This document shows, piece after piece, positions 1-64,000 of a stretch of 64,000 nucleotides of DNA. Both the position numbers and the translations under genes were made by a program. Each line of letters starts with the position of its first letter. Positions within the stretch are counted from its first letter, which is position 1. The DNA is from Klebsormidium nitens (taxonomy: Eukaryota > Plantae > Klebsormidiophyceae): assembly GCA_000708835.1 (NCBI GenBank), contig DF237109.1, forward strand, positions 64,126 to 128,125, written 5' to 3'. The notes under the pieces were generated by a model that ran no database searches, was not told the origin of the DNA, and saw nothing but the letters and a program-made list of their open reading frames with translations.

Positions 1-164
1 CTACCGTGATCTCGTGTCTCCGAAACACGCCAAAGGAAGTCCGGCAGAGACGCAAGCTCTTCCGGCTTGGTCCAACCTGTCGGAGTGCAACCACCCGGGG
101 TTTACTGAAAAATCGCCATTGTGTAATACGCCAGCTGTCGTTATCTCACATATGGCTACTTCAT

Positions 165-3100
165 TCAGAAGCGCCGACTACTGCTGCCGATCCCGTTCAC
201 AGATTCAGGGGACGAAGGCGTCTGTTTGTGGAAGCTCCCGTCGGCTCTCCCGCCGAGGACGATCTTTCGCAGCTCGTTTGCAACTTCTTCAGCGGTCACT
301 TTGGGCGGATTTGTAAAACCGACGAACTCAAACTGCGCGCAGAACCGCAACGGTCAGCTGTGGGGCCACCTCTACTCTGTGGTACGCCTTTGCGGAGCAT
401 GGTAGTAGGGATGAGAGCAGTCAGATGCGTTATCAAATTCGAAGATTGCGAAAGTAATGGCGAGTAGCATACGATGTCACTTGTCGCAACGTTGAAAACG
501 TTCTTAACCCTCTGTCAATCAATCATTTTGGAGTCTACTGAAGTCGACAAAAGCGCATCATTGGTGGTGCCATATAGGATTTCTGTTTCTCTTGCGGGAG
601 CGTAAGCGACGGCAACTGTGGAAAGGTACAAGACAGGTGCTGTGTGGGCGCACCGTTTCGCCTGTTTTGAGCTCGAGGAACACCCGGCTCTCGCGCATGC
701 CGTGCTTCTTGAACTGGATGTCCTTGATCGAGTCGTGCACGAACTGCAGGTTCTGCGCAATCAGAAAGATGCAGGTTCAGAATCTTCGACAAGTCGCCGT
801 GCTCCAAAAGTTTCCCTTGTCGAAGTACCAATTTGGTTTCTTCAAAAGCGCGCTCAGATCATACAATTCATTTGAAGGTATGCCAACAATAACGATGCCT
901 TCAATACACGCCCAAGAGTGGCACCGTCTAAGCGGAGAATGCAGCGACCTTGGAAAAAATGCTTCTACGTTTACCAGAGGATTCGACGAACTCCATCTCA
1001 GGCCTCAAAAAGAAGACCGTCGTTACGCAGTCTCCTTTGCCCGAGTTCTGGCGCTTTTGCAAATCTGTTGTGAAGAATTCACAGCTCACCTTCTCAGGGT
1101 TCTCCGGGCGGTCAAAGATGAGTAGCGTCGGTGTCGCTACCAGCGTTCCGGCCCGGTTGTGCACCATGCCGTGCTTGGAGCAGCTGTACCCTGGCGGATC
1201 AACGGAATGAGAGGGTTCAGCGGAAAGCGTGGTCTAAGCGGAAGCGCAGCGAGTGACAGAGTTACGGAGCGGGAAGCATTCTGCATATGTCATGAGCCGT
1301 TGAATGCTGAAAAGGTACGTGTCTAGCGTCGAGAGTAAGCGTGAGAAGAGGGCTCTCGAGGAGCTGCAGTTCAGACAAGTCCGAAAAACCTAACGCTTCG
1401 GTTTCTTCAAAATACTTCCAAAGCCATCAGACGGTCGGGGTGAGTTCTTAAAATAATACTGATGGATCCATAAGCCACAGCAAATGGAAGTCCGGAAAGG
1501 AGGATGTATATTCTGAATGGGCAAGTCGACGTTGGAAGGACTGGGCAGAAATGTTGTCAAACGGGAAGAACCTTACGAAGATCGAACCTTAGGATTCAAA
1601 AGCCATGACAAGCGCAAGAATAAAGCTCACTTTTAAGGACGACCTCCCGGGCCGTTTTGGTGCGCGGCACGAAGGCCCCATCGGCGGTGACTCCCCGCTC
1701 AGCCAGGTACCCCTCGAGGTGCGCCACGGTCCCTTTGACTTGCTGGAAAATGGTGGCCAGGACAATGCCCCGGTCGGCGAACTTGCTGAACTGGACGGGC
1801 TTGCGGTTGGCGCCGTAAAAGCACAAGTGGTTGCTGCGAAGTCAGAAGGGCGGGGTTTGAGAAGTATAGCTGACTGGGCATAAATCAACTGTGGTGATTG
1901 AAGCGTATGATTGGCGAGACATTGCAGACGGAAGCATCGAGCGGCTTAGCTGGCTGCGACGGAATCTGCCGTTAGAAAACAATATGACGAGCAGAGAAGG
2001 TATTCAAAGGCAGGCGAGCCAAAGCCTTCTCCGATGGAGGGTCGGCGGGCATTACCGGACCTTTGAGCTGATCCCTAACTGCGTAGATGTATCTACGTCC
2101 TACCCCTTTCGAACGGCATCATTCTCCATAGTGCTACATGACCAGGAGTTGAGACAGGGCGCCAACGCATCCGTTGAACTATTTTGTTTCTTTAATTATT
2201 TGGCTTTCCGAGAAGCTCACCTGCCCACGTTGTCTAGCCGCACAATTTTCTCGTACGCGAGCGCGACGCTGAGCCGCGCCTCGTGCGCTTTCCGCGAGTC
2301 GGGCAGCGTAGGCGCCCAGCACACGTGCTGCTTCGTTACGTACAGCGTGCCCGCCAGCTTCTTCGCGTTCCTGGGAAAACAAAAAGCTGATCACGTCAGC
2401 AAGGAAAGCGACAACGAACGCTGACGTCGAAAAATAAAGGAAGAATTGTTGTTTCGTCACACACAGCATGCAGCCAGCTTCTTCGCGGTCCTGCAGAAAG
2501 CAGAACCCGCTGACGTCAGCAAGACAAAAGGGGGCCAAATCCGGGCAGTGAGCAGGGCCGACGTCAAGCAGGTGGAGAGGAGTCAGGACAGTTGAGCGTA
2601 CAGCTTCCTCGCCGTCTGGGTTCAGAAAAGCGGACGCCATCAAAGCCAGTACAGAGAAGCGTTGACAATAGCCAAGCGAAGCGGGAGTGATGCCTGTTAT
2701 GCTTGGCATTTGCTTCACGTCTGGAGGAACGCCGCATCCCTCCTGAAGCAAAGACAACATAACGGCTGAGTTCGGAGTACCGAGCACGCTTGCTGATTTA
2801 TAATCCCCTAAATTGTTTCCACGAAAGAAAGGCCGCTGAGGTCGACGACATGAAGGTACGTTCCGTCCCCTTTTGGCAACCAACTACGTACACTCACAGA
2901 GCCATGCAATCTCTTCGAAATCTCGGACAATCCCAAATCATTCTCCAAAAGCGCCACTTAATGCTTCCTTGTCATGTCGCCCTTGAACACCCATTTGTCA
3001 CCTCACCTGCAGGGAAACGCGGCGACCATCTTGTCTTCTCTGGGCAGCCCAAAGCGCGCTTGCACCATGATATCTTTGGTCAGGTCCTCCTGTTTCTCCA

Positions 3101-6100
3101 GCAGGTCTTCCGCGATCTCGTCGTCCTTCCGTTGCCGGAGCAGGCAGATGATATCCGGCAGCTTGAGTTCCGCTTCTGTTCCGCCGGATTCCGCTCGTTC
3201 CAACTCGGCTTCGTCCTCTCGGCCCACCCAAGAGGCGGCGCTAGCCGTGCTGGACTGCCGCTGAAGATCCGGGGCACGGGACTCCTGCAGAATGATGACG
3301 TCCTTGTGACGTAAGTCTCGGTCGTGTGGGGATGTAGGTTTCGCGTTGACAGAGGGGTGAAAACGCAATTCCCCATTTCACAGCCACTTGTGCTGCTTGA
3401 TTGACTCCATGTTAGAAAAGCTACGTAACCGACAAGATTCAGACGGAGTAGTTGGTAATGAGGAATGCGAAGCCGGTTAAAATCCTACTTTCAGTTGACG
3501 CAAACGCCTAGGCTTTCCAAACATCAGAAGATACTTCGTGGACGGGCTCTTGCCTTTGCAGGGGTCTCCGGCGCTTCCCCCCAGTCGCTGCTCCGACGTC
3601 TCCGGTCGCTTTTTCCCGCCACGCTCGTTCCGTGCTCGCTGTTGAACCGGTCCCAAGCCCGCCAGTACTCGGCGCATACTTCGTGCGTGGGCGCGCGCCA
3701 CAACTGCGGGGCGACACGTGGCGTGTTGTTTGACCCTGGCAATGAGATCAATGCTTCTGAACTCAAAGGTGGCTTCCAGGGTGGAAGACAAGGATGTGTT
3801 TCACGGTGCCAGTCTCGTTGAAAATGTTTAGTTCAAACCGTACTTGGGATTCTCTTCCACGTCATGCAAGCGTTGCAGGTTCCTGAACACAAAAACAGGT
3901 CATGAATACGGACCTGCAACACTTCGGAGTGTCCTTTGGAACCGAACCCATTACGAGCTGATGCTCAGGAACGTTGTTGAGAAGATTTGGAAACAGGTCC
4001 AGACCAACTGCCCACCTCAAGGATTTTGTTTAGCCGCGCCGCGGCCTTCTCCATCTTGCTCTTCTTGAGCCCGCTCCCGCCGCCGTTGAAGTAGTCGTAC
4101 AGCACCTGCAGGGCTTCCCGCATGTTGGTGTAGTCAGCCATCGTCATCGGCTCGGGATCCTGCATCCAAATCAAGACAAGGTGGTTAGCCCTCGGATTTG
4201 CTCCGACAAGTTGAATTGAAATTCACTCCTTCAGTTGCGATGAGTCTGGGCGACGATGCCGACATCTGTGTATTTGTACTTCGCACTTCCATCAGAGAGT
4301 TTACCAGTCGGACTCTGAGTTGTCGTCATAGCTTGTCTGTGTAAAGAGGAGACACGACTACCCGACCTGCTCAATAGGAGACAGGAAAAACTTGCAAAAT
4401 CTACAAGCCAGTAAGACGACAAGGGCCGTAAGACTTGGAACTCATTTCCGGCTTCTGAACGGACAACATCGGAAGAGGGAGGGGTCAGTAAGCAGGAGCG
4501 ATTAAAGTTAGGTGCGGTTTTGCTGACCTCATCCTTGTTGAGCGCAAACTCCTCCATGCAGAAGAGCAGGCCCATCCAGATCTCTTTCAGGACCCGCCGG
4601 AACACGCGCGCGCTGAGGTAGTCGTTCATCATCTGGGAGGTAGTACAAGAAGCAGATTCAGGAGAAGCGCTGTCACAATCCTCGGCGCAGGTAAGAGGAA
4701 AAGTATTCTGGAAGTATGGGCATTTTCAAGCGTCTCGTTTTCGGTTATCAGGCGACGTCGTCTCCAATACAGACCGACATAGTAAGGAGATATCAGCAGA
4801 ACTTTATCGTAGAAAGCCACGGAACAGGAGGTAATTAGGTATGAAATGCTAGTACATCCTCCTGATGGGCAACGCAAAAGCACATTGACCTTCAAAGGCA
4901 GAATTGACACTTACCTTCAGGTGCTGATCCAGGTATGACGTCAGAGGTGCGAGTCTCTCCTCAATGGTGGCGGGCGCCTCATGGGCCTTGTCCTTGGACG
5001 GCGACTCGAAGAGGTACTGTACCTCGCTCTGCATACGGCTCTGCAACCAAGTCCGATTCGATTCAGGGAACATCAGCGAGAAAGGATGGGACGAGTGTGA
5101 ATGAAAGCAGGGAGTTAGGCTGGGTACAGGTGCGGGCGCGGAGCGCATTAACCTGTGCTTTAGTAGTTTCGATTTCTTGGTGTCCTATCCCTTTACTGGC
5201 AATGTCTGTTTGAACTGAAAACTACTGAAAGACTGAAGCGGAAAGAGGCGCTTCAAGCAGAACATCAAGAATTCCTCAGGTTGATTCTGAGAGGATCAAA
5301 GATATATTCTTTCAGCGAACCTGCTCGAGCGCGCGAAGATCTTGGCTTCAAAGACGCGCATCGAATCCCGAGAAAAGGGGACGTTCTTGAATGCTTTAAG
5401 CGCGGTTGCCTGTTGGCGTATTGCTCTGCCCTTCACCACATCGAGTAGACAAAGTCTCTGCTTTACGGATCTTTAGGAAAGGAAGAGACTTTAAGGATCT
5501 CTAGGAAAGGCTGGTCAGAAGGAAGGTGCGTCCTATGGGACGAAGGATTTCTGAAGCAGAACAAACCACGAGCTTTTCAAAGCTTGAAACAGGCTCCAGC
5601 ATCAGCACGGCTGGCTATATTTTTGCAACTTTAACATCACACAAACAAGGTGATTTTGCTGATATACACCAACCCCTTCAAATCGACAGCGCAGCCTCTC
5701 ACCTGTATGTTTTCAACGATAGACCCCACCACGTCCTCGTACGTCTGACTGAGGTAGTCTTTGAGCGCCTCAAACCCTTTCCCGACCGGATCCTCTTCCT
5801 TCCCCTCGTTCAACACCGCCCACATCCTGGGCATGAACGCCCCTCCCGACTCCCTCTTCCCCCGCTCTAGTTCCTCTGGCCGCTCCTCGTCGATCGACTG
5901 CCGCGCGCTGGACGCCCGGCTCGTGTTCGACGACCGGTTTAGGACCGACTCGTCGAGGGAGGGGCGGCCGCTGGAGGGGTCGGATTTAGAAACGGATTCC
6001 AGTTCTTCGTCCGGGAACCCTAATTCATCATCGTCTTCGTCTGTTCCTTCTTCCATGCTGACCCGCTTCGCCATCTCGCCCTGGCTCTCCCGCTTGTTCG

Positions 6101-9100
6101 TGTTCGTGGGCGCTCCGTTCGGTTCCGCTGTTCCGCTGGGGTTGGAAAGCGGGACCCCGGAAGTCCGGCGCGAGGGGCCAGACTCGACGGCCGCCTTTTG
6201 GCGGTGCAGGGTGTACGCTTCGGTCCACTTTTTCTCCAGGTTGTGCTCCAGCTGCTGCTGCTGGGTACGTACCGCGCTTAGGTTGTTCAGCTGCAATTGA
6301 CCAGGCCCGCGAGATGAGGCGACACTTTCAGAATTTAATTTCTCGCGGGCAAGTTAGGTGCTATAAAATTGAAAGTGCAACACCAATAATTACCGTCTGC
6401 AGTATGAGTGCGTGCATGTAAGAGGGCAAAGTAATCAAGAGATTCAGGTGACAAAATGATTTCCGAGAATGTGAGTCCGGAGAAACACCCTGGAAGGAAG
6501 TAGGCTCAACGACTTGAAGCAGGATTCAGTCCTGCTCAAGGTGTTCCCAAACACAATCTTTGAGACATTGCCTTCTCACTCGTTACCAACGTCTTGCAGT
6601 GAACCACCAAAAGAAAATGATCTGAAGAACTGTGAGAGCCAATAGTTGAGGCCCCGTAGAGACGCGACGCGCACCTTGACGCAGAGGCTTTTGGTGATGG
6701 AGAGCTGCGGCGGGGCCTCCTTCCGGCGCATGAGCTTTGTGAGGATGCCCTTTTCCTCCTCGCTCGGCAACGAAACCGGCAGCTCCTCCAAACACAGCTT
6801 CTCGAGCACCTGCAAACATTGATTCTAAGCTCAACAAACCGAGTCGCCAACACTGCGGACCTGATTTGGTTCTTGAATCCATGCTCATTGACAATTCTGA
6901 GTCGCCAAATGGTTTCAACCAGAGGTTGTTTTTGGATCTGCGGTCGAAAACAACCGCCGAATATGTTGGAACCGATTTTTTCTTGAGTCTATGCTCGACA
7001 ACGTTTGCGATTTGCCAAATGATTCGGAACGAATAATTTCCTCTTGGAACATCTACGAGCGGGAAAAGCCTTCGACCATCTGAATGGAAAAGCCTTCGAC
7101 CATCTGAATGGAAAAGCCTGCTCTCATCATCCGATGCGACGCGGAGGACTCGCTTGGTACAAGTGACAATGTACTACAACTGTATTTCAGCACATCCAGA
7201 CGCAATCTTGGCTCAAATCAGACAGGAGGTAGCAGCGTTCGGACCGCTGCGCTCATGATACTTTTGAATCAGCACACATTCAATCCGTCATCAAAAGCAA
7301 GTGCTGTTTACCTGCGCGTAGGTCTGGATGGCGGCGCAGACCCCGGCCTCGGCGGCCGCCATGTAGTCGCGGCCGAAGGCCAGCTGCAGCACGCGGTTGT
7401 GCATCTCGTCCGTCACCTCGTACACCAGCATGTACAGCTCTGGGACAAAAGGAGAAGCATCAGAATTCAAGGTTTAAGATTCAGCGTTCGGGTTTGAATC
7501 ATAGGCTTTCAGTTTCTTATTTTGTGCAAGACATCTCGCCTTAATGACGTCCTCCGATATTTGATAGCACTGTTGTTGCAACGGTGGAACCGCACTCTGT
7601 TTCTTCTTTCCAAAAAGGGACTATGACGAAAAGGTGAAGTGGTCGAACTCTTGCTTTACTCTGGGCGCAGATGCGCAACCAAAAAGCTCACTCCAGCTTA
7701 TTGTAATAAGAAAGGTCGGAGGCTTGCGCCTCTACTACGATCTTACAGCTTATCACACTCGCCGATAGTCTAATCATAACGCAAGCAGAACTCAACAGAT
7801 GATTGGCTCAGCCACCCGAAACAGAATGTCGTCAGCCGTTTTCGACAATCTCGCAAGTTTCTCAATGTTGAGATTCGACCTTAGCAGGTACGAAGAAGCT
7901 AAAGTGGGATATTGGCTTCAATCGTTCCACTCCTCGGAAACGAAGCCACTCCTCCGCCGCTCCACCGAGTGTGTCTCCCGTAGCCCGTATTTCTCGTTCA
8001 TGAAGCACTCCACACACCGGACTCCAAAATGAAACTCAGATGGTTCAAATACTTGTGAGTATTCCTCACCGATGATGGAGAAGCTGAAGAGCGCGCTCTT
8101 GGCCGCGGAGACGGGCTCCCACTTCTCGGTGCACACAACGGAGCTGATCCAGTCCATCATGCGCGGCCGCGTCTCGGCCATCCACGCGACGATGTGCTCG
8201 TGCAACAGCGACTGCACGTCCAGCCGCGGCTGCCGCACGCCCAGGCCGTCCAGCACCGCGTGCAGGTCCTGGAAGGCGACCACCAGGTCCTGGAATAGAG
8301 GGGAGTGGTCGCCCAAGTTTGAGATTGAGGAAAGAGAATCAGATTCTGATTCCGTTCTCCGGAAAGGAAGGCGGGGAACTTGGTGTTCAGCCGGGGCTGC
8401 CGCACGCCCAGGCCGTCCAGCACCGCGTGCACCTCCTGGAAGGCGATCAGCAGGCCCTGGAACAGGGAAGAGAGGTCGCCTAAATCAAGGTTTAAACGAA
8501 GGGGACTGCATTCTAAGGGAAGGCCGGGACTGCACGTCCAGCCGCGGCTGCCGCACGAAGGGCCGTTCGGCAGGAAGTGCAGCTCTTGGATGGGGACCAC
8601 CACCTGGAACAGCGAAGAAACGTAGCCGGAGCAATTGAAACTGGGTTTGGTTGTCAGGCTGGTGGATGAAGAATGCTCAGGAGGACGTAAAAGGAACCGA
8701 ACAACGCGAACCCGTCACGAGCTTTTACTAGTCTTGACTGCAACGCATAGAAAGCTCCCAACCTTCGACCTAGAAAAAGCACTGCACGCACCGCGGTCTC
8801 CACGTCATGACACTTCACAAGCGCGAGCAGCCAATATTCCATCACCTTCCAGGCCCGCCCGCACTTCCTACTCTCTCCGTATCTCACTCCATCGCATAGC
8901 CGTTCGGCCAAGCTCTTTCTCCTCCTTCGAAGGAAGTGCTCCGTCTCCCAACCTGTGCAACTACCGCCTGACGCACCCGTGGAGTGTTTCCGAGCGCTCC
9001 GCAAACTATGTACGACCTACCTTATGCTCCCGGGTGAAAGTTTTCCCGGGCGCCGCCTCGACGTACTTCTTCACCGCGGTCGACAGCGCCTTGTAGTACA

Positions 9101-12100
9101 CGTGCGCGGCTGTCGGCACCAGGTCCACCTCTTCCGGGAAAGACGGCGCGAAATGCGCGTCCAGGTTCGCGATATCCGCTTGCACGGCCGCGGCCGCGCG
9201 TGCGAGCGACGCTGGGTCGAGGACCACCGCGCTGGCGGGCGCGGGGCCGTCGGAGGCGAAGAGGTGCGCCTTGAACCGGTCCTCGCAGCACTTCTGCGGA
9301 ATGACGGAACGACGGAACAGAAAGCTGAGCGCCGCGCGGGATATTTGATCGGAGCGACGCGCCTTTGTCAAAATCGAGCAGCAGAATGGACAAAGAATCG
9401 AAGCAGTATCGAAGCAGTATCGAAACGACAATCTACCGCTCTCTTTTAGGCACTCGTTTTCCGATACTTTCTTTTTCCAAGTCTGCAACAATCACGGACT
9501 TGCGAAGAACGAAAGAAGCACACGCCTTCGCACGCTTAAAATGTTGGGAGAACAAGCAACTTGGAAAGATTCGACAGCGAACTTAAGCCATCAACTTGAC
9601 TCTCATTCCATTCAAATCTCTGCGGGCCTCTCCTCCGCTTTTATTACTGGAGTTCTATAATTGCTTTCCTTCTCCTAATCTGAATCGACGTTGTGCTTCT
9701 TAATCGAATGACGGTGCTTGAACGCGTCCCAAAACCTTCAGGTTCTACATCCCAAAACTTGCAAGCTCTGATCAACAGACGCTCTGGCGTACCTCGACCC
9801 AGCTCCTGACGGGGATGGCAATCTTCTTGACGTCCAGCTCCCACTTGAGCAGCAGGCTCAGCAGCTGCAGCACCAGCTCCAGCGCCGCCGGCGGTTCATT
9901 TCGGGGGAACGCCGTCTGGAATGACGTCACCGTGCTCGTGGCGGGCTCCATCAGAACTGCAGATGGGGTGTGCCGGAACTCTCGTTATACGTGAAACTGA
10001 CACCTCTGATTTAGTGTGCGCCACTTCTGCTGTCTGACCAATTTGCTCTGTAAGCAATGATGCCGTTTGATAGCTTACAACGGAGCGGTGATTCGAACCC
10101 GTCGTATTGCGCGGCAGGCTTCGAGCAGATGCATGATTGAGGAGAAGATTGCCTGACAACGTTTAAAAAACCACTCTTCAAACTGTCAGAAATGCGGGCC
10201 ACGGTTTGACCCCGAAATCTCAACCAGATGCCGGTTGAGGGCCTCTCCAGTGTGCCAAAGAAAGTCGTTCATAAACGAGGAGCCAACCCCTTAGCAACAA
10301 TCTTCTGGATACGCGATCTACCGTCTGTTCTTTGCTTGCGGTTCACACATCCGTGCCGCACACAATACTGCAAAGATGTCCACCTGTTTCCTCTTGAGGC
10401 CTTTCGAGCTTTGAAGCGATTGATGAGGGATTGCCTACCCGCGATGGCCTCCCCGTGCAGGTCCATCTCGCGCTTCGTCAGCAGCCCCTTTTGCGCGAGG
10501 TAGCTGACGTCTGTCAGCTGCGCGACCGTCGCGCGCAGGTAGGGCGGGCCCGTCTGGTACCTGTGCGCGAGCTCGCCCAGCATCGCAAGCGAGCAGCGCG
10601 CGCCGCGGATGTGGAAGTGGGACTCGAAGAGGTGCAGGATCTCGGACCAGTGTTGGTTCAAGGAGAAGGACTCGCCTGCGGGCGGGGACGAGATCTGGGC
10701 GTCAGTTGACAGTTCTTTGAGCCAACCGAAGGTCTGTTGTATAGTCTGGTACCAAGAGAATATTTGCTAGTCCCTTTGGATATCAGTGTTCTCCTCCAGG
10801 TTTTTGAGGACTGGAATGGAAAAGCCTAGGATCTGCACGACTTATCTTGAAGAACTTCTGTGCACAATTTCTCCTCCAGGTTTCTGAGGTCTGGAATAAA
10901 AAAGCCTAGAATCTGCACGACTTTTCTTGAAGAACTTCTGTGCGCAATTTCAACACGGAAAGAGGCACACTCAAAAGTTTAGCGGACGCCGCGCATTGTC
11001 ATGCCTTTCGTTGAACAGCCCGCTCAATGCAGATTCCGGTATCTTCTTTCAAAGAGAAAGAGGATTTTCCTGAAACTTCTCGAAGGACTCTTGTATACAA
11101 TCCCAATCGTAGAGACGTGCACGTCAAGGCTTAGCAAACGTGACACATTGATTTTTGAGAGACCCGCTCCATCAAACTTCCGTACCCTTTTTGAAAAATG
11201 CTCACCAACTGTATCTTCGTTCTCTTTCCACGCCACTGCCAGCAGGGCATCGTACGCCTTCTCGACGTCAGCCACCGGTATCCTTGCCGCATCCCGCCCG
11301 TCGGCGTTCTTGCGGCGGTGGTGCGTTGCAGTGCAGACGACCTTCAGCTGGACCTGGCTCTTCATGGGGCGGCCTTTCCAGTCGCGGAGGGCGACCATCT
11401 TAGAGGGGACCGTGACTAGAGTGGCGCCTTTCGGGGAGCCGGAGGCAAGCAGGTCCTGGAAGGTGAGGGATCCCTCGCCGATGAAGTCGTCCGTCACCTG
11501 GGCCGACTGGGAAAGAGGGCGAAGAGCAAGTTTAGGATACTTTCACGGCATTTTCGGGCGAAATTCTCGAAAGGCTAAGCGAACCGCAAGTGGAGTGCTG
11601 ATTGCAGCCTAGTCGCCGATGCAACATTGTTCACAATGCAGACCTTCCAAGACACTGTTCAAATCAAGAAGACTCTCCCTCTTGCCTTCCTATATTGCCC
11701 AAGCTGGCTACCCTGCTTTGACGAGCCCTCTTTCAAAGAGAAAAAGTACAGGACACGGGTAACCAAAACGAAGCCATCCGTTTCTGAGGATCTACGATTG
11801 CTCACACCCACTGAGACGTTTATATTTTACAAAGAGCCTTCCTTGACGTTCCTGCGTCCAGATTGGTACCCTCACCTCTGGCCTCGTTGACTTGCGAATC
11901 TTTCTCGATGCTAGCTTTCCAGCCGCATTGACTGCTGTGGCCGGTAAAGTGGCCACCCGGTTCATGGTTCCCATGATGCTCATCGCCCCATGCTGCGGAT
12001 CTAGGTCGTCCGAGTCCCAAACCTCGACCAGAACCTCGTCCTTAAGGCTAGCCGCGTGAAAGACCGGCAGCTTTTCCTTCCATTCTGGGTTGAGCGAGTC

Positions 12101-13523
12101 GTTAACCACTCTCGTTTCGGCCCTGACCGGCGCTGACCCGTCTGAGACGAGGGTCACAGTACAGTATGGGTCGCATTTACTGGCCTTTACTGCCTTGCAC
12201 GTGCACAGGTCCTTGAGGATGCCCCCCATCGTGAAGTCGGTTGCTTTGATGTCGCTGCCTGACAGGACCTCGACTGAGAGTGTGCCAATAAATCCGGGGA
12301 GCGCTTCTTGTTTCCGCAGGATGGAATCGTAACTTTCGAGCTCGATCTTCTTCCAGGCTTTGTATGCGTCAAAACTCTCGAAGTCGGTCGGCAGGTGCAG
12401 GCCTGCGTCCGCTTTGAGTGCAGCTACGCGGGCCTTGATGTCTGCAAGGAGATGTTCGGAAAGATGTTGAAAGGCGTCAGCGAAAAGCAAAAAGAAGAGC
12501 TTGAAACGACTATAAGAATAACACCAAAGGTGTCTTTGGGACCGGAAGCGGTGTGCCATGTTCGAAAAGTAACTCACCGGCGGGCTTCAACAAAAGTACC
12601 AGCTTCTTTACAGTCGGGTCTCCTTACTGGCTACCTAAATCAATATGCTACTGTAAGTCTTGCTTGCAGGGAATCGGCTGCACTTGCAGTTCAAAGTAAT
12701 TTGCATGAGAATGGCTTAATCGAATCACAAAGTCGCATTGTTCAATCCCACTTTACCATGTCTTAGGTGCGAGAGGTGCATGAAAGCAGACTTGATGAGT
12801 GTCAGAGGTCTTGAGAGAGATTTTTGTTCGAGGGCATAGAACATTACGACGATCAAACTAAAGCGGAATATTCGAATAAAAACTCTAAAGTTCATCTAGT
12901 TAACAAAACTTGGGGAGAATGCAGTCAACTTCAAAGGCAAGCTAACCTGGTATGCGGAAGGAGAGCTCGTTCTGAACCTCCACCACTGCCTCTTGGTGCG
13001 CTTTAGTGTCAAAACCAAAGGCTCTCCTGAGAAACTCTGCAGCCGCGTAGCACTCTTCAATCGGCTTAGCACTCTCCTCCTGTGCAGCAAACACTGCCCT
13101 CAAGGCAGCTCTGTACACGCCCGCCATCTGATTCTGGTCCACCTGTTTCCTTGTTGAGAAAGCTGACGCAGTGTCGGCACCGCCACTCTGATATTGGCTT
13201 TGCAAGCTAGCAGTCTTTGGCTCTGTGAGACGATCCCCATCCTGTTTCCTGTCTTGCCAGACTATCTTAGCACCCTCAGGTCCGCTATCTGACACGCTGC
13301 CCCACTTGTAGTTGCCACCACCCTCTTGCAAACTCGCTGCGGGGCTTTCTCGTCGCCCTCCCTTTCCATTTAGTCCTTCTGATGTGTGCACTTCATCTTC
13401 ATTATCTGACGAGTCTAGATCGATGTCTGCCAATGTCAGCTCGATTCTAGGCCTGGCTGTACCCTGAATGTCTCCATCGATGATGGAAGCTGCCGAAGCA
13501 GCTATTTTGGCGGAAGGATCCAT
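165..13523 (-). CDS. Munc13/UNC-13-like protein (C2 - MUN/MHD1-MHD2 - GRAM - GRAM), 20 exons, about 1570 aa
   Basis: Phase-consistent hand model: 13523-12947, 12441-11876, 11506-11206, 10675-10439, 9956-9793, 9293-9021, 8289-8070, 7439-7312, 6809-6675, 6290-5703, 5040-4915, 4632-4528, 4159-4016, 3703-3554, 3284-3007, 2370-2221, 1833-1631, 1190-1090, 752-654, 332-165 (4713 nt, divisible by 3). C2 motifs: DIKATD..KCDPYCTV..NDSLNPEWKE..EVWDSD..DDFIG. MUN motifs: LCVKLNNL, RLAPLTSYLDQHL, VFRRVLKEIW, LYDYFNGGGSGL, IICLLRQRKDDEIA. GRAM motifs: FGLPREDKMVAAFPC..GTLYVTKQHVCW and RYSCSKHG..AGTLVATPTLLIF. Confidence 0.85.
2350..2750 (-). repeat. Intronic array of duplicated 3' splice site/exon-start cores (Munc13-like intron 15)
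   Basis: True acceptor cccag|GAACGCGAAGAAGCTGG (AG at 2371-72). Copy ctgcag|GACCGCGAAGAAGCTGG at 2491 (+120 bp) with a shared upstream cttgctgacgt. Diverged copy cccag|ACGGCGAGGAAGCTG at 2616 (+125). Possible fourth AG at 2743 (+127). Confidence 0.75.
5461..5510. repeat. Short imperfect tandem duplication (about 28 bp x2) in an intron
   Basis: ctttacggatctttaggaaagg / ctttaaggatctctaggaaagg. Confidence 0.6.
6819..7120. repeat. Degenerate intronic repeats plus a 24-bp tandem repeat
   Basis: Three diverged ttga.tc.a.gctc..caa..gagtcgccaa units (about 6819, 6870, 6980). gaaaagccttcgaccatctgaatg occurs x2.3 at about 7063-7118. Confidence 0.6.
8219..8612 (-). repeat. Three tandem copies of acceptor plus the first about 70-80 nt of exon 7 of the Munc13-like gene
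   Basis: ttccag|GACCTGGTGGTCGCCTTCCAG (exon start 8289), ttccag|GGCCTGCTGATCGCCTTCCAG (8456), ttccag|GTGGTGGTCCCCATCCAAG (8603). All three share CGGCAGCC.CGGCTG.AC. Confidence 0.85.
9398..9426. repeat. 11-bp tandem repeat
   Basis: atcgaagcagt atcgaagcagt atcgaa. Confidence 0.6.
10789..10951. repeat. About 80-bp tandem duplication in an intron
   Basis: ttctcctccaggttt.tgagg.ctggaat..aaaagcctag.atctgcacgactt.tcttgaagaacttctgtgc.caattt occurs twice. Confidence 0.85.
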
Positions 13524-14310
13524 CGTTAAGGATAATCTCAGCCCAAACTCCTTAGAAACATTGATTCAAGCTTTCATGCTGTCAGCTTTCCTAATCGCAA
13601 AGCTCCAATGCGTACAACCAGCTTCCGAATATGCGCGAAGCAGCACAGTTTCTTCCTTATAACAATCTTAAGCCACGCTCAAGCTCATGAATAGCGAAGC
13701 GCTGGCGGCGCTTGTGATAGAGGAGAGAACGTGTAAGACTAGGAAAGGGCATACATCAAGGACTACCGTATGCAGAAGTTTGAACAAACGCATCAGCTGT
13801 GTGGCGGCAGCACAGCCATCTTACTCATGCAATGGTCCGATGCTAGATCACAGCAGGTATGCAACTTGGAATGCAAAGATGCAACTGTCAGGTCAGTCTA
13901 GGTTTCTATCGAACGGACGGCAGCCAATCTTCTTGCGCGCGCAATGCTTCTGTAGTTGCGAACCGTCGATCTGAAATCACTACCCGGCAGGTCGCTGCCT
14001 GGAGTTCCGTTCAAGATTCCGGCCCAGCCAAGAAGTAGAAATCAGCTCCACTCAAGCAGAGACCAAGAGCTGTATTCTTAATAGAGTCTTTTCCGATGCC
14101 GGAACGGAAGAGCAGTACCACAGCGGAAGCCAGAACAAGATTTGCATGCATTTATTATCTTCAGTCTTCAAGTTCAAGCAGGAGACTGCAATTTCAAAGC
14201 TTCACCTGTTTCAGAGACCTCAGTTCAAGCAGCTGCCAGATCAGATACGGGTAGGGAGACATTTATAGAGGGCCCTCCACTTCTGTAACTTGTTGAGTCT
14301 AATTGACGCC

Positions 14311-16627
14311 ATGGCCATCACAGCATCACACGCAACGGTCCGGTTGCCGTCGTCGTTCAGCTGTAGCTCATCTTTGCAGGATGCGGCTCCCACTTCGTCC
14401 TTTGCACTTCAACACACCAGCAGAATCACTTCAGCGTCCAAGCCTCGTGGGTTATTATCAATTGCTAGTGCACCGATTCATGCAGGCTTGTTTGCAAAGA
14501 CTGCATATCTTGGCCGTCAACTAGCCGTAGTTCGCGCCACACAATTGCGTGTATCAGGTGGTCACAGAGGGCGAGGTGGAGCTTTGGTGACGCGTAATGC
14601 TGGAACGGTGGTGAGTCTTACAGCTTGAGAAGCTTTTCTTTTTGAAACGCCCCTTGCTCATTGTCTAAAATTCAAAGGAGGATACTTGCGATAGGATAGA
14701 GCAGAGTTTCGCTAGACTAGTTTGGCCTCCCCCTGGAAGGGAATCGCTCCCCACCAAATTCTTTACTTGACATTCTGAGCAGAGCAATTCAGCAGAGTTG
14801 GCCTCTTCTCATATCTGAGAAGTCGGATCCCCTTCAGGACAGTGGTTTGTCAAAATGTTCCCGGATCAGTTCAAAGCTCACCGTCAATTCTGCTTCAGAC
14901 CTTCCTGCCATGGCTGCGGCTCTTGCCCTCCGGTATGAACTGAGAGTCACTTAATGTTCAATTTTTTGTCCTAGCTCCTTGCCAACTTCATATACAAAGT
15001 TCCCCAATGATCAGGCCAGTAAGTATTGACATGTGCAGGAAAAAGTGACCGCAAAGGAACTGGATGACATTCTGTTGAATGAAAGGACAAAACCAATCGG
15101 TGAGTGAGTTCTGCTACCATTGCTCTTCTTAATCATAGTCCAACTTCGAAAGTCTCGTCATATATCAAGGAGAGGTCGCAAACACACGATATTCAGCTAT
15201 TTAGTGGCCAGAATTGCGGACGCGCTTCTACTTCAAGTTTTCCACATGCCACCATGCTAGCCCCTCTTATGGGAGGTCATCAGTGAGTAATAGTGGTAGT
15301 CATGCGATAGTCATGCAATGGGCTCGATTCGAATGAGTCATACTTCCAGGAGATGATGCGGCGCTTAAACAAAATTGGAGTCAAGAGAATGAATGTCCTT
15401 TGATGTGCAGTGATTGACTTTTACGCAACGTGGTGTGGACCTTGCATCATGCTGGCACAGGAACTGAAACAGGTCAGCTTCTTCTCTTTGTTGCCAGACA
15501 TGAATGCAGTATCTTCTGTCCTCTTCTGTAGACTGTAACAAGTGGGGGATCTTTCTTAGTCCCTGGCTCCCTCGATTGAGTGAGGCAAGCTGGCAGCTCT
15601 CGCGGTTCTATTCTTGTGCCTCTCTTTTTTTTGATTGTCGGGTATGTATGGCATGCCTCTCGGATTGACGACTTTATTGCTCTTTGCAGCTCTCAGCAGA
15701 ATTGGGGGACAAAGTGAGGTTCTTGAAGGTAGGTTGATCACGAGATGTTGATTACGCCCAAGCTTTAAGACCACCCAAGTTCACGCACTCGGAGGACAGT
15801 TCCAATCTGACTACTGGGCTTGTTTATGGCACTCCAGGCATGCATCTCATCTGTGTTCTGAGTTTCCTAGTCACTGTCGTCACTGTAACGACCATGCGTG
15901 TTTGGGCTTTGCTCTGCTAAAAAGTGTTGCTTGTCAAAGTTGGCTTTGGACGAAATTCTGATTGCTGTACGGACGAAAGGGCTCTCGAAGTTCAGTTCAA
16001 AATTTGAGCATCTACCAGATCACTTGAAACTGCGTACTAGGAAGGGACTTACACGTCAAGCTGTGTCTCTCTGCTCCTCGAGCCTGGACTGAGGCCCACC
16101 TCATGCTCTGAAGACAAAATCCATCCCCTGGCGGAATAGTTGATAATAGTAGGCAAAGCTGCAAAAGTGATATGTCTCCTATTGCAGGTCGATACCGACG
16201 AAGAGACGATGCTTGCAAGCCAACTACGAGTAAGATCTCTTACCTGCGCCTTACAGAATTCTGAATTGTCTGCCGGTTGGTTGGGTTTGTCTTGTCGAAC
16301 GGACTGATGGCAAATCGAAGATGCAGCTTCTAAGCAAAAATGACGAGTGTGACGACGAGCCCGTCAAAGGCATAATAGACATCAGGCGACGAGGACTCTC
16401 GAAATCGTACCTTGTCGTAATCATCTCGTCTGATTGCTTGTTTTGTGCTTGTCTAGTTTGCGGCATTCGTCATATGGTCGACTTAACACTATCGTATGGC
16501 TCTCATGCAGATCCAAGGACTGCCAACCATGGTCTTCGTCAGTGACGACAAAACGAAGAACGCTATCCGAACAGAAGGGTTGTTGTCTTCTGAACAGATC
16601 AAGGAAATTATAGAGAAGGAACTCTAA
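14311..16627 (+). CDS. TRXz: Plastid thioredoxin z (CITRX/PAP10-like) with transit peptide, 6 exons, 206 aa
   Basis: Exons 14311-14610, 15039-15099, 15411-15472, 15690-15728, 16188-16229, 16511-16627 (621 nt). Translation includes KVTAKELDDIL..PIVIDFYATWCGPCIMLAQEL..VDTDEE..IQGLPTMVFVS..KNAIRTEGLL, matching the TRX z pattern. The N-terminus is Ser/Ala-rich. Confidence 0.9.
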
Positions 16628-17712
16628 AACAATGCGTGCGCGCAAAAGATATTGTAGTTGCACAGATGGCGCCACTACACTGAAGGCTTTCTGCCCTGCT
16701 GATGAACATGTTCGACGAGCTTCAGATTCAAAAGCCGGCTAGACAGGGCGAGCTGATGATCCGTTGCAAGGACCAGATTTGTGACATGATCATGAAGAGA
16801 CAACTCCTTTCAAGGCGATCCGACAGACATGTGAGTCTGCAACTTGCTTGTGGAACGGCATGCATGCAATGATCACAATGATGGTAGATAGTCTGAGCTA
16901 TAGTGATGCAATCGCGACCCAACCTACATGTAATGTCCGACTCGATCACTTCAGTGCATGCAAGTCACCTTCATCGTGGATCAAACGTTCATGTGCCACT
17001 GAGTCACCCAGAGATCTTGGGAGCTGTTGATTGAACGTATCATTGTGCATGAGCTATCCTGTAAGTCATGTGCAACTATGGACGGTGGAGCCATGGCCAG
17101 CCGCGGCCAGACTGGCACAAGGTAGCTCGTCATTTAGTCGCGGGTGACCATGTCATAATCGAGCTATATCAATGAATGATGGCGCGTGCGCATATTCGTT
17201 AGCCTTTGTGATACATGTCCAATACTCAGCTAAAGAGCGGACGGTTTTTTCTTGAAGCCGAATTAAGCATCCAACTTAACCCTCCAAATTGTTATAAACT
17301 GCATGGCGGTAGCACCTCCAGTCTTGTTTAATCAAGAAGGTATTAAGCAGATAGGCCAGGCCGCTGCATATCTTGTTCAGCTGGCTTGATAGGCTGCCAC
17401 ATGTACGCAGTATACCTGAGTGACTCAGGATCTATACCAGAGCGCATGGAAGCTCCTGCTTATCTTAGTACAATCAAAGAATAGCGCCCTCGTATGCAAA
17501 CAATATGATCACCATGTAGCTTCAAAAGAGCTTGCTATCCCAACTCTAAAACGTGTCAAGAAGCAATTCAGCTGTCCTCTTTACTCTACCCTCCTGAAAT
17601 TGAAAAGTCTGCAGTATTGACAATACGAGTGCCCGAGTGACCCAGGATGGTGCATGTCAGATCTCCTGATTAAGATGTTAACAAAGAAACACTGCTAAAC
17701 ACCAAAATGGGT

Positions 17713-18603
17713 TCAATGATCGCTCGTTCGCGGTGGGGCTACTGGTTGATGAGATGGATTCCCTTGCGGCGCCTCAGCTCCCGCCTCCTTGATCAACTCT
17801 CCGATGCTCTTCTCCAGCTCATCAATGCGCCCACCCATCTCATCAAGTGTTGCGCAGTCAAGGAGGCAACGCATTGCAGCTTAACATGATAAGATGGTAT
17901 AGAAGAACTCCAAAGCACTGATGCAATTGTGATGGCAAGCCTCAAGGCAGTGGGCAAAGCACATTCCCAGTTTGAGCATCTTCAAATAGACTTGCAGGAT
18001 TGCACTCAGAGCGTGGGAGGATATTCCTTGAAATGATGCTGTCCGACATTGTCTGAAACCGTGCTTGCTGCACATAAGTACAGATGGGGCACGTTAGCGG
18101 CTCCGATCATCAAGCCTCAAGTGACTTGCTTACCAAGACAACACTGCATTTGCCCCCAGAGTTGAGGAGCCACTCCAATGCCTACCGTGCCGCACTAAAC
18201 GCAGTCCAGATTTAAAAACTTCTGCCACTTGTGATGAGTTGGCCCTTTCTAATGAGCCAGCACTGCGGGCCACCAGGATTAGACTATGCCTGGGGACTTA
18301 CCATCTGCTGTAGTAGGTTCTGGACGAAGGCCGTCAAGTCTGCCGTGTTCTGAGGTGGACTAGCGTCCGTTTCAGGAGCTTTGTTGTCCCCCTGGAATGT
18401 TGCCACAGTCTTGTATCACTGAGATGCAGATGTGACAAACTCAACAGCCTTATTATTGTCAGAGCATGTGCCTCCAAACCTGCTGAGTCTGAAAGCGTTG
18501 AGTGCCTTTCAGAGTGCAAGCATCGCTCATAATCTCCAGTTTCAGATGCACTGAAGTAGGAAGAATGCAGAACCGAGACTTTACGGTTGACATACTCACC
18601 ATG
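17713..18603 (-). CDS. HSBP: Heat shock factor-binding protein (HSBP1-like coiled coil); 5' end uncertain
   Basis: Exons 18349-18302 (NTADLTAFVQNLLQQM), 18067-18025 (QARFQTMSDSIISR) and 17846-17713 (IDEMGGRIDELEKSIGELIKEAG...stop). The first exon(s) near 18480-18603 are not resolved. Confidence 0.88.
17847..18024 (-). other. U12-type AT-AC intron in HSBP
   Basis: 5' end ATATCCTC, branch-site-like TCCTTGAC 10 nt before a terminal AC. Removing it restores the conserved IISR-I-DEMG frame. Confidence 0.85.
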
Positions 18604-19353
18604 CCTCCCCTCTGCTCAAGCTGCTTGGCGGGGGCAGACTATCAAAGCGCCGCCAATTGAAGCAGGGACTTTACTCTGACGATGCTAATGCAATTGTCAG
18701 GCCTTCTGGAGACGTTTGATCTTGGGAATTACGATGCCAATGGGGAAAACAATTGGAGGAAAGACGCCCGAAAGACGTTGTCAAAACGTGAAGGAATTTC
18801 AATCAACACCAATTTCTGTGTTGGTTTGAAGTTGAACACAATCCTGATCTGGAATTCTGCTTTGAATGTTCCGCTGCTCGTAAGCCGTTCCGGTCTTCGC
18901 AGCGGACTCGCCCGAGCTGGACTCACGTCTTTGTTTCTTTCCGAAAACATCTCTGGTACGGCGGATTCCGCTAGCTTTGGCGGAACGTGGTGTAGGCTGT
19001 GCCATGCTGCTGTACGGAGCCTTTCCTACCCCAGTCTAAATTCTTATCATGCAATAAATTCTTATTATGCCTGCGCCTTTGTCTGTGCTTGCAAGAATGC
19101 TACGAGTACTACTGCTAGCGGTGACAACGCTTGATTAGAGTCTACTTTGTCTTGAGTAGATAGTTTTGCACGTCTGTGTTCTGTGTTGTTAGGGTCCGGT
19201 GAATGCCCCGGGTTTCTTGTGGTCCGCCCGCCTGTTGTCTTGCCCAACTGCTGGTACATATACAGAAACGTTGAAACGTCTCTCCTGGAACTTGCTGACT
19301 CTCCTGTTCTCTGATGCACGGGGTGGTGGTCACCAAAACCAGTCAAGAACACA

Positions 19354-22300
19354 ATGTCAAGTGTCGCACGTCATGCCTGGAGCCGAGCAGCGCTTGAAGC
19401 GGCTCATCTGCACTCCCAGCGCATCTCCCACCATGTCAGGGCAGGAGCCTTGCCTCTCACAATGTGGTCAGCCTCCTGGCTCTTGAGCGAGCTGGAGATG
19501 GTGCGGGCTTTCAGAAGTTGTGCATCAGGTGTTAGAAACAAGAGAGGGAGCGAAGCGGAAGTGGAAAGTGCGCAGGGGGCGGCCGTGCTGGATGCGGGGG
19601 CAACAGTCACTGACAAGCGGACGAGGTGATCAATCAGAGATTACTGACAGTGTTGTCTGACTGTGTTTACCCTCTGTCCGCTGGCTGCACTGGAGCAGAC
19701 GCTGATGGTGGACTTTTGCAGTACTAAGATTCACCAATCACCCCCCGAGGTTTTGACATCTGTGGTTCTGTTTGAAACATCCTAGCTGAATGTGTCAATA
19801 TCGGGGCCGCTTCTTTGCAACTCCTGTTATACAAGGTAAGACGGCCGTATTGCTTCTCTGCACTCCGATTTCGCTTAACAAAGATGATCGTACCTGTTGA
19901 TCTTCACTGCTGTCAGATTCAAGCGTCCCACGCTCACCGCCCCATTTTTCTCTTCGTTCGCACAAAGTCACCAATGAGTTCTGGCAATGAGAGCTTTTGC
20001 TGACTTAACCTGACGGTCCCAATCTTTAAGGTATTGTATTGTCTGCAGGCCCTTCCTCCGCAAACGGAGGCTCGATGAGGTGTGCTGCGAGCGCTTCCCA
20101 CAGTATAGCAGGAACGTCATTCAGTCCTGGATATTGCAAGGTCAGAGTTCTTCCTCTGTTGACGTTTGAATGTGCGGGGCGTCTCAATGACTTCCTGGAG
20201 AGGAAACTTGTGCAAGGCTCGTAATGTAGGTGGCAATTTGGTTCTAGGCCACTCCATCGGTCAGTCTGCAGAACTATACTTGCCAGCTTGCTAAGCTGTG
20301 GCAGCACGTTGATTGAGATGGAAAACTATCAAGTCCGTTACAGGCTGTGGTAAAGGAAAACGTCTGAAAGCTGTGAGAGAAGAGTGTACGGCTCCTTTGG
20401 TTTGGCTGCTGGCAGGCCGGCTGGAGTCCATGTTTCTTCAATAGTCGTTTTACTGTTTCTCTGCGGCTTTGAGTGATTTCAGATGTTGTACGTGACTTTC
20501 AGTGTCCCAAAGTTTGTCCCCTCCCTTTGTCAGCACACCTTAGGGCAAGTGCAAGCGGTCAGATTCTGTTATTTTAGATTCAAGTTGGGCTGCAATTCCT
20601 CCCCACAAGACGGCTTTCTCAAACACGACTTCGATTCTCCCCACCCCTCCAACCCTTTTCCAACAGCGGATTGCACGTTACCAAGCTTTGGGATACTGAA
20701 TTCAAGTTTCGCAAGCTCCAACGGCCCAGCCAGCAGCCTTGTGACAAGACTTTGAAACCAAGCTCGAACCTAACGGAAATCTCGACATTGAAACCTGATG
20801 GCTACGACTGCAGGAAAGGTGCTGGTAGATGGACATCCTGTCACTAAGGCAGGCGCCCAAGTGAAGGAAGATAGGAACATCATTCTGAACGCAGAGCAGC
20901 CCAAGTTTGTCTGCCGGTGAGTTCGGTCTCTGCTGAGTATCACGAGGTTGGCTGCAGTGCGGCCAGTTTTTGAGCGGCCTTGACTGACAGTCCTTGTCTA
21001 TTCCCTTGTCAAGACACTTCAATAAGTCGTCCGGATGTAGTTGGACTGGTCTTCACAATGTTTAGCGGCTTCCGACTGTGTTCATTCCGGTTTGAAGTTC
21101 AGAAGACCGTACCTGAGCACCTTTCAAAGGTGGTAACTTCTTCTGTTAGTCAGTCTCCAGTTTCGGACTTTCAGGGATCTCAGGAGATTCACTGCAGTGG
21201 ACATTGACTGGTCTGTCTGGGGCAAGGTCTTCGACTCACAACAGACCTTAGCAGTCACATTCCGCTCGTCTTCTTGCAGGGCAGGCTACAAGCTGGAGGG
21301 CGCCTTGGATCACTTCCAAATCGACGTCACCGGAAAAGTTGCTCTTGACTCGGGGCTCTCTACTGGAGGCTTCACGGACCTGCTTCTACAACGGGGAGCT
21401 ACGAAAGTGTACGGGGTTGATGTCGGGTATGGCCAGGTAAGCTCTAAGTCAGGAACACCACTTAGTCAGGCGCTTGAGCTGAACCCTTGATGCCTTCGAT
21501 ACTTAGTGATCGTTTTGCCGCACCCTTTCTTGCCCTGTTGCTCGTCTGACCAGAAATATGAATGTGGACGTAAGGTTTCACGTCGACCGAAAAGTGCTAA
21601 GTTCACCAGCTTCGCAACTCCTCCGCGTACAGCTTCGTACACTGCCGCTCAGGTAAACCTTTGTATTGATTCTGTGCTTACCTGCCACGTGATCACTTGA
21701 AGCTTTCTCATTGATCCGGAGGACCGCAGACGAGCGCTCACCCATCTCGGTCGACGCGGGACCCAAATCGGGACTTTTCTCTTCGATCGCAAGTCTATGG
21801 TCCCCTTGAATCGGTGGTTATTGTCGCTTCTAGCGAAAAGGATCAGGAAGAACGGACCTCGGGGGGCAAGGGATGAGGAAGCAGATCATAACAATACGTG
21901 GCGCGCGTGCAGGTAGCGGAGAAAATTCGGCAGGACGAACGCGTTGTGATCATGGAGCGCACCAATTTGCGGTACCTTGAGGGGCTGCCCGAGCCGGTGG
22001 ATCTCGTCACGCTCGACCTCTCCTTCATATCCATCCTCCTTGTGAGCCTCGCAACTGCGTTCAGCTTGAGACATCGTTCTTAGTGTCTGCCTCATGACCG
22101 GTGTATGCTTCACCATCTGAATCACGAGTTTTTCTCTTCGCTTGCACCATAGCTTTTGCTTCTTTCTCCCTTTCATAAGATTTGAAAACCTCTCTTACAG
22201 AGGCCTTAATTGTCGAGTTTTCAGCATGTTCCTCGGCGCAATGAAGTGGCTTTGACCGTGGTGGATCAAGTATGGGTGAGAGGGTTCCTTTGCAAAGCGG

Positions 22301-23298
22301 GTGCTCTAGGCGGATATCAGGCACGCTGCTTTGTCCAAAACAATCCCGCCTATTTTCCTGGACTGGTTTCTCGAAAAATCTGTTAGCTTTGTCCATAGGA
22401 CACAATGGAAAAATTTGTGCAGCAGCCAAGCCGTTTTCGTCACCAGTTCCTTACGAGAAGGATATCGTTGACAAACTTGGAGTTTTTTTCACGAGTTTGC
22501 GCTGTGACGTTGCCGTTACTGTTCCAGCTGCGCTGTAGGAGACGGAACAACATCTCCAAGATTCCAACGTCTTGGACAGGTCAAAGTAAGACCCTTGAAA
22601 TAGTTGCCTGACCCGAGCCGCGGGCCACCATTGCAGGTCATGCCGGCGGTGGTGGCGTGTATGAAACCGGAGAGCATGCTCATCACTCTCATCAAGCCGC
22701 AGTTTGAAGCGGGTCGCTCACAGGTAAGACGGGACTCTGCTGCTCTTGTACAAGAGCGTCTAGAGTCCAAAACAGAACTTTTTCAAGAATGGTAAATCTC
22801 TTATCGTCGTTAATGAGAATGTACGGTTCTCACTACTTGGCTATATAATATACGATTATGAACGAAGGTTCTTGACTACCTTTTGTGTAAGAGAGGCCCT
22901 CAACGCTTCCTTTACATTCACACTCCCTGTACTCCTTCTGCTTCCACTCCGTTGCTTTGTGAGTCTGTTATCGTCTTTCCCGAAAAGTACCCAGCTTCCG
23001 GATTCAGGAGCCTGTAAAGATGTCTGCTTCTCGCCTGCAGGTCGGGAGTGGTGGCATCGTGCGAGATCCGGCTGTGCACCAGGACGTTCTGTGCAGGATT
23101 ATAGCGGGGGTGAAAGCCTTTGGTTTCGAGTGCATCGGTCACATACAATCCCCGATCAAAGGGACCGAGGGGAACGTGGAGTTTCTCGGCGTCTTTCGGA
23201 GGCAGTGTCCGCCTCATAGCGGCATCTTACAAGAGGCTGCAGATGCTGGCGTTGCAAAGGCCCCCGTTAAGCTTCGAGATGACCGGACGCAAGGTTGA
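19354..23298 (+). CDS. TlyA/hemolysin A-like rRNA 2'-O-methyltransferase (S4-like + FtsJ domains), organelle-targeted, 7 exons
   Basis: Exons 19354-19625, 20049-20140, 20814-20916, 21280-21436, 21913-22041, 22637-22723, 23041-23298. Motifs [102 protein letters not shown]. Confidence 0.92.
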
Positions 23299-24018
23299 CT
23301 GATGTACGGTACGGGTTTAAGCCACCATTAAGTACTGCCATGTACTGATCACGATGCGCTCACTGCTGACTGCATGCGCCGCTCCCAATCTGCATATCAT
23401 GTCGACTCGATCACAATCCCATGCATGCTCGATGCAGTGCGATCCAAATCAAGCGCGGGCTAGAGCCTGCTAACTGGCAGGGCTGAAATTGCACAGAACC
23501 CTGTAGCAGGTACATGTCGACTTTGAAGTTTGACATAATTTTGTTCCAGCGGGGCCGGTCGAATGCAGTGCAAGCCAAGACATTGCCCATATTAACCACC
23601 AATACATTCCTTTTGCATGATTCGAATATAAGCCAGCTGTGCGCAAGCTGCGCCCATGTGTGATATAATATAACGGACCGACTCCATGCACTATAGACGC
23701 GCGTGCATCGATCCACAAGCTACCTATGGTGGGTATCGACGGTATCGACCGGGCGACGGTCCGGTCTCAAATTTCTTACACCGGTGTTACGCGTCGCGAC
23801 GAAATGTGTACGCGGTACTGACGACCGTACTCGGCGGTACTTGAGAATGAGGTCCGAGTTCATGAGTTGAAAATTTTCTGACACGTCGATTCTCGGTCAA
23901 GTGCGTACTCTCCGGAGGTACGGTACCGCTCGAGTCTGCGCGTGCATCATTCTGAAATTCATGGTCTTGGTCGGAACTTCCGACTTGAACCACGGACGAG
24001 TACCGCGGTACCCAGACT

Positions 24019-24506
24019 NNNNNNNNNNNNNNNNNNNNNNNNNNNNNNNNNNNNNNNNNNNNNNNNNNNNNNNNNNNNNNNNNNNNNNNNNNNNNNNNNN
24101 NNNNNNNNNNNNNNNNNNNNNNNNNNNNNNNNNNNNNNNNNNNNNNNNNNNNNNNNNNNNNNNNNNNNNNNNNNNNNNNNNNNNNNNNNNNNNNNNNNNN
24201 NNNNNNNNNNNNNNNNNNNNNNNNNNNNNNNNNNNNNNNNNNNNNNNNNNNNNNNNNNNNNNNNNNNNNNNNNNNNNNNNNNNNNNNNNNNNNNNNNNNN
24301 NNNNNNNNNNNNNNNNNNNNNNNNNNNNNNNNNNNNNNNNNNNNNNNNNNNNNNNNNNNNNNNNNNNNNNNNNNNNNNNNNNNNNNNNNNNNNNNNNNNN
24401 NNNNNNNNNNNNNNNNNNNNNNNNNNNNNNNNNNNNNNNNNNNNNNNNNNNNNNNNNNNNNNNNNNNNNNNNNNNNNNNNNNNNNNNNNNNNNNNNNNNN
24501 NNNNNA
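24019..24506. other. Assembly gap (N run)
   Basis: 488 consecutive N. Confidence 1.
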
Positions 24507-24562
24507 GTGTAAGAGAAGGCGCTCTGCAAAAGTCAAGAATGGCGGCCAACTTTGGTAACCAT

Positions 24563-25115
24563 AAACTTGGTGTCGGATTTGCGGGTGTCGGAGTTGCAAA
24601 CCTCCCATCATCGAAGAGGACGCGCCGGTCGGTACCTACCCCCGCCTTCATTCTCGCGCCAACATCTTGCAGATTTTGCTCTTCGCGCCAGTTCCGACCA
24701 ATGTCCTCAAGGCGAATTCGCGCGAGAGAGCACGCCTAGCTGCAATTGGCCTGTGGCCGGACTGCACATCTTATGAGACCAAGGAGATAGGTATACCGTA
24801 ATATATGTATAATGCGTATATATGCGGCTCGATATTATCTACCTAGTATCTAAACCCCGACTAAAACCAAAAGTCGTAACCCGTATAAATACCCGCTTTA
24901 CACCCGTGCCCACCTTAAACCCCTATACTAATCCCGTTTCAGTGCAGTGACACCGTGTTATTATCTCAGCATGTTTGATCGTACCTATCTTTCTTTATTT
25001 TGTACCGTCCGATGAACGGTACCCTTGAATTTATGACGAAGTCTGCGGTCGGAACTGAGCCTCTGCCGGCTACGACTCTCCAAAATCCGACACCGGGAAA
25101 TCCGACACCAACTTT
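24563..25115. mobile_element. Nested fold-back/MITE-like inverted-repeat segment
   Basis: aaacttggtgtcggatttgcgggtgtcggagtt (24563-24595) is a near reverse complement of aatccgacaccgggaaatccgacaccaacttt (25084-25115). An inner pair agttccgacc (24690) / ggtcggaact (25047) lies between them. Confidence 0.55.
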
Positions 25116-26401
25116 CTGGATACCCAACTGTGCGCCTCCTATGCTGCTAATTGAGATTTGCCCTCAATAAAACTTGATGTTGGAGCTTCAAAGGACATCT
25201 AATGACGCCCTCCCAACATTTTTTTTTGCTTGTCAAAGAGTTTCTATAAGCTTCACAAGCCTCCTCATAGTGTGGCATTTTGATGCTTCAGTGAAAGTGT
25301 AAAATATAACAGTCCACTACACTATTATGACACTCAGTGACGGACGAGGAAATTACTGAGAGTACTCGTTGCGTACATGTTACAGAAGTCCGAGTCGTCG
25401 TAACGTGGACCGCCGGTACTACTGACGAAATTTGATACCGGGTCCCACATTTTCGCTGCGGGAGTCGACTCGGCCGGGACCCACCGTAGGTAACTTGTGC
25501 ACAGAAAGCCTTCTAGTGCGTATTATGTGTACGTTGTGGTCGACCTTGACTTAGGGACCACGGAGATGCACCGCGCGCGCCGTGCGCCGCCATGTAATGC
25601 ACATGCCAGCATGGCCCAGGCCGCGGCCGGGCGGCCCACGCACGGCACCATGCGCCGGGACTCCCCCATTATATAAGCACAAGTGCACTGACGGGAGTCA
25701 CGAATCATAAATGCCTTCGATCGATCTACTTCATTGAGCATATATAGTATCATTGCCCGCGGCCGATCTGCAGGGCGGCGCAAGGTCGCGCAGCGCCTGC
25801 TGCCTAGGGCGCTTCAACTGCCGCGCGGAGCGGAAGACGCATGCATAGGCCGCCCTTGTCCGAGTGAACTTTAGAATCAAAGTTGGAAAATTGCAGTTTA
25901 CGTAATACCAGACTTCATATTGCTTCATTCAGTGCACCCACGACATGCCAGACGCGCACGGCTATATGGATGGTCAGCACACGGAACATGTGCAGTACCG
26001 CACTGACGAAGGCGACAAGCTTGCCAGAGGCCGCAAGGCAGCTGGCTGGTAAGTCAATGCCGCAAACATGTCACTTCAGAAGCAAGTGACTGAGTAAGCA
26101 CATGCGGCATGACGTATGTACATTGAAATTCTCCAGGTGAAGTCAAGCCGCCAATGCACGCACTCTATACAAAACATAGCAAGAGCGCACTTACAGTTGA
26201 CCGACCGCTGACAATAAGAGGACGGCTCATTCTCGATCAAGGACATGCTACCGCCCTGGTCGGCAGACCACACCTACTCTCCTGACCTGTCCTTCCAATT
26301 GCTCGCTCGATAAATTCTCCACGACAGGCTGAACGCCATAAAGCCATGCAAACCCCGTTTGAGAACTTTGCCCAGAAGTCCCGGTCATGTAACCCAGATT
26401 G

Positions 26402-29400
26402 TCACCTTTTGGGTATGGCGTGTCCTGTGGCTGTGAGATGCTTGAAGAGCTGCGTTCTGCGGTCAGCAAGGAGAACACTGTGAGCGGTCTTTGTTCCTGT
26501 CGCAACTTGCTTCCGACAGCCCAAACATAAATCAGCGACGCACTTTGCAGGCCTTCGCAGGTGACATACCGACTGTCCTGCTCCCAGATATTTCCAAGCA
26601 CTCTTGTTGTGGGAAAGTGACTATCCTGGATCCGGGCTATCAAACAAAGATTCAGGATTCCAATTATGGAGGATGCTTTGGTACCTCATGCAGCACACCT
26701 TCCACCAAAGACGGTCATATTGTGGCTAGAGTGAATATGCAGGTTGCCAAAATCTGTAGCGGTGGTTGCAATCGGTTTGCAAGAGCGATACGAGTGGATA
26801 AGGTTCCGGCAACGGCTCTTAAATGAGGACAGCAACGAAGGTGAACAAAGCAGGATACGATGGCAATGAGCGAAGGATGCGTGTCCGACCCACCTGCTGT
26901 CGAACTCTTCCCCGCATGTTACGCACTCCATCTGGGAACCGGCAGTGGCTGCCTGTAATAACGGTGAAGAGCCGGTGTTAGGCTCGGCGCATGGTCGCAT
27001 TAACTCATAACTTCACAAGCTTACCGTGCTTTACACTTTACACTGAATCGGCAGAGAAAGCAACTTCGCCTTCCACAGCTTCTAATGACATTCTGTTCTC
27101 GCCCCTTTGCACAGCGGCTTCGAAAAGATTGTTCCTACCTTCCAATCAGTACCAGGACTTGTCAGGGATCGTTTTGTGGGGAGGCGGGCATAGTGCTTAA
27201 GAGCACAAAGCCTATTTTCAGTGTTGAGATGACCCACTGTCAACAACGTAAACTGCATATTGTGCTCAAAACCCCTCATTACAAGGAACTCTGCTTCCAA
27301 GGTCCCGGGAATCGAAGCCCGCGTCAAAGCACAAACGTGCTGAGGCTGTAAGAGATTCTCGAAGAAGAAAGGTCAGCAACGCCTCACCTTCGAGCCTTTC
27401 CCCTTCTTCCCTTTCCTGCCCCTCGCTGACGTCACATCCGGCGCAAGCTCGGCGGCCTGCGCGCCTTCCTTCTTGGCTCGGTTCGCCGCCCGCCGTGCCT
27501 TTTTCGCCTTCGCCGTGTCCCGTTGCGGCGCCTCTGTTTCGTCATTCTCTTCTTTCGAAACTTCGGCCGTTTCGTTGGTTGCATCTCTTTCTGCGCTGAC
27601 CTCATTAGCTTTCCCCTCGCTTTCCTCGCCTGTCGGAGCCACGTCTGTGGCACCCGGCTCTTCGTCAACCTTCTCCACATCGTTTGCTTCTGTCTCCCTT
27701 TCTTCCGCAACATTTTCATCCGATTTCCCGGCTTCAGAAGTATTTCGTTTGCCCCTCTTTGTCCGAGGAACCGCCCCGTTCTGCGCCTTATGCAATCGCA
27801 GCAAGTCCCCTAGCCCATCGTCGTCTTCCGCCCCGCTCTCTGCGCCGTCCTCTTCAGCTTCGCTTTCAGATTCCTGGCTCGCATCTTCAGAAACCGTCCC
27901 ATCGTCCGACCCCTGGCTTGCTGCCTCTGCTCCTTTCGAACCCCGCTGCTGCTGCATTCGCATCAGATCGCCTAACCCGTCCTCGGACTCAGCCTCGGAA
28001 CCACTTTCTTCTGCCCCGTCGCTCCTACCATTTTCATCATCTCCAACGCTCCCCTCTGCTTCGCTATCTTCGGTAGGCGGCCGCGCTTCCTCCTCCCCCG
28101 TTTCTAGTTCACTCCTCCTACTCCTCTCCGCTTCTTGCGCATCCAACTCCGCCAGGATCTCCTCGTCCGTGACCGGACCCCGTCCCTTGCTGATGTCATC
28201 CTGCGCGCTGCTGACGTCAGCGCCCTCCGACGCGGTGTCGAAGTCGTCGTGGATTTCGTCGTCTGAGGCTGCGCTAGCGTCCTCTTCTTCTTGCAGTAGC
28301 GCTTCCTTGAGAATGGCCGCCCGCTCGAGGTGCTTCCGGGACTTCTCGTGGTTCTTCCACCTGAGAGGAAAAGACTGATTCTCTACACGCTTTGTGGGCA
28401 GATTGAGGGTCATCATGTCGTTGCCAAACCGTTCACCGAGTGAGGATGCGCTCGACAATCTTTGTGGCCGTTCTGGTTTAGTGGACGGTAGAATATGTTG
28501 CGAGCAAAGAACCTGATCTACGTCAGGACCGTGGCAGAGCGTGCCTCTTTTATCGAATCTCCCACCAATCAGACTGTCATGCCCTTTAACAATTCCTCTG
28601 CAAGAACTCTCTTCGTCACAACGCGCACTTCAATTCACCATCAAAGAATGTTACGGCTACCACCTGTCGGCTCTTAACAAGCCCTGGGTCACTCACTGCT
28701 TCTCTGACTTGAAGCTCTTTCCGCACGCTACACAGTAAAATTCCTCCTCCCCTCCCTCCTTCTTGTCTTTTGAAGCGTCCCCCCACCAGCCCTCGTCCGT
28801 CAGCTTCTCCGCCCCCTCGTTGACCGCCCAGTCCTGCTCCACATACATCGCCGCCGCCTCCGCTTTCTTACGGGCCAGCTTCTCACGATGAGCGCGAGCC
28901 TCCTCTTGCTCTCGCAGCGCCTGTCAGGTTGAAGAATTAACTGAACTAATCTAGGTATAGATATTCCTGTATTTCGCCCAAAGTTTTTGAGGTGAGAGAA
29001 GTTGGTGAAAAAAACTTGTGTTCTACTATTAGCAAATCGCTTCAAGCCCCTAACATTAAACTCGCAACTGAGGGGCTTTCAAGGAGGCTGACCGCTGAGA
29101 AGGACAGTGCCCTGAAGGTCTGCAGTTTCATATCAGAGAAGAGTATCTGCACGAAGAAAGAGACATTTTCAAATTGGTACACGAAGAAGTGCGAAGGATT
29201 GCCAACTCCAAAATAAAGGTGCTACTCCAATCAAGTCCTGTAAAATGAGAGCGATCTCCCACTTTGCAAACAGGTGCGGCCCCCACCTGCAGTTTTTTTT
29301 GCTCGAGCGTCCGCTCCATGACGCGCTTGTCGCGCTTCTTGCACCACGCCGCGAGCGCGCGCACCTCCTCGTTGAACTTCTTGCGCATCGCGCGCACCTT

Positions 29401-30382
29401 CTTCGCGTTCTCTGTCTCCATCAGCCGCCGCACCTGCCGGTTCGGCGCCGCGGCCAGGTTGTACTCGGCAGCCCATAGGAACTCCTTGACGGTCGTGAAG
29501 TTGAGCCAGTGGGAGTAGAACGACGAGACCGCCGAGTAGGGGCTCGAGAAGGTGCCCAAGGACGGGAGGGGGCTAAAATCGAGGCCGGTTCGCCGGGCGG
29601 CCTGGTGAGAGAACAAGATTGAGAAAAGAATTATGGCCCTTCAGGAGTTTGTGAAGAGAACAAATTTTAATGGAAGGGTGGTAAGAGGGGGCTTGCTGGT
29701 TCGCGAGGGCACTTGACACCCCAGCTTCTTCACGCTTATCATGCACCAAAGCCAACAACTGTGACTAAGCGGCTGCTCAGTTTTATTTAGACGAAATGAA
29801 GGCTGTTGCCCTCAAAACTCTTAAGCTTGATTGGGGACGATCATGGATGCAACCTGCTTGGCTGCGAGCTGCCACAGCCACCACCGTCTCAACAAAGTTG
29901 AAACCCAGTTTGCATCTGCCATGAAATTCTGATGTCTGTATTTCTGAAAACGCCAGTGAAATTGATGCTTGTTGCTGGCTCACCTGCATTTCGTTCTTTG
30001 CAATCTCGTCAAATACCTTGCCGTAGACGCTGTAAAACCCCTGGCCGGTGTCCCCATAACCCGAAAATGCCGAAGTGCTGAAGTACGCCCAGAGGTTGAT
30101 GCCCTCCTCCGCTTGTGGGGCGCCCGTCTCTGCCCCCGCATAGTGAGTGCTGCCCCCCCTCAGGATCTCTTCCCTGTGTGCATCATACCAGGCGCGTTCG
30201 TTCTTGTCGCTAAGCACCTCGTATGCATTTTGAATCTCTTTGAAGCGGACAGTGGCCTCCTCCTGCCGTCCGGCGTTCTTGTCCGGATGCCAGACGAGCG
30301 CCAGCCGGCGGTATGCCACCCGCAGCTCGTCGGGGCTGGCATCCCGCGCCACCTCCAGCGCGTCGTACAGATCGCGTGGCAT
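26402..30382 (-). CDS. JJJ1: DNAJC21/JJJ1-like J-domain protein with two C2H2 zinc fingers
   Basis: J domain [79 protein letters not shown]; long acidic exon 27380-28361; terminal MECVTCGEEFDSRTQLFKHLTATGH, stop at 26402. Confidence 0.92.
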
Positions 30383-31325
30383 GATGAAAACAGACTCTCA
30401 GAGGTGGTGCTTGATCTAGTCCACGCCTGAGCGTATAAAACATGCATTAGCTGCATAAAGTGGTGGTATTAGTAAGTTGCCGTGGTAAGTGCCTGGCAAT
30501 CACGAAGTCAACTGGTGGTGTGCTATTGCTGGACAAAACGGGATTCTTGCTGCCTTAGCGTGCAGCTCATCTCCTTCTAGACTAAAAACGCTTTCTCTGA
30601 AAGAGACAAAAGCAGCCATAACGAACAGCAGTACCGTCCTTGATGGTGGCCAGTGCAGTTGGCTGCCAAATCCGCGCCTGGAAATCGAGTTTGCTGCGGA
30701 CTCGTGAAGATGCTGTACTGTGTCGACATGACCCGGGTGCGTGTCTGAGCTCGGTTACAGAGCACCGTGTTTTTTGCAACCGCTGCGTGTGTGAAACTCT
30801 AGAACTTCAAATGAATAAGAGGGGATGGTATACATCGATCGATATCGAACAGAGGTTGCAGGGTTCTGACTGACCCGGTACAAGATTGAGAGTGATCGGT
30901 AGAAATTGTGACCGGTTGGCGGCAGGAAGACGACGAAACTTCAAACTGCGTGGCCAGCACCAGCCTCACTGTCAGTGTCAGTGCCAGCATACGAATTTTC
31001 AACAGTGCAAGTCGACCAGCGAGTTCCCCTTCCTTGCGGAATCGAAGCGCTTCTCTCCCTTCTCAGAATCTCACGGTAGAGACACAATTGGAGGTGTGGG
31101 GATTGCTGGATAAGACAGGGCGCGTTTCTTTTGTTGCCCAGGTTTCCTAAGCGGCCTGAAGGAAGTATTGCTTGCGCAGACTGGATACTTACGGTTGTGC
31201 GCTTCTGTACATTTACAATAGTGCAAAGCAGGGTTTCTGCAGGGGTCACTGACTTCTTCACTACCAGCACCTAGAGGTGTGCAAGAGCGCATTCTTTAGA
31301 AAGCAGACAGAGTATTGTAGCAAAC

Positions 31326-33991
<2,666 letters not shown>

Positions 33992-35018
33992 GTTGTTGGA
34001 CTCGCCAGCACAGAGAAAGAGGTTGGGTGACATGGTCATGTCGGAGCTCCTGGTAGCCGCAGCAGTGCAACATGCACTCAGCGTGGCTGCTGGTTTTTGC
34101 TTGGACCAAGCTGGTTGTAGGTCGTGTAGAGATATGAGGGTACATATTATGTCAAGCTTGTGAATTATGCAGCAAACCTTTGACTGATCCAGTGCCAGCC
34201 GGGGATTTTCGCCCTTTCATTCCATGCAATGCTCCTCGAGCATTCACGTGTGGCCGTATTGTCGCTAATCCAAAACTTAAAAGTCATGGGCGCCATGGCC
34301 TCTCCAATCTGGGCGTCTTGCAATGAAGAAGCCCTCTCTGTTGAAGATGTTTTCGTGCCAATGCAGTATGTCAAGCATACCTACTGAATACTGTCCGGAA
34401 TGCCCAATCACCTGCGCAAGTTGATCGTTGCTCAATCACCAGCTGAATGTTGAAAGAATCATCTATGGCTTGGCATGAATTCGGCAGGCCGTCAACGTTC
34501 CTATGACAGATTATTGCATGCAATACGTTCCGACGAGTCCGTGCTTCAGCATGCATGCTTGACAGTGACCATGATGAAGCTTCACATGTGATTATATATG
34601 TATAATTTGCTTGTTATATAGGACATAATCCCATTGTATATGCTGGTGCCTTGAAGACTTGCACGACTCGGAGAGTTGTGACCGGCCGAGCCAGTGATTC
34701 TGACCTAGACCATCAGCTATATATCTAGCAACAGCTACCAGCGTACGTAACAGGCCATCCATGTTAAGCAAGAGCCTAGCATGCAATTATGGTTACAAAA
34801 GGCCCCAACTTCGCAAGAAGTGGAGCCTTGAACGCGGTCGACTTGCGGCCAGAGGAAAATCAAACAGCAGTCCATCGACCAGGCTTTTAAACTGAACACC
34901 GCTTGAAAGGCACGGCCTTTTAGACCAGCATCTCTGCTTCATGGACAGGTTCTTTAAGCAAGGTAGAACTCTAAGAAGCCTACTCATATGCCAACTCCCT
35001 CTACAAGAAATCCAAAAT

Positions 35019-38000
35019 TCATGCCTTTCTCCGCTTCTTCTTCCTTCGCCTCCGCTCCTCCTCACTATCTTCGCTCTCGCTGTCACTCTCACTGCAAGAG
35101 CCAGCGATGCCACATATATCAGAAACAGCAAACACTCCCACCGTTATTCTGAACAAAGAGAGGTTCAGGAAACACACCCGACGCAAGGGATACTGAGAAA
35201 CCCAGCACGACTGCATGTCAGGGGCAGCGATCAGAAAAGATTGATCGGTCTGTCCAATTGACACAACAAACAATTTTGACCCTGTGTCTCTCGTTCTTTG
35301 CATTCGTCACATCATGCTGCATCACATGCGCAGACTAGCTAAGGAGCTGCAAAGTTTCCTAGAAAGACTTTGGCTTTGCACGTTCAGTATGAACACAGAA
35401 TCTTGGCAAGCCTTCACTTCAAACCGCTTCTCGCCTCACCTGTCGCTGTCCGACTCCGAGTCGCTCTCGCTGTCACTGTCGCTCTCGGAGTCGCTGTCAG
35501 TGCCGCTGCTGGATGCGTCCGCCTGCAACATAGACAAGTAAGGACTGGGCTTAACAGGTTGCGAGCGCTCAGGTAAGCTCCAAAGGGAAGGCAGTCCTGA
35601 ATCTCGCAATAGGACACCCGTTGAACACTGACGGACCGCCTAAATCAAACGCCTCAGCGCCCTCGATTGAGGACTTGAGTATCTCATAAGCGTTGATGAC
35701 GCTCGATGCAATGACACGAAGCCTTCTCTCGCACACGTGGCTGCCGACCTCTCTAGACCGAAGTGAAGTCCTTTTGGAAAAGGTAACAACTGAAGGACTG
35801 GCACACGCACGGTGGCTGCATCCCCGCTGTGATCAGCTTCTTGGAACATGCCCGACACAGATTGCATTGCGCGGATAAATGACTCAGGTGCGACTGAAAA
35901 AGCGAATTGGTGTTTGTAGAATGGAAGCAAAGGAGAAAACACGGAATTTCTTTTCGAACACTGGGATTCAAAACGCATGTGGATATCATGCTGCCAAGCC
36001 ACTGGGCACGTGCAAAGGTAGCAAAGACAAGGAACTCTTAGCCGAGAGAAACGCTGACCCAGGATGGAGTGGTTCCCTGGCGGCTGCTGCATTGGTCCTT
36101 GACGTGGAAAAAGCAAGAAGAGTCCAAAGCAGCCAAGCCATGCAGAGGCCGAAGACAGAGGCATAAACGAGTATAGGCTTCAAAGCTCGAGGCGCCAGCT
36201 GGCGGCGGGGCGCGCACCTGCGGGGGCGGCTGCTGCTGCATGATCTGCTTGGGCATGTTCTTGAGGTGCTCGCGCAGGCCGTCGGTGAGCCCCCCGAGCC
36301 CGATGGACGTGAAGAAGTTGATCGAGAAGCGCGTGTTCTTGGGCGTGTCCCGCGGGAAGATGCCCTCCACGTCAGCAGTGTGCAGCGGGTCCGTCAGCCG
36401 CGCGTTCAGCTGACGCAGGCCCAGGTGCTCCGACAGCTCCTGAAACCGCGGGTTGATAATTGCGTTTAGAGAAGGGTCAGATCCAGACGATGGGACGGGG
36501 ACGGGGACAAGTGTACACGAACGCAAAGCTCTTGTAAACATCACCGTAACACGGTCGAAGGGAGGGGCTGCTCGGGCAGCTTCGCAGAAACTAGATTGAG
36601 AGGCAAGAGCAACGTCTGCGACCACAGGCTGAGGGTTCAAGATGCTTTCCGAGGCACCGAAAAACCTTGAAGCAACAGGAGAAGGATACGTGCAAGGGTA
36701 AGCCGATCGCAAAACGACCGGACGAAGAGTGATGGTAAACCATGATTTGAACAGTGATGTTTCCCAGGGAGTTAAGGACACCTCTAGATGCACAGGCCAG
36801 AAAAAAGATCTAATTGGACTAACGGAGCAGCGCATGCGGGGCCGCACCTGGAAGAGGATCTTGATGAAGATGCGCGAGGAGGAGGTGGTGTCCTCCTCGG
36901 TGAGGCGGATGTAGCCCAGCACCTGCCACTCCAGCGCGTCCGTGCCCAGCAGGTGGGCAAAGAACTTGGCCACGTTGCGCAGCTTGTTCGTCTCCAGCCT
37001 GCGCACGTGGAAAAAGCGGACAGTCAGAAGATGGGGCGGGTGAACATGTCGAAAGGAAAACCGCAAACGGGTCCTCCGTCGTTGCGTTGAGTTCTAAGTG
37101 CAAACTATCGGAAAGAGGAAAGTAAGGCCTCTCTTTCCCGGACAAAGTCTGACTTTGGGGAGCTTTCGCCTGACCAAAACAACAACCCCTTGACTGCCGT
37201 TGTTTCGCAATCCATGACGAGTGCATCTGATGAAAGCGGGTTTTCAAATATGCTCGACATGCTTGTATGCATCTACACCTGCTTTCAAAGCAGGGAAAAG
37301 AGCTGCGAGAGCCCAAACTTTTTGTAGCGAACACGCCAAAGCTGGAAAATCGTAACTTTGACGCACCTGTGGATCATGGAGTACTGCTTGACGAAGCACT
37401 CCTCGAAGTTGGCCTGGTAGGTGCGGTTGAGGTTGCAGAAGCGCTGCCCCAGCAGGCCGTAGTAGCGCATGTACGTGCGCTCCTGGCTGCAGCACTCCAG
37501 CAGCATCAGGCACACCTCCATCTGGGGCACAGCACAGCACGGACAACGGTCAGCATGACGTCAGCCAGCTCGTGCAGCTGCCAATCATCGCATTCGGCGA
37601 GCACCAGTAGTCGACAATCAAGTGTTGATAGTACGTGACCAGAAGACAGGCTCATGATTATATCTGGACTTCTTGGCAGGCTTTTGCTGGCAGACACCTC
37701 AGCTTTGATCTGGCTCGTTTCACGGACAGCGTTTTTTCATATCGTGGCAGACAACGGGAAACCAGGAGAGCGCCCGCAGCTGCAAGAGTTCACCCGCAAC
37801 ATAGGTCCATGCATAAAGCCGACATCTGCACGCCAATCCGAGGCCCACAGGAAGACAAACCGCTTGCTTGAAGGAACTGTGGACTAGCAAGACTTAAAAC
37901 CCAAGAGTTTGAAATCGACAAATCCGACAATTCCGCCCAAAAATCCCTAGCCCCGGTCGGCCTTACCTCTTGCCCAGGCGCCAGGTGTATCTTGAGCAGC

Positions 38001-40676
38001 TTGTGGCCCGCCTCCTCAAAATCGACGCTGGACATGATGGTCAGGTAGATCGTACGCCGCAGGTTCACCAGGTTGGTCTCCGTCTCGTCGCGGATCTGCA
38101 TCTGCTCCTCCGTTTCTTCCTCGTCCTCTTCGTCGCTCTCTTCTTCGTCGTCCTCGCCCTCCTCGCCACCTTCTTCCTCAGACTCCTGCAACAAAGTTAC
38201 GCAAAAATCTCAAACGTGCCCAGGCGCGCTTTCAGGAAGAAAACGCGTTTCGATTGCACTACAGCAAGTAAGGGCTTGAATGAATGACAGCGGGTAGTCA
38301 CGGGTCTGGAACAGGGATCTGGGTAAGTGCTCAGTGTCCGAGTCGGTCAGTAGGACGAGTTCGCCCTCTCTAGTTCGATTCAGACAGTCACCAAAGTTGA
38401 AACAGACCTTAGTCGGAGACCTATGGCAGCCAGACCTTTATGCTAGCATTTTCTCCAACCAAGACCTGCTCTGCCTTACCTCTCCAAGAAGCTCCTTCTT
38501 GACCTTCTCGTAGGCTGCCTCGTCTTCCAGGTAAGTGGGGCTCTCCTTGAAGATGTCTGCACCAACAATCAGGGAATGATCAAAACTCCATCGCAAATTG
38601 TAAGAAAGGGCTATGAGGACCTGAACTGTGCGCCGAGCAGAAAACCAAAGTGCTCAATCGTGCACAAATCAGAAACCAAACAGCTAGGATGGGCAAGTGT
38701 AACCACTTCAATAACTACTTCAATAGTTGGATACCGAGGACGCTGATGCAACACTGGTCAATTCAGCACACCCGTGATCGAAACGACCTGACACAAGCGG
38801 CTTGCCAAAGATGCTTTTGCTGAAAACCCACAACTTCCTAACCATGATAGAAACGACCTGCCACAAATGGCTTGCCTCAGTATCTGAAAGAGGCTTCTGT
38901 TAAGAAACCATAACTTCAGAATCGGCTGCGCTCCTTGACAGGAGGCTTTTTGCATGATCAAAGAATCGCACACTCACCTAGCGCTGTCTCGGGGTCCAAG
39001 TTGTCCTCCAGCGACACCTCGTGCGTGATCTGGTCTTCCGTTTCAACCAAATCCAAATCTTTCCCCACGGCAGGGAACGCCTCAAACTTGGTCCGCCTGG
39101 CCGCCGACAGGTCCTCGAAGATGTACTGCGCCCGCAGCCCAACTTCGCCTTCTTGCGCAATCCTGCGCATTGCCTCGAAGATGCCGTGCAGCCCCTGAGG
39201 CGACATGTCCGCCAGAGTCGCTCCGACTTCCTTCACAAAACCCGCAGCAACCTCAAAGCTGTCCTCTGTTGGCTTTTCCAGGAGCAGCGTGAGCAGCTCG
39301 AGCGCGATCACCTCGTGGGCGACTTGCTGGTTGACTAGGTGCGCGATCATTTTGACCGCCGCCAGGCACAGCGGCTTGTCGTTGCGCTTGAACGCGCGCC
39401 GGAACTGCAGCACGACCCTCTTCAGCACTAACTCCCCCAGCTCCGGGAACTTGGTATTAACCACCGCTAGGAGCGCTGCGTAGACGGGCGTGAACGTGGG
39501 CGACGCGAGCTGGGATTTGAGCAGGGAACGAGCGAACAAGCCCCGCCCACGAATCAGGTTCTCGGAGAAGAGCTCGAGCACGATGTTGCGGATGTTGGCC
39601 GTGTTGACTTTGTTGATGAGCCCGTTGATCGACTTGCGCAGCGCATCCCACGTGAGCCGTTGATACTCCTTGCTAGCCTTGTCATCCACCGCTTGCATCA
39701 TCCGCGCCAGCTTGAACGGGGGGATGTACGCACCCCCCGTCCGCGTAAGCGCCGCAATGTTCGCTCTCGCCGGGCCGTTTGCAACAACCGGAGCCTTTCC
39801 GTTTGCTCCGTCGGGCTCGGTTCGCTCTTCCCTCAGCTCCTTATCTCTCCCGTTTTCATCCTCTCGCAAACGAGGCTCTCCCCGGCCCCTGTCCCGCCTG
39901 TCGTCCTCCCTTTCCCCCCTGTCTCTCTTTCTATCTCGATCGCGCCGCTCCCAATCGCCGTCGTCGTTCCCCCGTCTCCGGTCTTCCCGCCTGTCATCCC
40001 CTGTCCTGTCATTATACCGATCTCGACGCCGGTCCCTATACCGATCCTCATCATCATCCCGCCTCCTTTCCCGCCGGTCATCCTCCCCCCTCCGATCGCG
40101 CCGGTCATCATCCCCCCTCCGGTCGCGCCTGTCATCTTCTCGCCGCCTATCCCTCCTCTCCTCATCGCTCCGCCTGCTACTCCGCTCCTCCCTCCCCCCC
40201 CTCCTTTCATCCTCCGGATCGTCCTCCCCCCCATACCTGCTTAATTTCCTCAACTCCTCATCCTCCGGCACTTCTTCCAGCCTCTCGCCCCCGGCTCTCC
40301 CCATTCTCTTCCGAGGACTCATCGGGCTGGGGCTGGGACTCCGCTGCCCCCTCCGGTGGTCCGGCGTCGCTTTTGGCGGCTTCAGCATGACGATCCTCTC
40401 GGGCGTCGGGCTCGGCGTCACGCTCGCGTTTGCGCGCCTGACGGGCGCCTCCCCATCCGCTGTGGGGCTGAAGTGGGGGCTAGCTTCGTCGGCTCGGGGA
40501 CTGGGGCTCCGCAGGAGGGGGGACCGCGGCCCCTCTTGTGGGAGGGGTCCGGACGGCGCATGGTGTTCCTCTGCTTCGGGCGACATGCTGCGGCTGAGCA
40601 GCGGCTCGAAGGGGGAGCTCAGGCCGCCAGCGCTGACGTCAGGGCTTGGGCTGCGGTCTCCCGAGGGTTCCGCCAT
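35019..40676 (-). CDS. CWC22: Pre-mRNA splicing factor CWC22 (MIF4G + MA3), with an RD/RE-rich N-terminus and SD-rich tail
   Basis: [46 protein letters not shown]; [31 protein letters not shown]; [18 protein letters not shown]; [21 protein letters not shown]; [15 protein letters not shown]. Confidence 0.96.
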
Positions 40677-41784
40677 GGCAGCAAGGCTGTGAATTAAACT
40701 GCAGGGGGAAGATTCCTGTTGATGCGCAACATTGAACCTGTGGAAAAGCGAGACAACAGAGGACGGCCAAAAGAATCTGATCGTAAACTGACGGTTTTAC
40801 AATCATATTAAGGGTCCACAGGAGCCTGTATGCAGCAGCCCAGAGACACTGCAAAAGCCTCGGCCTTGATCCATCTTGCACAGGGTGGCCCAGTATACCT
40901 GATGCAGGCAAGGCAACATCGTCATGCAACCTGAACTCGGCTGCCGCGGCCGTTATGCACAATTGCGGAGCCGGATCAACCAGTAAGTGCACCCTTGTGT
41001 GCACCTTTTCCTTGCCAAATCGTAGGTCGACTGTTGCAACTGTGCAATTGCTAAGACTTCTGGTTCCTTGACTTTCAAGATAGCTTCCAAGAGCTTGGAA
41101 AGTGAGGACCTTTACCATCAAGTTCAGGAGCAGAAACAAGCAGATGGAAACTTGCGGGCAAAGGCGTAGTCCTCAAGCTACAATTCCACTTCAAGAAAGC
41201 AATCTTAAAACCCAGTAGGTCCCGCTGAAGTAGCGGAAGAAGCAGGAGCATACCTCACCTTACGAATGAGCTTTAAAGTGCAAGGAGTAGTCAAACCCGA
41301 CTAAGGTGCATACAATCAGGGAACGAGTGCTTCCGCTAGCAGCGCCTCTGAACAGAAGCCCGCAATATTAGAGCTCCAACGGGAGCAGCGCCTACCAACA
41401 TCGCTGCCCAAGGCACAAACAGGTTACAACTTATACAGGCTGCAGTGGCAAAGTTGCGCCCTGTTCCTCCTCCGATACTGCACGAGCTCTGAAAAAGGTC
41501 CCTGTGCAGATTGCGCGGCACAGCATGCGAAAATTAGTAATTGGGATGAAACGCTCTTCCAAAGTAAGGAGTCAGTTGTGTCTGCGCGTAACAGACATTG
41601 AATCGAGGAAGAAGCCTCTAGCTGAGCTGCGGGGGAAGACACTGCTTGGGTAGGGGTGCTTGCAAGAGCGCCTGCGCTTTCAGTTTCTGGTTGGGCGCAT
41701 GGCCTGAGACATTGACGTCAACATACCGTAGTGGACATCACCAATCTTTAGCAGTAGCTTTGAAGGCCCTTGCAAGTGTTCCCC

Positions 41785-43868
41785 ATGGCGACTGCCGCTG
41801 TCGCTCGCACAGTGGGCAGTGCTGGCGGTGTCTCCTGCCGAGCAAAGGCCAGCGTGTGCTCCTCTTCCCGCCCTTTCCTTGCCTTCTCAGGCCTCAAGTC
41901 CAACACTCTGTTGCTGAAGCAGCAGCGAGATGCATTCCAGCTGGCACGATGCAACAAGCGGACGGCCGGTGTGGTAATGGCGGCAACCCTCGACCTGTTG
42001 GACTTTTCAGGCAAGCCTCTCGGCACAGAGACCCTTGACTTGAACGCTGCCAGGCCCGAGACGGCGCGCGCAGTTGTTCACAGGGGTCTGATCACAGAGC
42101 TCCAGAATAAGAGGCAGGGGAATGCGCACACCAAGACCCGGTCTGAGGTTCGGGGGGGAGGCAGGAAGCCGTACAAGCAAAAGGGCACGGGCAATGCTAG
42201 GAGGGGGTCCACCCGGTCGCCGTTGATTGTGGGGGGAGGAGTTGCATTTGGGCCGAGGTCAAAGAGCTGGAGGATCAAGATGAACAAGAAGGAGAAGCGG
42301 CTGTCCATCAGCACGGCGCTGCAGAGTGCGGCGACTAGCACAGTTGTGGTGGAGGACTTCGATGACAAGTTTGAGGAGCCGAGCACAAAGAAGATGATCA
42401 GTGCATTGCAAAGGTAGGGTTTGTGGCAAATATTTCAAGGAGTGCCACTGCGACTCTGCATTGGGAGTCGTGCCACGCCGTTGATCACTAAGTTCGATGG
42501 CGCTTTTCGCTTTTCGGAATGGTTGATTTATTCCACTGGCCTCCTGGTTCTTGCCTCGAGCAGTACGTTTGCGCCTGTGCTGGTTTCTCTTGTAAATGAA
42601 CGTACTGGGGGATTGTAGAATGCAGAATGCAGAATGACGCCAAGCTCTCAGACTCACACCCACAATGTCGTGGCTTTTGGTAATGGTGTGACAGGCTGAT
42701 GGTTGTGCCTGGCCCGTCGTCATCTTTGCTGTCCGTGTAGCACTCCGACTGTTCTGTGTGACGCAGTTTTTCTGTCCTTTTAGGGAAACTAATCTTGGTC
42801 TCGTGGGATTCCTTTTGCGTATCAACCTGGCTAGCATAGTGCTTCCTGGTCTGCAGTGAGAGCAACCTCCTTCAAAGGAATGCTTTTGTAAGTGGCTGAA
42901 GGGTGATGTTCGCATCTGCTACCATATTGGTGCGGCTGCGGAAGCATACAAGGCGCAGGAGCACATTTGTGGCTGGCTTTTGCACTGTCTCCTCCACACG
43001 ATGTTCGTTTCGCAGCAAGTGGACCCATAGCGCCACCTGATCAATCCAGCAGCGTTTGCATGACACCTTGTCTATCGCCCTTGGCAGTCGCGTACTTGAA
43101 TTTGATGGTCCTGCTTTACAGAGAAACAGAATGTAGCTTTTCAACCACCAATGTACACATTTGTACACAGTTCGCTGCACACGATTGGGCATGTGCTGTT
43201 ATTGACATCCTTTCTGTTTCTCCTTGTCCCCAAAGGCCCGCACCTCAACCAGGAACATTGACATATGCAGTCTCTGGAGAAGCCTGCTGGTAGCCTGAAC
43301 TTTCGTGAAGAGGGGGAAAAGTTATCAGCATGTCGTTCCTTGGGAAAACTCATCCAACACAATCAGTGGGTGTTGGATGGAGTTAAGCCTTTCATTAAAG
43401 GAATTGACTACCACATGCAGCAGATGAGAAGTTCCGATCTTTTGCAGGAGTACTGCTAAGACGTCGAAACATCTTGCAAACCATGGGAGAAGACAGCTTC
43501 TCTGTCTTGTATGTTTCTGTATATAATGTATTGTGAGATTTTTGGGCTTTGGAAGCAGCTGGAATCTTGGTTTGAATCTGATTTTGGTGTGCAGTTGGGG
43601 GGTTGCTGCGGAGGAGGAGCACGTGCTCTTGTTGCTCCACGCCCCCATCCCTCGGGCCGTTGCCAAGTCCATCAGCAACATCAACAATGCGAAGGTCATG
43701 ACCCCCGGCGCCGTCAACCTGTACGACATCCTGCGCGCCGACAAGCTGGTCATCACAAAGTCGATGCTGCAGCACTTGAACGAGCGATACCCACCCAAGG
43801 GTGCGCTCGCGGAAGAGGACGAATCGGAAGAGGAGCCCGCAGCAGAAGCCGCGGAGGAAGCTGCATAA
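41785..43868 (+). CDS. RPL4: Plastid 50S ribosomal protein L4 (uL4c) with transit peptide and acidic C-terminal extension, 2 exons
   Basis: Exon 41785-42413: [53 protein letters not shown]. Exon about 43596-43868: [32 protein letters not shown]. Confidence 0.95.
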
Positions 43869-44838
43869 GCACTCAGGTATTGCAATATGATAGAAAGACT
43901 TGAGCGAGGGGACCGTTCGCACGAGCCTCCCTGTCTGCCTCGCGTTTTGCACGAGGGGCAGATGTAAAAGTGTTCAGCGAAGCTTGGAAGGTTGGTAAGC
44001 ATGTGGATATGCCAGTGTTGTTGATTCGAAAGTCACATGAACGAACTTACTTCGGACTTGACAAGGACGAGCTGCCATCAGCCATCGGGCATAAAACAGC
44101 TGGGATGGTTGCCTTTCATCAACTGGCCGCCTAATACGAGTTGCCGAATATACTCAATATGAGCCTAGCTCGATTGTCTTCTGCACGTCAGTGCAGTATC
44201 ATGCATGTTCACGTCTGGCCGGGTTGACCGTCACATGACAAGCAGTTGCATGGTTTGAATGTTGGCTGAGGAAATGCACTCAACTTGGCCGCCCTGACGG
44301 CCCCAGCCTGCATGCATGCCTGCTGATGCATATATCTGCTGCGCAAGTAGTGAGAGTGCTGATCCGGCTCTGCCACTCGAGTATTGTGTCGACCGTCTGT
44401 ACAACTCGCCGCGGCCGCGGCCGCCTGCGCAGCCATCATTCTCCCATGCTGCATTTGAGTCCTTGGAATCATGGATCGGGAAAATCTTGGTATACGCTTC
44501 CGATCAGACATCATGCATGTGGTACATTGCACCGCGTATTGAACAGGCTGCACTAGTGGAGCTAACTAGCTATACAGCATGCCGTGAGCTCGGACAATTC
44601 ATGATGCTAGCCCACATGGCCCTGCCAACATGAACATGTACTCGTTGGATGCAATCACATCATGAAGGCGATTGTCTTGCACACAGGCAACCTACTGTAT
44701 GTGCAGCGCGAACCAGTGATTGACTGCGCCTGGGCGCCGGCGGCTAGCGTGCACGGGCTTCAAGTTCCGGCTACTACGCTTCAGTTGGACAATCAATCTT
44801 ATATACTCTCTTGAACAGTCCTCCCCAGGAATTGCGTA

Positions 44839-47800
44839 TCATACATACAAAGAGTTTGCAAAGACGATGCCTCGTCGTATACTGTCGCTGGCCGTTTGGA
44901 ACTTCTCCTCCAGGTTCTCGTCCCCGATAGTCTTGGCTGCTGTTCGTAACTGCACCAAGCACACAGCACGTCAGCGGCCAAATCGATACGGAAGACGGGG
45001 CATTGCGGCTTGCTGCATGTCCATCATACCAGTTGCGCGCCAAACGCAAAAACTTGCAAAGCAGAGCCTATCTTCTGCAGAGGATTCTTACAACAAGCAG
45101 TAGTTGTCGCAAACATATTCTGCAAGGTATTATGGCATGAAGATGCTCGGAAATAGAATCCCACATTGTCAACCAATCTGACCGGTGATACTCACTTGGT
45201 TCAGCAGCTCGTCTAGCCTCCGCATTGCTCGTATTAGACTCCCCTCGAAGTTGTCCGTCAGCTTTATTACTTCAGAGAACTTGGCACCCTGTCGGTTGAG
45301 AAGATAAGTGTCACGAACATGACCTCATTTGGTACCATAACATGAGTAACATAGTCAATTCAGCAAAGTCTGCTTACGCCAGATTCGGAGAGGGCTAAAG
45401 ATTCTGAGCTCCGGTGGTTTAACACGGTTCTGCTACATTGGAAAAACTTTCGTTGCACGCATGTGCGCTACGGCTGACTTGCCTGACCTGACGATAACCA
45501 ACAACCCGGCTTTGAATACTGAATCTTAAGAAAGACAATTTTACCACCTGGTGTCTGCAGATCCGAAGACCAAGAGAGACAGCCTTTGCCACGTGGTTGT
45601 CGCAGTTAAGAAGGACAACTTTGAGAACTCCAGAAGGTTAAGTAAGACGGATTTTTGCCACAGGTTTTTATATCAACTTGACGGTTAAGACAGACAAGGA
45701 TTGGGCCGCACCTTGGACCAGGCGTAGACTGCGTCCATGAGGAAGGGCTTGAAGCTGTCGGCATATTCGTCGACGTCGATCTCGATCTTGCACTCCTCCT
45801 GAACCGTCGCCACGTGCGCCGCAGTCTCGCGCAGCGCCGATAGCGGCTCGTGCAGCTCCTTGATCGAATTTACCTGGCAACCAAAAAGCGGGAGCAGGGA
45901 TCAACATTGCTTTCATCGTTGCCAAACAACGTCTTTTGTCAGGCGGCTTCTCCGGAAGTCCTTGACTCCGGCTTCTTGAAAAGATGCATGACGAAGCCTT
46001 CTTGCATTGAGAAGGCGGGCAGCAAGTTTCGCCTGTATAAATGACCCACAAGAAAGCTCTCGCTCGTCGTCTTGGATCGACGCACCCACTTCAAACCGGG
46101 GGCCGAAAAAGGCCTGCTGCCCCCTTCAAGGCGAATTTGTTAGATGTAAGATACCAGCGGACTCAAAGAGGTCTGCGTCTCATCACGAACCCGCCCCCAA
46201 CAATGCCAAACTCATTCCTGACCACAAAGCACGCCATTGATGTCCTCCGGTTTTGCTAAGTATGCAAGTCAGAAGTCTGCTGCAGTGCTCATTCTCCAAC
46301 GCAGAAGACAGCTATCATATCTACTCGATGCCTCCAGTCCACCAAGTCAAACCTCGTCAAAGAAGAACCAACATCCCTGCTTCCCACCTGTTTGTTGGAC
46401 TTCTCCATCTGCATGAAGCAGCTGGCGACGGCCGCGATCTGGTGCGCGTCGAGGCGCGTGAAGACGCCGTTGAACATGAGCTCCGTGACCAGCAGCTCGT
46501 CCGCGGTGTCGATCTGGCACGCAGCGCGCCCTTTCAGCTGCACCACGCCGTCGCCGTTTATGTGGCCCAACCGCTTCAGCACGCGCCCGCGGTTGCGCAG
46601 CTCGTCGCGGAAGAGGTGCAGCTGGAAGCGGGGGGGTAAATGTTGATGATTGTAAGAACTCTTCACTTGAACGAAAGTAGCAGTGGTGCAATGTGCAAAA
46701 AAGTATGTGTTGCGCAGCTCGTCGTGGAACAATTGCAGCTGGGGGTGGGGGAGAGACGGGAGTCCCTTTGTTACTTTGTTTCCAGGAGACAGTGATACGA
46801 AGGGGAGCTGGTGAAATAAGTAATTCCGTTACGCAGCTCGTCGCGGAACAGGTGCAGCTGGAAGGTGGGGAGAGGAAGGGTGGATGAACACGTGAGTGCC
46901 CGTTCATTTCACTTTCGAAACGAGGAAGCTAAAATGCCAGACGTGCAGCGAGTGGTCTGGTTGCTCAGTCGTCGCGGAACAGGTGCAGCCGGGGATGAGG
47001 CAGTTTCTTCACATGATCGTCTTGCCGGTATGCAGGAACTGAAGCGCAGTACCTCAACGTTGGCTTACAAAATCGCAGCTGTGATTAAGAGTAAGGACGG
47101 CTTTCTTTTTCGACTTTCCAAGACTGCATGGTCACAGAAAATCATAGCAAGCAGCAATCGATCCGAAAAGCCGGCCCGTACCTCGACATCAGACACTCGA
47201 CCAGCAAGAAAGACTCATTCTCAGGCACAGGGAGCGCAACGGCAAGAGTTCTATTTGCCAGAATCTTTTGAAGATAACATTGAAGTTCCTCCGTTTGCTT
47301 TTTAGGGTTTCAGGGTTTCGGGTTAGGTTTAAAGAACCTAAGGCCCCTAAAACCCTAAAAGTAAGTATGCGCATACGCTCGGGGCCCACCTGCGAGTCCG
47401 CGGTGGTTTGGAGCTTGAGCTTGGCGGCCTCCGCGTCCAGCTGCGCCTTCTTCTGCATCGCCGCGTACGTCTCCGCCTCGCTGCCAGACTGCAACATACA
47501 CGGCGTCGATTGAGCTGCTTTCTGCAGTGCCAAGAACCCATCTCAGGTGGTGTCGAAACATGTGGAGGACAGTAGCGACGTAAGACCGAAAAGACCATGC
47601 AGCAAAGCAGCTCCCGCCTCCTCGTCCTCCTTCCTTTCCTCAGCGGGCAAGGAAACAACAACGAAAGAGACTAGTCACGAATGACATGACTGAGCATGAG
47701 GATGAGTGCGATCCGCCGGAGGCTGACCTTGAAAAGCGGGTGTTCCAGCAGCTCTGTCTCCCTGTCCTGCAGTTGTTGCACCGCGTCTAGGAACGCGTCG

Positions 47801-50800
47801 TCCCGAATGCCCATGTCCTCGATGGGGTCCAACCGAGGCAGGCCGTCCGGGAAGCGCTGCTCCATACTGCGCACTTGTTGTAGCACCATGCGCCGCGCCT
47901 CCGCGGGCCGCAAGTCGCCCGGCAGCGTCACGCGCAGCGAGCTGCGGCAAAGGAGCAACGAAATTGCGGGGTTTGGAAGAGCACGACTCGAAGGATTCTA
48001 AGATCAACGGCTTGGTGATGAGGTCGCCAGTTCAGGCACTTAGGATCCGACCGTTTGAGGTTGCAAGCTGGATGTACAAACGGCATTCGTTTTCAAGTGG
48101 GCGAAAACAGGGACCATTGCGAGTGAGTGCACCAAAGAATGGGTTAAGAGGTATCGCATCTGGTGGATAGATAAGTCAGGAATTCCTGTGCATTGGGCTG
48201 CAAAACAGGAAAGCTATACTCCCAAGGTACAAGGTCCTACTTTTAGATAGTCCTCTAGGTCACTCTCCCTTGAGCCAAACACTGTCCCAACGGCTCACCT
48301 GACCGCCGTGATCTGCGTCAACTGCACGGGGATCACTTGCATCTCGCCCTCCTCCTCCGGGGAACACGGCCGCGGTTTCGGCCGTCGACTCCGGTCTACT
48401 CTCCCGCTGTCCGGCGCGCAGTAGAGCAGCGTGTCGGCCATGTAGGACTCTGCCGGGGCGGGTATCGAACCGTTCCGCATCACGTTCGCTGCCGGGGGCG
48501 TGCGCTTGACCACCGAAACGACGACGCCCCAGCCCCACTCGTCGACTCCGTCGTGAACCTGGAGGAAAGGAAGCCGTTCAAAAAGTCGGTAACCTCTACC
48601 GTTGCATGTTTGGTGTTTCAAGGGCCGTCCTGTCAGAACAGCTCCGTTCGCCTGAGTCGGACTGGGACGAAAGTCCACTGCGATGAGCGGCTTGAACCCG
48701 GTCCCTGTCAAAAGTGTCAATACATGCACCTCCCTGCCATCTTCACGCCAATACAAGCATCAAGGCGAGACACGGACCTCGTTTCCTCCTGAGTACCTCA
48801 GACCCTAAAACTGGAAGTATCTGCACTTGAGAAAACGAAAGACCGGGCATTCCTGAAATACCTCAAGGTGCAATGGGAGTCGCTTTAAGCGTGAACGCGG
48901 TGCCCACTACCCTTCGACACTGTCGAAGAGCGCAAGTCTCGATTAGACAAGATTGGACTGGTAGGGTGAGTTAGTGCAGTGCGCTGAGACTTATGCCTAA
49001 ACTTCAGTATGTGTACGCCCGTTTCCCCTCACCTGTATGAAATTCTGATAGATGTAGTGAAAGATAACAGCCAGTTAACACTAATGAAGACGGGTAAAGA
49101 TACTTAAGCAAATAGGGTAGGTACACAGGTGCGGAGCGGGTGATCCTTTGGCTTAGTATTTTCAGTGAACCGCAAAATGCATACTGTTCACAGGACCGAG
49201 GATTACCTGGATGAGCCGGCCCGGGCGCATGAAGTGCAGGCACCGGTCCGGCCGCAGGACCTCGGCCATTATGAGCTTCTCCAGCGCCGCGATCTCGACG
49301 CGCAGCTTCTTGTAGCTGTCCGCGGACTCAGGGGGGGGCACCACAATCGCCGCCGACTGGCGCTCCAGTTCGGCGGCGTCGGCCTCCAGCTTGGGCCGCT
49401 TCTGCAAGACACGTGGCATCCTTTAGGTGGTGCACACGTACCGCGTTTGCATTCGGAGAGAGTCGGTCTTAAAAAAGTGAATTGAAGATAAGAGCCGTTG
49501 TGGATCGTGCGATAAGGAGAAGGTCAGCAACATACATGGCGGCATTCCACCAGTATCATGCGCAACTTTCTACGATGCCCAGGCGAGCGCAGCTTTCGAC
49601 TAAACAGGCAGCAAACGCGCCAGCAGTCAAGAGCTCCAGCCATAGTTGACACACTCAGAAGCCAAACACTCCTCACGAACTTAACGACAAAGGGGGGTTG
49701 CATACAGGGTCGAACACAAGCACGGTGCTCGAGCACAAAAGCAAGTCGCAAGCCAGCCTGCGTGCGAGCTTCCCCTTGCAGAGATCCACACTGAAAGGGT
49801 GAACAGCACACATTCATTTTGACAGCTGTTGCCTTTGTACATTGCTCTTCGCACAATCACATCACCACCGCTATCCATAAATCCAGTGGCTCATCTTTGT
49901 CTTACGAATATCTCGCGGCGCACCTTTTCGTGGAGGAACTGCAGGAAGGAGTGGCGGATCGCGTGCTCCGCGCCGAACTGCCCGTCCGCTCGGCTCATCA
50001 GGTTCAGCAGCGTGTAGTAGCTCAGCTTGAACGTGCTCTCCAGCGGCGCGGGCCGCCCCAGCATCATCTCTTTACACGTGGGCATGTCCATTTGGTCATC
50101 CACCATGGTAATGGTTATGCCTTTATCGTCCTTCCCGCGCCGCCCCGCGCGGCCGCTCATTTGGATGTATTCACCGGAGGACATGTAGCGGTGGCCCTCG
50201 CCGTCCCATTTGCGGACCTGTGTGAAGACCACCGTCTTGGCCGGCATGTTCAGGCCCATCGCAAACTGCAAGACAGGAGCGGGGGCGATCAGCGGCTTGA
50301 GCGAGCCAACCAATAGACCATTTGAACGATCTCGCGCAAGAAACTGACGGCGCAATCCTTTGTGTGCTGCATTGGTTCTAGCATTGTCCGATTGAGTCAG
50401 ATGGGAAAGTACTCGACGCCGTCGTTTCGAATCTTTCGGAGCGATGGATTAGAACCGAGGAATGATTGCAGATCCATACCAAGGGTCGGCATTGCGATAC
50501 TTCTTTTGGCTGCGGTGCGGAACGACGACGGAACAACAATAATTGGAAACTTGACAGAGTCCCATCAACGATGACCCGACTGGAGCTGCAAATGTTGTCC
50601 TACAGTTGCAACCCAAACCGTCCCAAATCCCGCGTTCAAGATCCACAAAGGACCGTGTCCGTAACAAGGAAACACACGGCTCCAAACCTTGCCCGACAAA
50701 CTCAACAGCTCAAAACCAGTGCGAAAACCTCAGGTTTGTGGGCTTACCGTTTCTGTGGCGAAGAGCACTTTGACGAGGCCCTCCTGGAAGAGCAGCTCCA

Positions 50801-53800
50801 CAATCTCCTTGATGATGGGCAGCAGCCCCGAGTGGTGGATCGCCACGCCCTTCTTGAGCATGCCCAGCGCGCCAGCCACCGCGTCGATCGCGCGGTCCTC
50901 CTCGCTCAAGCACTGCGGAGTCGGGCGCGGAGTCGAGTTATTTCTTGCGTTTCCTTTTCCGATTGTCAAAGGTTTCTCGAAAGGTCGACTTTCAAGGGAG
51001 AAAGTACTCCGCGAGCAGATTGGAAAAAGAGGGAACGGAGGATGGGTGTGAACTTGGAGTGGATTGCTTCTCAACTGTCGTTCGGAAATGGCAATACAGA
51101 CAAGATACAACAGATACCCCTTTTGCAAGGGTTTTCGTTGAAAAGAACATGCTTCTTACCTGTCAGCTTGGGAACGGACTCGCAAAACCTGAGTTGTACC
51201 CGATGTTCCTTTGAAGCCTTTGGAAAGCAGCCTCGTGTTCAAGAAGATTATGAGCTTAGTGCATCGAACAATTGGACCAACCCAGCTGTCTCGGCGCGAG
51301 GGAACCGAGACGGACTCTATTCACCAACGCTCTTCCACCCTCACTTGCAGCAGCCAATGTCGACAACACCTCTCAAAACGCATGCAGACACACCTGGATG
51401 GCGCTGTTGAAGACCTGTTCGATGTTCTCCGCCTCTTCGGCGGTGCTGAAGTCCAGCTTGTGGGCCACGTCAGCCGCCAATAACTCCAGCTCACGCCGCG
51501 CAAAGCTGAAAACGATGACTGGGTGTAGCCGCCGCTCCTTGATCATCTGCACGAGACGGACGTCAGCGACAATCGGTACGGGGCTGCGAGGCTAAACTTC
51601 GAGGGCTATATCCACGAAAACGACGGTCTCCAAACTTGCTGTTTGAAAACGAAAGAAGACTTTTAAATTGTCAATGAAAGGGCAGCGAGCCGTGATTTGT
51701 ATGTATGCCAAGATTCACAATCGAGTACGAAGCGAACCAGAGTGTTCCGTGGTCCCTCCACTATCGACGGGGACGCCTGTTCTGAAAGGAGCGAACTGCA
51801 GAACATCACAGAACAAGGACACTTCGTCTGATAGAAGGGCTGAGAAGGGACACCGACAATCATAATGAGAACAAACCTGTTGTCGAGCTTGAAAACGTCA
51901 AGGGGCAGGCCGACAAGCCCGCACAGCGTTGCAAGCGCTCCGCACCTTGATGATCTTGATGATATCTTTGTTCTCCGTTTTCTCGGGGGCCCCTTTCCGC
52001 TTGGGCGGCGGCCGGTCCGTGATCTTGCCCCCGTTGGCCAGCTTGCTGCCCAGCTCGCCGTCCTTGTCTTTTCCAAAGGTCGCCAAGAGCTTCGTAAAGT
52101 TCTCGTCCCGAAAGTTGCCCTGGCAGCAACGACGTGGAGGCGTGATGACAAACCTTCGTGGCAATCACACGATGACTTGAAGGGTTGGGAAATTGACTAG
52201 ATTTTGCCTTGATTCAGTCTATCATTTTCAGACTGTCAAAACCTGTAGAAACACTGAAGACCGATTGAAATATCCCATGGTCTTTTGTGGGGAGTGAGGA
52301 CAAGATCTTCTACGATTTCGAAGCATGTCGAGAATGGTGACGTTAAACCAGACTTTAAACTTGCAAGAAAACGAATGCAGGCTTGGCAAATTCCATGTCT
52401 AATGTCTAAGCTAATATCCGCCTTCTAATTAACGCGATAGTAAGATCACAGTGCCGTAGGTTTCCCAGATACCCGCCGCACCTTCTCATCCACGACGAGG
52501 TACAGCCCCGCCCCCCCAACCGGGAATGCGTAGTGCTGCAGCGGGACGGGCCGCCTGTCGGTGTAGACCACGTGGCAGGGCTTGTTGTGCACCGCGCAGA
52601 TCCACTCGGCAAACTCGGTGGTGTTGGACATGGTGGCAGACAAGAAGACCATTTTGACGGCCGGCGGGAGGAAGATGATGCTCTCCTCCCAAACCACGCC
52701 GCGCTCGCGGTCCTTCATGTAGTGGATCTCGTCGAAGATGACCCTGGAAGATTGGGGAGGTAAGGTTCGTATTTGCCCGAAAAGAAAGTGGTGGGCGCAA
52801 CAGGCCAACAAAGGGACAGACGGACTATGGGAGTGAACGAGCTGCAGGTGAGCTCGTCCTTTCCAACTTGGCGGACATGGAGATAGAAGACATAGAGTGT
52901 TACTCAATAGTGGCGCTGGGAAAAGCTATTGCATGTATGCTGTTGATCAATGGATGCGAGGCCCACTGAGAACACTGCTGGCAAAAGTTTTGAGAAACCT
53001 GAAATCAAGTAAGTCAATGAGACGAAAAAGCACAGGCATGGCGCTGGCTCTTGTGGTGGGAATCGTGGCGATGTGCCAATTAGAAGGGGGTTCACCAAAC
53101 AATCGAACTAGAGAGAAGATCAAGTGGGCACAAGTTCTATGTTGTCTTCCATTGAAGTGCCTGGTTTTGACATCGTAGAGCAGCATTTAATCAAGTGTTT
53201 TTATGCTATCATGCCTGGCAAATCAGTCTATGTCCCAATTGACCCTTTTACCCTCAACACAGTACCACCTACTGATCCACCACCCTTCCATCAGCCTTGG
53301 CGCCCCCTTGTTCTCAAACATGACACTCCTCCTACAAAGAGGAGGCCTCCTCACCATGCCACTTCGCGCATGACCTCCGACCCCCGGTACAACATGCTCC
53401 GCATGATCTCGGTGGTCATCACGATGCACCCAGCATTGGGGGAGATTGTCACGTCCCCCGTCATCAGCCCCACGTCCCCGAACTCCGTCTCCAATTCCCT
53501 GTACTTCTGGTTGCTCAGCGCTTTGATCGGCGAGGTATATATCACTCTTTGCTTGTCCCGGAACGCCATCGCTATGGCATACTCCGCCACCGCCGTTTTA
53601 CCCGCTGACGTGTGTGCTGACACGAGCACCGACTCCCGCCGCTCGAGGCACGAGATGGACATCTGCTGAAATGCGTCTAGTTTGAAAGGGAACTCTTTGG
53701 CCATGGGCCCACTATACTGAGGGTGATGAATGTCGCCTAACCCCGCTTCTCTTTCACCGTCAGGGGGCTGGTAATCCGAGGGCAAAGCCACTTCGTGTGT

Positions 53801-53920
53801 GCACGGGGGGGCTATCAACGGAACACTTCCGACAGCTTGCACTTTAGCGGGGGGCCCGGGGGCCTTTGCCTGATCAGCCACTCCATCCGCCTGCTTCCTC
53901 TTTGCTGCTAGACCCTCCAT
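44839..53920 (-). CDS. HEN2: Ski2-like DExH RNA helicase, exosome cofactor of the HEN2/MTR4 group (HEN2-like)
   Basis: [65 protein letters not shown], arch/KOW exons, and terminal [30 protein letters not shown] resembles my recollection of plant HEN2 more than of nucleolar MTR4. Confidence 0.92.
46595..47000 (-). repeat. Four intronic copies of a 3' splice site plus exon-start core ([10 protein letters not shown]) in HEN2
   Basis: On + strand: gcagctcgtcgcggaagaggtgcagctgga (46597), gcagctcgtcgtggaacaattgcagctgg (46714), gcagctcgtcgcggaacaggtgcagctgga (46833), cagtcgtcgcggaacaggtgcagccgg (46966). Spacings are 117, 119 and 131 bp. Confidence 0.88.
47299..47360. repeat. Head-to-head interstitial telomere-like repeat (TTT(T)AGGG > < CCCTAAAA)
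   Basis: ttttagggtttcagggtttcgggttaggtt-taaag-aacctaaggcccctaaaaccctaaaa. Confidence 0.65.
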
Positions 53921-54335
53921 GGCTGCAGCCTTTCAGGGAACCCCTTCCTCTCAATCGCCGTTGGCACAATTCTGATGTTCTCTGAACTACTGCTGCCCTA
54001 TAATACCGTAGAGTCTATAATAGAGTTCAACCTCCCAACTTCCAAGTTCAAGGGAGAAGAGGAAGAAGGCCATGCAATTTTCAATCGACTCCGCTAGTGA
54101 CGGAACCCTAGAAGTAGCCAGCCTGGTAATGGTGTCTCGGGCGCGGGGTGGTTGAAGCAAACGGCAATTTTGACGTTACCAGTGCCGACAAGAAGGCTGC
54201 CACTGGTCACTGTTCATTGTGCCCCGCATTGCCATTGCCAACGCATGCAGCATTGCAGGCGTTCAGTCCCAGCGGGCATTGATGAGGAAGGAAGGGTAGC
54301 TTCTGAACAGCAACTTTGATATTTTTGTGAGAGGG
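53921..54335. promoter_or_regulatory. Probable bidirectional promoter between HEN2 and SPOUT1
   Basis: The start codons are only about 415 bp apart and head-to-head. A telo-box-like AACCCTAG lies near 54104. Inferred from geometry only. Confidence 0.45.
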
Positions 54336-57300
54336 ATGGCATCTGAGGATGAGAGGAATGGTGGTGCAGTGGGCCCAGAACCACCACAGAAGTCCAGCCA
54401 CGGAAAGGCATCAGATTCAGCGTTGCGTAAGAAGAAAGGAAGTAGCCACCATGCGGAGCTAGAAAGCGGAAAGTTTGAAGAGAATAGCAGAAAGAAGTCT
54501 TCGGCAGGGAAGGTGAAGAAGAGGAAGCATGAAGCAAATGGGAAAGATACGACGGAAGCGGTGGGTGACCATGAAAAGAAACACAAAACGCCCGTAGAAG
54601 ATAGTCAGAAGGTTAGGAAAAGTCCTGACACCAGCAGGGGGCCTCGACATCATGTAAGCGAAGGGGAGGCTAGTGGTGGCAAAGTTGCAAAGGATAAGAA
54701 GAAGAAAGAGGCGAAAAACCTGAAACAAAAAGCGGTCAAGAATGCAGCAGAGGTTGCCACCAAGCCGGATACTCAGAGCACGGGTCATCAAGGAAGGGAC
54801 TGGACGGTGTCGATCGCAGTCGCTGGGTCTATCGTGGACAACGCGCAGTCGCTTGAGTTAGCCACCGCTGTGAGTGGTCAAACTAATGAATTGGCATCAC
54901 CTCCATGAAGAACTTGTGAAGTTTCCAACTGCCGTTGCTGAGTGTGGGGGCTGAAGCTTGAAGCCCTTTCTCGTCATTCCACTGATGACTGTCTTTTTCA
55001 CACACCCATGTCTTTTCAGCTCCTGTTTCATCCCTTTGCAGCTGGCGGGCCAGATTGCTCGAGCTGCGGCCATCTTCTGCGTCGATGAGGTGGGGAAGCT
55101 GTAGTTTTCAAATCTTGTTGGTCGCAGGTTGTTGAGCAATTCAAACATTCCCCCCACTTGGAAGTCACTTACTTATGATCAGCTGAGGGTCAGGCACATC
55201 AAAGTTAGAGATATGGGGGCTATCAGTTTTGCACTGCTTGCCCATACCTTCTGTTCTTATTCCAAAATGGAGAGCATCCAGCAAGCGCAGGGTACATTAT
55301 ACCACCGCAGTCTGAAGTCAAGCTCATGGGATGTTTCCGAGACCTATGCCGGGCACCCACCTATCTATTCTAGTCAGCAGATCTGAGCACTGCCCTGTTT
55401 GTCAAGCATCAAACTGAAGTTTACATTGATCCAAAGGTTACCTACCAGTACAAGGTAGTTGGAAAGGGCTTCCGCTGAGCAATTTCCACTCCCACTCAAC
55501 ACTCTTCTTAAAAACGGCTTCTTCAGCTGCCCCGACAAACTGATTGATGGCCCCACTTTTCCGCTCCCCAGGTGGTTGTATTTGAAGACGGCGACGATGA
55601 CCCTGGCCGTCGGGCTCCCCGGTGGCGCCGGGGCGAGGCGGGCGATAGTGGGGCAGTGTTTCTAGCCAGGCTGCTGCAGTACTGCGAAACTCCGCAATAC
55701 CTGCGACGGCACCTTATTCCCATGCACCCAGACCTGCGGACAGCAGTAAGTGGCGCGCTTCTTGAGTCGTGCCCAGAGTCCCGTGCTCATTGTAACTCGT
55801 AGTAATTCTTATCCAAGTCCTGGTCGGTTTCAGATTCACTCACATGCGGCTCTCTAGCTCTTCAGTAGACCGTACTTCACACGGTCGAACATCGATCTGT
55901 GGTCGATGTGTCCTGAAAAGCTGGGATGTTATGGTAGACTGATCCTTTTCTTCCGCCAAGTTGATCTGCATAGTGCTGCTTGCGAGACAAGTATTCACAC
56001 TGCTGCCTAAGCCTTGTACAAGCAAGAACTTCCTAGCCCGATTCCTGGCATCCTACCGAGATGAAATGTGGTTCGATGGTTGGCAGATGAAAAGGCTCCT
56101 CTGCACATCTACGCTCGTAGCTGCCAACACTAGAGTTTCCTCTTCAAACGCCGCATCGTTGCTCGTCCCGTTCAGGGTTTGCTGGCCCCTCTGGACGCTC
56201 CGCACCACGCGCGGGCTCACGAATGGATCCCCTATCGTGAAGGTGAGTCAGCTCCACCTGCGGCCGCCCGTTACGATTTTCGCCTCAGCTTATGCTTGTG
56301 TTAGCATTCCATCAAGAGCCGAACTTGTTCGAGGCAATGCGTTGTTCAAAGAAGGAAACAAGAGTGCGTTGGATACCTCCTCCGGCAAGGTAAAGTCTGC
56401 ATTTGTATTGGGTTCGTGTCTCGTTAAAAGACGACAGATGATTGTTGAGACCTGAGGCGTCTGGGTCAGGAAGTGGCACTGGTAAACTTGCCTCGACTTC
56501 CAGGATCATAACAGCGATGGTTACAGCGAGAAGTAAACCGGTGAGAATCAGAGCAAGTAAAGCATGGAGAGCGCCCCGCACGGGGAGGAACTTTGGGCCC
56601 TGAACAGCACTGCGCCTGGTTATCTCACCGGAGCGCGTCCCTGTTGTGTTGCAGGGGTGGTGGTCGTGAAACCGAGCGCCGGAGGCAAAGCCAGCGGGGG
56701 CAGCGGCGCCCTCGTCAACGTGGGGCTGCAAAAAGTGCGCTCTCTTGCCGAAATTTGTATTTCTGGGCCGTAGTTCGACCTTAAGTCAAACCACTCATAC
56801 GCTGGGTAAAGAGCTTTGATCCCCGCTGCCGCTCGCGAGGAGGATGTGTCGGTCGTCCTTGCGGCCGTTTGGTTTGCTTAAGTTCCTCTCGAGTTCCACG
56901 GCAAAATAGCACGCTCACGTCACGCCTTGTTGCAGGAGGTTCGCATCGCGCAGTCCCTTGAGGCGGGCCTGCGGGTCACAATGGCTATGGGCGACTCGCG
57001 AGAAGCGCTGGACGCGGGTGAGAGGACACCGGACGTTCGCAACTTGCGTCTTCTGCGCAACTGCAACGTCAATTCTCTCTCGAGATGTCAGCGTGTATTG
57101 TTGAGAAGCACGTCAAGGGTGCTCAAGCGAAGCGTGGTCGGTCAACGTGGATAACTGATGACGTCAGGGCTTCGAGACGAGACGCTCGAAGTCCAATTCA
57201 CTGCCCATCACAACCAAAGGTCCTTCATTGATTCGCTAATTCGCGCTCGCCAGCTTCCTCGCAACCCCGGCTCAGCATCATCAATCAAACCTTTTGGGTT

Positions 57301-58973
57301 CAAGAGCTTTTCCGTTCAGAAGCGATTCCGTTTTTACAGCTTCTACTTCTTCTTTTTAACTGGTTTGCTTTGCGCCCCACAGGGCGGCCGCTGAGTGCCG
57401 TGTCTCCGTCGGAGCCCCGCGAGCGGCTGGGGCTGTACTGGGGCTACACCGTCCGCCTCGCCAAAGGCCTCAGCGGCGTGCTCGCAGAATGCCCCTACGC
57501 GGTGAGCCTCATTGTTCCGCTGTTCGTCGTCGCTAGACGCTGGAGACGTGCAGTTGGCTCGTCTGCTTCCTAACCCTTTGAAGCTTGGGGAAGTCAAACG
57601 CAAACGGTGCTTGTGTTGCTGTCAGTCTCCTATGGTTAGTTTTTAGAAGGTTCCACATTTACCAGATTTCCGCGTTTGAAGATTCTGGAGAGCTTCGCAA
57701 CATACGATATTGTTTCGTCTCATCCTCGCTGTATCTCTCACTATAGGCAGGCTACGACTACACGCTGGGGACGTCCGAGCACGGAGAAAAGCTCCAGAGC
57801 ACGGAATTGACACTGCCCGCCTTCAAGTGAGCTCGCGCGCCTTGATTTAACTGTGCGGTGTCAAACAGGGGGCGCTGCTGACAATCTTCGTTTGTGTGCG
57901 GACGCTTTCGATTCCCAACAAACTCAAAGCACGTTTTTCATTCTCTCGCCACAAAAATGAAGCTGTGTCTAAAACTGCGCTTGGTTTGGACGTGGAAGAA
58001 AATGGTCACAAGAAGCAAAAACTCGACCTGTTGACGTCATGTGACGCCGTCGTGACCGAGACACAAGCTCTTTGGTGCGCAGGCACTTGCTGATTGTGTT
58101 CGGGGGTTTGGCCGGGCTCGAGGAGAGCACCGAACTGGATGGCGATATCGAAGTAAGGCGTTTTTTCCTTGCAAGTTTCCCAGCCAAGTGATGTCTCGGA
58201 CGAAGTGCAATTTGTCCGCGATGGCTGCCAAATGGGCCTCACTCTGGCTTACGGTTTTTTTCGGATGGCGTACGTGCCCTCGTAGCAAGATCGAGCCGTT
58301 CCCGTTGATGCAACTTGGTGTTAAAGCTTGGTAGGCTTCACGTACGTTGTTTGCGAAGTGGTCTCAGTCGCGTCACACAGAGGCCCATCAGATGAGGCGG
58401 CTCTTCACGTGGGGAAGAGCCGTGACTCGCTTTTATCCAGACTACTTTGCGGTGCGGTGTGAAATTCCGAACAGCTGTGCCAGGGCAGCCAGTTCTACCG
58501 CCCATATTGCAGCCGGGTTGATCTCCAGCGCCGCGTGCAGGTGAAGGACACGGCGGCGCTGTTCGACAGGTACCTCAACACGTGCTCCGGCCAGGGCAGC
58601 CGCACCATCCGCACAGAGGTGAGTATGCGCGGCACCGCAAGGCATGTGTTGCATATGTATATGGGCTCGTGCCAAAAAGCATAAATTCCCTGCCGGGGAG
58701 CTATTTCCAAGCTGTGTGTTGGACTATCTGACCCATCGCATCGTCTCGGCAACCAGCATTGAGCATTCTTTTGGTGCTGAAAGACTCTGTACATTTCACC
58801 ACTGAGATAGAGTGCAAAGCTGCACACTGGGTGAGCAGTCTTTCCGGTTTTCCCGGAGGTCCCTTTCCTGGTTGAGCAGCCGTCACTGACCCCCGCTCGT
58901 CCTCTAACAGGAGGCGCTGCTGATTAGCCTGACGTTTCTTCACGAGCCCATCCAAAGAGCGGTTGGCAAATAG
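54336..58973 (+). CDS. SPOUT1: SPOUT-family RNA methyltransferase (C9orf114/SPOUT1/CENP-32, DUF171) with a Lys-rich N-terminus
   Basis: WTVSIAVAGSIVDNAQSLELATA|LAGQIARAAAIFCVDEVVVF; LLQYCETPQYLRRHL..HPDLR; GLLAPLDAPHH; YWGYTVR; GYDYTLGTSEHG; HLLIVFGGLAGLE; FDRYLNTCSGQGSRTIRTEEALLISL. Confidence 0.93.
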
Positions 58974-59923
58974 TAAGAACCCCACAGGACGAGATCTGCA
59001 AAGAGCTCAGGCGGCGCGCCGCCTGCTTGTTGACCGGGAAGCATAGCTGTAGGGTCGGTTAACCGGGAACATGAGGGCAGCTGTCAAGGTACCCCGGAAA
59101 AATACCATCCTTAACTTGTTAGTGTCAGCGCAAAGAAGGGCGCTCGAGGACGCCATGCGTCAACTGCGGACAACGCATGCAGGCTCTCAATCACAATGCT
59201 AATTTGATGCTACAATCAACGCCACTGACTGACTAAACGTGAACATGCATATTGTCGCGAATTAGTATTTCGATGGAGTTTTGTTGAAGGCCGGTGCGGT
59301 ACCCCGGCATGACGTGACCGCTGCGGTGCACCCGGCCGGGTTCAACGATCCAACCAATCATGTGCAATGCAATTATTATATAATGTGGACCAAACATGCC
59401 CGCCATGCACTTTCATACTGCGTACTGCCGCGTGTGTCTTCGCGCAAATTTGAGCCTTGGATGACGGTTGCAGTGTTTGTAAGTGAAGTTTGCAATGGTA
59501 CGTCTTTTATAAATCTATCTCATGCCGCTACAGGACGGTGCTCTCCAACGTTTTGCAATCATGTGGACTCTGAGTAGATATCTTACACAAATTTTCTGAT
59601 AACGTGTAATCGAATCTGCTATCACTTACTTGTCACTTCAGTGAGTTTTCAAAGCAATACTGAATCTGCTTCGATTCCTGATCAGATATGTCGAAACTCA
59701 AATCAAAGGAGACTACAGTAAAGGATACTACTAATAATGGATTCACTGCGGCGCTGCAGCAACGAACTTAGTGTCATGGTCAAGTGACCATAGGTACTAG
59801 CCCGGCTGCTTCCAAGCTAGTACGGGACACGTCGAATACGTTGACAACTGCCCATATACTAGTGAGTTCAAGCATATGTACACCACAGTCTTCATCCCAA
59901 GTCAAGCAGCTGCGCCTTCATCC

Positions 59924-62900
59924 TCAGCTCGCCGGTTGCCGCCGGCCCAGGGACAAGGTCCGCTTCCACGGCTCTTGCACTTGTCTGACCGTCCACTTCA
60001 CCTTGTGGGGCAGCGTCTGCGAGCGGTAGCGCTCCTTCCGGTCCTCCAGCGACTCGTGCGGCTTCTCCACAATGTCCAGGTACTGGGCCTCACGCCAGAA
60101 AAAGTAAAAGGCAACAGCTGCGCCGGGGCCCACCACAAGGGTCGCCGCCGCAAAGAGCGCGGCAGCCTGGAGGCCCTCTTGAACGAGGGGGATCATGAGA
60201 AAGCCTGTACGGAATCGCATTGCGTCAACATCCATCGCCTTCATGACACCTCACCACCGCGAACAATTTTCTTGTCGTGTCCGCCATCGCTTTTGGACAG
60301 GAAGAACGGGTAGGCGTGTTGTTCGAACCACTCGAGAGACTTTGATCGAGCAGGTTCCGATCGTCACACCAGCACTCCTCACCCAGATTTCTACTCGAAT
60401 CTCAAATGCAAATGTACACTGATCAGCCAGCTTAGACAGTTGCTCGGCACACAGATTCCGACAAGACTTGCCGCGCCCACCTGCCCAGAGCACGATCTCG
60501 TCGACCCAGATGAAGAGGATGGTGTGCAGGTGCCCCTCGTAGTGCATCAGCACGTTATACAGGCTGCTCACGATCGTCGGGTCCTTGATCACCGCAATGA
60601 TTGCATACATGTGCCAAGCGATGCACCCGCCCGCAATGATGAGCAGCGAGTTCATCGCCGCGCGGTGGCCCTTGATCTGCTCCCTGTCAATGGCAGCAGC
60701 AACGGTCGTGTGCTTGTGCATCTTTGGCGGCCCGCGGCCGAAGGGGCTCCAGATGAGCTGCCACAGGAGGGGCGTGGTGAAAAAGAGCGCGGTGTTCCAG
60801 ATAAACTTGGCCTTGTCGTGGCTCAGCACCATGCCCGCCAGGAACGGGATGAAGCCCACTATGACCACCACGCACGCAGCCACAATGCGCGCCTGGTGGA
60901 CGCGCTTCGGCCGCACGTCGTGGTCGAACTTGAGGGCGGTTGACGCGACCTGCAGGAAGGAAAGCTGGCTCGAGCGCGGACCAATGGCCGGGGGGGTGCA
61001 CAGGTCCCGACTGAGCCCTCTTAGTAGAGAAATTCCGCAGGCGGAGGCTCTGGAAGCGAGGGCTCTGAAGAATGACAGCTCATCTAGATGCAAGAAAAAG
61101 GTTTCAGCACTACGGTGGATCCAATTAGCGGCCGCCTCGGACATTCACAGCCGTCGATAGAACCATCCAGCACTTCCAAGGGCGGGTCTGGTTGCGACCA
61201 TTCTTGGCCCGCTTGCGGTGCGCACCTTGTTGAAGCTGAGGTAGGCCACGATCCAGACGAGCGGCGTGATGACGTATGACCCGATGACGAGCGCCACGAC
61301 CACGACCAGCGTGTAAAAGTGCACGAAGAAGTTGGTGCGCGCGTCCACGCGGGACGACTCAATGGCGCCCGCCATCTGCCAGCCCAAGTGGGTCGTGATC
61401 TGCAAGAGTGGCAGGCAGGGGCTTCATCAGATTGGACTGGTTTCATGTATACTGGGAATCGGCAGACAGATCCTGCCGTGATAGTAAGCCTACTCGATCA
61501 ATGCAGGATACAGATTCCGCACCTCTTACCCTCAGCAAGCAGCAATCATGATACGATATCCAAACAGTATGACAAATCCAACTATGGTGCTGTGCCAAAG
61601 ATCGCACACAGTGCATGGCCCTTCACAATGACTACAAAGAGCCGCTACGAGCAGACGACAGCAGAGCTATACTATGACAAAAGAAAGAGAGAGCAACAGG
61701 AGTCAACAACTCTTACAAAGTATCCCAGCGGAATGATGCCGTACGTCTCGCTGTTGGCCATGGTCTCAAAGAAGGGCACAACAAAGCCCAGGAAGGCGTC
61801 AAACCCCAAGATCCCAACGTAGTGCGGCTGTAAAAGAACAAGGTGCATGGTAAGCAAGCAAAAGGAGGTAGCGCACTGTGCAAGAGGAAAAGGGACTGCC
61901 TTGACTGTGAATAGGGTTGCAATTAAGGGTACAGTGCAAGCATGATGGTGGCGGGTGACCTGGAACAGAGAAGTTGGCAAGGGCCGAGGTGGGCGTTGCT
62001 GAAATTGCCAACGGGCGACTGTTGTGGGGTGTATGCAAGTGCGTCATTTATACTGCAAAGTGGCGCCCCCCGGCAACACTTTGAATCTGTGATTCTGATT
62101 GCTCGTGGAGAGTTTCACGAGAGGTTACTTTGCACAAGGTTATGCATAAATCCAGTCAGAACAACAGTCCTCCTTTCTACCGTCCTTCTGACTAGTCGCA
62201 ACCAGAGAACCATTGTTCTGACACACTCCCCCAACAAAACCAGGTCACAAAAACTCGGTACAGCCTCAGTTTCTCCTGTTTGGCTGTTGTAGAATCTTCA
62301 GTCAAACACAAGAACAGGTGCACGTCCTGAGCAAGCTTACGTTGAAGTGCTCCTTGATGAGGTTGGCGATGAGGGGATCCTTGAAGTAGGGGGTCATGAT
62401 GGTGGTCAGGACCACCCCCGCCACCAGAGTGATGGGCACCGGCGCCAGGTGCTTGTATTGCCACCATAAGCCCCTGGACTGCGAAGGTGTGCCTGCCGAC
62501 ACAAAAGGTGACCATCTGAGCCCTCCTCAGACATTTGTCGGTCTTGAATTGTGTCACTCAATTATGCGAGGCCCATCACCTCACTCCAAGTTCACTTTGG
62601 ACGCACACTCCATTGCAGGGACAGACATGCCATAGCGTTCTTTTGTGGACTGCTTAGAAGTGGGTGTTTCTTTGAGCTTTTCCAAGGTGCCACCTTGGAC
62701 GACCTTTGCGTTCGCCAGCCCAGTCGACCTCCTGAGTGCCGTAATTTGAGCAAGGCAAGCGCAGGGGGCTGGACTTGGTAGCCCAACAGAGCTGACGTCA
62801 AAGCGTGCAGCCAGGGTTGATCAATACGAGCGGGGGCTGGAGACATCTACCTTCCAGTGGAGCTGCGGCCCCGGCATCATTCAGCCTCTCATCCAACGCC

Positions 62901-63584
62901 TGCAAGGTCCCACAAGAACTCGTCAATTCAATGAGCATCCAATCCACTTTGGCGCCTCAGGGTCCTTCTGAACCAACGGCGATGACTGAAATGATTCTCC
63001 GCAAGTCATCAGAGAAGGCACGCTTGAAGTACAGACAGATTTTGCCATGTGTGGTGCTTGTGAAAAGCAGTAGAAAGTGGGGGGATCCCCTTGTCGCAGA
63101 GATTATGGCCCTAACAGGTGTTTGGCCAGGCCCCACTTTTTCTGTCAAGTGCGATTAACGGCTGTCATTCAAGCATTCTTTCAAGCCAGCTGACCTGATC
63201 GAAAGACAAGCACCACAGCTGGGTGGATAAAGCATGTTCGTTTGTCAATTCGCTGTACCATAGGTCCACATCCTGTGGCCAAATGAGCACATTGAGCAAC
63301 CTTGTGAAAGTGGACTCATTCCCAGGTTTCAGAATCACTCCTTTTGTTGGCTGGCCCCATTGGTTCCCCAAGGGCGCGTTCCGCGCTAGGGCACCAATTG
63401 GTTGTCTCACAGTCTGTGTCACAAGAGGAAAGATTCCAATCGTACCCAAGGAAAGATGTCGTCATCATTCACTAGCGCTGACCTGCCCTTCGCCGATGGC
63501 TGGTGCATCTGCTCTTCGCCTTCGCAGAAGCTTGGGATCCACCAGCTCGGGAAGGTCCGTCGGCTCCTTGCTGGAAGACGTCAT
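59924..63584 (-). CDS. Multi-pass membrane protein resembling fungal CtvD/AurD-type (epoxide hydrolase/cyclase-like) proteins; exons near the 5' end uncertain
   Basis: Hydrophobic exons near 62331-62479, 61709-61829, 61226-61400, 60481-60950 and 59924-60203. Motifs PHYVGILGFDAFLGFVVPFF, GAIESSR, VIGSYVITPL, WVDEIVLW, GPGAAVAFYFFWRE. Putative start MTSSSKEPTDLPEL at 63584. The coding region is clear; the family call is from memory. Confidence 0.6.
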
Positions 63585-63856
63585 TGCCCCGAGCTCAGGT
63601 GTGGGAATTGGCGTCAGTGCTGCTTGCCACGCAATGCCTGCCCAAGTCCTGCAGCCAGCAAAAGAAACGCAAGTCCAGGGCGCACACGCTCGGATAAGGG
63701 AAAAGCTGTGCTAAGAAGCGCACACCTCGGTTTCAGGGAATGCTGTAAACACTTGTGCCAATGGTATTAGGTATTATGATGCTTGCGGCTTGCCGCCCTG
63801 CCATTGCTTTCGAGTACAGGTGGAGGCTGGGACCTCAGGCCCAGGGCCCAGGCTCT

Positions 63857-63926
63857 AGACTACGGTAGATTACCGTATGATGGGTACCTAGCTCTCTAGA
63901 TAGCTCTCTAGATAGGTAGCTCTCTA
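63857..63926. repeat. 12-bp tandem repeat (tagctctctaga x about 3) next to a tacggta/taccgta palindrome; possible TE terminus
   Basis: gactacggtagattaccgta ... tagctctctaga tagctctctaga taggtagctctcta. Confidence 0.45.
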
Positions 63927-64000
63927 CGCGGTAGAACTCATCTCCATTCTACCAAACCGGATTCCTGCACGCGAACTTCGATTAGCAGTGTTCGATATGA

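Follow-up and report, generated by a model that had tools for sequence, protein, structure and literature searches.

The window analyzed here, 64,000 nucleotides of the Klebsormidium nitens genome, carries on its minus strand, between positions 13523 and 165, a phase-consistent open reading frame of 20 exons, 4704 nt in all, encoding 1567 amino acids and a stop codon, in line with the 20-exon frame of about 1570 residues that an earlier note had proposed. Every exon is open in frame and the joined phase contains no in-frame stop; the splice donors are GT in 18 cases and GC in one, and the acceptors are AG throughout. Domain calls were made exon by exon, with each exon queried singly, and are listed below together with the evidence for each exon (identities are at the amino acid level; chytrid residues are those of a C2-MUN protein).

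12947..13523, minus strand: exon 1, start codon and 192-aa N-terminal region; the ATG and the conservation in a relative both begin exactly at 13523; no Pfam family match
11876..12441, minus strand: exon 2, pre-C2 helix and most of C2 (ATD, 15-aa insertion, CDPY, WDSD, start of the loop-3 insertion); Pfam, hhalign, PDB
11206..11497, minus strand: exon 3, end of C2 (DDFIG at 11497) and linker; 77% identity to relative, weak colinear hhalign match to chytrid residues 205-235
10439..10675, minus strand: exon 4, N-terminal helical region; conserved in relative, splice-site scoring
9793..9956, minus strand: exon 5, helical region; 87% identity to relative, splice-site scoring
9021..9293, minus strand: exon 6, helical region; 74% identity, weak Sec6 (CATCHR) hint (Pfam E 0.08)
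8070..8289, minus strand: exon 7, predicted MUN core (MHD1 region); ESM Atlas, hhalign, Pfam TPR_PATROL1
7312..7439, minus strand: exon 8, predicted MUN; 83% identity to relative
6675..6809, minus strand: exon 9, predicted MUN; 98% identity, weak colinear hhalign match to chytrid residues 679-691
5703..6290, minus strand: exon 10, predicted MUN helices around a Ser/acidic low-complexity insert, about 110 aa; donor 5703 confirmed by RNA joint
4915..5040, minus strand: exon 11, predicted start of MHD2; both borders RNA-confirmed, hhalign E 0.0055 to chytrid residues 930-960
4528..4632, minus strand: exon 12, predicted MHD2; both borders RNA-confirmed, hhalign match to chytrid residues 962-992
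4016..4159, minus strand: exon 13, predicted MHD2/MUN subdomain D (YF.GGG.GLKK motif); PDB, hhalign, Pfam TPR_PATROL1
3554..3703, minus strand: exon 14, helix and basic linker, followed by the GC-AG intron; conserved in three algae
3007..3284, minus strand: exon 15, linker, then LLRQRKDDEIAEDLL, interpreted as the final MUN helix, and strand 1 of the first PH-like module (FGLPREDK..FPC); 86% and 72% identity in two relatives, motifs by sequence reading
2221..2370, minus strand: exon 16, core of PH-like/GRAM-type module 1 (GTLYVT..HVCW); Pfam in three species, ESM Atlas
1631..1833, minus strand: exon 17, last part of module 1, linker, beginning of module 2; RNA contig, 84% and 79% identity in two relatives
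1090..1190, minus strand: exon 18, putative module 2 core (YSC..GTLVAT..LLIF); RNA joint 1190/1631, 88% identity in both relatives, GRAM-type by motif only
654..752, minus strand: exon 19, module 2; 79% identity in both relatives, splice-site scoring
165..332, minus strand: exon 20, end of module 2, short tail, stop codon at 165-167; RNA contig over 165-308, 83% and 75% identity in relatives

On a contig from a related alga, 20 of 20 exons are colinear at 55-98% amino acid identity, and all are under purifying selection. The dN/dS against this relative is 0.16 summed over exons and 0.05-0.36 across 19 exons; exon 20 was left out of the per-exon range because its dS is saturated. Exons 11-20 are also colinear in a third alga, and exon order and spacing are equal in the three. 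Comparison between species shows conserved ends and a variable middle in both exon 1 and exon 10.

The locus is one expressed gene. RNA-derived contigs identical to the window contain the minus-strand GT..AG joints 5703/5040, 4915/4632, 4528/4159 and 1631/1190, and the loose end of an RNA contig joins 2221 to 1833 (exon 16 to exon 17); five introns are supported by spliced RNA contigs, one of which spans exons 16, 17 and 18. The 3' end is covered over 165-308 by an RNA contig that continues past 165. Both junctions singled out in the earlier note held up, 3007/2370 (exon 15/16) being the best-scoring splice pair and 3554/3284 bounding a GC-AG intron with a GC donor that is conserved in three of three algae. 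In the RNA data, exons 13 to 16 are not directly connected by any read or contig, and this lack of coverage would fit two adjacent genes, C2-MUN and GRAM-GRAM, merged in error. We consider such a merger highly improbable. Exon 15, a single exon conserved in three algae, encodes both the LLRQRKDDEIA motif at the end of the MUN region and the GRAM-type opening motif of module 1, which makes two separate genes very unlikely; a module 1 starting at exon 16 would miss its first strand. The phase is kept through this part of the gene with no stop codon, the 3007/2370 splice pair is strong, and the exon order and spacing shared by the three algae likewise argue against a merger.

Judged from the sequence, the identity of the C2 domain is certain. 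Exon 2 matches Pfam C2 with E 1.8e-11 (44.6 bits, cut-off 22) and aligns with the pre-C2 helix and C2 of a chytrid C2-MUN protein (residues 60-221; hhalign probability 95%, E 2e-8), and its best PDB matches are the C2 domains of PKC. The motifs ATD, CDPY and WDSD (exon 2, 12441-11876) and DDFIG (exon 3, 11497) all lie where they had been reported; CDPY and both Asp residues of WDSD align with Ca2+ ligand positions of the PKC domains, and ATD and DDFIG are placed as Ca2+-loop motifs by motif reading only. The claimed long insertion between WDSD and DDFIG is real, comprising about 44 residues in loop 3, and another insertion had gone unnoticed, some 15 residues long and located between ATD and CDPY in loop 1. 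A loop-3 insertion may be typical of the C2A domain of Munc13-4/BAIAP3. Both insertions are strongly conserved between species and could alter or abolish Ca2+ binding. The retention of the aspartate motifs, together with loops that are almost invariant between species despite an exon 2 dS of 1.8, indicates a conserved ligand site.

Membership in the unc-13/Munc13 family is well supported by similarity to MHD1 and MHD2 (Pfam PF06292/PF25761). The MUN region is split over about 12 exons, and single-exon matches lie below the curated Pfam cut-off. In the ESM Atlas, the clusters closest to exon 7 are of the MUN family (PF06292; scores 0.95, 0.93 and 0.92, with 202-214 shared features), and hhalign aligns the exon with chytrid residues 537-586, within the Pfam-called MUN stretch (E 1.2e-4). 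Exons 11, 12 and 13 map contiguously to the chytrid MHD2 (residues 930-960, 962-992 and 1002-1045, respectively; E 3e-4 for exon 13), and a search of the PDB with the 48-aa exon 13 profile returned Munc13-1 MUN structures as six of the seven top matches (E 0.018-0.07). These results for exons 7 and 11-13 bear out the MUN region claimed earlier. Additional matches to TPR_PATROL1, at positions 4-37 for exon 7 (E 0.16) and 303-345 for exon 13 (E 0.001 to 0.15 in three species, 0.001 in a relative), are colinear and all sub-threshold. When the chytrid profile was compared with all 1985 open reading frames of the window, exons 2, 13, 7 and 11 ranked 1, 2, 3 and 5. The LLRQRKDDEIA stretch was found at its claimed position, in exon 15 (3284-3007), and gave no hhalign alignment to the chytrid C-terminus; DDE(V/I)A may resemble the C-terminal helix of Munc13.

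Behind the MUN region, exon 16 matches only PH-clan families of Pfam in three species, all below threshold: PH_TFIIH in three of three (E 0.004 to 0.021), GRAM (PF02893) in two of three (E 0.011 and 0.086; profile positions 28-52; 16 bits against a cut-off of 23.6), and Vps36 GLUE and Voldacs in two each. We take the families matched to be of the PH fold. The nearest ESM Atlas clusters are Vps36 (0.90), BBS5 and GRAM (0.87), and the ten best share one family or clan, PH-like, a lead-grade result; comparison of the exon 16 profile with the PDB yielded noise only. Module 1 is spread over three exons, each queried singly; its designation as PH-like and GRAM-type is partly supported. Module 2 is a putative GRAM-type module, read from the motif E..L.-YSC......GTLVAT..LLIF and strong conservation only: exons 17-20 have no Pfam family match in any of the three species, and comparison of the two modules with each other gives a weak internal repeat signal. 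Hence, of the tandem GRAM tail proposed in the earlier note, a PH-like module 1 and the lack of any Pfam C2 match in exons 14-20 in the three species stand, whereas the GRAM match is sub-threshold and module 2 has no match by any tool. Similarly, the proposed order C2-MUN-GRAM-GRAM is retained as a C2, a MUN region and a PH-like/GRAM-type tail in one gene, with the GRAM label only partly supported.

The tail could, within the same architecture, be PH-like of another type (GLUE/Vps36-, TFIIH-p62- or BBS5-like) that docks protein, ubiquitin or 3-phosphoinositide instead of sensing lipids as GRAM domains do. The slightly higher scores of PH_TFIIH than of GRAM in all three species point in this direction, as does the Vps36 GLUE cluster, which is nearer than GRAM in the ESM Atlas. 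However, the succession of F-G-L-P-x-E-D-K..F-P-C and G-T-L-Y-V-T..H-V-C-W, as we read it, agrees with the GRAM consensus from its beginning through its core, the GRAM match falls at the expected profile positions, and all of these family matches are weak; we regard another PH type as unlikely.

The gene probably encodes a soluble, peripheral-membrane unc-13/Munc13 (MUN, CATCHR-type) protein that would bridge membranes, with a C2, a MUN and two PH-like GRAM-type modules. The likely order of parts is a 190-aa N-terminus, a pre-C2 helix, a Ca2+-type C2, a MUN (MHD1 and MHD2) with a disordered Ser/acidic insert, and the two PH-like modules. The MUN rod would serve as a tether and SNARE-assembly chaperone, attached to one membrane through the C2 at its front and to another through the tandem PH-like modules at its rear, such that a vesicle is bridged to its target membrane; Ca2+ would act via the C2 and the tail would read lipid identity. 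We infer Ca2+ regulation, lipid sensing and SNARE priming, as well as the fold of module 2, the binding of Ca2+ and lipid by the protein, and its role in exocytosis.

MHD1 and MHD2 are common to all Munc13 proteins, Munc13-4 (UNC13D) and BAIAP3 included (PMC3849599). Like the algal protein, Munc13-4/BAIAP3 have an N-terminal C2 followed by a MUN with MHD1 and MHD2, and Ca2+-type aspartate motifs; the algal C2 (exons 2-3) occupies the place of C2A ahead of the MUN. In contrast, the algal protein has no C-terminal C2B (exons 14-20) but two predicted PH-like GRAM-type modules in that position; its 190-aa N-terminal extension, the insertions in loops 1 and 3 of its C2 and the long disordered stretch within its MUN are further differences. 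Exon 13, the only algal exon to reach a near-significant match to Munc13-1, aligns there with the conserved YFHAGG.GLKK pair of helices, close to where the solved MUN domain ends (PDB 3SWH, 4Y21, 5UE8, 7T7C); Munc13-1 differs in having C1, C2B, C2C and a calmodulin site. CAPS/CADPS resemble the algal protein in that a single priming factor unites a C2 and an MHD1 region with a lipid-binding domain of the PH fold, and the CAPS PH domain binds PIP2 (PMC3849599); however, the PH domain of CAPS precedes the MHD region and MHD2 is missing, whereas the two algal PH-like modules follow a complete MUN. Plant C2-GRAM proteins, such as rice OsNOP, carry C2 and GRAM in one protein (PMC8875736) but, unlike the algal protein, have no MUN between them.

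The only full-length relatives found are chytrid unc-13-like C2-MUN proteins (Spizellomyces SPPG_05530, P0151; P0113), with Pfam C2, MUN and TPR_PATROL1, in which the pre-C2 helix, C2, MHD1 and MHD2 are colinear with the algal exons by hhalign. Unlike the algal protein, they end soon after the MUN, with no PH-like tail, and their C2 lacks the aspartate set; a C2-like stretch lies between their MUN halves. PATROL1 and plant unc-13-like proteins share with the algal protein a MUN-type region, the green lineage and the colinear TPR_PATROL1 matches of exons 7 and 13. PATROL1 is not known to carry a C2 or a GRAM domain. Assignment to the PATROL1 type (MUN without C2) was rejected, given the C2 of the algal protein and TPR_PATROL1 matches that are sub-threshold only.

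The protein might instead be a constitutive, Ca2+-independent tether, PATROL1- or fungal unc-13-like, delivering plasma-membrane cargo (pumps, wall synthases) and using the C2 as a lipid anchor only. The streptophyte-type host, the TPR_PATROL1 matches, the lack of the aspartate set from the C2 of the closest full-length relatives found and the large insertions in both Ca2+ loops are all consistent with such a tether. Nevertheless, all aspartate motifs are kept and the loops are nearly invariant at the exon 2 dS of 1.8, and PATROL1 has no C2, so that we hold a Ca2+-independent tether to be somewhat unlikely.

We found no publication containing both "MUN domain" and "GRAM domain" and no description of the C2-MUN-GRAM-GRAM combination, and a search of a library of 1.84 billion proteins with the C2 exon found no full-length model. 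The novelty is that of domain shuffling inside a known family. As a tentative proposal, which we put at somewhat less than an even chance, Klebsormidium-type streptophyte algae keep a Ca2+-type, Munc13-4-like priming/tethering factor that is absent from land plants, and the tandem GRAM took over the membrane binding of C2B. Munc13-type proteins are thought to be rods that open syntaxin and, with a lipid-binding domain at either end, bridge two membranes. If true, the algal protein would represent a natural domain swap and a direct test of whether both ends of the MUN rod must be anchored to a membrane; such a C2-to-PH-like swap at the rear would show that one type of anchor can stand in for another. 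The algal relatives of land plants would then also possess a Munc13-like factor that bears a C2 and probably responds to Ca2+, with implications for how regulated exocytosis changed en route to land plants, whose known MUN proteins, of the PATROL1 type, have no C2.

Open frames and splice signals, combined with RNA joints and with conservation across species, were used to model the gene, which lies on the minus strand at window positions 13523-165 (G+C about 52%). The resulting model has 20 exons, numbered from the 13523 end, with 4704 nt that encode 1567 amino acids plus a stop at 165-167. Each exon continues the open frame of the one before it, and the frame is kept throughout. An earlier note, made by a model from the sequence alone, had given 20 exons and about 1570 amino acids, in agreement with this model, as are both splice junctions that it named. 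The donor is GT at 18 exons and GC at exon 14 (AAG/GCAAGA); the GC donor of this GC-AG intron (window 3285-3553) is conserved in all three algae compared here. In the third alga, represented by Logan contig L004, the exon 15 donor is likewise GC.

The comparison begins with the C2 exon, whose profile was run exhaustively against a library of 1.84 billion representatives. Only one close match emerged, the fragment P0001 (80% identity), which lies on an 85-kb JGI metagenome contig from a related alga; the other matches were generic multi-C2 proteins, and the search found no full-length orthologue or protein of the same architecture. A protein labelled P0124 has a pre-C2 part that resembles that of the algal protein. 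On the contig of the relative (stretches L001-L003), all 20 exons occur in the same order with 55-98% amino acid identity, and the introns do not align with those of the window. Between the two algae, dN/dS is 0.05-0.36 over the 19 computable exons (dS is saturated in exon 20), 0.07-0.16 in the exons of the C-terminal tail, and 0.16 when summed over exons, at dS 0.93. In the third, more distant alga, exons 11-20 are colinear, with 64-91% identity. Metagenome scans with exon 7 and with exon 15 gave no match in either case. Upstream of the Munc13-like gene, the relative has a gene of the tubulin-tyrosine-ligase-like (TTL) kind (L001 294-3622).

Some introns contain degenerate tandem copies of the beginning of the exon that follows, acceptor site included (window 8218-8557 and 2353-2523): two copies of the exon 7 start (87% and 72% identity) and one of the exon 16 start (78%). 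Copies are present at matching places in the relative (L002 7878-8159 and 17970-18317), in which additional copies precede exons 4, 10, and 18 and follow exon 15; they may act as decoy acceptors or be what is left of tandem duplications. Intron 3 also holds an 80-nt tandem pair with 91% identity (window 10789-10948).

RNA contigs from two public runs of one study are identical to the window (0 differences), and the introns that they skip have CT..AC ends on the plus strand, that is, GT..AG on the minus strand. Having no introns, these contigs can therefore come only from spliced RNA, even though the 'RNA?' label of the runs is a guess. One contig joins exons 10-11-12-13 (5703/5040, 4915/4632, 4528/4159), another joins exons 17 and 18 (1631/1190), and a third covers 165-308 and continues into the 3' UTR. 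Because a 15-letter loose end of the exon 17-18 contig is the reverse complement of the exon 16 end, exons 16-17-18 lie on one RNA. Between these two joined blocks, no contig of the two runs spans exons 13 to 16.

The C2 domain is certain by Pfam, with exon 2 above the cut-off (E 1.8e-11, 44.6 bits vs 22). Among solved structures, exon 2 is closest to the C2 domains of PKC beta, alpha, and gamma, which depend on Ca2+; there, CDPY aligns opposite SDPY and WDSD opposite WDWD, and ATD and DDFIG would, by motif, suit the other two ligand positions. The domain carries the insertion between WDSD and DDFIG described previously (about 44 residues, with a basic end), but there are two insertions rather than one, the other, of about 15 residues, lying between ATD and CDPY. 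The regions involved (window 12150-12260 and 11876-12010) have, respectively, a Cys-rich stretch (CTCK..KC) and a basic end (RKIRKSTRPE). Both insertions are nearly 100% identical in the two algae, with exon 2 at dS 1.8, and because they are near-invariant despite this high synonymous divergence, they are functional parts of the C2 domain; Ca2+ binding by a domain with these insertions is putative.

For the MUN region, domain searches were done exon by exon, and no single exon reached the Pfam cut-off. Starting from the pre-C2 helix and C2, the searches led to a single full-length relative, a chytrid fungal protein (P0113) in which Pfam recognizes C2, MUN (PF06292), and TPR_PATROL1. Exon alignments were compared with its 10-member family by hhalign, and the exons fall in order along it.

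Colinearity of the algal exons (minus strand) with the chytrid family
Exon 2: chytrid residues 60-221, hhalign E 2e-8, 95% probability
Exon 3: chytrid residues 205-235, weak
Exon 7: chytrid residues 537-586, E 1.2e-4
Exon 9: chytrid residues 679-691, weak
Exon 11: chytrid residues 930-960, E 0.0055
Exon 12: chytrid residues 962-992, E 0.35
Exon 13: chytrid residues 1002-1045, E 3e-4

As a background control, the 1985 ORFs of the 64-kb window were ranked against the chytrid-family HMM, and exons 2, 13, 7, and 11 took ranks 1, 2, 3, and 5. In the ESM Atlas, the named clusters closest to exon 7 are MUN (0.95, 0.93, and 0.92; 202-214 shared features), with MHD1, PATROL1, Sec10, and Vps53 next. With the exon 13 profile (48 aa, three algae), Munc13-1 MUN accounts for 6 of the 7 top distinct PDB sequences (E 0.018-0.07), YF.GGG.GLKK being aligned opposite YFHAGGVGLKK of Munc13-1. 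Pfam TPR_PATROL1 matches exon 7 at positions 4-37 and exon 13 at 303-345. PDB searches with exons 7, 10, and 12 returned nothing or noise, BLASTP of exon 6 against P0113 gave noise, and the LLRQRKDDEIA stretch of exon 15 was not aligned to the chytrid C-terminus by hhalign. Because the independent exon-wise results concur, the predicted MUN region, which the earlier note had recognized, appears to be a sound assignment. Chytrid C2-MUN proteins contain a C2-like stretch between the MUN halves (about residues 720-880 of P0113) that Pfam does not call; at the corresponding position, the algal protein carries a low-complexity insert of Ser and acidic residues, encoded by exon 10.

The tail exons could, alternatively, constitute a separate gene. 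Exon 15, a single exon conserved as such in three algae, carries the LLRQRKDDEIAEDLL stretch, previously read as the final helix of MUN, as well as the motif that opens module 1, the first of the two proposed GRAM-type modules; the exon 15-16 junction is the best available splice pair. With both motifs in exon 15, a strong junction, and the frame kept, we reject a split into two genes, which is very unlikely, and the tail exons are best assigned to the MUN gene.

Within this single gene, the GRAM pattern can be read directly from the opening motif to the last strands across the exon 15 end (FGLPREDKMVAAFPC), exon 16 (GTLYVTKQHVCW ... IVRLDNV), and the exon 17 start (HLCFYGANRKPVQFSKF), and is repeated, again by direct reading, in the exon 17 end and exons 18-20 (EVVLK-YSC...GTLVATPTLLIF...FVHDSIKDIQ...FLELKTGETFEFVGF). 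In all three algae, the Pfam matches of exon 16 are confined to families that we take to be PH-fold: PH_TFIIH in all three (E 0.004-0.021), and GRAM (E 0.011 and 0.086, profile positions 28-52), Vps36 GLUE, and Voldacs in two each. In the ESM Atlas, exon 16 lies closest to clusters of Vps36 GLUE (0.90), BBS5 PH, GRAM (0.87), and bacterial PH/GRAM. PDB searches with exon 16 gave nothing or noise, in the form of designer 'Pizza' propellers, local HMMs of exons 16-20 matched none of the fetched proteins, and AGTLYVT/AGTLVAT was the only stretch matched between the two modules by hhalign. Because exon 16 matches PH-fold families and module 2 is matched by no tool, the tandem GRAM claim divides: there is moderate support for module 1 as a PH-like, GRAM-type domain, whereas a second GRAM-type module is plausible only.

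The predicted protein resembles Munc13-4/BAIAP3 in combining C2 with a MUN region that has MHD1 and MHD2, but their defining C-terminal C2B is absent. The presence of a C2 domain sets it apart from the PATROL1 type, and it is also not of the CAPS type, in which PH lies ahead of the MHD region and MHD2 is missing (PMC3849599). Plant C2-GRAM proteins, unlike the algal protein, have no MUN (PMC8875736). Word searches that took the chytrid protein or its alignment as query went no further than 10 fungal proteins, none with a GRAM domain. In the paper library searched, the term 'MUN domain' does not occur alongside 'GRAM domain', nor 'Munc13' alongside 'Klebsormidium', and papers containing both 'Munc13' and 'GRAM domain' were unrelated reviews; the earlier suggestion that the architecture is undescribed is in keeping with this and with the C2-exon library search. 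Given that neither the literature search nor the C2-exon search yielded a precedent, the C2-MUN-GRAM-type order would represent a novel combination within a known family.
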